DNA from: Patescibacteria group bacterium | GTDB taxonomy: Bacteria > Patescibacteriota > Patescibacteriia > PEXW01 | Length of the DNA: 39,242 nucleotides | NCBI GenBank assembly: GCA_038065015.1 | Contig: JBBTRU010000036.1 | Coordinates: 1 to 39,242 of the forward strand | Reading direction: 5' to 3' | Shown here: positions 1 to 39,242 of the stretch, one piece after another | How positions within the stretch are numbered: the stretch's first letter is position 1 | Layout of the letters: the number at the start of each line of letters is the position of its first letter | Made by a program: the position numbers and the translations under genes | The notes under the pieces: model-generated | Told to the model about the DNA's origin: nothing | Seen by the model: only the letters and a program-made list of their open reading frames with translations | Databases searched by the model: none

Positions 1-381
1 GTGCGCACTCACCTGCAACGGATGGGTGAGCTTGCCATCGCCAAGTACTTTAACCAAGGTGTCCGTTTTAATTAGCTTGTTGCGGAGCAAGAGCTGGGGC
101 GTCACTTTTGCCTGTGCCGGAAAATGCGCGTCGAGCACCGAGAGATTTACCACGGCGGCGGAATCGTGCAGACTGCCAAAGCCCCGAGACTTTGGGAGCT
201 GCATGAGCATTTGCTTGAGCCCGCGCCGGCGCAGGTTCTTGCGGCCGCCGCTGCGCGCGCGCTGGCCTTTAATACCTTTGCCGCTGAAGGTGCCGTGGCC
301 AGAAGCATTCCCGCGCCCACGACGAGGGTGCGTTTTTCGGCTACCGCGATTGGCTTTGAGCGTGTGGAGCGATGTAGACAT
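1..381 (-). CDS. rplO: 50S ribosomal protein L15 (C-terminal end cut by window edge)
   Basis: Frame open from ATG (cat 379-381) to base 1. My translation MSTSLHTLKANRGSRKTHPRRGRGNASGHGTFSGKGIKGQRARSGG... is the L15 N-terminus. Absent from the ORF track because no stop lies in the window. Confidence 0.9.
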   Translation of the reverse strand, partial: MSTSLHTLKANRGSRKTHPRRGRGNASGHGTFSGKGIKGQRARSGGRKNLRRRGLKQMLMQLPKSRGFGSLHDSAAVVNLSVLDAHFPAQAKVTPQLLLRNKLIKTDTLVKVLGDGKLTHPLQVSAH

Positions 382-387
382 ATGCTT

Positions 388-900
388 TTAGGCCTTGGGC
401 TTTGCCGCCGCCCGGCTCTGGAGTTTGCCGAGCGCGAGAATGACGGCGTGCACGTTATTAATCTTATTCTTGGAGCCCAACATTTTGCTCACGACATCAC
501 GGATACCGGCCAAGCTCAACACCGTCCGTGCTGCACCACCGGCGATGACCCCCGACCCAGGCGGCGCTGGTTTTAGGAGTACGCGAGCCGCGCCGAACTT
601 CAGGGTAATTGCGTGCGGGATAGTCCCTTTACTCAGCGCAACCGTAATGAGGTGCTTCTTCGCCGCGCTCACCGCTTTCTCAACCGAGCCTTGCACGTCT
701 GCACCTTTGCCCAAACCCATGCCCACACGGCCTTTGCGGTCACCAATGACTACGCACGCACGAAAACGCATGCGCTTTCCGCCGGCAACGACGCGCGTCA
801 CGCGAGCGAGGTCAATAGTCTTCTGGTCAAATTCGGATTTCTCGCGTTCGCGGTGTGGGCGGCGGCCGGAGAAACCTTGGCGATTACCTGGTGGGGGCAT
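388..900 (-). CDS. rpsE: 30S ribosomal protein S5
   Basis: 170 aa with VTRVVAGGKRMRFRACVVIGDRKGRVGMGLGKG, the S5 signature. Conserved spc-operon position. Confidence 0.97.
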   Translation of the reverse strand: MPPPGNRQGFSGRRPHREREKSEFDQKTIDLARVTRVVAGGKRMRFRACVVIGDRKGRVGMGLGKGADVQGSVEKAVSAAKKHLITVALSKGTIPHAITLKFGAARVLLKPAPPGSGVIAGGAARTVLSLAGIRDVVSKMLGSKNKINNVHAVILALGKLQSRAAAKPKA

Positions 901-914
901 ATGGGCTGAATGGG

Positions 915-1286
915 CTAGAAAATGAGACCGCCGGCGCGCGCCGCATCAGCGAGCGCGCGGACGCGACCGTGGTAGCGGTAGCCGCCAACGTCAAAGACAA
1001 CTGCGGTAATTTTTTTTGCAACCGCGCGTTCCGCAATGAGCTTGCCAACGGCGGCCGCCACGGCGACTTTCCGCGTTTGCTCGCTCCCGCCTTTCGGCTG
1101 GGTTGGCAGCTGCTGGTCCGTAGCCGCAACCAAAGTTTTGCCGATGTGATCATCAATAATCTGGGCGCGCATGTGCTTGGCGCTGCGAAAAATTGCGAGC
1201 CGCGGGCGTGCAGCCGTGCCGTGCACCTTGCTGCGAATGCGGCGGTGGCGGTGCTGGCGACGAGTTGTGCGTGAGCGTGTAGGCAT
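915..1286 (-). CDS. rplR: 50S ribosomal protein L18
   Basis: 123 aa with [20 protein letters not shown]...[17 protein letters not shown]. Operon order supports the call. Confidence 0.96.
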
Positions 1287-1290
1287 ACGT

Positions 1291-1842
1291 TTACTTAGCG
1301 CCGGCGGCCTTCATGACCTTGCCAGCCTTGCGACGAATAACTTCACCAGCATATTTAATCCCCTTACCCTTGTACGGTTCTGGGGGTTTGAGGCGACGGA
1401 TCTTTGCCGCGGTTTCACCCACCACCTGCTTGTCCACGCCCGTCACTACAATAACATTTTTCTCCACCGCCAAGGTAATGCCCGGCGGCGCAACGAAATG
1501 AATGGGGTGGGAAAAGCCCAAGTTGAGGAGCAAGCCCGCGCTCTCCACTGCGGCTTTGAAACCTACCCCGGTAATTTCCAGGCGCTTGGTAAAACCCTTG
1601 CTCACGCCTTCCACGGCATTGGCGACGAGCTGGCGGCCAAGCCCCCACAGGGCGCGATCGTTCCGATTATCGGGTGATGGCACGCTCACCGTAACCGCAC
1701 TCCCTTCCGTGGCCACGTTCATGCGGTGGTGCAGCCGAAGCGTGATGGTGCCTTTCGGGCCTTGCACGGTTACATCCGGCGCTTTCACCGTAACGGTGAC
1801 ACCAGTGGGTAGGGTAATAGGTTGTTTGCCGATGCGTGACAT
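1291..1842 (-). CDS. rplF: 50S ribosomal protein L6
   Basis: 183 aa starting [17 protein letters not shown]. Operon order supports the call. Confidence 0.97.
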
Positions 1843-1845
1843 AGG

Positions 1846-2229
1846 TTAGGCAATAGTGCAGATGAGCTCGCCGCCGACGTGGGCTTTTCGGGCTTCCCGG
1901 TCGGTGAGCATGCCGTGGGGCGTAGAGATGATTGCCATGCCAATCCCATTCTTCACGCGCGGAATAGCACCCACCGAAACGTACAGCCGACGGCCGAGTT
2001 TCGATTGCCGGGTAATTTCCTGAATAAACGCGGTGCCATCTGGGTTAAACTTCAAGGTAACGGTAAACGTCCGCTTATCCGGTGCCGGAATAGCCGACGC
2101 CAGGTAGTGCTCGCGCACCAGCAGGCTGGCAATCGCAAAGCGTTGCTTGGAGTACGGGATGGTGACGGTCCGAAGGCGAGCGAGGCCCGCGTTTCGGATC
2201 CGAGTGAGCATGTCAGCGATAGAGTCCAT
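1846..2229 (-). CDS. rpsH: 30S ribosomal protein S8
   Basis: The track ORF runs to 2355 but overlaps rpsN. The conserved S8 N-terminus MDSIADMLTRIRNA begins at the internal ATG at 2229. Confidence 0.93.
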   Translation of the reverse strand: MDSIADMLTRIRNAGLARLRTVTIPYSKQRFAIASLLVREHYLASAIPAPDKRTFTVTLKFNPDGTAFIQEITRQSKLGRRLYVSVGAIPRVKNGIGMAIISTPHGMLTDREARKAHVGGELICTIA

Positions 2230-2248
2230 AGGTGTGAGTTGTGGTTGC

Positions 2249-2434
2249 TTACCAGCTGGCTTTGCGAAGACCAGGAATTTCCCCTTTGTTTGCCAGTTCC
2301 CGCACGCAGATGCGACACATATCAAACTTGCGCATGTACGCTCGCGGTCGGCCACAGCGCCAGCAGCGTCGCACCGTTCGGGTGGAAAACTTTGGCTTGC
2401 GCTTGGCTTTGGCGATCATCGAGGACTTGGCCAT
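2249..2434 (-). CDS. rpsN: 30S ribosomal protein S14 type Z (zinc form)
   Basis: 61 aa with CWRC...CRIC four-Cys motif and ending KASW. Confidence 0.95.
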
Positions 2435-2439
2435 AGGGG

Positions 2440-3063
2440 TTAGATTTTCTTCTTCTTGAGCGAATCTTGCTTGCTCGGCTTTTTTGCTGCCACTTCATCC
2501 GTATCGTTTGCGGCGCGGAAGGGGAAGCCGAGTGCTTTCAGGAGGGCATGGCCCGCAACTGCATCTTTGGCCGTAGTGGCCATAACCACTTCCAAGCCGT
2601 GAATTTTTTCCACTTCGTCAGAACGAATTTCCGGAAAGGCCAGGTGCTCTTTAAAACCGAGGGTGTAGTTCCCTTGCCGGTCAAAAGCATTCGCGGGTAT
2701 ACCGCGGAAATCTCGGACGCGCGGAAGGGCAACGTTAATGAGCTTATCGAGAAACTCATACATGCGCGTGCCGCGAAGGGTTACCTTGGCACCAATGACC
2801 ATACCCTGTCGAATCTTAAATGCCGAAATGGATTTTTTAGATTTGGTGAGCACGGGTTTCTGGCCGGTAATGCGGGTAAGCGTGGAGACCACGGCTTCCT
2901 GCAACTTCGGGTCTTTGCTCGTATCGCCAAAACCGACGTTGAGGACGATTTTGGACATGGCTGGCACCGCGTGCGGATTTTGCACGTGCAGTGCAGCTTC
3001 CAATGCCGGCACAACCTTGGTGCGGTAGAGCTGCAGCAGACGTGGGACGTTGCGTTGGGTCAT
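2440..3063 (-). CDS. rplE: 50S ribosomal protein L5
   Basis: The track ORF (to 3114) overlaps rplX. The ATG at 3063 gives [17 protein letters not shown]. Lys-rich C-terminal tail. Confidence 0.93.
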
Positions 3064-3067
3064 AGGG

Positions 3068-3376
3068 TTAGAATGCAGTTTTGCACTTCGTGCAGACGCG
3101 CTGTTTCTTGCCATCCGTCGTCACGTGGACGCTGGCCCGGCGGGGTTTGCCGCACTTGCCGCACACGAGCATGACATTGGAAGCGTGGACCGGGGCGAAG
3201 AAAGAAATTTTCTGGCCTTTCTCGTTACCGCGCCGACTGCGAATGTGGCGGGTGCGCTCGTTGACACCTTCGATAACGACGAGATTGGTACGCGGGAAGA
3301 CCTGGAGAATTTTCCCCTTCTTGCCGCGGCTGCGGCCGTCCGTTACGTACACGTTGTCGCCAGTCTTCAGGATCAT
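3068..3376 (-). CDS. rplX: 50S ribosomal protein L24 with C-terminal four-Cys motif
   Basis: 102 aa. KOW region GDNVYVTDGRSRGKKGKI, and a C-terminus with CGKC-x21-CTKC. Confidence 0.93.
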   Translation of the reverse strand: MILKTGDNVYVTDGRSRGKKGKILQVFPRTNLVVIEGVNERTRHIRSRRGNEKGQKISFFAPVHASNVMLVCGKCGKPRRASVHVTTDGKKQRVCTKCKTAF

Positions 3377-3381
3377 ATCGG

Positions 3382-3753
3382 TTAGAGAACTTCGGGAGCG
3401 AGTGAAATGAGCTTGCTGTAGCCACGCGCTTTGAGCTCGCGGGCTACCGGGCCAAAAATACGGGTGCCTTTCGGGTCTTTAGATTTCAGGTCCACAATCA
3501 CGGCGGCATTGTCGTCGAAGCGAATGTAGGTGCCGTCGGCGCGGCGCGTTTCTTTGCGGGATCGAATGATAACGGCGTGGTGCATTTCGCTCTTCTTCAC
3601 CGACGCGTGCGGAATCGCGGCTTTCACCACAACCTTCACAATGTCGCCGATGCGAGCGTAGTGCTTCTTGTAGCCGCCCAGCACGGTAATGACCTCGAGG
3701 TCGCGAGCCCCGGTATTATCTGCTGCCACAAGTCTGGAACGAAGTTGCACCAT
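3382..3753 (-). CDS. rplN: 50S ribosomal protein L14
   Basis: 123 aa with AADNTGARDLEVI...IRFDDNAAV. Confidence 0.97.
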   Translation of the reverse strand: MVQLRSRLVAADNTGARDLEVITVLGGYKKHYARIGDIVKVVVKAAIPHASVKKSEMHHAVIIRSRKETRRADGTYIRFDDNAAVIVDLKSKDPKGTRIFGPVARELKARGYSKLISLAPEVL

Positions 3754-3756
3754 ATA

Positions 3757-4029
3757 TTACTTTGCGTCGGGAATAATGCGCCAGCGCTTGTGGCGGGAAA
3801 TTGGCCGGCATTCAACAAAGCGCACTTGCTGGCCCACGGTAAACGTACCCGTTGGCGCGTGCACCTGATACTTTTCGCTGGAACGGTACCGCTTGCCGTA
3901 ACGCGGGTGTACGAGCACGCGGTCCACGCGCACCACGACCGTCTTCGTCATCTTGTTCGAGACGATAGTGCCGGTGAATTCGCGGGGCTTTGTTTCAGCG
4001 GTGGTGGTTGGTTGCGTAGTCATAGTCAT
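3757..4029 (-). CDS. rpsQ: 30S ribosomal protein S17
   Basis: 90 aa with FTGTIVSNKMTKTVVVRVDR. Confidence 0.95.
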   Translation of the reverse strand: MTMTTQPTTTAETKPREFTGTIVSNKMTKTVVVRVDRVLVHPRYGKRYRSSEKYQVHAPTGTFTVGQQVRFVECRPISRHKRWRIIPDAK

Positions 4030-4259
4030 TAGGTCTTGGGCGTACGAGTAGCGGGTGGAAGGGCTTGCCCGCCGGAGCGTGGCGTATGCAGGAGGGTAAG
4101 AATGCGAGCAATGGCAGTGCGTACTTCGCGAATTTCCCGAACATCCTTGTGCGCATCCTGCGCCACGCGGAAGCGAAGGTCACGCAAACGCTCACGAGCC
4201 TCCGCCAAAATGGTGCGGAGTTCTGCTTCGGTCTTCTGTTGGAGTTCTTTGAGCGTCAT
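4029..4259 (-). CDS. rpmC: 50S ribosomal protein L29
   Basis: 76 aa starting MTLKELQQKTEAELRTIL. Its stop overlaps the rpsQ ATG (TAATG). Confidence 0.93.
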   Translation of the reverse strand: MTLKELQQKTEAELRTILAEARERLRDLRFRVAQDAHKDVREIREVRTAIARILTLLHTPRSGGQALPPATRTPKT

Positions 4260-4265
4260 AGGAGC

Positions 4266-4682
4266 TTACACGGTGTCCGCTTTGGTGACAAACCTGGTCT
4301 TGACGGAGAGTTTGTAGGCGGCTAATTGCATGGCTTGGCGGGCAACTACTTCGGTCACGCCGTCGAGTTCAAACATGACGGTGCCAGGCTTCACGACGGC
4401 AACGTAATGGTCCACGGCGCCTTTGCCACCACCCATGCGAATTTCAGAGCCTTTAACGGTAATAGGCTTATCCGGGAAAACACGAATCCAGACTTTGCCG
4501 CCGCGGGCAAGTAAGCGGGTAATTGCCCGACGAGCCGCTTCAATTTGCCGGCCGCTCACCCAGTCGCCTTCAATGGCTTTTAGGCCATACGCGCCGAAGC
4601 TCACGCGGGTTTTCTGCGTGGCATTCCCGCGGATGCTGCCGCGGTGATGCTTTCGGTGTTTGACCTTCTTCGGGGTAAGCAT
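4266..4682 (-). CDS. rplP: 50S ribosomal protein L16
   Basis: 138 aa starting [15 protein letters not shown]. Confidence 0.97.
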
Positions 4683-4688
4683 AGGGGG

Positions 4689-5348
4689 TTAGTTCGCTTT
4701 GGCTTCAACAGCTTTCTTTTCGAAAATATCGCCGCGGTAGATCCACACCTTCACGCCAATGGCGCCGTAGGTGGTAAACGCTGCGCCGCGACCAAAGTCA
4801 ACATCGGCGCGCAGGGTTTGCAACGGGAGCTTGCCCCAAGTGAGCGATTCGGTACGGGCAATTTCCGCACCGTTCAAGCGGCCGGCAACCATCACGCGGA
4901 CGCCCTGGCCGCCGCCTTTCTTCACCTGTTCAACCGATTGCTTGAGAATGCGGCGGAAAGGCAAGCGCTTCTCCAGTTGCTCGATCATGTTCTGGGCAAC
5001 GAGTTGCGCCACAATTGCCGGGTTTGCGACTTCTTGAATGTTCACTTTAAACTTCGTCTTCGGCGGAAGCAATTTTGCCAGCTGCACTTTCAAATCCTCT
5101 ACGCCAGCCCCGCCGCGACCAATGACGATACCGGGCTTGGCCGTAATAATGGTAATGGTGACAATGTTTCCAGAGCGCTCAATTTCCGTACGGGCAATGC
5201 CCGCCGCGCGTAACTTTGTTCGAATAAAACGCTTCAGGGTTACATCCTGCTGAAGCAAGGTGCGGAAATCACGCTTGGCATACCACTTGGAAGACCATTC
5301 CGTGGTAATACCGAGACGCAGCGACGTTGGGTGAACTTTATTGCCCAT
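4689..5348 (-). CDS. rpsC: 30S ribosomal protein S3
   Basis: 219 aa starting MGNKVHPTSLRLGITTEW. Confidence 0.97.
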   Translation of the reverse strand: MGNKVHPTSLRLGITTEWSSKWYAKRDFRTLLQQDVTLKRFIRTKLRAAGIARTEIERSGNIVTITIITAKPGIVIGRGGAGVEDLKVQLAKLLPPKTKFKVNIQEVANPAIVAQLVAQNMIEQLEKRLPFRRILKQSVEQVKKGGGQGVRVMVAGRLNGAEIARTESLTWGKLPLQTLRADVDFGRGAAFTTYGAIGVKVWIYRGDIFEKKAVEAKAN

Positions 5349-5351
5349 AGG

Positions 5352-5804
5352 TTAAGACTGGGAGGAGGGTGAGGGTGCGGAGGCTGGAGTGGCGGGAACA
5401 TGCTCAACGTCAGTTTTTGCCTTGGGCTTTTCTGTCTTCGCCTGAGCTTTAACTTTCTTCACTTTAGCGGCGGGCGCATCCTTGACCGTAATGGTAATAT
5501 GCGAGGCATGTTTGAGAATAGGATTTGCCCGGCCCATGGCTTTGGGCGTGAAACGCTTGAGCCGCTGCGCCATGTCTACCGTTATGGCGCTAATAATGAG
5601 CTGCTCGGGGCTAAGGTCGTGGTGCTGCTTGGCATTCGCAATTGCTGAACGGAGCAGAATGCGAATTTGCGCGCTACTCCCCTTGGGCAAATGGGTGAGG
5701 ATATCCAAGGCTTGCGGTACGCGCTTGCCACGCAGCAGCCCGGCAATGAGCCGGATCTTACGGGGAGAAACGCGATAGTTGCGGAGGGTTGCAGAGGCGT
5801 GCAT
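5352..5804 (-). CDS. rplV: 50S ribosomal protein L22 (Lys/Ala/Pro-rich C-tail)
   Basis: 150 aa with YRVSPRKIRLIAGLLRGK. Confidence 0.95.
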   Translation of the reverse strand: MHASATLRNYRVSPRKIRLIAGLLRGKRVPQALDILTHLPKGSSAQIRILLRSAIANAKQHHDLSPEQLIISAITVDMAQRLKRFTPKAMGRANPILKHASHITITVKDAPAAKVKKVKAQAKTEKPKAKTDVEHVPATPASAPSPSSQS

Positions 5805-5810
5805 AGGAAT

Positions 5811-6143
5811 TTACTTCTTGGCCGCGGGTTCAACAGCTTTGGGCGTTGCCGCAGCGGCAGCAGCGGCCATTTCCGCATCTTTCTGCATTTTGCCACCATG
5901 ACGGACGAACTTACGCGTGGGTGAAAATTCTCCCAAGCGATGACCAACCATGTTTTCACTGACGGTGACACTAATGTGATTCTTGCCATTGTGCACGCCA
6001 AAGGTGAAGCCGACCATTTCCGGGGTAATAACGGAGGCGCGTGACCAGGTTTTAATGACGGTTTTATCGCCCACGCGAAGCTTGGAAAGCTTTTTGAGAA
6101 GCTTCGGATGGGTGAACGGACCTTTGGAGAGGGATCGTGACAT
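5811..6143 (-). CDS. rpsS: 30S ribosomal protein S19 (Ala-rich C-tail)
   Basis: 110 aa starting [16 protein letters not shown], with GVHNGK. Confidence 0.96.
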
Positions 6144-6147
6144 AGGT

Positions 6148-6987
6148 TTACTTCTTGGGGCGACGCTGCAAAATTGCGGAGTCGGAGAACTTGCCTTTCT
6201 TCCGAGTCTTCACGCCTAAGGCATTCTTACCCCACGGCGTTTTCGGGTGCTTCATACCAATAGGCTGGTTGCCTTCGCCACCACCGTGCGGGTGATCAAC
6301 TGGGTTCATTACCTTACCACGGACGGTCGGGCGAAAACCCTTGTGCCGGGTACGGCCAGCTTTGCCCAAACGCACATTCCCATGGTCAATGTTGGAGAGC
6401 TGCCCCAGCGAGGCACGGGCATCGGCGGGGATGACGCGAATTTCACCGGAAGGCATTTTTACCTGCGCCACATTCCCTTCAACGGCCATAATCACTGCGG
6501 CAGAGCCTGCCGAACGAACCGAGACGCCACCGCGGCCGGGACGAAATTCCAGGTTATGAATGGCCATGCCCACGGGAATATCTTTCAGCGGCATGCGGTT
6601 GCCATCGGTTACTTCGACGCGCTTGGTTGCACTCACAATGTGCGCGCCTGGCTTGAGGCCCGAGGGGGCCAAAATGTAGCGCTTCTCCCCATCGGCATAC
6701 TGGAGCAAGGCAATGTAGGCGGTGCGGTTTGGATCGTACTCGATACCCACTACCGTGCCCGGCACGTCGAATTTCGACTGCGCGAAGTCAACGTTGCGGA
6801 TCATACGCTTGGCACCACCGCCGCGATGCCGCACGGTAATCTTGCCCTGGTTGTTGCGGCCGGCGTTGCGCGGACGCACCGTGAGCAGGCTCTTCTCGGG
6901 AGTATCCTTGGTTACCTCGCTCTTCCAGCCGCGCACCCCCGCGTGTCGGCGGGCTGGCGTTGTTGGTTTGTAGAGGGTGAGTGCCAT
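6148..6987 (-). CDS. rplB: 50S ribosomal protein L2
   Basis: 279 aa with [13 protein letters not shown]. Confidence 0.98.
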
Positions 6988-6989
6988 AC

Positions 6990-7430
6990 TTAAGAAATAT
7001 CAATAGTCTTCCCCGCCGGCAGCGTTACCATGGCTTTTTTCCAAGCCTTCTGCTTGCCTTGCGTGCGGCCGAAGCGGACAACCTTGCCGAGGACAGTGCG
7101 GGTAGTGACGTGCGTTGGCCGAACGCCGTACACGGCAAAGACTGCATCTCGGACTTCGATTTTGCTCACGGTTGGCGCAACCGCAAATACGTACTGGCCG
7201 GCAGTTTGCAGGCGTGTAGACTTCTCAGTAAGAATCGGCCGCAGGAGCACGCGGTGGGCGTGGCGGGTATCGGACTTGAGCACGCGCGGCTTGTCCGCCT
7301 TTGGTTTCTCCTTCGGTTCTGCTGGCTTCTCGGCCTTGGCATTTTCTGCTTTGGTCGCAACCGTATGCACCGGCTTTTTGGCCGTTGCAGTGGTGTCGTA
7401 CTTCTTGCGGAGTTTATCGAAAAGTCCCAT
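6990..7430 (-). CDS. rplW: 50S ribosomal protein L23 with ~50-aa basic N-extension
   Basis: 146 aa. L23 core RPILTEKS...VTLPAGKTID follows a Lys/Pro/Ala-rich segment. Confidence 0.92.
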   Translation of the reverse strand: MGLFDKLRKKYDTTATAKKPVHTVATKAENAKAEKPAEPKEKPKADKPRVLKSDTRHAHRVLLRPILTEKSTRLQTAGQYVFAVAPTVSKIEVRDAVFAVYGVRPTHVTTRTVLGKVVRFGRTQGKQKAWKKAMVTLPAGKTIDIS

Positions 7431-7435
7431 AGGAA

Positions 7436-8092
7436 TTACTTCTGCTTTTTCGCTGGAGAAAAGTAGGTCTTGGCAATGACCGCCAAACTGGCGACGGGTA
7501 ACACCAAGCGGTGGCTGCGCAGGACGTCGTACGCATTCAAGCTATCGGCGCGCAGCACGGTGACGCGCTGCAGGTTCCGCGTGGCGCGCACGATCATGCT
7601 GTCGTGCGTGGCGGGGATAAGCAGGGGCGTGCGGTCGGCATTGGTATTTTTCAAAAGCGCAACAACCGGCTTGGTCTTGCCATCGGTTGGGAGCGATTCG
7701 ACCAAACGAATTTGCTTGGCTTCGGCTTTTACCGAAAGCGCCATGGCCAGTGCCTTGCGGCGAACTTGTACATTCAATTTTCCAGTCCAGTTGCGGCCAG
7801 TGCGAGGACCAAAAATAACGCCGCCGCCGCGCCACTGCGGGCTGCGAATGGAGCCTTGGCGCGCCTGGCCAGTCCCCTTCTGCTTCCAGGGTTTGCGTCC
7901 ACCGCCGCGCACTTCGGCCTTGGTTTTGGTGTGGGCCAAACCCAAACGCTTATTGGCTTGCTGCTGGACAGTAACCAAGTGCAGCAAACCGGCATCTGGC
8001 TTCTGGCCAAAAATGCGGCTGTCCAACGTCACTTCTGACGTTTGCTTGCCGTCAGCGTTGTAGACCGGAATGGTGAGTGTAGCGTCTGCCAT
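7436..8092 (-). CDS. rplD: 50S ribosomal protein L4
   Basis: 218 aa with RGGGRKPWKQKGTGQARQGSIRSPQWRGGG. Confidence 0.97.
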   Translation of the reverse strand: MADATLTIPVYNADGKQTSEVTLDSRIFGQKPDAGLLHLVTVQQQANKRLGLAHTKTKAEVRGGGRKPWKQKGTGQARQGSIRSPQWRGGGVIFGPRTGRNWTGKLNVQVRRKALAMALSVKAEAKQIRLVESLPTDGKTKPVVALLKNTNADRTPLLIPATHDSMIVRATRNLQRVTVLRADSLNAYDVLRSHRLVLPVASLAVIAKTYFSPAKKQK

Positions 8093-8100
8093 AAAAATAC

Positions 8101-8706
8101 TTAGGCGGATTGCAGGAGGAGGAGCGCACCGCGGCTGCCGGGAACTGCGCCTTTGATAGCAATGAGGTGCTTAGCCGCGTCTACGTCAACAATTTCTAAA
8201 TTTTTCACCGAGATACGTTCGTCGCCCATGTGGCCGGCCATGCGCCTGCCCTTGATAACGTGCTGCGGAAAAGTGGCGCCAATCGAACCCGGCATGCGCA
8301 AGTTATCCTTATGACCGTGGCTCGCCGGTCCGCCGCGGAAACCGTGGCGACGGACGACACCCTGGAAGCCCTTGCCTTTCGACGTGCCCGTCACCTTCAC
8401 TTTGTCACCAGGCTTGAAAGTATCGGTAGGAATCACCGTTCCGCGCTCCAGCCCTTTGGCATCGTCAATGCGGAATTCACGGAGGTGCTGGTTGCCTGCA
8501 AGGTCTTTGGTATGCCCGGCACGGGCTTTGCTGGGGTGCTTGGCCTGGCCAAAACCAAGCTGCACGGCGCTGTAGCCATCGTGGTCTGGCGTTTTCACCT
8601 GGGTGACAACGCACGGGCCCGCTTCCACAAGCGTCACGGGGACAACGTTACCGTTGTCCTTAAAACGCTGAGTCATGCCAATTTTTTTCGCGAGGATGAA
8701 GGGCAT
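8101..8706 (-). CDS. rplC: 50S ribosomal protein L3
   Basis: The track ORF extends to 8811, but the conserved N-terminus MPFILAKKIGMTQRF starts at the ATG at 8706. Confidence 0.93.
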   Translation of the reverse strand: MPFILAKKIGMTQRFKDNGNVVPVTLVEAGPCVVTQVKTPDHDGYSAVQLGFGQAKHPSKARAGHTKDLAGNQHLREFRIDDAKGLERGTVIPTDTFKPGDKVKVTGTSKGKGFQGVVRRHGFRGGPASHGHKDNLRMPGSIGATFPQHVIKGRRMAGHMGDERISVKNLEIVDVDAAKHLIAIKGAVPGSRGALLLLQSA

Positions 8707-8738
8707 ATAAAAAAATAAATCTGGCGTGATTGCCAGAT
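8707..8738 (-). terminator. Terminator-like hairpin plus T-tract abutting the rplC ATG
   Basis: Minus strand reads ATCTGGC-aatcac-GCCAGAT, then TTTATTTTTTAT, then ATG. 7-bp stem at 8719-8725 / 8732-8738. Confidence 0.4.
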
Positions 8739-8920
8739 ACGTGAGCGAGTCCGAAGGACGCACTGTACGTGGCGAATCGTTATCTTGGGGCTTGGCGCTT
8801 ATCCAGTACAACTATTATGAGCCCCAGAACCTACTGCCAAAAACGCGAATTGTACGGCCTGTGTATGCGGTCGGGTTGGGAGTCCAGAAGAAACTGAACA
8901 AACAACCTCACCGCATTGAA

Positions 8921-9277
8921 CTACATTTTAATTTCCACGTCAACCCCGGCAGGCAAGTTGAGATTCATGAGCGCATCCACGGTCTTTGGAGTTGGATCCA
9001 GTAAATCGAGTAAGCGCTTGTGCGTCCGCATTTCGTACTGCTCGCGCGAATTCTTGTGGGCGAAAGATGAACGGATAACGGTGAAGCGATTCTTTTCGGT
9101 TGGTAAAGGTATTGGACCTTTCACCGTTGCCCCGGTGCGCTTGGCCGTCTCAATAATCGTCTGAATAGACTGATCAATAATCTTGTGGTCGTACCCGCGT
9201 ATGCGGATACGGATGCGCTGGTGCGGCTCTTCTTCTGGGCTGGCAACGACGGGTTGTGGAATTTCTTCAGCGGTCAT
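8921..9277 (-). CDS. rpsJ: 30S ribosomal protein S10
   Basis: 118 aa with [17 protein letters not shown], after an acidic ~17-aa N-extension. Confidence 0.96.
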
Positions 9278-9348
9278 GAAAGGGGCAAAGGTGCGAGGGG
9301 AACAACCTCGCCCCCTGGTTGGTCAAAGGGGGCGAGGTCTCGATGAAA

Positions 9349-10533
<1,185 letters not shown>

Positions 10534-10600
10534 GGTCGTAAACGTTAAATGATAGAGAAGTTACGAAGGTATGGGAAAACTACATTTCGAGGCAAGAGCG

Positions 10601-10629
10601 AGTATACCAAGGCACCGCCATTACGTCAA
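10601..10629 (-). promoter_or_regulatory. Candidate sigma70-type promoter for tuf
   Basis: Minus strand TTGACG (10624-10629), 17 nt, TATACT (10601-10606). It starts 3 nt after the fusA stop. Confidence 0.45.
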
Positions 10630-10632
10630 ATC

Positions 10633-12723
10633 CTACCTCGCGGCAGGCTGGCCCGCCGCCTTGGCAATAATGCCTTCGGCCACATTGCGGGGCGTTTCGG
10701 CGTAATGGCTGAATTCCATGGAATACGAGGCCCGACCCTGGGTCATGGACCGGAGGGCGGTGGCATAGCCGAACATTTCGGCCAGTGGCACGTCTGCGTC
10801 AATGACGCGCATGTTGCCGCGGTCCCGCATTTCTTTAATCTGGGCGCGCTTGCTGTTAAGGTCGCCAATGACATCACCCATAAAAGATTCGGGGGTAACC
10901 GCTTCAACCTTCATAATGGGTTCCAGCAGAACAGGCTTGGCCTTTTTGAACGCGGCCTGCACGGCCATGGAACCGGCAATTTTGAAAGCCATTTCCGAAG
11001 AGTCCACATCGTGGTAGCTCCCATCGGTCACGGTCACTTTGGCATCGATAATCGGGAAGCCCGCCAAGATCCCGCGGTCCAGGGCTTCGGCAATGCCATT
11101 ATTAATAGGTTTAATGAATTCTTTCGGGATCGCCCCGCCTTTGACATCGTCGACGAATTCGTAGCCTTTCCCCTTTTCGTTGGGTTCGATAGTGACCGTA
11201 CAGTGCCCGTACTGACCGCGGCCGCCGGTCTGGCGGATGTACTTGCCTTCGCCTTCGGCACTGGCCGTAATGGTTTCTTTATAGGCAACCTGGGGTTTAC
11301 CCACATTTGCTTCCACTTTGAATTCGCGCTTCATGCGGTCCACAATAATATCCAGGTGCAATTCGCCCATACCCGAAATAATGGTTTGGTTGGTTTCTTC
11401 GTTGTACTTTACGCGGAACGTCGGGTCTTCTTCGGCCAAGCGCTGGATAGCGGTACCCATTTTTTCCTGGTCGGCCTTGGTCTTGGGTTCAATAGCCAGG
11501 TCTATAACCGGCGTGGGAAAGGTAATAGACTCCAGCACCACGTGGTGATCGGGGTCACAAATGGTGTGGCCGGTAAAAGTTTTCTTGAGGCCGACGATAG
11601 CGGCGATTTCCCCGGTAAAGACTTCTTGCACTTCTTCCCGGTGGTTGGCGTGGAGGCGGACAATGCGGCCCACGCGTTCTTTCTCGCCCGTTGAGGTGTT
11701 GTACACGTAGGAACCAGCCGTCAGTTTGCCGGTGTAGATGCGGAAAAAAGCCAGCTTGCCCACAAAAGGGTCAGCTGCAATTTTAAAGACTAAGCCCGCG
11801 AATGGTTTTGCATCATCCGGTGTGCACACAACTTCGGCACCGGTCTTTGGGTCCGTACCTTTCGCGGCCGAAACTTCCAGCGGATTGGGCAGGTAGTCCA
11901 CCACGGCATCGAGCAATAGCTGCACGCCTTTGTTCTTCAGTGCCGAACCGCAGAGCACAGGGACCAGTGCATTGGCGATAACCGCTTTGCGCAAGGTCAC
12001 TTTCAACTCTGCCAAGGCCGGTTCTTTGCCTTCCAAGTACTGGTTCAGTTGCTGCTCGTCATTCTCCACGATTGCTTCGATGAGTTTGTGACGATAGTCT
12101 TCGACCTTTTCTTTCATGTCGGCTGGCACGTCAATTTCTTGCACATCCTGGCCGAGATCGTCGTTGTAAATATAAGCTTTGCGGGTAAACAAATCGATAA
12201 CGCCTTTGAAAGTTTCGGCCGCGCCAATGGGCAGCTGCAGCGGATGCGCGCGCGTGGTCAGTCGTTCGTGAATGCTCTTGAGGTCAAAATAGAAATCCGC
12301 GCCCATGCGGTCCATCTTGTTAATAAAGCAAATGCGCGGCACGCCAAACTTTTCGGCCTGGTGCCAGACCGTCTCGGACTGCGACTCTACGCCCGCGACG
12401 CCGTCAAAAACGACCACACCGCCGTCAAGCACACGCAAGCTGCGCTGCACTTCGACCGTGAAATCTATGTGGCCAGGGGTATCAATGAGGTTAATTTGCT
12501 TGCCGTTCCAAAAACAGGTGGTGGCGGCGGCAGTGATAGTGATGCCGCGCTCTTTCTCCTGTTCCATCCAGTCCATTTCGGCGGCGCCTTCGTGCACTTC
12601 GCCAATTTTGTGCTTTTTGCCCGTGTAGAACAAAATGCGCTCGGACACGGTGGTCTTCCCCGCGTCAATGTGGGCAATAATACCGATATTCCGAGTGTTT
12701 TCTAGCGAGTATTCACGGGGCAT
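10633..12723 (-). CDS. fusA: Elongation factor G
   Basis: 696 aa with [14 protein letters not shown] and the EF-G domain order. Confidence 0.99.
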
Positions 12724-12726
12724 ACA

Positions 12727-12764
12727 TTACGAATTACGAAAAGGGATACAATAGTACGAAATAC
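12727..12764 (-). repeat. TTCGTAA-heptamer element upstream of fusA
   Basis: Minus strand GTATTTCGTACTATTGTATCCCTTTTCGTAATTCGTAA, then TGT, then ATG. No GGAGG-type SD. Confidence 0.8.
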
Positions 12765-12943
12765 ATGAACCAAAGGCGGCAGCGGTGCAGTGCGATACGA
12801 CGGTCTGGAGCGAGGAACGAACGAACCGTACTGACGTACGGTGAGTGAGTGCCGCAGCGAAGACCAAGCCCGAAGGGTCGCGCTCGCAGTGGTCGGGCTC
12901 TGCCCGCCAATGCGACGCGATAGCGCACGCACCCCTGCCGCCG

Positions 12944-13408
12944 CTACGCGAAGTGGGCAAAGGCGCGGTTAGCTTCTGCCATGCGGTGAACGTCTAATTT
13001 CTTCTTGACCGCATCACCTTCGTTGTTCACTGCGGCAATGAGTTCGGCAGCGAGCTTCTGCGCCATAGGCTTGCCCTTCTTGCCCCGGGCGGCCGTAAGA
13101 ATCCAGCGGAAGGCCAGCGCTTGCCGGCGATCGCCGCGGACTTCCATTGGCACTTGGTAGTTAGATCCACCCACGCGCTTGGCTTTTACTTCGACCACCG
13201 GGGCAACGTTGCGGATGGCCAGTTCAAACGCTTCGAGCTGCGGCTTGCCGGTTTTCTCGTGAAGAATATCGAGGGCTTGGAAGACAATTTTCTGGGCCAC
13301 GGTTTTCTTGCCGCGCTCCATAAGGTAGTTGACGAATTTTGCCAACGCCAAACTCTTGTACTTCGGGTCTGGTTGGATAACACGACGTGGTGCTTGTTTA
13401 CCGCGCAT
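12944..13408 (-). CDS. rpsG: 30S ribosomal protein S7
   Basis: 154 aa starting [17 protein letters not shown], with [16 protein letters not shown]-like core. Confidence 0.97.
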
Positions 13409-13411
13409 ATT

Positions 13412-13828
13412 TTAGGAAGGGCGCTTAGCGCCGTACAAACTGCGGCCTTGCTTGCGATTGGCCACGCCTTGCGTGTCGTACACGCCGCGAACAATGTGGT
13501 AGCGGACACCCGGTAGGTCTTTGACGCGGCCGCCGCGAATGAGCACAATAGAGTGCTCCTGCAGGTTATGGCCAATGCCCGGGATGTAGGCCGTCACTTC
13601 CATGCCGTTGGACAGGCGCACACGGGCAATTTTGCGGAGGGCAGAGTTTGGCTTCTTGGGGGTGGTGGTCGTCACTTTTACGCACACGCCACGCTTAAAC
13701 GGACTGCCTTCGGGCAGCTCATGGCGGTAGCGCTTGAGCGCGTTGAGCACCGGCTGGAGAGCCGGGGTTTTGGATTTACGCCGGGCATTGAAGCGCCCTT
13801 TGCGCACGAGTTGATTGACGGTAGGCAT
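13412..13828 (-). CDS. rpsL: 30S ribosomal protein S12
   Basis: The track ORF extends to 13927. The conserved N-terminus [12 protein letters not shown] starts at the ATG at 13828. Confidence 0.96.
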
Positions 13829-13917
13829 TTTGAGTAGAAACAAATGACCGCGGTGGTGTCTGGCCCCGCTGTCTGATGAAGAACGTTGGGGAAATTCTAC
13901 AGGTTCAAGCAGGTGAG

Positions 13918-13946
13918 AGCGTACCACGGGGAGGAGGGTACGTCAA
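13918..13946 (-). promoter_or_regulatory. Candidate promoter of the str operon
   Basis: Minus strand TTGACG (13941-13946), 17 nt, TACGCT (13918-13923). About 90 nt upstream of rpsL. Confidence 0.35.
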
Positions 13947-13957
13947 GGGAACCAGTG

Positions 13958-14075
13958 TTACGAAATACGAATGGTACCTACGAATATACGAATTACGAAT
14001 CTACTTGTTCAAGCCTATAATTCTGATTAGAGAATTCGTATTTCGTATATTCGTATCTTTTTTCGTAATTCGTAA
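13958..14075. repeat. Inverted pair of 43-nt TACGAA/TTCGTA repeat arms around a 32-nt spacer
   Basis: Left arm TTACGAAATACGAATGGTACCTACGAATATACGAATTACGAAT (13958-14000). Right arm AATTCGTATTTCGTATATTCGTATCTTTTTTCGTAATTCGTAA (14033-14075). The spacer contains TATAAT. Confidence 0.85.
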
Positions 14076-14079
14076 CCCA

Positions 14080-14709
14080 CTATGGGACAATAATCCGGAA
14101 GACAAAAGTTTCAACGGCCTGAAAAACTGTGCCGAGGAAGTTCTGCCCGAAGAAAATGAGGAAGAGCAGGATGACGAAGCCGTACCGCTGGAGCCCTTCG
14201 ACTAATCCTGCAAACTGCTGCGGGAGCAGGGAGAGGAGTTTGGAACCGTCCAGCGGCGGGATGGGCAGGAGGTTGAAAAGCATGAGGACCACGTTGAACT
14301 GCACCAAAAAAGCCAGGAAGGTGTGGAGGAGGTTGTCGGCAGGCAGGTTACCAATTTGCAGGACCAACCTAAATACCAAACCAAAGAAGAGGACGCCCAG
14401 AAGATTTGAGGCTGGTCCGGCAAGGGAAACAATTGCCGGCCCCCAGCGTTTGGCTTTGAGATTGTACGGGTTGAACGGCACGGGCTTGCCCCAGCCAAAA
14501 CCAAAAAGGACAAGGACCAAAAACCCCATGGGGTCCACGTGCGAGAGCGGGTTGAGCGTCACCCGGCCTTCCAGCTCGGCCGTGCTATCGCCTTGCAGTT
14601 TGGCCACCAAGGCATGGCTAAATTCGTGGATGGTAATTGCCACGGTTATGGCGGCAACCCACGCCAGCGCAACCGCGGGATTCGACAGGAGGATATTGAT
14701 GAAGTTCAT
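14080..14709 (-). CDS. Site-2 protease family (peptidase M50) membrane metalloprotease
   Basis: 209 aa with HEFSH (HExxH) and NLLPIPPLDG motifs. Multiple hydrophobic spans. Confidence 0.85.
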   Translation of the reverse strand: MNFINILLSNPAVALAWVAAITVAITIHEFSHALVAKLQGDSTAELEGRVTLNPLSHVDPMGFLVLVLFGFGWGKPVPFNPYNLKAKRWGPAIVSLAGPASNLLGVLFFGLVFRLVLQIGNLPADNLLHTFLAFLVQFNVVLMLFNLLPIPPLDGSKLLSLLPQQFAGLVEGLQRYGFVILLFLIFFGQNFLGTVFQAVETFVFRIIVP

Positions 14710-14773
14710 TAGGGCTTGTCAGGAAATGATTATACTGGTAGTCTTCGAACCACTGCTCACTCAACTATACCGT

Positions 14774-14953
14774 ATGGCCCGAACCTGCACCATCTGTGGA
14801 CGCGGCAGCCTGAAAGGCAACCAGCGCAGCCACTCCAAAGTCGCCACTATTCGGCGGCAACACGTAAACATCCAAACCGTCTTTACCGGCGGCAAGCGGG
14901 TTGATGCGTGCACGTCCTGCATCCGTACCGAAGCCCGGAAAACAACGAAGTAA
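14774..14953 (+). CDS. rpmB: 50S ribosomal protein L28 (four-Cys form)
   Basis: The ATG at 14774 gives MARTCTICGRGSLKGNQRSHSKVATIRRQHVNIQ...CTSC, 59 aa. It is the tail of the spurious 274-aa track ORF. Confidence 0.9.
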   Translation: MARTCTICGRGSLKGNQRSHSKVATIRRQHVNIQTVFTGGKRVDACTSCIRTEARKTTK

Positions 14954-14970
14954 CTAGGTTTTTCCAATGA

Positions 14971-14992
14971 ACTGGCGCCCAGCCAGTTTTTT
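14971..14992 (+). terminator. Rho-independent terminator after rpmB
   Basis: ACTGGC-gccca-GCCAGT followed by TTTTTT. Lies between convergent genes. Confidence 0.65.
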
Positions 14993-14993
14993 G

Positions 14994-15734
14994 CTATTCC
15001 AAAGCCTTTGCCAGCGCTGCGGGGTTGAGGAGTGGCCAGTCGTGCATGCCAGGTACCACCTGCAACATTGCGTGCGGCATAATGCTGGCCAGCTCTTCCC
15101 CAACCGAGATTGGGACGAAGACGTCCCGATCACCCCAGAGTATCAGTGTTGGAATGGATATTTTTTTCGCTTCAGCACGGACGTCTAGCCGCTTGCATTC
15201 TTCGGCCAAGCGGAAGAGGTCGCGAGTATTGTTGCGAAGGTTGTACCCAAATGGCGAGACGACATTCTGCACGTACCGCCGCGGCGCGTGGGTAATATTC
15301 TGTAACTCTTTTTGCAACCACCGCACGTTCCAACCTGTTCGGGTTCGCTGTATTGGTGCGCCAAGCGGGTCAATCAGCACCAGCCTTCGAAGGGTGCTCG
15401 CGGGGAGCAGTGAAGCTGCGACAATCGCCACAGCACCGCCAAACGAATGCCCGACCAAGGTAGCGTTACGGATGCCTAAGTGAATTATCCAGTCGGCGTA
15501 GAGCTTCCCAAAATCTCGTACGGTAAAATCCGGCCGTGGTAAAGGGTGTGATTTCCCGTGACCCACGAGCGAAGGTGTAAAAATACAATGGGTTTTTTCG
15601 AGCGACTCCCGCACGTGCTGGGCCCCGCCGGCGTGCACGCTCCAGCCGTGCAGAAAAACGAGTGGGTCTCCCGACCCCGCACTGAAGCTGTGGATATGGA
15701 GGCCATTGACCTGGTGGACGTGCTCGTTGTGCAT
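14994..15734 (-). CDS. Alpha/beta-fold hydrolase
   Basis: 246 aa with the HGW oxyanion region, GHSFGG nucleophile elbow and a C-terminal H. Confidence 0.8.
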   Translation of the reverse strand: MHNEHVHQVNGLHIHSFSAGSGDPLVFLHGWSVHAGGAQHVRESLEKTHCIFTPSLVGHGKSHPLPRPDFTVRDFGKLYADWIIHLGIRNATLVGHSFGGAVAIVAASLLPASTLRRLVLIDPLGAPIQRTRTGWNVRWLQKELQNITHAPRRYVQNVVSPFGYNLRNNTRDLFRLAEECKRLDVRAEAKKISIPTLILWGDRDVFVPISVGEELASIMPHAMLQVVPGMHDWPLLNPAALAKALE

Positions 15735-15757
15735 AGCTCTATGCTACCACGACCGCC

Positions 15758-15785
15758 TTGACACGGGCCTGTGGTTGCGTAGACT
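15758..15785 (+). promoter_or_regulatory. Candidate promoter for the orphan ORF
   Basis: TTGACA (15758-15763), 16 nt, TAGACT (15780-15785). AGGAG SD at 15810-15814 lies before the ATG at 15819. Confidence 0.5.
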
Positions 15786-15818
15786 GGAGGCAAAAGAAAA
15801 ACAATTCAAAGGAGCAAC

Positions 15819-16337
15819 ATGCACCTGAACAACGCACATGCACATGTAATACGTGAATGCCGTGAACTCATGGTCAGCGATATCGAAGATGCGGAAGAAC
15901 TTTTAGAAGAGACCTGCAACCTACCCCAGAGGACTTTCCGGGAAGCGGTGGCGCGCTACGTCCTTGAGCTGATTTCCTGGAATATTGGCCGGACGCTGAT
16001 TCCAGAAAAAACACTCACGGAAGAAGGATTTTGCGATGCGGTGGCACTAGCTTTCGCGTGCGCCATCGAATGTGATCGACCGGCCCGGTTTGCCAGATAC
16101 CCTGCAGAACGTTTTGCAAAAGTACTCATTGAGCGGTACATGATTGGGTACCAAGTCATTGATGACCTTGGTTTTCCTGATGAAGAGCTAGTAAAATTCA
16201 CCTACTCCATGGAGGACATCCCCGAAGATCCGAAAGCAGAACTCTGCACATTCATTAGGGAAATTGACGTCACTACTTTTGGCCGCTTCGCGCTACCGGT
16301 GCAGCAACAGACTTACAACCAACCCGAGTCACCATGA
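15819..16337 (+). CDS. Hypothetical acidic protein, 172 aa
   Basis: Has a good SD plus its own promoter and terminator. I recognise no family. Confidence 0.6.
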   Translation: MHLNNAHAHVIRECRELMVSDIEDAEELLEETCNLPQRTFREAVARYVLELISWNIGRTLIPEKTLTEEGFCDAVALAFACAIECDRPARFARYPAERFAKVLIERYMIGYQVIDDLGFPDEELVKFTYSMEDIPEDPKAELCTFIREIDVTTFGRFALPVQQQTYNQPESP

Positions 16338-16352
16338 CTCGGGTCTTTATTT
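16322..16352 (+). terminator. Rho-independent terminator
   Basis: ACCCGAGTCA-cca-TGACTCGGGT then CTTTATTT. The stop codon lies in the hairpin. Confidence 0.75.
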
Positions 16353-16389
16353 ACAAAAAAGTGGACACAACGTACACTAGCGCAATCGT

Positions 16390-16465
16390 CGGGGTGTGGC
16401 GCAGTTGGTAGCGCGCTTGCATGGGGTGCAAGAGGCCCCGGGTTCAAGTCCCGGCACCCCGACCA
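16390..16465 (+). tRNA. tRNA-Pro (anticodon GGG), CCA encoded
   Basis: Hand-folded cloverleaf: acceptor CGGGGTG/CACCCCG, D stem GCGC/GCGC, anticodon stem CTTGC/GCAAG with loop AT-GGG-GT, T arm CCGGG-TTCAAGT-CCCGG, then A-CCA. Confidence 0.9.
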
Positions 16466-16623
16466 GCTCGTTTCTCACGTCGGGCTACGTTTTGCCGTGA
16501 ACGGCAAAAACTTCGCCCTTCGTGAGAAGCCTCGCTTTACCCCAGAAATTCGTACTCCCTCGCTTCTCTCGGTCCGTGCCAAATTTCTGGGGACCCCGAT
16601 ATGAATGCACTATCCAGACTTAT

Positions 16624-16651
16624 TTGCATAGCCTGTTTTTCCTGTTACACT
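16624..16651 (+). promoter_or_regulatory. Candidate promoter for the metK leader
   Basis: TTGCAT (16624-16629), 16 nt, TACACT (16646-16651). About 15 nt upstream of the candidate aptamer. Confidence 0.4.
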
Positions 16652-16663
16652 GTTTGTACAATT

Positions 16664-16840
16664 CGCGTATCAAGAGTGCTGGGAAGAGTTCTCGCTCGCT
16701 TACCTGTCCGCCGACCTTCGTCGGCCGTAGCCGACTTCGGTCGGCAAAGGCCGAAGCCTTGGCGGAGGTGGACACCCAGCCGGCAACTCGTCTGTAATAA
16801 GACATAAGTGCTACTTCGAGCCCGCAAGGGAAGATACACA
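16664..16840 (+). promoter_or_regulatory. Candidate SAM-I-clan (S-box-like) riboswitch aptamer upstream of metK
   Basis: GUAUCAAGAG-U-GCUGGG...CCCAGC-C-GGCAAC...GUGCUAcUUCgAGCCC-GCAA-GGGAAGAUAC. P1 is GUAUC (16667-71) / GAUAC (16833-37). Matches S-box core strings as I recall them. Confidence 0.5.
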
Positions 16841-17032
16841 GTTACCACCAACTGCCTTCCGTTTACGCGGAAGGCGCTTCGTAATGTATATGCCTTCCCC
16901 TCTCTCGCCCTTCCTCCGGACCTATCGGTCCGTAGGACCGGAGGTCGGGCACCTGGGTGCTTCCGATGGGTCGCACCCGCCTGCGGCTCCCCAAGGTGAG
17001 AGAGTACTGTAAACGTACTCCATTCATATAAT

Positions 17033-17056
17033 CGTATCTCTTTTCGTAATTCGTAA
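17033..17056 (+). repeat. TTCGTAA-heptamer element upstream of metK
   Basis: CGTATCTCTTTTCGTAATTCGTAA, then ACGCT, then ATG. No SD. Confidence 0.8.
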
Positions 17057-17061
17057 ACGCT

Positions 17062-18084
17062 ATGCTTACCACGACAGAGTCAGTCACCATTGGCCACCCG
17101 GATAAAATCTGCGACCAAATTTCGGACGCGATTGTGGACGCCTACCTCGTACAAGACCCCCTCTCCCGCGTGGCGGTGAACAGCATGGGCTCACATGGCA
17201 TCCTCTTCATTGGCGGGGAGGCCACATCGAAAGGCACGGTGGACCACGCCAAACTCGCCGAAACACTCTACAAAGAAATTGGCTACGATGAGACGCTAAA
17301 AATCATCGTGAATGTGGTGCCTCAATCCCCCGACATTGCCCAAGGCGTGGACACCGGCGGCGCGGGCGACCAAGGCATGATGTACGGCTTTGCCACAGAT
17401 GAGACACCCGAAATGCTCCCCCGCCAGGTTGTTGCCGCCCACGCCCTCACCCGCGGACTCACTGCGCTCCGAGCAAAGCCAGGATTTGAGTGGTTGAAAC
17501 CAGACGGAAAGTCACAGGTGACGTATGCGAATGGAAATCTCAAAACCATCCTCGTCTCCTGTCAGCACGCAGAGAACATTGAGCAGGTAGAAATTAAAGC
17601 GCAGCTCACCGAGCACCTCTTCAAGCCAGTATTCGGTAATCTCACTGGTATTGAAATTCTCGTAAACCCAACCGGCCGCTTTGTCCAAGGCGGATTCTTC
17701 GCTGACACTGGCTTAACCGGCCGGAAAATTATGGTGGATACCTACGGCGGCCTTATTCCGCACGGCGGCGGCGCTTTTAGCGGCAAAGACCCCTCGAAAG
17801 TTGACCGTTCGGCTGCCTACTTCTGCCGCTACGTGGCGCGGCAGCTGGTGAAGCGCGAACTCTGCCACCGGGCGACCGTGCGCGTGGCCTACGCCATTGG
17901 CCGCGCCGAACCGGTGATGGTTGATGTGGAGAGCGATGCCAAGGAAGACCTGCGGCCGCTCATCGAGAAGGAGTTTGACTTCACGCCTAAAGCGATCATC
18001 GAAAAGCTCGGCCTCCGCAAGCCCATCTACAAGCAGACCGCAGAGAACGGTCACTTCGGGAATCCGGTATTTCCGTGGGAGTAA
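17062..18084 (+). CDS. metK: S-adenosylmethionine synthetase (short, 340 aa)
   Basis: GHPDKICDQISDA, GAGDQGMMYGFA, DTYGG and GGGAFSGKDPSKVDRSAAY motifs. Confidence 0.95.
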   Translation: MLTTTESVTIGHPDKICDQISDAIVDAYLVQDPLSRVAVNSMGSHGILFIGGEATSKGTVDHAKLAETLYKEIGYDETLKIIVNVVPQSPDIAQGVDTGGAGDQGMMYGFATDETPEMLPRQVVAAHALTRGLTALRAKPGFEWLKPDGKSQVTYANGNLKTILVSCQHAENIEQVEIKAQLTEHLFKPVFGNLTGIEILVNPTGRFVQGGFFADTGLTGRKIMVDTYGGLIPHGGGAFSGKDPSKVDRSAAYFCRYVARQLVKRELCHRATVRVAYAIGRAEPVMVDVESDAKEDLRPLIEKEFDFTPKAIIEKLGLRKPIYKQTAENGHFGNPVFPWE

Positions 18085-18130
18085 TAAGACGTGAAGACCA
18101 AGCGCAGGCCTCTGTGCCTGCGCATCAAAA

Positions 18131-18166
18131 CGCGGGCAGGGACGCCCGCGCTAGATTATTTATTTG
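18131..18166. terminator. Bidirectional terminator between convergent metK and ndk
   Basis: CGCGGGC-agggac-GCCCGCG flanked by T-runs on both strands. A second hairpin GCGCAGGC/GCCTGCGC lies at 18102-18123. Confidence 0.6.
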
Positions 18167-18174
18167 ATAACTTC

Positions 18175-18771
18175 CTAAAACTGTATATCCTCTTCCATGC
18201 GCTTGTAGGCATGGACTTCGTCCGGGGTAAACCAATTCTTGATTTCGTTTTCAGCTTCGGCAGCGGTTTCGGACGCGTGGACAATGTTGTGCACGCTGCG
18301 CTTTTCTTTGTTCGCCGCCGCCGCAGAATCTACCGAGTAGTCGCCGCGGAGCGTACCCATCTCGGCCAAGTACGGCATGGTCGGGCCGGCAATCTTGCGG
18401 ACCATATCCACGGCGTGCACGCCCTGCACGATCATTTTGACCACTGGGCCGCTGGTCATAAAATCCAACAACCAACCACGAACCATTTTACCAATTTCCA
18501 GTAAATCCGTGGTGCCCAACTCGGCCTGCATGTCGTAGCTGTACTTTTCGTAGGTCTTGGCAGTTTTCTCGCCGACGCGGCGCGTCCAGGCATCGTCTTT
18601 AGGATAGTGGTTGTCCATTTCTTCCCGCTTAGCCCAAATCATTTTTAGGGCAATAACCTTGAGACCGCGCTGCTCGAACCGGCCAATAATCTCACCAATG
18701 AGACCGCGCTTCACGCCATCGGGTTTGACCAAAACGACGGTACGCTCTTCGCGGGGGTGTGGGGTGGCCAT
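18175..18771 (-). CDS. ndk: Nucleoside diphosphate kinase, long form (198 aa)
   Basis: VVLVKPDGVKRGLIGEIIGRFE, DFMTSGPVV and NIVHASE motifs. Roughly 40 extra residues after the HY motif. Confidence 0.88.
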   Translation of the reverse strand: MATPHPREERTVVLVKPDGVKRGLIGEIIGRFEQRGLKVIALKMIWAKREEMDNHYPKDDAWTRRVGEKTAKTYEKYSYDMQAELGTTDLLEIGKMVRGWLLDFMTSGPVVKMIVQGVHAVDMVRKIAGPTMPYLAEMGTLRGDYSVDSAAAANKEKRSVHNIVHASETAAEAENEIKNWFTPDEVHAYKRMEEDIQF

Positions 18772-18776
18772 AATGC

Positions 18777-19157
18777 TTACTTTTTGAGGAGAGTTTTGAC
18801 CTTATCAACGATTGCCGCCGGCGTAAAGTTGGTCTTGATAAAGTAGTCGGTAGCCCCAAACTCGCGGCCTTTTTGCACGTCTTCTTCCTGGCCGAGGTTC
18901 GTCAGCATGATAATAGGGGTAGTTTTGAATTCGCTGTCCGCGCGGAGCAGCTTGAGCGCTTGGAAGCCATCCATTTTCGGCATGATGATATCGAGGAGGA
19001 TAATGTCGGGCTTCATTTTTTTCACCAGGGCAATGCCGGCCTCGCCGTCGGCGGCGTGCTGCAAATCAAACCCTTCTTTGGTGAACTTCATGGTATACAT
19101 ATCGGCGATAAGCGGATCGTCCTCGATGAGGGCAACGGTAATTTTCTTGTCGGTCAT
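18777..19157 (-). CDS. Stand-alone CheY-like response-regulator receiver
   Basis: 126 aa with EDD, LLDIIMP, LTNLG and IKT receiver motifs. No output domain. Confidence 0.88.
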   Translation of the reverse strand: MTDKKITVALIEDDPLIADMYTMKFTKEGFDLQHAADGEAGIALVKKMKPDIILLDIIMPKMDGFQALKLLRADSEFKTTPIIMLTNLGQEEDVQKGREFGATDYFIKTNFTPAAIVDKVKTLLKK

Positions 19158-19202
19158 ATATAAGCAATGCTACCAGTGTGTTCGGGAAAAGGCAATCTAC
19201 GC

Positions 19203-20660
19203 TTAAGGGGCGACCAGGTTGGTAATGCCGCTCTCGGTCTCGAAGGCGGCGGCGGCGCGAAAAACTACATCTTCCCTAAAGCGCGGCCCCACGAACTGCC
19301 CGCCGACCGGGAGTTTCTGGCTAAAGCCAATCGGCAACGAAAGTGCTGGCACGTTGGCAATATTTGCGGGTGCGGTAAAAATATCCGAAAGGTACATGGT
19401 CAGCGGGTCATTCGCCTTCTCGCCCAGGGGAAAAGCAACCGAGGGCGAGGTGGGCCCGAACAGCACATCTACAATTTTGAAGGCATTATCAAACTCCCAG
19501 GCAACTGCCGCCTGCAACTGGTGGGCGCGATGGTAGAACTGGTCGGCATAGCCTTTGGAGAGCGCGTAGGTTCCGAGTAGCGTGCGGCGCTGCGGCTCGG
19601 CACCCAAGGCAGTGCCGCGCACGCGTGTGGTGTAGGCGGCGAAGGTTTCTTGCGGTTTGGGTTCCAAGGTAGTCCCGTAGCGGAGGCCGTCGTAACGGGC
19701 CAAGTTTGAACTCGACTCACTCGTGACGATAAGCGCGTAGATTGCTAGGCAAAGCTGCGCGTGCGGGATTGTCACCGGCACAATAGTGGCCCCGGCTTTC
19801 TCCAGGGTGCGTACGGCATCGGCAACCCGCTCGGCCACCCCGGGATCAACCCCTTTCATGTCTGCATCGGGCAGGACGCCTACGCGCATGCCTTGCAAGC
19901 CTTTGGTCAACGACGCGGCATCAACACGCGGCGCATCAACTGTGGTTGCGTCCGCACCATCTTGGCCGGCAATCGTTTGGAAAAGTCTAAACGCATCCGC
20001 GACGTTACGCGCAAACGGGCCAACCTGGTCTAGGGAAGATGCCAGGGCAACTACCCCCGCGCGCGAGACACGACCGTAGGTGGGCTTAAGGCCAACGAGG
20101 CCGCAGAAACTGGCGGGCTGTCGAATAGAACCGCCGGTATCCGACCCCAGCGCCACCAATGCCTCGCCGGCGGCAACAGCTGCGGCTGAACCGCCAGAAG
20201 AACCGCCAGGCACGCGGGTGGTATCCCAGGGATTGGTGGTTTTTTGAAAAGCCGAATTTTCCGTGGAAGAACCCATAGCAAATTCATCCAAGTTGGTTTT
20301 GCCGAGGATAACTGCACCGGCATCTATAAGCCGCTGAACAACCGTGGCCGTGTAGGGCGCTATGTAATTTTCTAAAATTTTTGAACCCGCAGTGGTTCGC
20401 GTCCCTACCAAACAAAGGTTGTCTTTGATTGCTACGGGTACACCAAAAAGGCCGGCAGGTTTTTCCCCGGCCGCCAGCCGCCGGTCGAGGGCTTCGGCCT
20501 GTTCGATTGCCGCGGTGGCCAGCACGGACAAGTACGCTTTAATCTTGCCATCCTGATGCGTAATGCTGTCCAGGTACGCACTGGTGACGGCTTCTACGGT
20601 CAAACTGCCGTTCTCGTATGCGGCGTGCAATTCGGTAATAGTCAGACGTTTCGGATCCAT
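19203..20660 (-). CDS. gatA: Glu/Asp-tRNA amidotransferase subunit A
   Basis: 485 aa with the amidase signature GGSSGGSAAAVA...GSDTGGSIRQPA. Confidence 0.95.
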   Translation of the reverse strand: MDPKRLTITELHAAYENGSLTVEAVTSAYLDSITHQDGKIKAYLSVLATAAIEQAEALDRRLAAGEKPAGLFGVPVAIKDNLCLVGTRTTAGSKILENYIAPYTATVVQRLIDAGAVILGKTNLDEFAMGSSTENSAFQKTTNPWDTTRVPGGSSGGSAAAVAAGEALVALGSDTGGSIRQPASFCGLVGLKPTYGRVSRAGVVALASSLDQVGPFARNVADAFRLFQTIAGQDGADATTVDAPRVDAASLTKGLQGMRVGVLPDADMKGVDPGVAERVADAVRTLEKAGATIVPVTIPHAQLCLAIYALIVTSESSSNLARYDGLRYGTTLEPKPQETFAAYTTRVRGTALGAEPQRRTLLGTYALSKGYADQFYHRAHQLQAAVAWEFDNAFKIVDVLFGPTSPSVAFPLGEKANDPLTMYLSDIFTAPANIANVPALSLPIGFSQKLPVGGQFVGPRFREDVVFRAAAAFETESGITNLVAP

Positions 20661-20663
20661 AGC

Positions 20664-20945
20664 TTAGGCAATGGGCGGGCTTACAACGAAGCGGCCCTCG
20701 CGTTTTGGGGCGAGCGCGGTTGCCCCGTCGGCATTTACGCTTACCACAATATCCTCGCGCAAGTGGTCTGCGGGTACTGCTGGACGCAGGTGGGCACTGG
20801 TTGCAGCAACGTCAGCTTCCGCCAGGCGCTCGGTATATTCCACAATACGGGAAAGCTGCTCGGCATAGGTCTGCCGCTGCTCGGGAGAAAGCGCCAGGCG
20901 GCCGAGCGTACCGAGTTTTACAATGTCGTCGTCCGAGAGGTGCAT
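20664..20945 (-). CDS. gatC: Glu/Asp-tRNA amidotransferase subunit C
   Basis: The ATG at 20945 gives MHLSDDDIVKLGTLGRLALSPEQ. The longer track ORF overlaps ligA. Confidence 0.85.
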   Translation of the reverse strand: MHLSDDDIVKLGTLGRLALSPEQRQTYAEQLSRIVEYTERLAEADVAATSAHLRPAVPADHLREDIVVSVNADGATALAPKREGRFVVSPPIA

Positions 20946-20949
20946 AGGC

Positions 20950-23893
<2,944 letters not shown>

Positions 23894-24020
23894 CTATATA
23901 ATATCCCCTCCTCTCGGAGGAGGGGTGTCCCGCTCGAGCGGGAGACGGGGTGGTTTAGTCGGGGAGACCATCGATCGGTGAAATTACCAATGATAATCCT
24001 CATCTCCTGCCTCGCTAAAA

Positions 24021-24086
24021 GGGTAGCCTGGGTCCCTTGACCCAGGCGTTGCCTCGGCGAGGTCAAGGGACCTCGCCTACCCCGCC
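24021..24086. repeat. Inverted pair of module W (GGGTAGnC..GGTCCCTTGACC)
   Basis: Copy at 24021-24048 and an inverted copy at 24054-24086. A third copy is at 34675-34703. Lies between convergent genes. Confidence 0.75.
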
Positions 24087-24099
24087 TTAGCAATAAAAC

Positions 24100-25401
24100 T
24101 TACGGGCAATACCCCTCGTCCGACGTGCTAAAGGCCGGGCGGGTGAGGAGTTCAAACTTTTCTAGGGTAGCTGGCTTATTGACAAAGGTAACAGTCTGAC
24201 CAACATTACTGGAGAACGTGTATGGCAAGGGCATAATGCAGCTCGAAGCATTCAGGGTGGCAATATTTTGCAGGCCACCCGTGCCGGTCGTATTCACAGT
24301 TGCCCCAGTTGCTGTCCATCCGCCGCTACCATCGGCTGCTTTCAAACGCAGGTAGTACGTGCAAGGCGCAAGGTTACATTCGTATAGTGGATCTGTACTG
24401 GCAACACCCAGCAACGTGCATACGCCGCCCGGACAAGTTATTACATCCGCATCGTATGGCCCATACCGCTTGAGCTCGTTGGCAATTTGAATGGGAATGT
24501 CCTTCTTCAATTCTTTTTCGCTAAAGATAACAAAGTCGAACAAGCCCGAGAGCGGCAAGGACCAAGGGAAGAGCGCTGCCAAGGCCTGCTTCTGCCCGGC
24601 GGCGCTGCTAATGGACTTCACCTGGATCTGCGAGGTAACCGCAGGGTCGGTGAACACCCTAAAATTTGCGACATCACCGTTTGCAGGTGAAGGCAAACGA
24701 AGTGGAGTAACGCGTATGCGGAAGCCAGCAAAATCTCCCCCAAGTGGATAGGCGGGGTAGAACTGGGTAATGGGCACACTAAACCCATATCCATTGCTGC
24801 CACTGATACCGCAGCCGCTGGTACTGTGGAAACTACTGTAGCTTACTAAAATTTTCTGAGTTCGGGAGAGATTTAGCAGGGTGTCCCACGCTACCCAACT
24901 CACCTCCAGCACTTCGTCATCGCCGCCAGAACTCTCAGCGTACACACAGAGCGCTGGGGTTGTGCCGATCGACGAAATAGAAGTATCCACATTGTAAAGC
25001 TCCACAAAGACGCTCTGGTTCTCTTTCACCGTCTGGTACACCGAAGCTTCGCTGCCAACTTGAGCACTGGCGCTCAAAAGCCCGCCGGTTGATGGGTAGA
25101 AGTACGAACTATTTTCGTCATCTACGCTCCCACTGTTCTGACCAGGCAACGTCGCCGTTGTCAACTGTGCGAGCGCACTTGAGAGCGTACCCGACTTGAG
25201 AGCATTCAGCTTGTTCAAGCCCAGCTCCATGCCCGACTCGGTAGCGTAGTACCCTTGGTGGCCTTCTTTAACCACGGCGTTAATGCGCACCTGGAACACC
25301 AGCACCGTGCTTAAGGTAACGCCAATAGCTACCACCGACGACATAATCATTATCGCCAGCAGCAGGGTAATGCCTTTGGGTTGGCGACGTTTACGGGACA
25401 T
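24100..25401 (-). CDS. PilX-like large minor pilin (433 aa)
   Basis: MSRKRRQPKG|ITLLLAIMIM has a prepilin-like leader without Glu+5. Last gene of the minor-pilin block, with an 11-nt overlap with the upstream gene. Confidence 0.7.
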   Translation of the reverse strand: MSRKRRQPKGITLLLAIMIMSSVVAIGVTLSTVLVFQVRINAVVKEGHQGYYATESGMELGLNKLNALKSGTLSSALAQLTTATLPGQNSGSVDDENSSYFYPSTGGLLSASAQVGSEASVYQTVKENQSVFVELYNVDTSISSIGTTPALCVYAESSGGDDEVLEVSWVAWDTLLNLSRTQKILVSYSSFHSTSGCGISGSNGYGFSVPITQFYPAYPLGGDFAGFRIRVTPLRLPSPANGDVANFRVFTDPAVTSQIQVKSISSAAGQKQALAALFPWSLPLSGLFDFVIFSEKELKKDIPIQIANELKRYGPYDADVITCPGGVCTLLGVASTDPLYECNLAPCTYYLRLKAADGSGGWTATGATVNTTGTGGLQNIATLNASSCIMPLPYTFSSNVGQTVTFVNKPATLEKFELLTRPAFSTSDEGYCP

Positions 25402-26227
25402 AGGTATTCAAGCGGTCAAGATTTTTGAATATGCGGCTGGCAACCGTGGTCTGGAAAATCTGGCTCACGGTCTGCTGGCCGCTGGTGCGCGAGACTTCCA
25501 GGCTGTAGGTAACGCGTGGGTGCAGCGAAACTGTATCACCGAATTTCTGTGGGAAGCAGTAGCATTTCCCGCCACGCTCGTTTTGGCATGTATCGGCCAC
25601 ATCCGGATTTTCGCAAATCGTCCCCCACCGACAATTCAGCTCCGTGAAAGAAGGTGGACTCTCGGTCCCACATTCCATTGCAACCTGCGCGGCAAACGGA
25701 TCTTCCGACGGGGAAATAAAAAAAGTAAAGCTACTCACGGTTAAATTTGGGGGAGAAATATCGGTATTGTCCCAAGCAGTAGTCAGTGAAGCATCATTAC
25801 ATGCAACTGTCACCGGCGCAATGGGCACCATACGTTGAATTGTCTTTGTCGTACTGTTCAATCGGTATAAAATTTGCGTATTCAGCGCATCACGTACTAC
25901 GAGACATTCATTGCCGGTACCGGTTAAAGCAGCAAAAAGTTTTTTCGGCTCGCCAACAAGAAAGGTTGAGTAGTACGAATAGTCCACGCTCCCTTCCCGC
26001 AAGTCTTTGGCAATTTGCTCCACCACGGCCCGGGCGTCGTTTTGCAATTCTTGCTGGTTGAGCGCCCGGCGTTGCTGCTGCACAAAAATGAGAAAAACGT
26101 TAACCGCCATGAGCGCCGTAATCGAGAAAATTGCCATGGTAACAAGTACTTCTATCAGAGTAAACCCAGCACCACTTTTCCGGGCAGCCCAAGAATTCAC
26201 CGGCAAAGTGGTGCTGGGTGAACCCAT
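25391..26227 (-). CDS. PilW/GspJ-like minor pilin
   Basis: The ATG at 26227 lies 17 nt after the upstream stop. It gives MGSPSTTLPVNSWAARKSGAG|FTLIEVLVTMAIFS. The longer track ORF overlaps the upstream gene. Confidence 0.75.
   Translation of the reverse strand: MGSPSTTLPVNSWAARKSGAGFTLIEVLVTMAIFSITALMAVNVFLIFVQQQRRALNQQELQNDARAVVEQIAKDLREGSVDYSYYSTFLVGEPKKLFAALTGTGNECLVVRDALNTQILYRLNSTTKTIQRMVPIAPVTVACNDASLTTAWDNTDISPPNLTVSSFTFFISPSEDPFAAQVAMECGTESPPSFTELNCRWGTICENPDVADTCQNERGGKCYCFPQKFGDTVSLHPRVTYSLEVSRTSGQQTVSQIFQTTVASRIFKNLDRLNTYVP
26164..26219. repeat. 56-nt palindrome (20-bp arms, 16-nt loop) encoding a prepilin leader
   Basis: ACCCAGCACCACTTTTCCGG-gcagcccaagaattca-CCGGCAAAGTGGTGCTGGGT, with one arm mismatch. 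Confidence 0.9.
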
Positions 26228-26243
26228 ACTTTGCTTGTGACTT

Positions 26244-27392
26244 CTAAAGTGAAATCCAATCATAGAGGAATTCCTGGTAGCGGACTCTTGTCGCACTATC
26301 GGCTTTTGGCCAGCGTACTTCGCTGGTGACCAGTGCGCCAACATTAGTCGTTTCAGTGTCCCAGTCATCGGCAGCGTGATTTCCTTGGTTATTGTTGGCC
26401 GCAACGTAATCGGTACAGTTCGAAGCGCTTCCGCTATCCACAACGAGTTCATGGGTAGTAATTGTGGGTGGATTTGTACCATTATCAGTTATTGTCCCAC
26501 GGCAAATCGGCTGCAAACTTACCACTCGGTAGTATTTACTCTGCACAACGCCCGAGTCCACCGGTGAATTTTGCAACTGCAGGTACGTACCTTGGTATGT
26601 ATACACCTTGGCCCGATTGTCATCCCACACTTCCTCTGGATGACCTGATGCTGTGTATTGCCCGTCTTGGAGCAAAGTACTGGCAAGCAGGGGGTTGTAA
26701 AAGGTTAATTGCCCATCGGGAGAATTGCCGGGCGGCACGCTTGTAGCAACCGATGGGTAGGCAAAGCCGAACTGGAAAGATTGCTCGAGGATCAAATCTT
26801 TGAGTGTCGTTACGTCAGCGACGTTCGTAGTGTCATCGTCACGATAGTCGCAATCCGCAGGCGCATTTGCGAGACGGGGGGGGCCACCCACACCCTCGCA
26901 ACCCGTAGGCATTGGCCAACTTTTAAATAAGTAATTCCCTAAGACTTGCACATCGCAATCACGCGAACTCGTGAGAGCAATATCATCATCATTATTGGTG
27001 GTGCACACATTCGAAACACCCACTGTGCATGCTGGGTCACTAGGATGAATAACCTTACATACCGCGCCTTCCATATTGCCCAGATCATAGGTGGTTAGGT
27101 ATATTGTTGGATCACTAGTTTTCAAGGCATTTTCAAAAAGGTACGAACTCCAACTCACCAGCGGGTCTTCAACTTTGCGCAGCGATCCCGAGTTGCGCAG
27201 GCTGTAGGCAATTTCCAAACCTTCCCGCGCCAAACTTTGGCCCACAATCCGGTCCTGGTTGGCGCGGCCCAGGTTGATGCTGGTGTTGACCAGCACCAGC
27301 GAGCCCACCACGCCCACCAGAATAACCCCGATGGCAATAACGCCTTCGAGCAAGACGATCCCGGCTGGGTGTTTAGAACGTACAGTCGCCAT
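26244..27392 (-). CDS. PilV-like large minor pilin (382 aa)
   Basis: MATVRSKHPAG|IVLLEGVIAIGV has Glu+5. Cys-rich body. Confidence 0.72.
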   Translation of the reverse strand: MATVRSKHPAGIVLLEGVIAIGVILVGVVGSLVLVNTSINLGRANQDRIVGQSLAREGLEIAYSLRNSGSLRKVEDPLVSWSSYLFENALKTSDPTIYLTTYDLGNMEGAVCKVIHPSDPACTVGVSNVCTTNNDDDIALTSSRDCDVQVLGNYLFKSWPMPTGCEGVGGPPRLANAPADCDYRDDDTTNVADVTTLKDLILEQSFQFGFAYPSVATSVPPGNSPDGQLTFYNPLLASTLLQDGQYTASGHPEEVWDDNRAKVYTYQGTYLQLQNSPVDSGVVQSKYYRVVSLQPICRGTITDNGTNPPTITTHELVVDSGSASNCTDYVAANNNQGNHAADDWDTETTNVGALVTSEVRWPKADSATRVRYQEFLYDWISL

Positions 27393-28326
27393 CGGGTATG
27401 TGGGTTATCACGCCTTCTTTGGTAACGCGGACAATGCGGCAATCACTCGTCGGTCGAGTCTTTAGTGCCACCATGAGCTGCACTTCTTTCCATAGTTTTC
27501 CACCCGTAAGGTTCCAGGGCGCCCCAGCGGTAGGGGTTTTTATGCTCACGTTGTCCGAGAGCACGATTGTGCGGCCGTCGGGCGAGGAAAAGTCTACAAT
27601 GGCCTGCAATGGGTAGGTGTCAGAGATAGTACCCGCGGCGGGTTGGGGGGCGGGTTCGGTTTTGTTACGCCAGGGAGAGCCATCGTCACAGGTAACTGCT
27701 ACCGCCGATTCCGCTTCGATAAGCTGGATATCTAGCAAGGTAACGCGCGGGTCAAAGCTATATGCTGTTCGTATGGTATCACCTTTGTAGTAATTCGTGC
27801 TGCCAATCTTGTCGCTACTAAACAAATAATCTTTACCGGTGTCCATATTCTTGAACGCGTTTGTGAGCACGTCCCAGTTGGGGTCGCCCGACGAAAATGG
27901 GAAGCAGCTGCCCAGGCACATCACCCGGTCACCGAACATGAAGTATTGGGTGAGGTCTGGCCAATGATTGTCGCCAAAACTAATCCCGTCCTGGCAGCTG
28001 AAAAACATGCCGTAGCCGCCGCTGGCCGTGGTGTGCGTGCATGCATTAGCACCTGTGCCAGTATTTGTGCAGTCAGTATCCGTAGTGCACTCCATATCCA
28101 GATTTTGCACGCCACAGAAACCCGAGACCTGGCCGCCAATGGTGTGCTCTTGGGCAAAGCGCAGGCGGGAGACGAGCAACGCCGTCTCGCGGGAGAGTAG
28201 GCTATCGTCACTCCCCCGCCGATAGTTGGCGACAACCAGGCCGAAGAGAAGAGAAAAAATGCCCAAGGTTACAATAATCTCCACCAACGTGAATCCGGCT
28301 TTACGGCTAGAAGGTACAATCCGCAT
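27373..28326 (-). CDS. GspH/FimU-like minor pilin (317 aa)
   Basis: MRIVPSSRKAG|FTLVEIIVTLGIFS...ANYRRGSDDS...RLRFAQE. Ends DGDCTF. Confidence 0.78.
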   Translation of the reverse strand: MRIVPSSRKAGFTLVEIIVTLGIFSLLFGLVVANYRRGSDDSLLSRETALLVSRLRFAQEHTIGGQVSGFCGVQNLDMECTTDTDCTNTGTGANACTHTTASGGYGMFFSCQDGISFGDNHWPDLTQYFMFGDRVMCLGSCFPFSSGDPNWDVLTNAFKNMDTGKDYLFSSDKIGSTNYYKGDTIRTAYSFDPRVTLLDIQLIEAESAVAVTCDDGSPWRNKTEPAPQPAAGTISDTYPLQAIVDFSSPDGRTIVLSDNVSIKTPTAGAPWNLTGGKLWKEVQLMVALKTRPTSDCRIVRVTKEGVITHIPDGDCTF

Positions 28327-29749
28327 CGCCGCTTTGGGAAATCGCCCCCGTTTGATCTACGGTAATTACCCGGCAATCTTTAGTACGTTTGACAATGCCC
28401 AGTATTACTTCAGCCTTAGCCCATGGATTATTCGGGTCTATTTGCCAAGTTGCCGTAGGTGGACTGCTGGTAACATTATCGTTGATCTGCACCTTACGAC
28501 CGTCAGGGGGCAAGAATCGAACTACGGCCTGGATGGGATAATTTTGATTATCACCGACTGGTGCTAACCCAGAGTCAATTGACCCATTAGGTAATGAGGG
28601 TGAATTTGTATTTGGTACGCCTCCAGGATTTGTTACACTATTATTTATTCGCCATCTTGAAGTATTCGTACATTGAGAACTCGTCACGCCATCAAGTGCC
28701 GTAATACGAATATCACGTACTTCTACATCGTTACTCAAAGTATACATTTCCTTTAAAGTGTCGCCACGATACCCGGGGAAAGACTGCCCATGCCATAAGT
28801 AATGAATTACACCATCACTAATATACTGCCCTTGCCAGGGTTTATATGGGTTTATTGGAATAGTTCCTGATTGGAAACAACCCTGTTTATTAGAGCCATC
28901 ATCATTTACAGATTGTTTGCAAGCAAGTACATCTGCAAAAATACTGTAACTTCTTTTACCGTAGTAATTAATTGGGTAACTATTATTCGAAACGACTGTT
29001 GGACTCCCTATAGTATGTGGATATTGAAATGGAATGTACCCCTTATTTGGTCCCTCTGTGTTATCTACAGCCGCAACAATGGTGCAAGAGAAAACTACCG
29101 CGTATCCACCGGGTGGGCTTTTTTCATCTGTGCACACATCATACTCAGTCGCAGTACCTGTGATACCTAGACAATTTGTTGGTGCTTTACACCTACAGTC
29201 AGCATCAGTCACGCACTGTTGCCCAGAAAAGAACGAACAGTATTTTACGGTCCTCCCGCTCGACGTAAGCTCTTGGGCGTAGCGCATATTTGCCATGACC
29301 AAATTTACCTCCCGATTGAGCACGCTGTCTTTGTTGCCTCGGGTGTAATTGGCCAAGAAAAAAGCGAGCATCGCAAAGGTAATGCCCATAGCGACAGTTA
29401 TTTCTACAAGTGTGAACCCAGCACCACTTTGCCGGTGGGCTCTTGGGATGCCCGGCAAAGTGGTGCTGGGTAAATCCCCGCTCGCATCATGTTTTTTTAC
29501 TGCACTAAAACCAAGTCTTTTTCTTAACTCACGTATCGCGTTGCCATTATGCTTAAGGTTGTGTTCACGCATACGAGCTATTTGTTCTTCTTTAAATGCT
29601 TCATAGTAAACCAATTGCCAAGGTTTATACCGTTTCGTAGCCGGACTCTTACCGTCATTATGTTCTTCTATTCTGCGTTGTAGGTCACGGGTAGAACCGA
29701 CATAATACTCACTGCGTTTTAGACTCTTGAGGAGATAGACGTAAAACAT
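28307..29749 (-). CDS. GIY-YIG nuclease domain fused in frame to a GspH/FimU-like minor pilin
   Basis: The ATG at 29749 gives MFYVYLLKS..YYVGSTRDLQRRIEEHN..WQLVYYE. There is no stop before ...RQSGAG|FTLVEITVAMG...ANYTRGNKDS. Ends DADCTF. Confidence 0.7.
   Translation of the reverse strand: MFYVYLLKSLKRSEYYVGSTRDLQRRIEEHNDGKSPATKRYKPWQLVYYEAFKEEQIARMREHNLKHNGNAIRELRKRLGFSAVKKHDASGDLPSTTLPGIPRAHRQSGAGFTLVEITVAMGITFAMLAFFLANYTRGNKDSVLNREVNLVMANMRYAQELTSSGRTVKYCSFFSGQQCVTDADCRCKAPTNCLGITGTATEYDVCTDEKSPPGGYAVVFSCTIVAAVDNTEGPNKGYIPFQYPHTIGSPTVVSNNSYPINYYGKRSYSIFADVLACKQSVNDDGSNKQGCFQSGTIPINPYKPWQGQYISDGVIHYLWHGQSFPGYRGDTLKEMYTLSNDVEVRDIRITALDGVTSSQCTNTSRWRINNSVTNPGGVPNTNSPSLPNGSIDSGLAPVGDNQNYPIQAVVRFLPPDGRKVQINDNVTSSPPTATWQIDPNNPWAKAEVILGIVKRTKDCRVITVDQTGAISQSGDADCTF
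29416..29471. repeat. 56-nt perfect palindrome encoding a prepilin leader, loop inverted relative to 26164-26219
   Basis: ACCCAGCACCACTTTGCCGG-tgggctcttgggatgc-CCGGCAAAGTGGTGCTGGGT. Confidence 0.9.
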
Positions 29750-29766
29750 GCAAAGTGGTGCTGGGT
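29455..29766 (-). mobile_element. Candidate GIY-YIG gene cassette bracketed by a 17-nt direct repeat
   Basis: GCAAAGTGGTGCTGGGT occurs at 29455-29471 and 29750-29766. The interior is AT-rich (29581-29640 counted at 20/60 GC versus 39/60 for 36181-36240). Confidence 0.5.
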
Positions 29767-30560
29767 CATAAGCCAATCATATTCTGGTACCAGTTTACCA
29801 CGCTGGGGCCAAAAATGTAGGCCGCAATGCCCGCCGCACCCAGGAACACTCCAAAAGGGAGCTGGCTTTTGAGCCTTACCCTGCCCCGGGCCAGCAAATA
29901 GGCCGCCCACACGCTGCCGCTTAGGTACGAGGCGAAGAGCGCCAAAATAACCCCGGGCAACCCCAGGTATGCGCCGAGGATAGCCCCAATGCGGATATCG
30001 CCGCTGCCCACCCACTTCCCCCGCGAAAAATACCATTGCAGCCAGAACCAGCCAGCACCGATGGTTATGGCGAGGATGAGGGATACAAGCTGGGAGCTTA
30101 ACGCGGAGGACTGGCCACTGAAAATCCGGGCAAGCTGAAGGACGAACAGAATTGCCAGGGTGGGCAGGCTTATGCTGTCAGGTACAATTTTATGCCGCCC
30201 GTCAATGAATGCGAGTACCAGCAGGCTGCACGCGCCAATTGCGCCGATGAAAAATTCTAACGAGAGGCCAAACCGCGAAAAAAGTAATATGAAAATAATC
30301 GCCGTGAGCATTTCGACAATAATGTACTGGGGGCTTATGGGCTTGTGGCAAAACCGGCAGCGGCCGCGGAGAAACAGGTAGCTAACAATCGGCACCAAGT
30401 CTGGGCCCTTGAGCACTTTTTTGCAGTGCATGCACCGCGAGCGCTGGTTGAGGTTCAAAAACTTTCGGCGCTTGGGCAAGCGAAAAATGACGACGTTCAA
30501 AAAACTGCCGATGATAGCGCCAAGCAGGAAGAGGAAGATGGGGATGACAAGTGAGGGCAT
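29766..30560 (-). CDS. pilD: Prepilin peptidase / N-methyltransferase (A24 family)
   Basis: The ATG at 30560 gives MPSLVIPIFLF. CMHC...CRFC Zn motif, FIDGRHKIVPD and GSGDIRIGA catalytic Asp motifs. Confidence 0.88.
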   Translation of the reverse strand: MPSLVIPIFLFLLGAIIGSFLNVVIFRLPKRRKFLNLNQRSRCMHCKKVLKGPDLVPIVSYLFLRGRCRFCHKPISPQYIIVEMLTAIIFILLFSRFGLSLEFFIGAIGACSLLVLAFIDGRHKIVPDSISLPTLAILFVLQLARIFSGQSSALSSQLVSLILAITIGAGWFWLQWYFSRGKWVGSGDIRIGAILGAYLGLPGVILALFASYLSGSVWAAYLLARGRVRLKSQLPFGVFLGAAGIAAYIFGPSVVNWYQNMIGL

Positions 30561-30561
30561 A

Positions 30562-30951
30562 CTATATATCCCTCTCCCTGGGTGGGAGAGGGTGGCCAAA
30601 GGCCGGGAGAGGGGGAAGCTGCTGCTGTATTTTTTCTAGAACTGCGGTAATGTCAGAGGCAATCTCATTATTCCAAACGCGAATAGTTTTCCACCCTTCG
30701 CTCTGTAACCACATATCACGTTCAGCATCGTGCACTCTTTGGTCTGGCTCATCATGTCCACTTCCATCAACTTCAACTATAAGTTTGTATTTCGGTGCAC
30801 AGAAATCAACAATATAATTACCAATGGGGTACTGTCGATAAAATTTGACCCCTCCAAAACGCCCTGCCCGTAAGTACTGCCAGAGTTTCGCTTCAGTATC
30901 CGTTTGTTTCTTTCGTAGAGTACGTGCAAATTTTGTTAGTGCATGGCGCAT
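30562..30951 (-). CDS. DUF559 (Vsr-like endonuclease fold) protein
   Basis: 129 aa with LRKKQTDTEAKLWQYLR...FYRQYPIGNYIVDF...LIVEVDGSGH...RVWNNEI. The C-terminus is encoded by repeat module Y. Confidence 0.85.
   Translation of the reverse strand: MRHALTKFARTLRKKQTDTEAKLWQYLRAGRFGGVKFYRQYPIGNYIVDFCAPKYKLIVEVDGSGHDEPDQRVHDAERDMWLQSEGWKTIRVWNNEIASDITAVLEKIQQQLPPLPAFGHPLPPRERDI
30569..30615. repeat. GC-rich hairpin module Y
   Basis: TCCCTCTCCC..GTGGGAGAGGGTGGCCaAAGGCCGGGAGAGGGG. Near-identical copy at 34882-34928. Confidence 0.85.
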
Positions 30952-30958
30952 GGTTTTT

Positions 30959-31004
30959 CCTCCTCTCCCCCGCTTCGCGGACCCTCTCCTACCAGAGGAG
31001 AGGG
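30959..31004. repeat. GC-rich hairpin module X
   Basis: CCTCCTCTCCCCCGCTTCGCGGACCCTCTCCTACCAGAGGAGAGGG is identical over 46 nt to 34823-34868. Its reverse complement supplies a GGAGG 7 nt before the DUF559 ATG. Confidence 0.9.
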
Positions 31005-31024
31005 GGTGCTAACAGACCCTACTT

Positions 31025-31450
31025 CTACCTCACCCCCGCCGGGGTAAGCACGTGCTTGCCGGCCGCAAAACCACTGGCGCCGCGCTCCAGGGTAAAGCTT
31101 ATTTCGTAGGTGGTGGCGTCTGGCACTTTAGCAACTAAATAGTCCGCGCCTCGTGGGTCTTGCAAGGTTGCAATGTTCGCAAAGTCTTGCTTGAGGTTGC
31201 ACGTCCGCACCGGCACGTTCACCGTGGCACAACCATTCTCGGCCGCGCTGGCGTAGCTCGACGTACGGTTAAACAACAGTAGGAAGCCCACCTGTAGCCG
31301 CGCCATATCGGCTACGCGCTGGGCATCGCGCGCCTTGGCCCGCTCGGCGCCAACGGCCCGCACACCCATAAAAAGCACCACCAAAAAGGCGAGGCTGACG
31401 AGGACGATGCTGATCATGGATGCTCCCTTTGGAATGCCCGACTGTAACAT
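31025..31450 (-). CDS. Divergent pilin-like protein (141 aa) with a degenerate class III signal
   Basis: MLQSGIPKG|ASMISIVLVSLAFLVV...AKARDAQRVADMARLQ has a pilin-type helix but no Phe+1 or Glu+5. Confidence 0.6.
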   Translation of the reverse strand: MLQSGIPKGASMISIVLVSLAFLVVLFMGVRAVGAERAKARDAQRVADMARLQVGFLLLFNRTSSYASAAENGCATVNVPVRTCNLKQDFANIATLQDPRGADYLVAKVPDATTYEISFTLERGASGFAAGKHVLTPAGVR

Positions 31451-31471
31451 TGTATGGTTTATTATTTTTTC

Positions 31472-32020
31472 TTACGTGCAGGGGGAGCCGGTCGGAGCAA
31501 TTTCTACCCCGGTCGAAAGTTTGGAAGAAAAAACCCACCAACTTTTATCAAAATCTACGGGTCGTTCAACTTGAGTAAGGAGAATATATTGTGAAGCTGA
31601 AGTTTGATTTACCGTACCGTCACCCACGCAGGAGATGTACCAAAATTGACGAGAAAGTGGTGTTGGTCCGTTGGTCGATACATTTGGTAAGCGTGCAATG
31701 TACTTGCTATTGCCGACCAGAGCATTAAAAAAACTACAGGCTGGACACCCGTCAGCATCGGCACGTACTGCGAATTGCGGGCTAGCTTCCGTTGTCCACC
31801 CTTGGTCTCCACCAATGGTAGAGTCTGGGTATACATTTCCGTTTGCATCATGGTACAGCAACAAACCCGTAGCCAGCTGCTTCAAGTCACTCTTCTTGGC
31901 GACGTCACGAGCCTTTTCCCGGGCGCCATTCAAGGCAATCAAACCCACAGCCGAAAGTATGCCAATTATTGCTATAACGACGAGTAGTTCGATGAGCGTG
32001 AAGCCTTCTTTTTTTACCAT
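31472..32020 (-). CDS. Type IV pilin paralog 2
   Basis: The ATG at 32020 gives MVKKEG|[33 protein letters not shown]. It has its own strong promoter. Confidence 0.88.
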   Translation of the reverse strand: MVKKEGFTLIELLVVIAIIGILSAVGLIALNGAREKARDVAKKSDLKQLATGLLLYHDANGNVYPDSTIGGDQGWTTEASPQFAVRADADGCPACSFFNALVGNSKYIARLPNVSTNGPTPLSRQFWYISCVGDGTVNQTSASQYILLTQVERPVDFDKSWWVFSSKLSTGVEIAPTGSPCT

Positions 32021-32054
32021 AACTAGTGGTATGAGAAGTATAGCCAGCGTAAGA

Positions 32055-32083
32055 ATTATACCCTTCTTGAGCGCGTATGCCAA
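32055..32083 (-). promoter_or_regulatory. Strong sigma70-type promoter for pilin paralog 2
   Basis: Minus strand TTGGCA (32078-32083), 17 nt, TATAAT (32055-32060). Confidence 0.6.
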
Positions 32084-32100
32084 ACTGACCTATAGAGACA

Positions 32101-33816
32101 CTATTTCTTATAAAACAGTGCTTCTCCAGGTTTGAGGATACTTTGGTAGGCTTGCTCGGCTTCAGCAATAAGCGAATCAGCTTTCTGCTGCTGGTTCCGG
32201 GCACGTAAAAAATTTACGTACTCAGCAGTAACATCTGGATGAAAGTGTCTATCAAGTTCGATGGCCCGTTGGTAATGCACCTCAGCACGGGCATCGTCCT
32301 TTTGGGCCACGGCTATTCGGGCAACCGCTATGTGCGTAGCGTAGCTCACGGGCGCCAACCAAAGTGCTCGTTCACCATACACTCTGGCTACCGTAATTGA
32401 GTCGGCACCTCCTGGCCTTGCAAGCCATAACGCATTTGCCAGCTTTGCTAGCAGCGCTGGATCGGGATCCCAGCGCAGTCCCGCTCGGTAATTTACAATC
32501 GCGCTGGTATAGTTTTCTTCCGCTAAATATTTTTCGGCACGCGCTAATGATGTATACGCCATGGCAACCCCTACCCCTCGAATGACGATGAAGCAGGCTA
32601 GGAGACCAACGACCCAACCAATCACCCGGCTGCTTGCGCGCGCTGGGCTTGCATTTTGCGTGACAACCAGGCCCGCAATACTCCAGAAAGCTAACCACAC
32701 GCCTGGGAAATGCCAGGCGAAATCAGTCACCGAATGCAGCCCGGAGGCCAGCAAACCCACGGCGGCGGCAAACAGTACCCCGCGTTCGGCGGACGGCGGA
32801 CGCAGTGAATGCACAATTGCTCGACCAAGTGCAAAAAAACTCAGTAAGCCGAGCAACCCAACGATTATTCCCCCTTCGGCCGCTAACTCAAGGTACGCGT
32901 TATGGGCATAACGAGGCTGCTCTAAACGGGATTCACCAAACTGTGAGTAGGACAACTGGTACGCACCAATACCGACGCCAGTGAAGGGTTTCGCTTGTGC
33001 CATTGCAAAAGATACCCGAATGAACTCCCAGCGTTGGCTGAAACTGCTGTTGAAGTGAGAGCGAGTAATAACTTGGTCCAGGCGGACAGCGCGCGTCACG
33101 CTACGTGTTTGTGCAAATCGAATTCCGATACTAAGCAGCACAACCGCAATGCAACCAACCAGGGCCCAACGAATGCATCGCAATAGTATTGCTCGGGGCT
33201 GCAAGGCAAGCCAAATAATTGCGGCCACACCGAGGCTAACCATACCGGTAAGCGAAAAACTCAGTGCAAGGGCGATAAGCAGGCAGGCAGCGGAAAATAT
33301 AGCAATCCACCGCTGCATGCCCTTACGTAACACGGCCATGCCAATTGCGAGCGGTAAAAATAAAACCGCAAACCCACCCAGTGCATTCGCATTTCCTAAG
33401 AAGCCCCCGGCCCTTTCGATATTTGAAAATGCGGCGAAGTTGATAATGGCCCAGAGCCCACCTAAACCAGCGATGCAAACCAATATGAAAAGTACACGTT
33501 GCCTAAACTCGCGGTCGAGCGTTCGAGCGGTAAAGAAAAAGCCAATACCGGTAAACCAGTAGATAAATGTACGCATGCTCGCGTACTTCTCCCCCGACCA
33601 GGGGAGTACAACGAGCATGACAACCAATAGCATGCTGAACCAAAATAAGGGTGACCGGTGGCTCTCCGCGTGTAAGCCGTCACGTGAGAGCAGAATAAGC
33701 AAAACGACAAGAATGCCGAGGAAGGCTTCAACCCAAGGTGACCAATCTGCCCCCATGGTCGATGCCGTAGCCAGACCAATGAGAAGGAGTGCGATGGTGA
33801 GCGTTGTACGGGACAT
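32101..33816 (-). CDS. O-antigen-ligase-like (Wzy_C) polytopic membrane protein with C-terminal TPR repeats
   Basis: Many TM spans and the RYAHNAYLELAAEGG motif. TPR-like C-terminus. Start is the ATG at 33816, or the GTG at 33834 per the track. Confidence 0.8.
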   Translation of the reverse strand: MSRTTLTIALLLIGLATASTMGADWSPWVEAFLGILVVLLILLSRDGLHAESHRSPLFWFSMLLVVMLVVLPWSGEKYASMRTFIYWFTGIGFFFTARTLDREFRQRVLFILVCIAGLGGLWAIINFAAFSNIERAGGFLGNANALGGFAVLFLPLAIGMAVLRKGMQRWIAIFSAACLLIALALSFSLTGMVSLGVAAIIWLALQPRAILLRCIRWALVGCIAVVLLSIGIRFAQTRSVTRAVRLDQVITRSHFNSSFSQRWEFIRVSFAMAQAKPFTGVGIGAYQLSYSQFGESRLEQPRYAHNAYLELAAEGGIIVGLLGLLSFFALGRAIVHSLRPPSAERGVLFAAAVGLLASGLHSVTDFAWHFPGVWLAFWSIAGLVVTQNASPARASSRVIGWVVGLLACFIVIRGVGVAMAYTSLARAEKYLAEENYTSAIVNYRAGLRWDPDPALLAKLANALWLARPGGADSITVARVYGERALWLAPVSYATHIAVARIAVAQKDDARAEVHYQRAIELDRHFHPDVTAEYVNFLRARNQQQKADSLIAEAEQAYQSILKPGEALFYKK

Positions 33817-33911
33817 GGAAAAAGCATAGCACACACAAATCGCTTACAGATACCGTTATTGAGATATGCGCTGTCGCTTACTGTGCTTGTGATAAGGAAA
33901 CAATATGAGAT

Positions 33912-33949
33912 TCTCATAAACGAAAACTGCCAGGAATCTGGCAGTTTTC
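33912..33949 (-). terminator. Rho-independent terminator after pilin paralog 1
   Basis: Minus strand GAAAACTGCCAG-attc-CTGGCAGTTTTC followed by GTTTATG. Confidence 0.75.
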
Positions 33950-33967
33950 TGATACAAACCCAATCTA

Positions 33968-34492
33968 CTACAAACAGGTTACGGTTCCGTGTGCTGAGGC
34001 TGCTGTACAAGCGACGATTGCTGCGGATTCGCAAGCAACTCCACCGCTGTAACCAACTACCCAGTAGGCACCAGTTTGCTTCCCACGCTCGAGTTGAGCG
34101 TAGAGGATATAATCAGATGCCGTTGTTGCGCCACATGATTTGTAACGATAGTCATATGCTGTGGCTTCGTCATTACTCGAAGGTGTCTTGGGCAGTTTCG
34201 AAATAAATTTCGTCGATCCCGCGAGTGCAGCGGTAAGTAAGCTATTGTCCGAGCCGCCACCAATCGCATCGCTTGCATCAACTGCGGCAGCATCCGCGTT
34301 CGGGAAATTATTGTACGTATCGTAGTACAAAGCCAAACCTGTGCGGATTTGTCCGAGGTCGCTCTTGCGCTGGCTGTCGCGAGCTTTTTCACGTGCACCA
34401 TTGAGTGCGATGAGGCCCACGGCAGACAGGATACCGATGATGGCGATAACCACCAACAGTTCGATAAGGGTAAAACCTTTTCTTTTTTGCAT
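33968..34492 (-). CDS. Type IV pilin paralog 1
   Basis: The ATG at 34492 lies 8 nt after GGGAGG. It gives MQKRKG|[33 protein letters not shown]. The track uses the GTG at 34501. Confidence 0.9.
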
Positions 34493-34651
34493 GTCTGTCA
34501 CCTCCCTTCGCTTTATGCGGCGAAAGCGGATAGTCCGTCTGGGGGATCAGTGATCAGTACTGAACCACCCATCCTCCCCGCCCGCCTACGCTCCGATGGA
34601 GCTTCGGTGGACTAAGTTCAGGACGTTCCGCAGCCACGACAAGATAGGTAT

Positions 34652-34660
34652 ATTGTAGCA
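34652..34660 (-). promoter_or_regulatory. Candidate extended -10 promoter for pilin paralog 1
   Basis: Minus strand TGCTACAAT, about 160 nt upstream of the ATG. I see no good -35. Confidence 0.3.
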
Positions 34661-34674
34661 GGATTTGGGGGGAA

Positions 34675-34928
34675 GGGGTAGGCGTGGTCCCTTGACCGCG
34701 CCGATTTCCAACCAAGTCTCTAGCAAGACCCCTCCTTAGTCCTTCCGGTCGCTCCCGATGGGTCGCGCCGCCTTCGGCCCCTTCGTAAGGGGAGGATAAC
34801 TTTCAAACGGCCTACATTATCCCCTCCTCTCCCCCGCTTCGCGGACCCTCTCCTACCAGAGGAGAGGGATATTTTACAGTCTCCCTCTCCCCTCCGTGGG
34901 AGAGGGTGGCCGAAGGCCGGGAGAGGGG
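34675..34928. repeat. Cluster of GC-rich hairpin modules W, Z (with insert), X and Y
   Basis: W 34675-34703, Z 34727-34831, X 34823-34868, Y 34882-34928. Each matches copies elsewhere in the window. Confidence 0.85.
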
Positions 34929-34929
34929 T

Positions 34930-36138
34930 CTAATTAATCGCGTTGCTAATGTTGTAAATTGGCAGCAGAACCGAAGACACCATAAAGCCCACACCCACGC
35001 CCATGAGCAACAGGATGATTGGCTCGATAAGCGAAACCAGGTTGCGCACCAGGGCATCCAGCTCGTTCTCGTAAAACTGGGCGACCTTAATGAGCACTTG
35101 GTCCAAACGGCCGGACTGCTCGCCCACGCTCATCATCTGCGAGAGCATGAGCGGCACAGCCTTGCTCTTGACGAACACGGTGGTTATCGAGTTGCCGTCT
35201 TCGACCTCTTTAATGGTGCGGGCAATAATATCCTGGTACGTACCGTTGCCGACCACCTCGGCCGTAATGCTCAAGGCGTTGGAAATAGGCACACCCGAGG
35301 TCAGGAGTGTGGAGAGCGTGCGGGCAAACCGCGTAAGGTAGATCATGGTAAAAATCCTGCCCGCAATGGGGGTGCGGAGTTTGACAATATCGAGCACCCG
35401 CCTGCCGCCGGCCGTGCGGCGCCACATAATAAAACCGACAATAAGGCCGATGACAAAAAGCACTAGGACGTACCACTGGTTACGCGCGAAGTCGCTGACA
35501 GTAATAAGCAGCTTGGTGGTAAACGGCAGCTCGGCCCCGCCCTCGGCAAACACTTCGAGCAATTTTGGCAGCACGAACACCACCATGACAAAGCCGACCG
35601 CCAGCACGGCGAAGAGCACCACCGCCGGGTAGATAAAGGCCCCGCGCACGCGGCTGATGATGCCGTAGTCTTTCTCCCGCTGGTCGGCCAGGTAGATGAG
35701 CACTTCGTCCAGCTTGCCTGTGGTTTCGCCAGACCGGATCATGGACACGAAGAAATTGTTGAACACTTGCGGGTAGCGGCCCATGGCGGCCGAGAGCTTG
35801 GCGCCGCCGTCCACTTCGTCCAGCACGTCCGAGAGAATCATTTTAAAGTGCACGTTCTTGGTCTGGCGTACGAGGATGCGCAGCGACCGCACAATAGGTA
35901 CGTTGGCCGAAATCATAACCGAGAGCTGGCGGCTGAACACCACCTGCTCTTTTACGGATACGCGGTTGAACAAGTTGGCGCCGAGAAACTGCTGGCTCTT
36001 GGCCCGCTCGCGCAGGCTAATGATGGTGAGCTGCTTCTCCCGCAGCGTATCGTAGGCCGCAGACTCGGTGGGGGCCACGACGGCCCCTTCCACGGTCTGG
36101 CCTTGCAGGTTCTTGGCGCGGTAGTCGAAAATTGCCAT
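34930..36138 (-). CDS. pilC: Type IV pilus platform protein (GspF/PilC family)
   Basis: 402 aa with the duplicated T2SS-F architecture and three hydrophobic segments. Sits in pilB/pilT context. Confidence 0.92.
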   Translation of the reverse strand: MAIFDYRAKNLQGQTVEGAVVAPTESAAYDTLREKQLTIISLRERAKSQQFLGANLFNRVSVKEQVVFSRQLSVMISANVPIVRSLRILVRQTKNVHFKMILSDVLDEVDGGAKLSAAMGRYPQVFNNFFVSMIRSGETTGKLDEVLIYLADQREKDYGIISRVRGAFIYPAVVLFAVLAVGFVMVVFVLPKLLEVFAEGGAELPFTTKLLITVSDFARNQWYVLVLFVIGLIVGFIMWRRTAGGRRVLDIVKLRTPIAGRIFTMIYLTRFARTLSTLLTSGVPISNALSITAEVVGNGTYQDIIARTIKEVEDGNSITTVFVKSKAVPLMLSQMMSVGEQSGRLDQVLIKVAQFYENELDALVRNLVSLIEPIILLLMGVGVGFMVSSVLLPIYNISNAIN

Positions 36139-36141
36139 AAA

Positions 36142-37218
36142 TTAGCCGCGGTTTACCATGGTGCGAATGCTGGCCGGGTCTTGCGCCACGGCCTCGGCAT
36201 CTTCGGGCAAAATATCGCCCACGCCAACGAGGCTGGCCAGCGTCCGGTCGAGCGATTCCGTGCCGTCTTCCCGCGTGGTCTGGATGGTATTGGCCAGCTG
36301 CAAAAACTGGCCGTCGCGGATAACCGCGCGAGTGGCCGGGGCAGGGGTAAAAAGCTCCACCACCAGAATGCGGCCGCCGCCCACCCGGGGCACCAGGCGC
36401 AGGTTGATAACGCCCTGCAAGGCATCGGCCAGCTCTTTGCGCACGACGGGCTGGTCGGCCGGGGAAAAGGCATTCACCATGCGCTCAATGGCCTGGACGG
36501 TGGAATCGGCGGTGATAGTGGCCAGGATGAGCTTGCCGCTGTGCAGGGCTTTGACGCACGCGCGCATGTCCTCGGTGGTATCCAGCTCGGCAATTGCGAC
36601 AACATCGACATCTTCCATTTCGGTAAGCGCCAGGGCGTGGCCGATGCTCGGCACGTCGGTGCCAACTTCGCGCTGCTCGATAACGCTCTTCTGGCTCACC
36701 AGCAAAAACTCAATGGGTTGCTCGATGGTAAGAATGTGCGTAACCCGCTCTTGGTTAATGAGGTTGACCAGCGAGGCCAGCACCGTGGTGCGGCCCGAAC
36801 CATAGGGGCCGGAAATGAGCACCAGGCCGTGGGGGGCGCGGGCAAAAGTTTCGACCACCTTGGGCAAGCCCAACTCCCGGGGGGCCGGGATCGCATCGGG
36901 AATGTAGCGGAGATCGAGCGAGAGCGTGCCCTTCTGGTACATGGCGGTCAGGCGGAAGCGGAGCTTGCCTTCGAGCGCGACGGTGACGTGCAAATCGCGG
37001 TCTTTTTCCAAGGTGGCTTTCTGGCTGTCGTTGAGCACGCCGTCCATAAAGCCCTTTAGCACGTCGGCGCTGACTACGGGTTCCTGTTCCAGCGCCACGA
37101 GTTTGCCGTCCACGCGCAAGTAGGGCGGGTTGCCGGGCACAAGGTGCACGTCGGACGCGCGGTATTGCGTGGCCTGGGTAAGGATGCGGGTAATGGCTTG
37201 TTGTTCGGAGGTAAGCAT
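36142..37218 (-). CDS. PilT-like secretion ATPase with degenerate catalytic motifs
   Basis: 358 aa. Walker A is GPYGSGRTT (Arg where Lys is expected), TIEQPIEF replaces TIEDPIE, and ATITADS replaces the TLHT His box. Confidence 0.8.
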   Translation of the reverse strand: MLTSEQQAITRILTQATQYRASDVHLVPGNPPYLRVDGKLVALEQEPVVSADVLKGFMDGVLNDSQKATLEKDRDLHVTVALEGKLRFRLTAMYQKGTLSLDLRYIPDAIPAPRELGLPKVVETFARAPHGLVLISGPYGSGRTTVLASLVNLINQERVTHILTIEQPIEFLLVSQKSVIEQREVGTDVPSIGHALALTEMEDVDVVAIAELDTTEDMRACVKALHSGKLILATITADSTVQAIERMVNAFSPADQPVVRKELADALQGVINLRLVPRVGGGRILVVELFTPAPATRAVIRDGQFLQLANTIQTTREDGTESLDRTLASLVGVGDILPEDAEAVAQDPASIRTMVNRG

Positions 37219-37223
37219 GCGGG

Positions 37224-37283
37224 TTACGAAATACGAATTGGGACCTACGAAACTACGAATTACGAAAAGAGATACGAATTTCG
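37224..37283 (-). repeat. TTCGTAA-heptamer element upstream of the pilT-like gene
   Basis: Minus strand CGTATCTCTTTTCGTAATTCGTAGTTTCGTAGGTCCCAATTCGTATTTCGTAA, then CCCGC, then ATG. Confidence 0.85.
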
Positions 37284-37380
37284 GGAAACTTGCTAAGGCG
37301 CGGTCAATGCGCTATTCGTAATTTCCCGCCACCTATTGCAGTCAAGATAGAAGTCAGCGGGATCCCGCCCCATGGCGGGA

Positions 37381-37415
37381 CGTATATTCGTAGCATTTCC
37401 ATTCGTAATTCGTAA
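37381..37415 (+). repeat. TTCGTA-repeat arm in the opposite orientation
   Basis: CGTATATTCGTAGCATTTCCATTCGTAATTCGTAA abuts the receiver-gene stop. Confidence 0.8.
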
Positions 37416-37850
37416 TTACTTCACCAGCCTTTTCACCTTGGCCACCACTTCGGACGGCATGAAGTGCGCTTTGATGAGGTAGTCTACCGCGCCCAGCTTA
37501 AGGCCTTTCTGCACGTCTTCTTTCTGGCCCAGGTTGGTAAGCAGGATGACCGGTACGGGCTTGGTTTTCGGGTTGGCTTTTACTTCTTTGAGCACATCGA
37601 AGCCGCTCTTCTTGGGCAGGACGATATCCAGCAAAATGATATCCGGCACTTCGCGCTCGGCCAGGGTCACGGCCTGTTCGCCATCGCTGGCCAGCACCAC
37701 GCGAAAACCTTCCAGCTCGAGCTTTGTTACGTACATGCCGGCCAAAAAAGTATCATCTTCCACCAGGAGGATGGTGCTTTTGCCGGAGGGTTTTTTCACA
37801 CCGGTATCCGGGCTGGCTTTCTTCGGGGTTGGTCGTTTGGCAATTGGCAT
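37416..37850 (-). CDS. Stand-alone CheY-like receiver with a basic N-extension
   Basis: 144 aa, a paralog of 18777-19157 (shares LLVEDD, ILLDIVLP and LLTNLGQKEDVQKG). Lies between pilB and the pilT-like gene. Confidence 0.88.
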   Translation of the reverse strand: MPIAKRPTPKKASPDTGVKKPSGKSTILLVEDDTFLAGMYVTKLELEGFRVVLASDGEQAVTLAEREVPDIILLDIVLPKKSGFDVLKEVKANPKTKPVPVILLTNLGQKEDVQKGLKLGAVDYLIKAHFMPSEVVAKVKRLVK

Positions 37851-37871
37851 AGGGTGGTAAGGGGTGAAAAA

Positions 37872-39242
37872 TTATTCTTGGGTGGCGCGCAGCACTTCTT
37901 CCACGGTCGTCATGCCCAGCAGCGCTTTTACAAAGCCGTCTTCTTTCATGGTCAGCACGCCCTGCCGCTTGGATTCGGCTTTAATATCCTGCAGGCGCGA
38001 ACCGCCGGTTATAATCATTTTCATTTCGTCGGTTATTTCGATAACTTCGGCAACCACCAGGCGGCCTTTGTAGCCGGTGTTGCCGCAGCGCACGCAGCCC
38101 CGGCCGTGGGAGAACTTCGGCGCCGCCAGGGTAAAACCTTTGGGGAAAGCCGCTTGGGTTGCGCCTTTGAGGGTTTCCAGGACAAGGTCGCGCGTGGCGT
38201 CTGGCACGGCTTGTTCCTCTTTGCAGTATTCGCAAATGCGCCGCACCAAACGCTGGGCCAGGATGGTGGAGAGGGAAGAGGAAATGAGGAACGGCTCGAC
38301 TTTCATATCAATGAGCCGGGGCACGGCCCCGAACGCATCGTTGGTGTGGAGCGTAGAGAATACCAAGTGGCCGGTAAGCGCGGCGTTCACGGCCAGTTCC
38401 GCGGTTTCGGTATCGCGAATTTCCCCCACCATGACCACGTCTGGGTCTTGGCGCAGGATGGAACGCAAGCCGTTGGCAAAGTTGTAGCCGACGTCCGCAT
38501 TCACCTGGCTCTGGTTCACGCCTTCGGTGTGGTACTCCACCGGATCTTCCAAAGTGACGATGTTTACATCCTCGGTGTTAATCATGCCCAAGAGCGTGTA
38601 GAGCGTGGTGGATTTTCCCGAGCCGGTGGGGCCGGTGCTCAAGACCATGCCCTGGGTGGAGGAGAGGGATTTAACGAGTACGTCTTTCTCGCGGCCAATG
38701 AAGCCCAGGTCGTCCAGCGTAAGGATGCGGTTGGAAGAATCGAGAATACGCATAACGACCTTTTCGTTGTTCATCAACGGCAGCGTGGAAACGCGCAAGT
38801 CAATGGATTTATTGTCCACTTCGGTGTGGAAGCGGCCGTCTTGGGGCAGGCGCGTTTCGTCGAGTTTGAGGTTCGAAACTACCTTGATGCGCGCCACAAT
38901 GGCCGCGTGTACGTAGGGCGGGAGTTTGATGGACGTGTGCAAGATGCCGTCCACGCGGTAGCGCACGCGCGAGCCAAGCGCCGTGGGCTCGATGTGAATG
39001 TCCGAAGCGCCGCCCTCGATAGCATGGCGCAGAATAACCGCAACCATTTTCGAAACCGGCGCGGTTTTAATAACTTCTTCAATGCCTTTGTCCGCCAGGC
39101 TAATTTCGTCCAGCTCGCTGGTGACGGGCTTCTCGGACGGCTCGGTGGCGGCGAGCGCTTCTTCCACTTCGGCGCTCAAACTGGCGTACTGCTTTAGCAC
39201 GCCGCCCAGAACACCGCCGCTGAAGTCAGCAACATCTGTTCC
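37872..39242 (-). CDS. pilB: Type IV pilus assembly ATPase (GspE/PilB family), N-terminus beyond the window
   Basis: GPTGSGKSTT, LEDPVEY, DPDVVMVGEIRD and GHLVFSTLHTN motifs, plus CxxC...CxxC. The frame stays open to 39242. Confidence 0.93.
   Translation of the reverse strand, partial: GTDVADFSGGVLGGVLKQYASLSAEVEEALAATEPSEKPVTSELDEISLADKGIEEVIKTAPVSKMVAVILRHAIEGGASDIHIEPTALGSRVRYRVDGILHTSIKLPPYVHAAIVARIKVVSNLKLDETRLPQDGRFHTEVDNKSIDLRVSTLPLMNNEKVVMRILDSSNRILTLDDLGFIGREKDVLVKSLSSTQGMVLSTGPTGSGKSTTLYTLLGMINTEDVNIVTLEDPVEYHTEGVNQSQVNADVGYNFANGLRSILRQDPDVVMVGEIRDTETAELAVNAALTGHLVFSTLHTNDAFGAVPRLIDMKVEPFLISSSLSTILAQRLVRRICEYCKEEQAVPDATRDLVLETLKGATQAAFPKGFTLAAPKFSHGRGCVRCGNTGYKGRLVVAEVIEITDEMKMIITGGSRLQDIKAESKRQGVLTMKEDGFVKALLGMTTVEEVLRATQE

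Follow-up and report, generated by a model that had tools for sequence, protein, structure and literature searches.

The STRR sequences of cyanobacteria, repeats with a 7-bp unit and of unknown function, give rise to intergenic hairpins such as those at the hupS-hupL junction (PMC2670836). The STRR heptamer repeats of heterocystous cyanobacteria are the closest known kind to the element found at positions 13958 to 14075 of a 39,242-nt stretch of DNA ("the window," meaning the whole stretch that was analyzed). This element, too, consists of tandem 7-bp units that are dispersed in noncoding DNA and arranged in inverted, hairpin-forming arrays. It differs from the STRRs in its occurrence in Patescibacteria, in its unit, TTCGTAA, and in its arms, which are bipartite (three plus two units), fall into distinct left and right types, and bracket a nuclease gene in relatives of the host. 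The classical STRR units are CCCCAGT and similar heptamers. A limited literature search covering the motif, heptameric repeats, and the intervening-sequence protein retrieved nothing relevant beyond the STRR description.

Three other kinds of element share some of these features. The intervening sequences of 23S rRNA (TIGR02436/PF05635), which are known to be excised by RNase III, contain a small ORF within inverted repeats that pair into a long stem, and four-helix-bundle genes in Bacteroidota are flanked by TTCGTAA arrays. However, the element described here lies between protein-coding genes rather than in an rRNA helix, its copy in the window lacks an ORF, and the cargo in the relatives from Patescibacteria (CPR) is a GxxExxY protein, not a four-helix bundle. 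MITEs, such as the Correia elements of Neisseria, are likewise short, noncoding, and bounded by terminal inverted repeats, with many intergenic copies, nested insertions, and variable presence among relatives, and may adjoin promoters or start codons. A MITE-like repeat was one of the possibilities raised by the original prediction, and it holds insofar as the element is a dispersed inverted repeat that occurs with and without cargo. It fails in that there is no target site duplication; furthermore, the interior is not conserved, the arms are heptamer arrays rather than unique repeats, and the element has no known parent insertion sequence that encodes a transposase. Finally, REP/BIME sequences are intergenic hairpins, often in inverted pairs, that lack target site duplications, lie at gene ends or between cistrons, and have a selfish origin with possible use by the host. 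REPs are single imperfect palindromes of ∼35 nt with a GTAG motif that are mobilized by RAYT transposases, whereas the arms of the present element are tandem heptamers.

The host is a groundwater Patescibacteria bacterium that is Kerfeldbacteria-like, and the relatives of its EF-G come from Kerfeldbacteria-like metagenome-assembled genomes (MAGs) of Patescibacteria. Exact protein matches assign the window to assemblies from Hainich groundwater. The material read comprises 39 kb of the host genome and 8- to 22-kb pieces of relatives. EF-G of the window is 95.3% identical to that of the relative L004, EF-G of L005 is 97.6% identical to that of C21 (MAG JAUYFT01), identity between these two pairs is ∼88%, and EF-G of SO_2017 is 84% identical to that of all other genomes compared. 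DNA identity is only 83 to 88% inside each EF-G pair, so the members of a pair are different species. A sister species is represented by GCA_964364675.1 (EF-G 95% identical to that of the window). The genes and repeat features of the window are listed in Table 1.

Table 1. Genes, heptamer arrays, and associated features of the window, in map order
Feature	Positions	Strand	Remarks
S10 operon		-	
tuf	9349-10533	-	
fusA	10633-12723	-	
Solo R-type arm	12724-12764	-	Gap TCCCTT; ends 3 nt before fusA ATG
Array of TTCGTA matches	12728-12760	-	
GC-rich structured filler	12765-12943	-	From rpsG stop to fusA-proximal arm
rpsG	12944-13408	-	
rpsL	ATG at 13829	-	
rpsL promoter	13918-13946	-	TTGACG-N17-TACGCT; outside the element; kept in array-free relatives
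L-type arm	13958-14000	-	Five TTCGTA(A/T) units reading outward: three units, gap GGTACCA, two units
Array of TTCGTA matches	13959-13999	-	
Spacer (hairpin loop)	14001-14032		32 nt; variable
R-type arm	14033-14075	+	Five units: three units, gap TCTTTT, two units
Array of TTCGTA matches	14035-14074	+	
M50-peptidase-like gene	14080-14709	-	Stop codon 14080-14082
GC-rich module	16895-17010	+	CCCTCTCTCGCCC...CCCCAAGGTGAGAGAG; 5' of the metK R-type arm
Solo R-type arm	17023-17056	+	Inner units decayed; gap TCTCTT; ends 5 nt before metK ATG
Array of TTCGTA matches	17043-17055	+	
metK	17062-18084	+	
pilC		-	Beyond the M50-like gene
pilT-like ATPase gene	36142-37218	-	
L-type arm with partial R-type fragment	37224-37283	-	Gap GGTCCCA; outer end 5 nt before pilT-like ATG
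Array of TTCGTA matches	37225-37278	-	
R-type arm	37315-37415	+	Split by nested GC-rich palindromic insertion (37322-37381)
Array of TTCGTA matches	37387-37414	+	
CheY-like receiver/response-regulator gene	37416-37850	-	
pilB		-	Beyond the CheY-like receiver gene

The hexamer TTCGTA occurs 44 times on the two strands of the window, compared with 14.4 ± 3.3 times in shuffled sequences (highest shuffle, 25). Four intergenic spacers hold 26 of these matches, 25 of which make up six arrays and one of which lies in the metK leader at 16878; the remaining 18 are dispersed at the background level. All six arrays are intergenic, in a window of which only ∼10%, by rough estimate, is intergenic, and the hexamers within them are spaced by 7 to 8 nt. 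Tandem Repeats Finder reports a period of 7 at 12726-12740, 13979-14000, 14034-14074, 37225-37278, and 37401-37417. The descriptive part of the original prediction is borne out by these data: a TTCGTAA repeat family resides in intergenic DNA, with an inverted pair of 43-nt arms around a 32-nt, TATAAT-containing spacer, and the near-identical core noted upstream of fusA, metK, and the pilT-like gene is there. The metK and pilT copies share a 24-nt core that is 100% identical (repeat I7), and the fusA copy is 84 to 85% identical to both (I3 and I4). The longer version said to be common to the rpsL and pilT upstream regions was recovered as repeat D14, and a unit ends 3 nt before the ATG of fusA and 5 nt before those of metK and pilT, within the predicted 3 to 5 nt. 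Searches of Rfam, at gathering thresholds as well as at permissive E values, yielded no family for the arrays; only a tRNA-Pro passes in the window, and the pair at 13958-14075 has just a chance-level match to a microRNA (E = 0.78).

In the pair at 13958-14075, the two 43-nt arms are 95% complementary over a 22-nt core. The predicted RNA fold of the pair reaches −46.5 kcal/mol (z = −8.4), and RNA transcribed from either strand is predicted to form a long, AU-rich hairpin. From the outer end of the L-type arm it is 11 nt downstream to the −35 box of the rpsL promoter (TTGACG at 13946-13941 and TACGCT at 13923-13918), and the outer end of the R-type arm lies 4 nt from the stop codon of the M50-like gene. 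The TATAAT of the spacer is on the + strand and thus directed away from rpsL; on the - strand, the spacer contains a weak TTGAAC-18-TATATT match. A promoter inside the element was considered and rejected, given the lack of spacer conservation across copies and a match at just 9 of 12 positions.

When one genome per species was scanned, the core turned up at 55 loci, including 12 in C21 (on 11 contigs), 2 in H32-bin092_1, and 1 in SO_2017_GW1_117. The architecture of the arm is fixed, with three units, a gap of 6 to 7 nt, and two units, and the consensus reads ATTCGTATTTCGTATATTCGTA-TCTTTT-TTCGTAATTCGTAA. The left and right types are distinct: the gap is TCYYTT in the R type and variable in the L type, for example, GGTACCA or CTCAAA, and the letters between units are characteristic of each arm type, which leaves conserved mismatches between the arms. 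In the window and its Kerfeldbacteria-like relatives, all nine complete pairs have the same outward polarity, 5'-(TACGAA)n...(TTCGTA)n-3', and enclose either a gene or a spacer of 13 to 100 nt that varies from copy to copy. The outer flanks of five complete pairs share no direct repeat of ≥2 nt such as a target site duplication would leave.

The arms are closely associated with gene boundaries, 18 of 28 ending ≤9 nt from the boundary of a coding sequence. Start codons account for 11 of these (≤9 nt; fusA in three species, metK, pilT, groES, ssb, a folD-like gene, and others) and the stop codons of inward-reading genes for 7 (≤8 nt); five arms are located 5 to 40 nt upstream of −35 boxes, so that the position relative to the promoter is not fixed. 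This placement fits insertion into tight stop-start junctions. Because both arms of a pair point outward, sense-oriented TTCGTAA units in front of start codons are not independent evidence of function. A promoter for leaderless mRNA formed by the last units was also rejected, as no acceptable −10 hexamer could be read from the sequence.

In relatives, the rpsL promoter and leader are conserved, whereas the arrays are not. In L004, L005, and L035, the M50-like gene is followed, upstream of rpsL, by a GC-rich hairpin (CCCCGCACCAC...GTGGTGCGGGG), then by TTGACG-N17-TACGCT (or TACATT) and a leader of ∼110 nt; in C21, the promoter is present without the hairpin and without arrays. The window retains the rpsL promoter and leader and has the 118-nt pair at the position of the relatives' hairpin. 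In the best-supported reading, the element replaced the gene-end hairpin at the str locus and left the rpsL promoter intact.

At the rpsG-fusA junction, the window keeps only the fusA-proximal arm, which in two relatives is the closing arm of a gene cassette. In both C21 (L028 3276-3751) and SO_2017 (L035 4961-5436), this spacer consists of an L arm, a 128-aa gene, an R arm, 3 nt, and the fusA ATG, in that order. The cargo is a GxxExxY/PDDEXK_3 (PD-(D/E)XK) protein (TIGR04256, 3.7e-29; PF13366, 1.6e-28), and the stop codon of its gene (L028 3332-3718; L035 ∼5010-5400) is the first TAA of the R arm. The two GxxExxY proteins are ∼87% identical by manual count, compared with 75% for S7 and 84% for EF-G of the same genomes. 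Homing, that is, repeated entry of the GxxExxY gene at the rpsG-fusA site, is possible; beside the junction, DNA identity shows no drop of the sort that recent gene conversion or homing would leave. The cassette is absent from L005, even though its EF-G is 97.6% identical to that of C21. The spacers of L004 (78 nt) and L005 (101 nt) contain no arrays and, by eye, have in common a short hairpin and a TTTATATAAC-like stretch; the GC-rich filler of the window is missing from both. Cassette-bearing spacers differ from empty ones throughout, so these are not clean insertions. No GxxExxY gene was found beside arrays at any locus other than the two fusA copies, which means that the arrays do not generally come with this gene.

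In L005, the metK leader gives a full-length match to the SAM-I riboswitch (RF00162), with a score of 35.2 bits (E = 2.6e-6) that falls short of the gathering cutoff, and continues through a terminator hairpin directly to the ATG, with no array. The window shares this leader sequence and has ∼170 nt, comprising the GC-rich module and the array, inserted before the ATG; the composite of GC-rich module and R arm recurs at three unrelated loci in C21. Farther upstream in the window leader (16640-16875; compare L005 5055-5161, - strand), there is an ∼85-nt GC-rich insertion near 16690-16775, and detection by Rfam is lost.

Between the CheY-like response-regulator and pilT-like genes, the outer end of the R-type arm abuts the TAA stop of the response-regulator gene at 37416, and the predicted RNA fold of the spacer reaches −69.1 kcal/mol (z = −4.1). 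The corresponding spacers of GCA_964364675.1 and GCA_964347525.1 contain no arrays. A copy in C21, which sits between the CIRCE operator and the groES ATG, aligns with the window pilT copy through the L arm, the nested GC-rich palindrome (TTTCCCGCCAC...CCATGGCGGGAC), and the end of the R arm. That the nested insertion is common to copies at nonorthologous loci indicates spread of the composite by duplication. This mini-element, found within the R arm both at 37322-37381 and in the nonorthologous C21 copy (L021), is suggestive of another family of small insertions, one that has the arrays as its target.

The original prediction suggested that the repeats are a regulon-type operator or translation-control element linking fusA, metK, and pilT, which would call for conservation upstream of the orthologs. 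This part did not survive the comparison. Arrays are absent upstream of rpsL in four of four relatives, of fusA in two of four, of metK in the one examined (L005), and of pilT in two of two, and there are none in 43 kb of DNA from the sister species GCA_964364675.1 that is orthologous to the window. What defeats the regulon reading is that the arrays are absent where relatives have retained the promoter and leader beside them. It had also been argued that fusA, metK, and pilT lack a GGAGG that other genes possess. The first statement is correct, but the absence is not special, because nearly all genes of the window lack a Shine-Dalgarno sequence (about 40 of 45), and the second is misleading: in the 40 nt listed upstream of each gene, a GGAG-like box occurs at only 3 of ∼45 genes (15819, 30951, and 34501). 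The usual gene junction in the window is TAA-N(1-5)-CCT-ATG, and a C/U-rich tract lies 10 to 20 nt upstream of its highly expressed genes. Judging from these junctions, translation initiation in this lineage appears to be largely independent of Shine-Dalgarno pairing.

On balance, we consider it probable that 13958-14075 represents a copy, devoid of cargo, of an element that is dispersed in intergenic DNA, is built from a pair of inverted arrays with five TTCGTA(A/T) heptamers each, and has no role in co-regulation. No transposase or other mobilizing enzyme was identified in the 39-kb window or in the 8- to 22-kb pieces of relatives, no copy in the window contains an ORF, and the cargo-bearing copies in the Kerfeldbacteria-like relatives encode only the GxxExxY nuclease and no known transposase. 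The family would spread as selfish or neutral DNA by means of a trans-acting enzyme or recombination. Once inserted, a copy may act as an intercistronic or gene-end hairpin, that is, as a transcript 3' end, a stabilizer, or a substrate of RNase III, and it would be tolerated right before start codons because the host presumably initiates translation without a Shine-Dalgarno sequence. Co-regulation of fusA, metK, and pilT by the element would not be expected. A role of the hairpin in the host, or a contribution to Shine-Dalgarno-independent initiation, is possible as a secondary effect. The arm pairs are not maximized for pairing, given that each arm has its own conserved sequence and that mismatches between them are maintained; together with the cross-phylum TTCGTAA unit, these arm sequences hint at sequence-specific recognition by some factor, which goes beyond the explanation preferred here.

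The leading alternative, which we regard as conceivable but rather unlikely, is that the pair is an RNA hairpin selected by the host, serving downstream of the M50-like gene as a terminator or insulator and, at fusA and pilT, as an intercistronic RNase III site or stabilizer; processing at the latter two would give the second cistron a short UUCGUAA leader free of structure. The strong predicted folds of the pair and of the pilT spacer, the substitution of the pair for the relatives' GC-rich hairpin at the identical position, and the fit of arms against stop and start codons within operons are all compatible with such a function, as are the inverted pairs found between consecutive genes in viral contigs. 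For the STRR hairpins between hupS and hupL, an effect on transcript stability or translational coupling has been suggested (PMC2670836). However, no U-tract follows the stem, the conserved mismatches and noncomplementary gaps indicate that there is no selection for pairing, and the solo arms at fusA and metK are unable to form a hairpin. The sister species, moreover, lives without arrays at all four loci.

A second alternative, which appears highly improbable, casts the arms as elements of Shine-Dalgarno-independent initiation: the U-rich gap, together with UUCGUAA units 0 to 9 nt from the AUG, would act as an enhancer of the standby or S1 type, or the UAA stops in three frames would support termination-reinitiation. 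Three outward heptamers do, as read from the sequence, supply TAA in all frames, 11 of the 28 arms are close enough to a start codon, and a CYTTTTC tract 10 to 20 nt upstream of fusA and rpsL is present in array-free relatives as well. Nevertheless, the ∼40 window genes that start without a Shine-Dalgarno sequence do so without arrays, the same arms also abut stop codons and promoters, the leader of paired copies would be locked in the predicted stem, and pilin genes in Gottesmanbacteria are preceded by the opposite orientation (TTACGAA). Pairing of UUCGUAA with the 3' end of 16S rRNA was rejected on the basis of the canonical anti-Shine-Dalgarno tail, which is not known to contain a complement to this heptamer.

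Least credible of all is an array of operators for a DNA-binding regulator, or an AT-rich, UP-like promoter enhancer, that would unite the pilus motor with the str operon and metK: the sequence of the unit and the 3+2 layout of the arms are strongly conserved, five arms precede −35 boxes, and the neighbors are mostly highly expressed genes (rpsL, fusA, groES, ssb, and pilins), but the arrays are missing at orthologous promoters that are themselves kept, their placement varies among start codons, −35 boxes, and stop codons, a 7-bp spacing misfits helical phasing, cassettes of other taxa have the same architecture with other heptamers, and the metK gene of a relative has a SAM-I riboswitch-like leader whose sequence is common to the window.

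Other small elements are present in the window. A DUF559 nuclease gene (30562-30951; PF04480, E = 4e-39), among the few with a strong Shine-Dalgarno sequence, is flanked by GC-rich hairpin repeats (region 30562-31004), both of which recur back to back and without the gene at 34823-34928, just past the pilC stop; the gene is missing at the orthologous junction in L251. Within the pilus gene cluster, the ORF at 28307-29776 encodes an N-terminal GIY-YIG domain (PF01541, E = 3.6e-15) and is conserved in L251 and L252. A hairpin family (CCCAGCACCAC...GTGGTGCTGGG) in the pilus region (26164-26219 and 29416-29471) resembles the hairpin at the end of the M50-like gene upstream of rpsL in L004 (8885-8922) and L005 (8862-8900). 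The DUF559 and GIY-YIG genes among repeats fit a genome whose junctions have been colonized by several small repeat and nuclease families. The genes of two CheY-like single-domain receivers (18777-19157 and 37416-37850) are paralogues with 72% identity over 118 nt (18794-18911 versus 37430-37547).

The TTCGTAA unit extends far beyond this lineage. Identical tandem arrays are found in Bacteroidota, Planctomycetaceae, Chloracidobacterium, Ardenticatenaceae, Saccharibacteria, and Gottesmanbacteria, in at least 120 metagenome contigs with GC contents from 30% to 67%, and in 66 stretches of viral contigs. In a member of Gottesmanbacteria (L044 5061-7332), three TTACGAA arrays of the same orientation lie upstream of three consecutive pilin genes, and in the viral contig IMGVR_UViG_3300044524_000063 (L190 6395-8788), consecutive genes are separated by three TTCGTA...TACGAA pairs, whose polarity is reversed. 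Beyond the Kerfeldbacteria-like group, one polarity predominates without being universal (12 to 3 in metagenomes). The excess is specific to heptamers, as in the STRRs, and is reproduced in metagenome loci: 708 kb of such loci (L062 to L181) contain 185 perfect tandem arrays (≥3 copies) with a period of 7, compared with 1 to 6 perfect arrays for each of the periods 5, 6, and 8 to 11, so that period 7 is 30 to 180 times more common. Units other than the TTCGTAA seed, 49 in number, are used by 57 of these 185 arrays.

Some of these arrays surround genes of a recognizable kind. In Sphingobacterium (L029) and Bacteroidales (L046), TTCGTAA arrays bracket four-helix-bundle genes that match TIGR02436, the 23S rRNA intervening-sequence/Avd-like family (E = 2.5e-29 and 6.2e-32, respectively). 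Among all loci fetched, inverted heptamer arrays bracket 9 to 10 of 12 four-helix-bundle genes, and the units around such genes vary, being either TTCGTAA or another heptamer (CACAGTT, TTTCAAG, or TTCATAA; L008 4056-4816, L019, and L088). A broader proposal, which we put forward as speculative, is that TTCGTAA-type arrays are the ends of a cross-phylum class of small cassettes with Avd-like four-helix-bundle or GxxExxY genes that insert at the stop-start junctions of highly expressed operons and in rRNA in Patescibacteria, Bacteroidota, Planctomycetota, and phages, and that STRR repeats are the footprints of such cassettes, through one heptamer-specific mechanism.

For the organism itself, the comparison removes a tempting regulatory model, as there is no evidence of a regulon that joins translation factors, SAM synthesis, and the pilus motor. 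Instead, it shows that even the reduced genome of a member of Patescibacteria carries dispersed heptamer-repeat elements, set against the start codons of essential genes. For the family, the presence of heptamer arrays around small genes in several phyla points to a shared mechanism, and the 35-year-old puzzle of the STRRs is thereby linked to a testable idea, namely, that heptamer arrays bracket Avd-like and PD-(D/E)XK genes across several phyla and viral contigs.

Follow-up and report, generated by a model that had tools for sequence, protein, structure and literature searches.

Does the leader of metK in this patescibacterial genome contain a SAM riboswitch and, if it does, why do the standard family models fail to report it? 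The window (the whole stretch of 39,242 nucleotides that was analysed) comes from a tiny groundwater bacterium, and a first-pass annotation, made from the sequence alone, had placed a riboswitch of the SAM-I clan with an enlarged P2 in front of metK. As that annotation proposed, the target is metK: positions 17062–18084 encode a protein with three S-adenosylmethionine synthetase domains (PF00438, PF02772 and PF02773), whose N-terminus, MLTTTESVTIGHPDK, is identical to the N-termini in three genus-mates (G006, G004 and G002). When contigs were searched with MetK, the best 80 matches listed were mostly from distant phyla; the top named match was a Candidatus Parcubacteria MAG, at 57% identity.

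Rfam scans of the whole window at the gathering threshold, and of positions 16460–17100 at E≤10, gave no match to any riboswitch family, and a search of the whole genome with the SAM-I model (RF00162) returned nothing at E≤10. The only Rfam match in the window and 16460–17100 scans was a tRNA-Pro at 16390–16462. The first-pass annotation had named such a search as a check on its own claim and, taken at face value, the outcome goes against it; however, the miss is due to the presence of an insert in P2. Orthologous metK leaders that lack the insert align to RF00162 over model positions 1–108 (35.2 bits for G006, 28.2 for G004 and 26.1 for G002, with E-values from 1.1e-4 to 0.049), and in these leaders RF00162 outscored the other families of the clan. 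No member of the family reaches the RF00162 gathering cut-off of 44.4 bits: each is either below it or unmatched.

A model built from the six metK leaders of the genus (R1) matches the window once, with 112 bits, and matches 16 other genomes of the 150 sampled in the class; 13 of the class elements retrieved in this way lie above the RF00162 cut-off (51–74 bits). Exactly one R1 match is found in 11 of the 13 genomes of the order, and in all ten of the other genomes with a match it precedes metK; the same aptamer core is kept before metK in nine other genomes of the family. SAM-I elements that pass RF00162 are present in several families of the class, and also upstream of metK in a Candidatus Parcubacteria MAG. 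A SAM-I riboswitch before metK is not new to Patescibacteria-like genomes, canonical examples being common in the class, and the earlier remark that riboswitches are not widely reported in CPR-like genomes is overtaken by these elements. In the literature searched, no paper pairs a SAM riboswitch with Patescibacteria, and papers that join riboswitches with CPR or Parcubacteria describe no SAM-I there.

On the basis of these matches, and of the covariation described below, we conclude that the 5' leader of metK very probably carries a diverged SAM-I (S-box) riboswitch, with its aptamer at positions 16664–16840. The elements of the aptamer are as follows.

16665–16671, forward strand: 5' strand of P1; GUAUC (16667–71) pairs with GAUAC (16833–37) and G16665 with C16839; the outer pairs covary in 30 sequences.
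16672–16676, forward strand: J1/2, AAGAG, containing the G11 equivalent of the SAM pocket; G16676 pairs with C16781.
16678–16683, forward strand: 5' strand of P2a, GCUGGG, pairing with CCCAGC (16775–80).
16686–16697, forward strand: P2b hairpin, GAG-UUCUCG-CUC; CUCG in its loop (16691–94) is the 5' half of the pseudoknot.
16700–16772, forward strand: inserted branch of about 70 nt on the 3' strand of the P2 internal loop.
16775–16781, forward strand: 3' strand of P2a, CCCAGC, and C16781, which closes the junction with G16676.
16782–16812, forward strand: P3; GGCA-A-C (16782–87) pairs with GUGCU (16808–12), and the inner GUCU (16790–93) with AGAC (16800–03).
16817–16820, forward strand: J3/4, CGAG, the 3' half of the pseudoknot, pairing with CUCG (16691–94).
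16821–16830, forward strand: P4, CCC-GCAA-GGG, within the four-way junction; conserved, with 92.9% of cells paired.
16833–16839, forward strand: 3' strand of P1, GAUACAC, from the pair map and the covariation alignment.

The core strings read by the first-pass annotation are all in place: GUAUC-AAGAG (16667–16676), GCUGGG and CCCAGC (16678–83 and 16775–80), CGGCAAC (16781–87), GUGCUA (16808–13), CCC-GCAA-GGG (16821–30) and GAUAC (16833–37). The order P1, P2, P3, P4 of a four-way junction is seen in the pair map and in an unconstrained fold: the minimum-free-energy structure of 16664–16840 contains P1, P2a, P2b, P3 and P4, with the insert as a separate rod. Nucleotides of the binding pocket (the U-A pairs of P1, AAGAG, GGCAAC and GUGC) fall at 16668–76, 16782–87 and 16808–11, in columns that are near-invariant in the family and that, in the orthologues, match the RF00162 consensus. 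The same agreement holds for J1/2, which is AAGAG in seven of nine family leaders and CAGAG in the other two.

Using our own mapping onto the numbering of the Thermoanaerobacter tengcongensis SAM-I aptamer, the equivalents of the SAM contacts U7, G11, C44, A45, A46, U57, G58, A87 and U88 are all unchanged; those of A45, A46, U57 and G58 are carried by P3. We infer that SAM is the ligand. The sub-cut-off scores and the altered P2 internal loop might instead point to a family variant that senses SAH or another adenosyl compound, but with every contact equivalent retained, a regulated gene that is always metK, and a change in the pseudoknot that is compensatory and not disruptive, we consider a switch of ligand very improbable.

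If the fold is maintained by selection, then changes on one side of a helix should be matched on the other. In an alignment of 30 sequences (A3), 92.1% of helix cells are paired, compared to 35–46% with partners slid, 16 of 29 pairs carry double changes and none of 500 shuffles attains the observed values, although these counts lean towards structure because A3 was fitted to the model and its sequences are kin. Covariation supports P1, P2a, P3 and a pseudoknot between the P2 loop and J3/4. Compensatory changes affect six of the seven pairs of P2a (95.8% of cells paired), and both the outer and the inner stem of P3 covary; P4 shows no covariation across the 30 sequences. The pseudoknot, CUCG:CGAG in the window, is paired in 98.1% of cells, and all four of its pairs carry double changes across the class (the variants are CUGG/CCAG, CUGA/UCAG, CUAG/CUAG, CAGG/CCUG, UUGG/CCAA and CUCG/CGAG). 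Controls slid by −2, −3 and +2 are paired in 36–47% of cells; the control slid by −1 reaches 96.6%, but over 29 cells only and with no double change. The first-pass annotation had suggested a different pseudoknot as a possibility, between CGAAG (16752–56) and CUUCG; that CGAAG lies within the insert, which is absent from four genus-mates, and it is CUCG:CGAG that covaries instead.

A comparison to the closest relative (G006) reveals 14 differences over 107 aligned columns. Six of these fall in helices, where they form three compensatory doubles. Two of the doubles occur in this genome alone, which speaks for selection still acting on the fold; genome-specific compensatory changes are found in P2b at 16687/16696 (G-C to A-U) and in P3 at 16793/16800. 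The analysis of homologous leaders that the first-pass annotation had suggested thus comes out in its favor, with compensatory changes in helices and pseudoknot, and a SAM-I-clan element with an enlarged P2 is supported by these changes together with the orthologue matches to RF00162 and the matches of R1.

It could still be argued that the region is no riboswitch at all, and that the likeness arose by chance among GC-rich repeats or reflects a small ORF, such as 16601–16807: mechanical ORFs do overlap the region, and the window itself is without an Rfam match. This we regard as extremely improbable. The core is kept before metK in three genera while the insert of some 70 nt comes and goes, so that any reading frame through the aptamer is broken; the covariation is strong and at the level of RNA; and the insert-free orthologues match RF00162 end to end.

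The aptamer shares with known S-box elements (RF00162; metK, yitJ and met/cys genes of Bacillota; the T. tengcongensis aptamer) the four-way junction P1–P4, the core residues AAGAG, GGCAAC and GUGC, the location before metK, the pseudoknot of P2 loop and J3/4 at its canonical position, and a terminator-type stem whose 5' arm has a second possible partner in the aptamer's 3' side. It departs from them in score (orthologues below the cut-off, the window unmatched), in its pseudoknot (CUCG:CGAG, where CUGG:CCAG is usual), in the lack of a canonical NNN-GA k-turn strand, in the dispersed repeat that adds a third helix to P2, on its bulged strand, and in the displacement of the terminator U tract by a second repeat. 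SAM-IV (RF00634) and SAM-I/IV (RF01725), which belong to the same clan, have a similar ligand-binding core and, as here, a P2 without a k-turn; in both, the junction contains no P4, and P1 is followed by an alternative 3' pseudoknot helix. Assignment to either was rejected, given that P4 (16821–30) is in the junction and that RF00162 is the best clan match of the orthologues.

The first-pass annotation had seen GA/GA dinucleotides at the k-turn position of P2. Judged from the P2 internal-loop strings of the alignment, a canonical k-turn (a 3-nt bulge followed by tandem G.A/A.G) was not found in P2 of the window: the 5' strand is AA (16684–85) and, on the 3' strand, GA (16771–72) is two nucleotides away from P2a. 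The remnants of a k-turn are A1n (16685) and a G at L1 (16698). The loop of compact genus-mates reads GAU/GCU followed by AU or AC, with no GA, and genus g3 (G008 and G010) alone has GA on both strands. Class-mates outside the family mostly carry NNN-GA, and a few lack it but still pass the cut-off. In the sister family, the same design is found in G012, where the k-turn is canonical, the pseudoknot reads CUGG/CCAG and the terminator is strong. In the family, made up of three genera, the 3' strand of the P2 internal loop no longer has the canonical k-turn pattern and has become a permissive site for extra helices.

In the T. tengcongensis aptamer, disruption of the k-turn abolishes SAM binding, and its exchange for the pk-turn of RNase P leaves SAM binding 1000-fold weaker (PMC3672288). 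By analogy with these mutants, the missing k-turn would count against reading the element as a working SAM-I riboswitch. The pk-turn construct likewise has an asymmetric loop without tandem G.A pairs in place of the k-turn, and in the construct as in this family the P2 loop must still reach J3/4 (PMC3672288); the construct is artificial, whereas the forms found here are natural and conserved (a 2 x 7 nt loop, a loop plus hairpin, and a repeat-derived branch).

The branch in P2 is one copy of a hairpin-cluster repeat found dispersed in sister genera. Elsewhere the repeat occurs in 18 copies (in G008, G011, G025, G005 and G009), and six copies that were examined closely are 88–96% identical; this genome has no second full copy. 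It lies in P2 of four genomes (G000, G005, G007 and G009) and is missing from the leaders of G006, G004, G002 and G001. The insert consists of hairpins at 16710–25 (loop CUUC), 16730–45 (loop UUCG) and 16747–60 (loop CGAA) above a basal stem of about UCCGCC (16707–12) with GGCGGA (16761–66), and folds as a self-contained domain that leaves the core intact. The three small hairpins described by the first-pass annotation are thus real, but they have not replaced the distal part of P2 as it supposed: P2b (GAG, 16686–88, with CUC, 16695–97) and its 6-nt loop are kept. Contigs from two samples span the insert with zero differences, and every junction between repeat and leader is bridged by contigs from two samples and a second study, again with zero differences; the arrangement is therefore not an assembly artefact. 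Copies of the two leader repeats matched no Rfam family.

A k-turn elaborated into a three-way junction, or k-junction, is known from TPP riboswitches (PMC4005666, PMC10573300), where the extra helix is on the non-bulged strand and the G.A pairs are retained (PMC10573300). The aptamer resembles this arrangement in having a third helix at the k-turn position of a riboswitch helix, but the branch at 16700–16772 leaves from the wrong strand, the bulged (3') one, and the comparison was rejected. A more ambitious proposal is that a helix-accepting loop has taken the k-turn's place and that the repeat has been exapted, helping to bend P2 so that CUCG reaches J3/4. We think this rather unlikely; were it true, it would be a natural case of a mobile repeat turned into a working part of a riboswitch aptamer.

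If the aptamer controls metK, then the leader should also contain the means of transmitting its state to the gene. The features flanking the aptamer are as follows.

16624–16651, forward strand: promoter-like sequence; TTGCAT (16624–29), 16 nt, and TGT-TACACT of the extended -10 type (16643–51).
16839–16854, forward strand: spacer hairpin CAGUU-ACCACC-AACUG, which separates the aptamer from the terminator stem.
16854–16875, forward strand: terminator-type stem, GCCUUCCG (16854–61) with CGGAAGGC (16868–75).
16876–17056, forward strand: composite dispersed repeat, downstream of the terminator stem and upstream of the metK start.
16878–85, forward strand: TTCGTAAT unit of the composite repeat.
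About 16900–17005, forward strand: structured E2 element with the ends CUCUCUCGCC and GGUGAGAGAG.
17022–17056, forward strand: TTCGTAA-repeat motif, the third part of the composite repeat.
17062–18084, forward strand: metK, the regulated gene, encoding an S-adenosylmethionine synthetase of 340 aa.

Both TTGCAT and TACACT (16646–51), 16 nt apart, and the hairpin of GCCUUCCG and CGGAAGGC are where the first-pass annotation had put them. TACACT (TACAGT in one case) stands at the same distance from P1 in seven other leaders (G006, G004, G002, G001, G005, G008 and G010), and is mostly preceded by TGn. A strict sigma-70 consensus scan of 16380–17120 called no promoter, the promoter-like sequence included. 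Transcription would begin about 7 nt past the conserved TGnTACACT, that is, near 16658. The spacer hairpin, the role of which is presumptive, is kept in G006, G002 and G005, and in G001 as a shorter CAGU/ACUG. The terminator-type stem is present in all six leaders of the genus; in an RNAalifold analysis of the expression platform it showed no covariation, because it is invariant.

The 5' arm of the terminator, CUUCC (16856–60), can by eye pair instead with GGAAG (16829–33) of P4 and P1. On this basis, binding of SAM would lock P1 and P4 and leave CUUCC free to form the stem at 16854–75, whereupon RNA polymerase would terminate before metK, the result being feedback repression; without SAM, GGAAG (the 3' strand of P4 and the first residue of P1) would pair with CUUCC and delay the terminator. 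The putative antiterminator, of 5 bp, is absent from minimum-free-energy folds of the full leaders.

It is this weak antiterminator, together with the modest U tails of G004, G001 and the present genome, that gives some room to a mechanism other than intrinsic termination, in which the stem at 16854–75 would be one part of a platform acting through Rho-dependent termination, mRNA stability or translation initiation. None of the genus leaders has a visible Shine-Dalgarno sequence before metK, and initiation is therefore unusual here. However, in the compact leaders the hairpin and its U-rich tail lie 20–35 nt before the ATG, which lies outside them. G006 and G012 have textbook terminators of stem and U run (the stem and U-rich tail of G006 score as a terminator), and in both the 3' arm mimics the 3' strand of P4 and J4/1, the classical competition design of S-box leaders. 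A non-intrinsic mechanism is, we think, unlikely.

In the window a terminator scan called none. The tail that follows the stem, GCUUCGUAAU, has 3–4 U in 10 nt, compared to 4–7 in the genus-mates, and is the least U-rich of the genus. What follows is the composite repeat, which is missing from the leaders of G006, G004, G002 and G001 and has replaced the U-rich tail and spacer of the genus-mates; contigs of independent runs bridge its junctions. Copies of E2 are found on contigs C61, C29, C1, C10 and C60, and its fold has an energy of −60.9 kcal/mol (z −4.0). The TTCGTAA motif occurs in 22 copies, 11 of which, the metK copy included, lie just 5' of the start codon of an ORF of at least 80 aa; copies placed like that of metK share its orientation relative to the ORF. 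With the U-rich tail displaced, termination efficiency, and with it the dynamic range of the switch, is probably lower in this genome, and attenuation may be weakened.

The same data can be taken further: the aptamer may be real but uncoupled from metK in this genome, the composite repeat having removed the U tract and left the switch as a recent relic. The repeat might even bring its own transcription start before the ATG and so make metK constitutive, and the layout of the TTCGTAA motif would fit a promoter or leader module. That a terminator is called in G006 and none in the window, and that the tail is so poor in U, are in keeping with such a loss. The aptamer, however, bears no trace of decay: wherever its helices differ from those of G006 the change is compensated, and two of the doubles are specific to this genome. 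U tails are modest in G004 and G001 as well, and the promoter consensus was not found in 16380–17120. We treat loss of coupling as possible, if somewhat doubtful, and prefer a switch that still governs metK.

The metK switch is of an ordinary kind; what distinguishes it is one repeat inside P2 and a second between the terminator hairpin and the gene. The first shows that a standard Rfam scan can miss a real riboswitch when a dispersed repeat lies within the aptamer, and counts of riboswitches in repeat-rich small genomes are therefore underestimated. The second shows that dispersed elements can alter a leader while the gene is left untouched. Together with its relatives the locus provides a natural SAM-I series, in which the k-turn position is held by a canonical k-turn (sister family), an asymmetric loop with nothing added, a loop bearing a hairpin, or a repeat-derived branch. 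The covarying pseudoknot is kept in all four forms, which makes the series material on the dispensability of the k-turn, a matter until now probed with engineered mutants (PMC3672288).

The 340-aa MetK encoded by the ORF at 17062-18084 carries all three S-AdoMet synthetase domains. Its 5' leader contains, at 16664-16840, what we conclude is a genuine riboswitch of SAM-I type (S-box, RF00162), in a diverged family form that Rfam fails to detect. The strings on which the first-pass annotation based a SAM-I-clan call are all present where it placed them: GUAUC-AAGAG (16667-76), GCUGGG and CCCAGC (16678-83 and 16775-80), CGGCAAC (16781-87), GUGCUA (16808-13), CCC-GCAA-GGG (16821-30) and GAUAC (16833-37), together with a 3' hairpin (16854-61 / 16868-75) and an upstream TTGCAT-16-TACACT (16624-51). 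An unconstrained fold of 16664-16840 (-71.2 kcal/mol, z -2.7) recovers the same helices as the pair map below and shows the P2 insert as a separate rod.

Pair map of the aptamer (window coordinates, forward strand)
16665-71 / 16833-39: P1
16672-76: J1/2 (AAGAG)
16678-83 / 16775-80: P2a
16686-88 (GAG) / 16695-97 (CUC): P2b
16691-94 (CUCG) / 16817-20 (CGAG): pseudoknot
16782-87 / 16808-12, inner stem 16790-93 / 16800-03: P3
16821-23 / 16828-30: P4

A tRNA-Pro gene (16390-16462) lies just upstream of the riboswitch region. Two long hairpins follow it directly (16466-16595; UUCUCACG / CGUGAGAA and CCCCAGAAAUU / AAAUUUCUGGGG); they have no U tract and lie between the tRNA and the putative riboswitch promoter.

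At gathering thresholds cmscan reported only tRNA in the window and no riboswitch family; at E<=10 there was no match in 16460-17100, nor any to RF00162 in the whole 0.93-Mb genome. Taken literally, this absence of a match speaks against the first-pass reading, but it is overturned by covariation and by the compact leaders of relatives. Comparison of 16600-17100 with 40 relatives (blastn) divides the region into four parts. Segments 16637-16700 and 16773-16874 are conserved as one copy per genome within the genus and family, while 16700-16773 matches many sites in other genera and 16878-17070 many sites in this genome (G000) and its kin; the latter two are dispersed repeats. The conserved halves are contiguous in two genus-mates, G006 and G004, and each compact, insert-free leader is located before metK. 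Three of these match RF00162 over model positions 1-108 with 35.2 bits (E 1.1e-4), 28.2 bits (0.012) and 26.1 bits (0.049): full-length matches that fall below the 44.4-bit cut-off and exceed those to other clan families. Rfam misses the riboswitch because a dispersed repeat interrupts P2.

In a 30-sequence alignment, 92.1% of cells are paired, compared with 35-46% when partners are slid; double changes occur in 16 of 29 pairs. None of 500 shuffles reached the observed values. The alignment was fitted to the model and consists of kin, which biases these and the following pair counts towards the structure. For the pseudoknot that joins the P2 loop to J3/4, the paired fraction is 98.1%, and each of its four pairs shows double changes. 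Controls slid by -2, -3 and +2 give 36-47%; the -1 control gives 96.6%, but from only 29 cells and with zero double changes. The family form is CUCG/CGAG; elsewhere it is CUGG/CCAG, CUGA/UCAG, CUAG/CUAG, CAGG/CCUG or UUGG/CCAA. The window differs from G006 in 14 of the 107 columns that they share; the six differences located in helices form three compensatory doubles, two of which (16687/16696 and 16793/16800) are unique to G000. We therefore conclude that the fold has been kept under selection in the G000 lineage.

A model (R1), built from the six genus leaders with the SAM-I helices written onto their alignment, matches 17 of 151 genomes of the class. It matches the window once (112 bits) and gives exactly one match in 11 of the 13 genomes of the order, preceding metK in all ten of the others with a match. 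On the class loci Rfam assigns RF00162 to 13 elements at 51-74 bits and to five more at 34-44 bits, and the metK leader of a Candidatus Parcubacteria MAG passes at 56.2 bits. These matches show canonical SAM-I to be common around this lineage, with the family variant shading into it; a SAM-I riboswitch preceding metK is no novelty in Patescibacteria-like genomes, canonical ones being frequent in the class. Other genes also follow such aptamers. In G092 a tandem pair (L104:330-452 and L104:531-634), both above the RF00162 cut-off, precedes an ORF of 257 aa whose product is not MetK, and at L105, L108, L110 and L122 (G013, G058, G038) canonical SAM-I precedes small non-metK ORFs of 91-138 aa; the class-mate G013 has three such copies.

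The first-pass annotation held that the distal P2 had been replaced. Instead, about 70 extra nt (16700-16772) emerge from the P2 internal loop on its 3' strand, where canonical SAM-I has the k-turn bulge. The three small hairpins that the annotation described there do exist (16710-25, 16730-45, 16747-60). The insert is a copy of a dispersed repeat that blastn places at 18 sites in G008, G011, G025, G005 and G009; six copies read closely share 88-96% identity over 45-55 nt, and two of the six adjoin tRNA genes. A second full copy was not found in the G000 genome, and Rfam matched no family to the repeat. At this site G005, G007 and G009 carry shorter versions that share its basal stem (UCCGCC / GGCGGA), G008 and G010 carry an unrelated hairpin, and G006, G004, G002 and G001 have just 7 nt. 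These varied contents mark the site as a permissive hot spot.

Nor is the GA/GA k-turn signature of the first-pass annotation canonical: in the window the 5' strand carries AA, and a GA lies two nt away from P2a. The 3' strand of the loop reads NNN-GA in most class-mates outside the family, and GAU/GCU followed by AU or AC in compact genus-mates. Disruption of the k-turn abolishes SAM binding in T. tengcongensis SAM-I; with a pk-turn in its place the RNA still binds, but 1000-fold more weakly (PMC3672288). By the definition in PMC10573300 the insert is not a k-junction, because the branch is carried on the bulged strand. P3 is enlarged to 60-110 nt in five relatives (G001, G005, G007, G008, G010; L009, L015, L011, L101, L107), and the expansions share a 3' motif, ~AGCGA(C/G)UGGU(G/A)CA, mostly after GAGC, which points to a P3 extension conserved in a subset of the family.

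In seven kin the spacing between P1 and an upstream TACACT (TACAGT in one), mostly after TGn, is constant, which supports this element as a candidate promoter; a strict consensus scan gave no match at the TTGCAT/TACACT region. On the 3' side, the stem CCUUCCG / CGGAAGG is kept in all six genus leaders, and in G006 the stem and its U-rich tail are called as a terminator. Its 5' arm, CUUCC, can pair instead with GGAAG (the P4 3' strand and first P1 residue), which is the competition usual for the S-box; the leader of the sister-family genome G012 is built alike, with 7 bp. As the window's alternative has only 5 bp and is absent from minimum-free-energy folds, the terminator/antiterminator logic is one that we infer.

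In G000 the tail and the spacer after the stem are replaced by a composite repeat, and the terminator scan called none in the window leader.

Composite repeat (window coordinates, forward strand)
16876-17056: TTCGTAAT unit, structured E2 element and TTCGTAA-repeat motif
16900-17005: E2, ~110-nt structured dispersed repeat with complementary ends CUCUCUCGCC / GGUGAGAGAG
17022-17056: TTCGTAA-repeat motif, consensus ~ATTCGTAWTTCGTATATTCGTATCYCTTTTCGTAATTCGTAA

E2 (fold z -4.0; no Rfam match) has copies on five other contigs (C61:26337-26439, C29:1557-1616, C1:45960-46076, C10:12824-12860, C60:4306-4342), its 40-nt core is 90-97% conserved across the family's genera, and the TTCGTAA motif often comes after it. 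Counted over the genome, the motif occurs 22 times (for example C3:1704-1738, C25:4001-4035, C29:2906-2935 and window 52032-52066 of contig C36). Eleven of the 22, the metK copy included, closely precede, in the same orientation, the start codon of an ORF of at least 80 aa, nine of them with a gap of ~2-6 nt and no Shine-Dalgarno sequence between. This placement suggests either a promoter or leader module or a strong insertion preference. All junctions are bridged, with zero differences, by contigs from two samples and a second study, and the arrangement is therefore real. The start codon and N-terminus of metK are unchanged. MetK N-termini in the genus are of two types: MLTTTESVTIGHPDK in G000, G006, G004 and G002 (window 17062; compared loci L002, L010, L005), and M(A/Q)QR(T/K)HIFTSESV in G001 and G005 (L009, L015), the latter resembling the other two genera.

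Our confidence in the identity and architecture of the riboswitch is high, and in the termination mechanism moderate; its control of metK in G000 may be weakened. What is new is a repeat within the aptamer, a natural series of k-turn replacements, and a repeat adjoining the terminator stem.

Follow-up and report, generated by a model that had tools for sequence, protein, structure and literature searches.

Why should two minor-pilin genes of one Patescibacteria group bacterium carry the same palindrome, in opposite orientations, at the codons of the prepilin cleavage site? We addressed this question in a 39,242-nt stretch of DNA (the window), for which an earlier sequence-only reading had reported 56-nt perfect palindromes in both genes. 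Both lie where they had been placed (Table 1), and the one at site 2 is perfect (20 + 16 + 20 nt), but that at site 1 is not, as one arm has a mismatch, T at 26179 (plus strand ACCCAGCACCACTTTTCCGG).

Two hairpins and a nuclease gene in one pilin cluster

At up to 3 mismatches the arm 20-mer matches five times, against 0.01 expected (0 of 100 shuffles); copies of the palindrome in the 39-kb window come to 2.5, all within the pilin cluster. As first described, the loops are flipped, with 12 of 16 positions agreeing when loop 1 is compared with loop 2 reverse-complemented (direct orientation, 5 of 16). The minus-strand frame at both sites indeed reads PSTTLP-x6-(R/K)(Q/K)SGAG|FTL(I/V)E, Gly-1 comes from the 3′ arm in both (SGAG directly before Phe), and the two mature pilins are unrelated outside the N-terminal helix. 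The proposed hairpins fold far more stably than shuffled controls, at −39.6 (site 1) and −50 kcal/mol (site 2) as RNA (z −4.8 and −7.4) and at −22 and −27.5 kcal/mol as DNA (z −5.9 and −8.9).

Table 1. Features of the pilin cluster (window positions; "." marks a feature without strand)
Feature	Position	Strand	Description
Pilin 1 gene	25391..26227	-	278 aa; 21-aa leader MGSPSTTLPVNSWAARKSGAG, mature from 26164; Pfam N_methyl E 8e-8
Pilin 1 right target copy	26160-26167		GGGTTTAC
Palindrome 1	26164-26219	.	solo hairpin, arms 19/20, 16-nt loop; encodes PSTTLPVNSWAARKSGAG
Pilin 1 left target copy	26218-26225		GGGTTCAC
Pilin 1 original-leader remnant with left target copy	26218..26243	-	G-F-T frame KSQAKYG-F-T(AC), without start codon
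Fusion ORF P0001	28307..29749	-	480 codons: GIY-YIG domain, linker, palindrome-encoded leader end, mature pilin 2
Mature pilin 2	28307..29416	-	369 aa plus stop; orthologue of P0002 and P0004
Pilin 2 right target copy	29412..29419	-	GGGTTCAC; Gly-1, Phe+1, Thr+2 of pilin 2
Palindrome 2	29416-29471	.	solo hairpin, 20-nt arms, 16-nt loop; pilin frame encodes PSTTLPGIPRAHRQSGAG
Pilin 2 left target copy	29470..29479	-	GGGGATTTAC; degenerate G-F-T codons, 5′ of palindrome 2, overlaps its first two bases
GIY-YIG nuclease domain	29504..29749	-	82 codons, ATG 29749-29747; Pfam PF01541 E 3.6e-15
Outer 5′ arm	29750..29766	-	palindrome half copy ACCCAGCACCACTTTGC, 17 nt; GIY-YIG ORF ATG directly after
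Prepilin peptidase gene	29766..30599	-	PilD-like, A24 family; Pfam PF06750 E 2.7e-31, PF01478 E 2.2e-12

The present ORF of pilin 1, called independently at 278 aa in L017, is opened by a new ATG (26227-26225) in the PSTT frame. Pilin 2 is organized differently. Palindrome 2, whose final base also opens the Phe+1 codon, is nested at the 3′ junction of a nuclease element that begins with a further arm sharing its first base with the TGA stop of the peptidase gene. This third arm copy and the in-frame nuclease::pilin fusion were both absent from the sequence-only reading. The fusion ORF is identical to P0001 (100% identity, 480 aa), and the independent gene call in L017 likewise gives 480 aa. 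The hexamer GCGAGC (29480-29485), just 5′ of the left target copy, could be what decay has left of the nuclease element's 3′ arm; clearer 3′-arm and target remnants precede the inner hairpins of L023, L026 and L027.

The nuclease domain looks functional from its conserved residues and predicted fold. Y3, Y5, Y16, G18, R25, R26, H30, N31, E50 and N70, which include catalytic-type positions, are invariant in 9 homologues, and the AF2 model of residues 1–78 adopts a beta-beta-alpha-beta-alpha-alpha fold. A PDB sequence search returned 1zg2 (UPF0213; E 1.4e-6) and Slx1, with UPF0213 BH0048 as the closest solved relative, and Foldseek matched the model to 1zg2, Slx1, I-TevI and UvrC. In the model of the whole fusion, the folded domain is followed by a disordered linker and then the pilin helix.

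Prepilin leaders are short and basic, typically about 5–30 aa. Both genes encode prepilin features (Gly-1, Phe+1, Glu+5 and a hydrophobic N-terminal helix; SGAG|FTLIEV and SGAG|FTLVEI), beside the A24 peptidase gene. The pilin 1 leader falls within the usual range at 21 aa, but the predicted leader of pilin 2 is not short; it spans 110 aa and includes the folded nuclease domain, far above any leader length known to us. An internal start (TTG in the 5′ arm of site 2; GTG or TTG in L020) may give further products beside the fusion.

A family of inverted-repeat elements targeting the Gly-1/Phe+1 codons

The same inverted repeats occur in about 12 related Patescibacteria loci, either flanking GIY-YIG genes or as solo hairpins. 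The suggested tie to the adjacent GIY-YIG nuclease was borne out: most loci fetched for fusion proteins have their GIY-YIG gene flanked by the arms. A full element runs 5′ arm ACCCAGCACCACTT.., 1–13 nt, ATG, a GIY-YIG ORF of roughly 85–95 codons without stop codon, and 3′ arm ..AAGTGGTGCTGGGT. The inverted repeats measure 14–20 nt and the elements fall into two size classes, 300–350 nt with the nuclease gene and 36–107 nt without, the short forms consisting of the two arms only. L020 has a single inverted pair, with 5′ arm, C, ATG, GIY-YIG, 3′ arm and TTTAC in 300 nt; the arm-C-ATG order of the window recurs there and in L021 and L023, and in degenerate form in L026, L028 and L032. L021 and L023 resemble site 2 in having an outer arm and an inner hairpin, and inner hairpins are also found in L026, L027, L030 and L032. 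In L032, hairpins are nested or in tandem inside one gene, and two pilin genes have identical hairpins. The cluster of L028 contains a pair of elements, of which one is a frameshifted pseudogene. The ribosome-binding site, ATG and leader lie between the arms in L004 and L006, at a constant 105–107 nt; one such element of L004 comes with an N-gap and a duplicated leader module.

The target of these elements is GGN TTY AC, the codons for Gly-1, Phe+1 and Thr+2 of type IV pilin genes, and the repeats are nearly always found between two copies of it, often with the short host leader preserved on the 5′ side. GGN TTY precedes the 5′ arm in 18 of 28 cases, TYAC follows the 3′ arm in 18 of 25, and (G)GGTTYAC stands as a direct repeat at both element ends. 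The flanks read as a direct repeat, GGGTTT-ACCC, rather than as an extension of the palindrome, which would be GGGTAA-ACCC. The apparent 6–8-bp duplication overlaps self-complementary GGGT..ACCC, so that element boundaries and the origin of the duplication (made by insertion or carried by the element) are ambiguous. Intact host leaders are stranded 5′ of the arm in L020 (MTGSRSKTSG|FT), L023 (MDRSRG|FT), L006 (MKHKG|FT and MCRG|FT), L030 (MQLKSITKG|FT) and L032 (MMNKKG|F). Simple insertion of a 56-nt hairpin (58 nt net) would cause a frameshift, so the reading frames must have been reopened by additional changes.

This site preference speaks against a generic REP-like repeat that landed by chance, which the sequence-only reading had named together with assembly artefact as what might undo its interpretation; two copies are intergenic and outside pilin genes, one with an acidic repeat protein gene on one side and rpsO on the other (L003) and one upstream of a membrane-protein gene and pheS (L011). 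Chimeric reads can create palindromes, and the gap and duplicated module in L004 would fit an artefact, yet site 1 was recovered in ENA ERZ1292641 and in Logan ERR3858114 and ERR3858113, and site 2 in one, with identical palindrome sequence and loop orientation. With exact palindromes in independent assemblies, the same structure and codons in more than 10 other genomes and an arm match count far beyond chance, we give artefact or chance landing next to no credence.

Pilin 2 aligns with P0002 at 53% identity from exactly Phe+1 onwards, and its orthologues have plain leaders (P0002, MHKIRDG|; P0004, MKNHRAG|); no arm was found across 13 kb of the relative L022, whose orthologous pilins have plain leaders. 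Pilin 1 shares 59% identity with its orthologue P0010, likewise from Phe+1, and the same site holds a solo hairpin in the former and a complete GIY-YIG nuclease element in the latter. GIY-YIG domains 57–75% identical are attached to unrelated pilin bodies, and L004_a and L006_b have similar interiors in non-orthologous pilins. The original proposal of a mobile or invertible element thus held in its first half, on the strength of orthologue presence and absence, duplicated target and identical copies in different pilins, but not in its second. Under programmed inversion (phase variation), the inverted repeats would be recombination sites and the flipped loops two switch states. The reverse-complementary loops are what a switch would leave, and inversion systems classically act on pilin genes. 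However, the 16-nt spacer (0–9 nt in relatives) is below the needs of known invertases, the loci have no recombinase gene as a consistent neighbour, each site keeps one orientation in four assemblies from different samples, and the duplicated target and nuclease ORF would be left unexplained. We regard the switch as very improbable; two insertions in opposite orientations account better for the flipped loops.

Conservation acts at the nucleotide and structural level, as had been suggested. In the arm pairing alignment 94% of cells are paired and 6 pairs have changed on both sides (reached by 0 of 500 shuffles), L021 has a variant, ACCCCGC, common to all three arms, and non-coding copies exist as well. 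Reading frames vary, with L006_a encoding AKVGLGK and the 5′ arm read in three frames (PSTT, PAPL, TQHH) across fusions. Such conservation might reflect a host cis-regulatory RNA, the hairpin, or long-range base pairing between an arm in the 5′ UTR and the last leader codons, controlling translation, processing (e.g. by RNase III) or stability of the pilin mRNA, and the nuclease gene having merely landed in the hairpin loop. The very stable structure, always overlapping the start and leader region of the sense transcript, the covarying arms and the enclosed ribosome-binding site, ATG and leader of L004 and L006 would suit that role. A palindrome, however, can form the same fold on either strand, and in DNA as well, so the covariation does not point to RNA. 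Moreover, orthologous genes in L022 lack the hairpin, both orientations and the intergenic copies occur, duplicated target codons flank the hairpin with original leaders remaining upstream, hairpins are nested or in tandem within a single L032 gene, and the hairpin has neither an Rfam match nor terminator features. A primarily regulatory origin is, in our judgement, distinctly unlikely.

Proposed mechanism and the case for host use

The likely explanation, in our view, is a family of site-specific mobile elements in Patescibacteria, composed of nuclease and hairpin and tolerated through a rebuilt peptidase site, with the palindromes as its inverted-repeat ends and as miniature derivatives. Its anatomy, insertion site, duplicated target, presence and absence among orthologues, covariation, decaying copies and recurrent fusion can be read from the sequences compared; nuclease activity, movement and proteolytic removal we infer. 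Pilin 2 would have received the nuclease element, with a solo hairpin nested at its regenerated target, and pilin 1 an oppositely oriented solo hairpin. Right before Phe+1 the 3′ arm supplies the codons for (K/Q/R)SGAG, and each insertion thereby rebuilds the prepilin peptidase site. The pilin body would remain translatable as a tail behind an element-encoded leader, hence the host's tolerance. The nuclease may recognise the hairpin (in single-stranded DNA, cf. Ssn nucleases) or the empty G|FT site and drive copying into further pilin genes. The adjacent prepilin peptidase would cut after Gly-1 and free a normal pilin, the detached leader being 21 aa long for pilin 1 and 110 aa, with the whole nuclease, for pilin 2; to judge from the encoded site, the host's own peptidase can probably trim off the foreign part. 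As a side effect, the very stable hairpin near the start region could also lower or modulate pilin translation.

More tentatively, with the balance tipping slightly against it, we propose a selfish nuclease gene that lives in a cleavable type IV pilin leader, inserted at Gly-1/Phe+1, translated as the N-terminus of the precursor and removed by prepilin peptidase. If true, the arrangement would parallel intein or intron removal while depending on a protease, and no earlier transposon-like element (with inverted repeats, target duplication and miniatures) would have had a minimal GIY-YIG nuclease as its sole enzyme; the element would be widespread in Patescibacteria and concealed by the annotation 'GIY-YIG nuclease family protein'. 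Against the mobile-element reading, the nuclease lacks the separate DNA-binding domain of characterised GIY-YIG homing enzymes, and we know of no GIY-YIG enzyme acting as a transposase. The low copy number in the window and the lack there of the published Ssn-related motif consensus also count against it.

To gauge breadth, the 156 closest GIY-YIG cluster representatives (50%-identity clusters) were surveyed, 97 of them with at least 150 aa. G-F-T-L-x-E directly follows the nuclease domain in 81 of these 97, the leader end is (K/Q/R)SGAG in 43 of the 81 nuclease::prepilin fusions, and named fusion representatives belong to Patescibacteria or Uhrbacteria. Our literature search found no published description of such fusions. 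So wide a conservation of the in-frame fusion could equally reflect host use. The GIY-YIG domain would then be a host-beneficial, cleavable pilin pro-domain, and the hairpins, instead of being selfish, would serve it as regulatory or recognition sites; in a possible variant, the nuclease is produced at the cytoplasmic face of the pilus and DNA-uptake machinery, is released by the peptidase and acts on incoming single-stranded DNA. Besides the retention of the fusion in 81 or more separate clusters and its conserved catalytic-type residues, this domestication would fit a nuclease gene always located in pilin clusters and adjoining the peptidase gene, a Neisseria Ssn relative that modulates natural transformation (PMC11893778) and DNA uptake in Patescibacteria, thought to use pili and ComEC (PMC12455944). 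Set against these are patchiness among orthologous pilins, many unrelated pilin types carrying the fusion, pseudogenised copies, nuclease-free solo hairpins at the same site with original leaders stranded upstream, and copies in intergenic non-pilin DNA. All these are marks of a selfish element and compatible with domestication in some lineages; as a general explanation we regard domestication as unlikely.

Comparison with known systems

A close parallel to the proposed mobile element is provided by the Ssn GIY-YIG nucleases and their NTS/SRM hairpin repeats (Chenal et al. 2025, Nat Commun; PMC11893778). These nucleases bind hairpin repeats flanking their own genes, an arrangement that the authors liken to insertion sequences; NTS are reported to be rarely intragenic (2%), and the study covered reference genomes and discarded proteins above 150 aa (PMC11893778). 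Common to both are a small GIY-YIG domain (~90 aa) without separate DNA-binding domain, a gene bracketed in insertion-sequence-like fashion by 20–50-nt hairpin-forming inverted repeats, extra repeat copies without the gene, and a thematic connection with pili and the uptake of DNA. The flanking repeats of the window, L021 and L023 comprise a half copy before the ATG and a full hairpin on the 3′ side. Ssn nucleases are characterised by sequence-specific cutting of single-stranded DNA beside the hairpin and by inactivity on double-stranded DNA and RNA. Here, however, the repeat sequence is unrelated (the SRM consensus HGTCWY..YYVSBRH..WNVSBRG..RNCYNB has 0 matches on either strand of the 39-kb window), copy number is low, the repeats lie within coding sequence at one codon triplet, and the nuclease ORF is stop-less and pilin-fused (480 aa). 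Ssn proteins are single-domain GIY-YIG nucleases of about 94 aa in the cd10448 clade, to which the present domain may also belong.

REP/BIME repeats with REP-associated tyrosine transposases, and IS200/IS605, resemble the present elements in hairpin repeats that flank one paired nuclease gene, in insertion beside a short specific sequence and, if our proposal holds, in recognition of the hairpin on single-stranded DNA. They differ in using an HUH/Y1 enzyme rather than GIY-YIG, and their repeats are extragenic whereas ours lie in frame within a leader peptide. Both systems are also discussed by Chenal et al. (PMC11893778).

Terminal-inverted-repeat elements are matched in inverted repeats, a direct target repeat, and coding and non-coding size classes, but the only ORF inside the repeats is the GIY-YIG nuclease, and no transposase from any of the established classes (DDE, HUH, serine, tyrosine) was found there. 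Miniature elements such as the Rickettsia palindromic elements, which insert in frame in protein-coding genes and are translated, and the Neisseria Correia elements are likewise short, with terminal inverted repeats and a duplicated target, and their non-autonomous copies exceed the coding copy in number. The target here, by contrast, is one functional motif, the prepilin cleavage site, instead of many genes; the element rebuilds that motif, and its enzyme is a GIY-YIG nuclease rather than a DDE or HUH transposase.

Homing GIY-YIG enzymes are modular, with a C-terminal DNA-binding domain, and reside in introns or inteins or free-standing between genes. Homing endonuclease genes (I-TevI, Seg proteins) share with the present element a GIY-YIG gene in highly conserved host-gene sequence, presence and absence among orthologues with some copies decaying, and, as we propose here, avoidance of host harm by removal of the insert from the final product. 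They have neither terminal inverted repeats nor solo hairpin derivatives, both of which are present here, and in the predicted structure only a disordered linker and the pilin helix follow the nuclease in place of a DNA-binding domain. No intron or intein features were seen at the locus, and Rfam gave no hits. Removal of this insert would instead take place at the protein level, by the host's signal peptidase.

Palindromes and gene layout in the window

Both palindromes occupy the positions assigned to them by the sequence-only reading, which had described each as a perfect 56-nt palindrome; this holds for palindrome 2, built of 20-nt arms around a 16-nt loop, but not for palindrome 1, in which one arm position is mismatched (T at 26179). 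Within the 39 kb to which coverage of the source genome was confined, arm matches at up to three mismatches number five against 0.01 expected, the fifth being a previously overlooked 17-nt half copy. The loops are flipped as claimed, loop 1 matching the reverse complement of loop 2 at 12/16 positions versus 5/16 in direct orientation, and both sites fold far more stably than shuffled sequence as RNA and likewise as DNA.

Features of the window, with genes of the pilin cluster in minus-strand order
Feature	Position	Strand	Order or context
Prepilin peptidase gene	29766-30599	minus	first
480-codon ORF, GIY-YIG nuclease into pilin 2	28307-29749	minus	after peptidase
Pilin gene	27373-28326	minus	after 480-codon ORF
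382-aa protein gene		minus	between 27373-28326 pilin and pilin 1
Pilin 1 gene	25391-26227	minus	after 382-aa protein gene
PilX-like protein gene		minus	last, after pilin 1
Palindrome 1	26164-26219		in pilin 1
Palindrome 2	29416-29471		in pilin 2
Half arm, 17 nt	29750-29766	minus	
DUF559 (Vsr-like) nuclease gene	30562-30951	minus	between pilin-like gene and peptidase gene
Repeats flanking DUF559 gene	30566-30615, 30959-31004		
Gene-free copies of these repeats	34823-34868 (100% identical), 34890-34928 (92%)		side by side, order swapped
Further positions listed with these repeats	23869-23925, 24054-24083, 34675-34704		
141-aa ORF	31025-31450	minus	
TACGAA-rich repeats	12727-12764, 13939-14075, 17023-17056, 37239-37279		intergenic

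The window originates from Hainich groundwater. Among three other assemblies, site 1 is reproduced in three and site 2 in one, all in the same orientation, so the element is real and not a product of assembly from collapsed or chimeric reads, a concern raised earlier. Comparison of the four assemblies disclosed no heterogeneity in loop orientation or sequence, the sole difference being a scaffolding N-run in the assembly L017. An invertible switch, also proposed earlier, is therefore unsupported, with one orientation in all four, and inversion of the 3.2-kb segment between the palindromes would leave pilin 2 with neither a start nor a leader. For the flipped loops, the simplest account is that a symmetric element inserted twice, once in each orientation. 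In Rfam at the gathering threshold the window matched tRNA-Pro alone; thus, the palindromes belong to no known RNA family. Nor are they intrinsic terminators, since the promoter/terminator scan was empty at both and a T-run is absent. The copies are also far too few to serve as DNA-uptake sequences.

The N-terminal part of the 480-codon ORF is a GIY-YIG nuclease domain (Pfam E 3.6e-15), whose ATG lies directly 3' of the half arm. The domain has no stop codon: the frame crosses palindrome 2 and continues through SGAG/FTLVEI (slash, prepilin peptidase cut) into mature pilin 2. The AlphaFold model of the 480-aa product (P0001) comprises a GIY-YIG fold (residues 1-78) and a disordered stretch (82-112), where the palindrome-encoded residues lie, followed by the pilin helix. 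The nearest solved structures to the nuclease domain are UPF0213 BH0048, Slx1 and the I-TevI catalytic domain; in NCBIfam the nuclease has no curated family and only a sub-threshold match to group I intron endonucleases. In pilin 1 the ATG at 26227 stands five bases ahead of palindrome 1, giving a 21-aa leader that ends KSGAG/FTLIEV. As noted earlier, the pilin bodies are dissimilar, mature pilins 1 and 2 being unrelated past the N-terminal helix.

Other repeats and genes were noticed nearby. The DUF559 gene is flanked by GC-rich hairpin-forming repeats, both of which recur in gene-free form, and together they constitute a second nuclease plus hairpin-repeat pair in the window; in the related locus L022, DUF559 genes are found at the corresponding position and also at 12514-12849. 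The 141-aa ORF (MLQSGIPKGASMISIVLVSLAF...) is an orthologue of pilin-like proteins in L004 and L006 that have SGAG/FTLTE. Its class III signal looks degenerate in the window and in its L022 counterpart, because the G/FTLxE motif is missing from both. TACGAA-rich direct and inverted repeats (TTACGAATTACGAAAAG...) are intergenic, recur near the palindromes of L003 (about 1990-2010) and L011 (about 3405-3415), and possibly represent a lineage-specific repeat that is regulatory or associated with promoters.

Plan of the element and its insertion site in relatives

Exact-match 20-mer scans of genome and metagenome collections yielded few hits. Those outside Patescibacteria (loci L001, L002, L005, L007, L008-L010 and L012-L016) were isolated half-sites within unrelated coding sequence, taken as chance matches; a scan of viral contigs for short hairpins gave none. 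In the patescibacterial loci L004 and L006, the same 16-nt core is present as an inverted pair in several of the clustered pilin genes; the pair spans 105-107 nt overall and encloses the pilin start codon and leader. The 16-nt loops of the window and the ~70-nt interiors of these pairs were compared for homology and share only a weak CTTGGG resemblance. In L003 (Kerfeldbacteria) and L011 the palindrome is intergenic and has no pilin connection; its loop there measures zero to a few bases. A third type of context, still inside the pilin cluster, was seen ~140 nt upstream of the major pilin gene: an inverted arm pair of 105 nt, off the cleavage codons, in L004 (6678-6782, plus strand), and the same arms in L006 (7944-7959, plus strand), whose partner lies beyond the locus end.

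When the long ORF, translated to 489 aa, served as protein query, every hit was a GIY-YIG::pilin fusion except the window's own protein and the plain-leader pilins P0002 and P0004. At the DNA level the fusion loci follow one recurring plan, of which L020 is the simplest case. Its 5' junction, after the upstream gene, reads ATG ACT GGC TCA CGC TCT AAG ACT TCT GGG TTT AC, then CCAGCACCACTTTAC, then the GIY-YIG ATG; its far end reads CGCACGCAAAGTGGTGCT GGG TTT AC, then A CTT ATC GAA. The insert is 300 nt long with inverted repeats at both sides and (T)GGGTTTAC at each end, and the junction sequence thus leaves the host start codon, leader (MTGSRSKTSG) and Phe-Thr codons intact upstream. Stranded leaders recur elsewhere (MDRSRG/FT in L023; MKHKG/FT and MCRG/FT in L006; MQLKSITKG/FT in L030; MMNKKG/F in L032). 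Across all loci, GGN TTY precedes 18 of 28 5' arms and TYAC follows 18 of 25 3' arms. The 5'-arm flank, GGGTTT-ACCC, repeats the 3' junction in direct orientation; had the palindrome simply been extended, GGGTAA-ACCC would stand there.

A short complete hairpin lies just 3' of the nuclease ORF in L021, L023, L026, L027, L030, L032 and the window. These inner hairpins are preceded by a 3' arm plus GGGTTT, decayed to varying degree, which is how a solo hairpin would look after inserting into the target regenerated by a nuclease element. Every pilin gene of the cluster has at least one hairpin at this site in L030 and L032, and two pilin genes of L032 carry identical copies. In L028 a single cluster holds two nuclease elements, and a frameshift affects one of the two. 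Beside the intact fusion (3352-4338), the GIY-YIG copy at 1640-1952, upstream of another pilin, is broken over three reading frames and reads as a decaying element. One 106-nt element of L004 (1124-1390, plus strand) shows an N-gap and a duplicated leader module, indicating that assemblers struggle with these repeats; public genomes may therefore lack some copies or show them collapsed.

Arm constraint, movement and proposed mechanism

Among the 16 elements compared, 94% of arm positions pair and six pairs are changed on both sides; none of 500 shuffles reached the observed values, and slid registers collapse. ACCCCGC is common to all three L021 arms, and GCCCCAC occurs in both arms of element L006_a, whose 3' arm is read in a different frame (AKVGLGK, four codons ahead of Gly-1). 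The 5' arm is translated in three frames in fusion proteins (PSTT, PAPL, TQHH). Pairing changes and multiple frames bear out the earlier proposal of conservation at the nucleotide or structure level. The constraint acts on nucleotides, in a form that arm pairing does not discriminate because a palindrome folds on either strand, as DNA or RNA.

Window pilin 2 is 53% identical to P0002, and Phe+1 is the very first residue of the alignment. The P0002 leader is MHKIRDG, and arms are absent throughout the 13-kb P0002 locus, L022. Window pilin 1, with a solo hairpin, is 59% identical from Phe+1 to P0010, which has the full nuclease element. GIY-YIG domains 57-75% identical are joined to unrelated pilin bodies. 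These differences show gain, loss and movement between paralogues and, together with the duplicated target, favour the mobile palindromic element among the roles first suggested. The pilin 1 orthologue of L022 has a plain leader (10222-10290) containing GCTTTACCCCAGGGGTTTACG, two TTTAC copies flanking a mini-palindrome built from the outermost arm bases; speculatively, a hairpin element may once have been here and left this footprint on excision or deletion.

Sequence comparison establishes the anatomy of the element, its insertion site and duplicated target, its mobility pattern and the arm constraint. As for mechanism, the nuclease would recognise the hairpin or the empty site and promote copying, in line with the earlier suggestion of a nuclease recognition site. 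Copying might resemble transposition, or it might rely on break repair in which the short GGGTTTAC stretch and the conserved codons of the pilin N-terminus provide homology; the evidence fits either. Prepilin peptidase works at the cytoplasmic face and requires Gly-1. The element would be tolerated because its 3' arm encodes SGAG ahead of Phe+1, so that the peptidase can trim everything before it. The region upstream of the nuclease ORF has no obvious ribosome-binding site; nuclease translation probably depends on an upstream ORF, namely the peptidase gene here and the stranded leader mini-ORF in L020, L023 and L006. The stable stem beside the pilin 1 start probably reduces pilin 1 translation. 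Since a simple 58-nt net insertion shifts the frame, the ORFs must have been restored by secondary changes, of which the ATG at 26227, within the left target copy, is an example; fusion ORFs may also have internal starts. Domestication of the nuclease::pilin fusion by the host is a possible alternative, and the fusion is widely conserved.

Breadth of the fusions and comparison with known systems

With the 82-aa nuclease domain as query, exhaustive HMMER searching retrieved 8262 proteins at E up to 0.001. We examined 156 sequences, comprising 150 listed of the 8262 and other fusions found earlier. Of these, 97 are at least 150 aa long, and in 81 of the 97 G-[F]-T-[L]-x-E follows right after the nuclease domain; several of the remaining long proteins have an N_methyl match. 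Of the 81 fusions, 43 have a leader terminating in (K/Q/R)SGAG and 25 carry the inner-hairpin signature. More distant matches are free-standing proteins of 80-100 aa. Named fusion members are Patescibacteria or Uhrbacteria, and public records label the fusions P0013-P0119 just 'GIY-YIG nuclease family protein' or 'putative endonuclease'. Very large bodies were seen in P0082 (895 aa, VWA domain), P0033 (DUF1554) and P0012 (569 aa, LVIVD repeat).

At least ~80 protein clusters called 'GIY-YIG nuclease family protein' are pilin precursors in fact. Their reannotation matters for pilin counts in Patescibacteria, a group whose host attachment and DNA uptake are thought to depend centrally on pili. 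If the proposed reading is true, selfish DNA has a new hiding place, a protein part that is discarded anyway, with the signal peptidase undoing the damage; the fusions would also be a natural experiment on the length and folding of leader that prepilin peptidase accepts.

Partial parallels exist in Rickettsia palindromic elements, which are translated in-frame insertions, and in Correia-type miniature elements, REP repeats with their transposases and homing endonuclease genes. No description of the fusions turned up in full-text searching that paired GIY-YIG with pilin, prepilin or Patescibacteria and homing endonuclease with pilin. The closest plan is that of Ssn, ~94-aa single-domain GIY-YIG nucleases that bind NTS/SRM hairpin repeats and cut adjacent single-stranded DNA (Chenal et al. 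2025, PMC11893778). The repeats flank the Ssn genes, a layout described by the authors as identical to that of insertion sequences and other mobile elements, and in Neisseria the nucleases modulate natural transformation (PMC11893778). That study (PMC11893778) used reference genomes and left out proteins >150 aa from the Ssn-family tree and only those >750 aa from the superfamily tree, so nuclease::pilin fusions would largely have been missed. The nuclease-hairpin pair described here would extend Ssn-type nucleases, single-stranded DNA cutters of biotechnological interest, to uncultured bacteria, and would offer a test case for DNA mobilisation by minimal GIY-YIG enzymes. The overall plan of nuclease plus hairpin repeats is alike, whereas the repeat sequence differs (the published SRM consensus has no match in the window), the repeats lie inside coding sequence at one codon triplet, and the nuclease is fused to a pilin. 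The element is of a known kind, nuclease plus hairpin repeat, with a targeting and an apparent host tolerance that are unusual and apparently undescribed.
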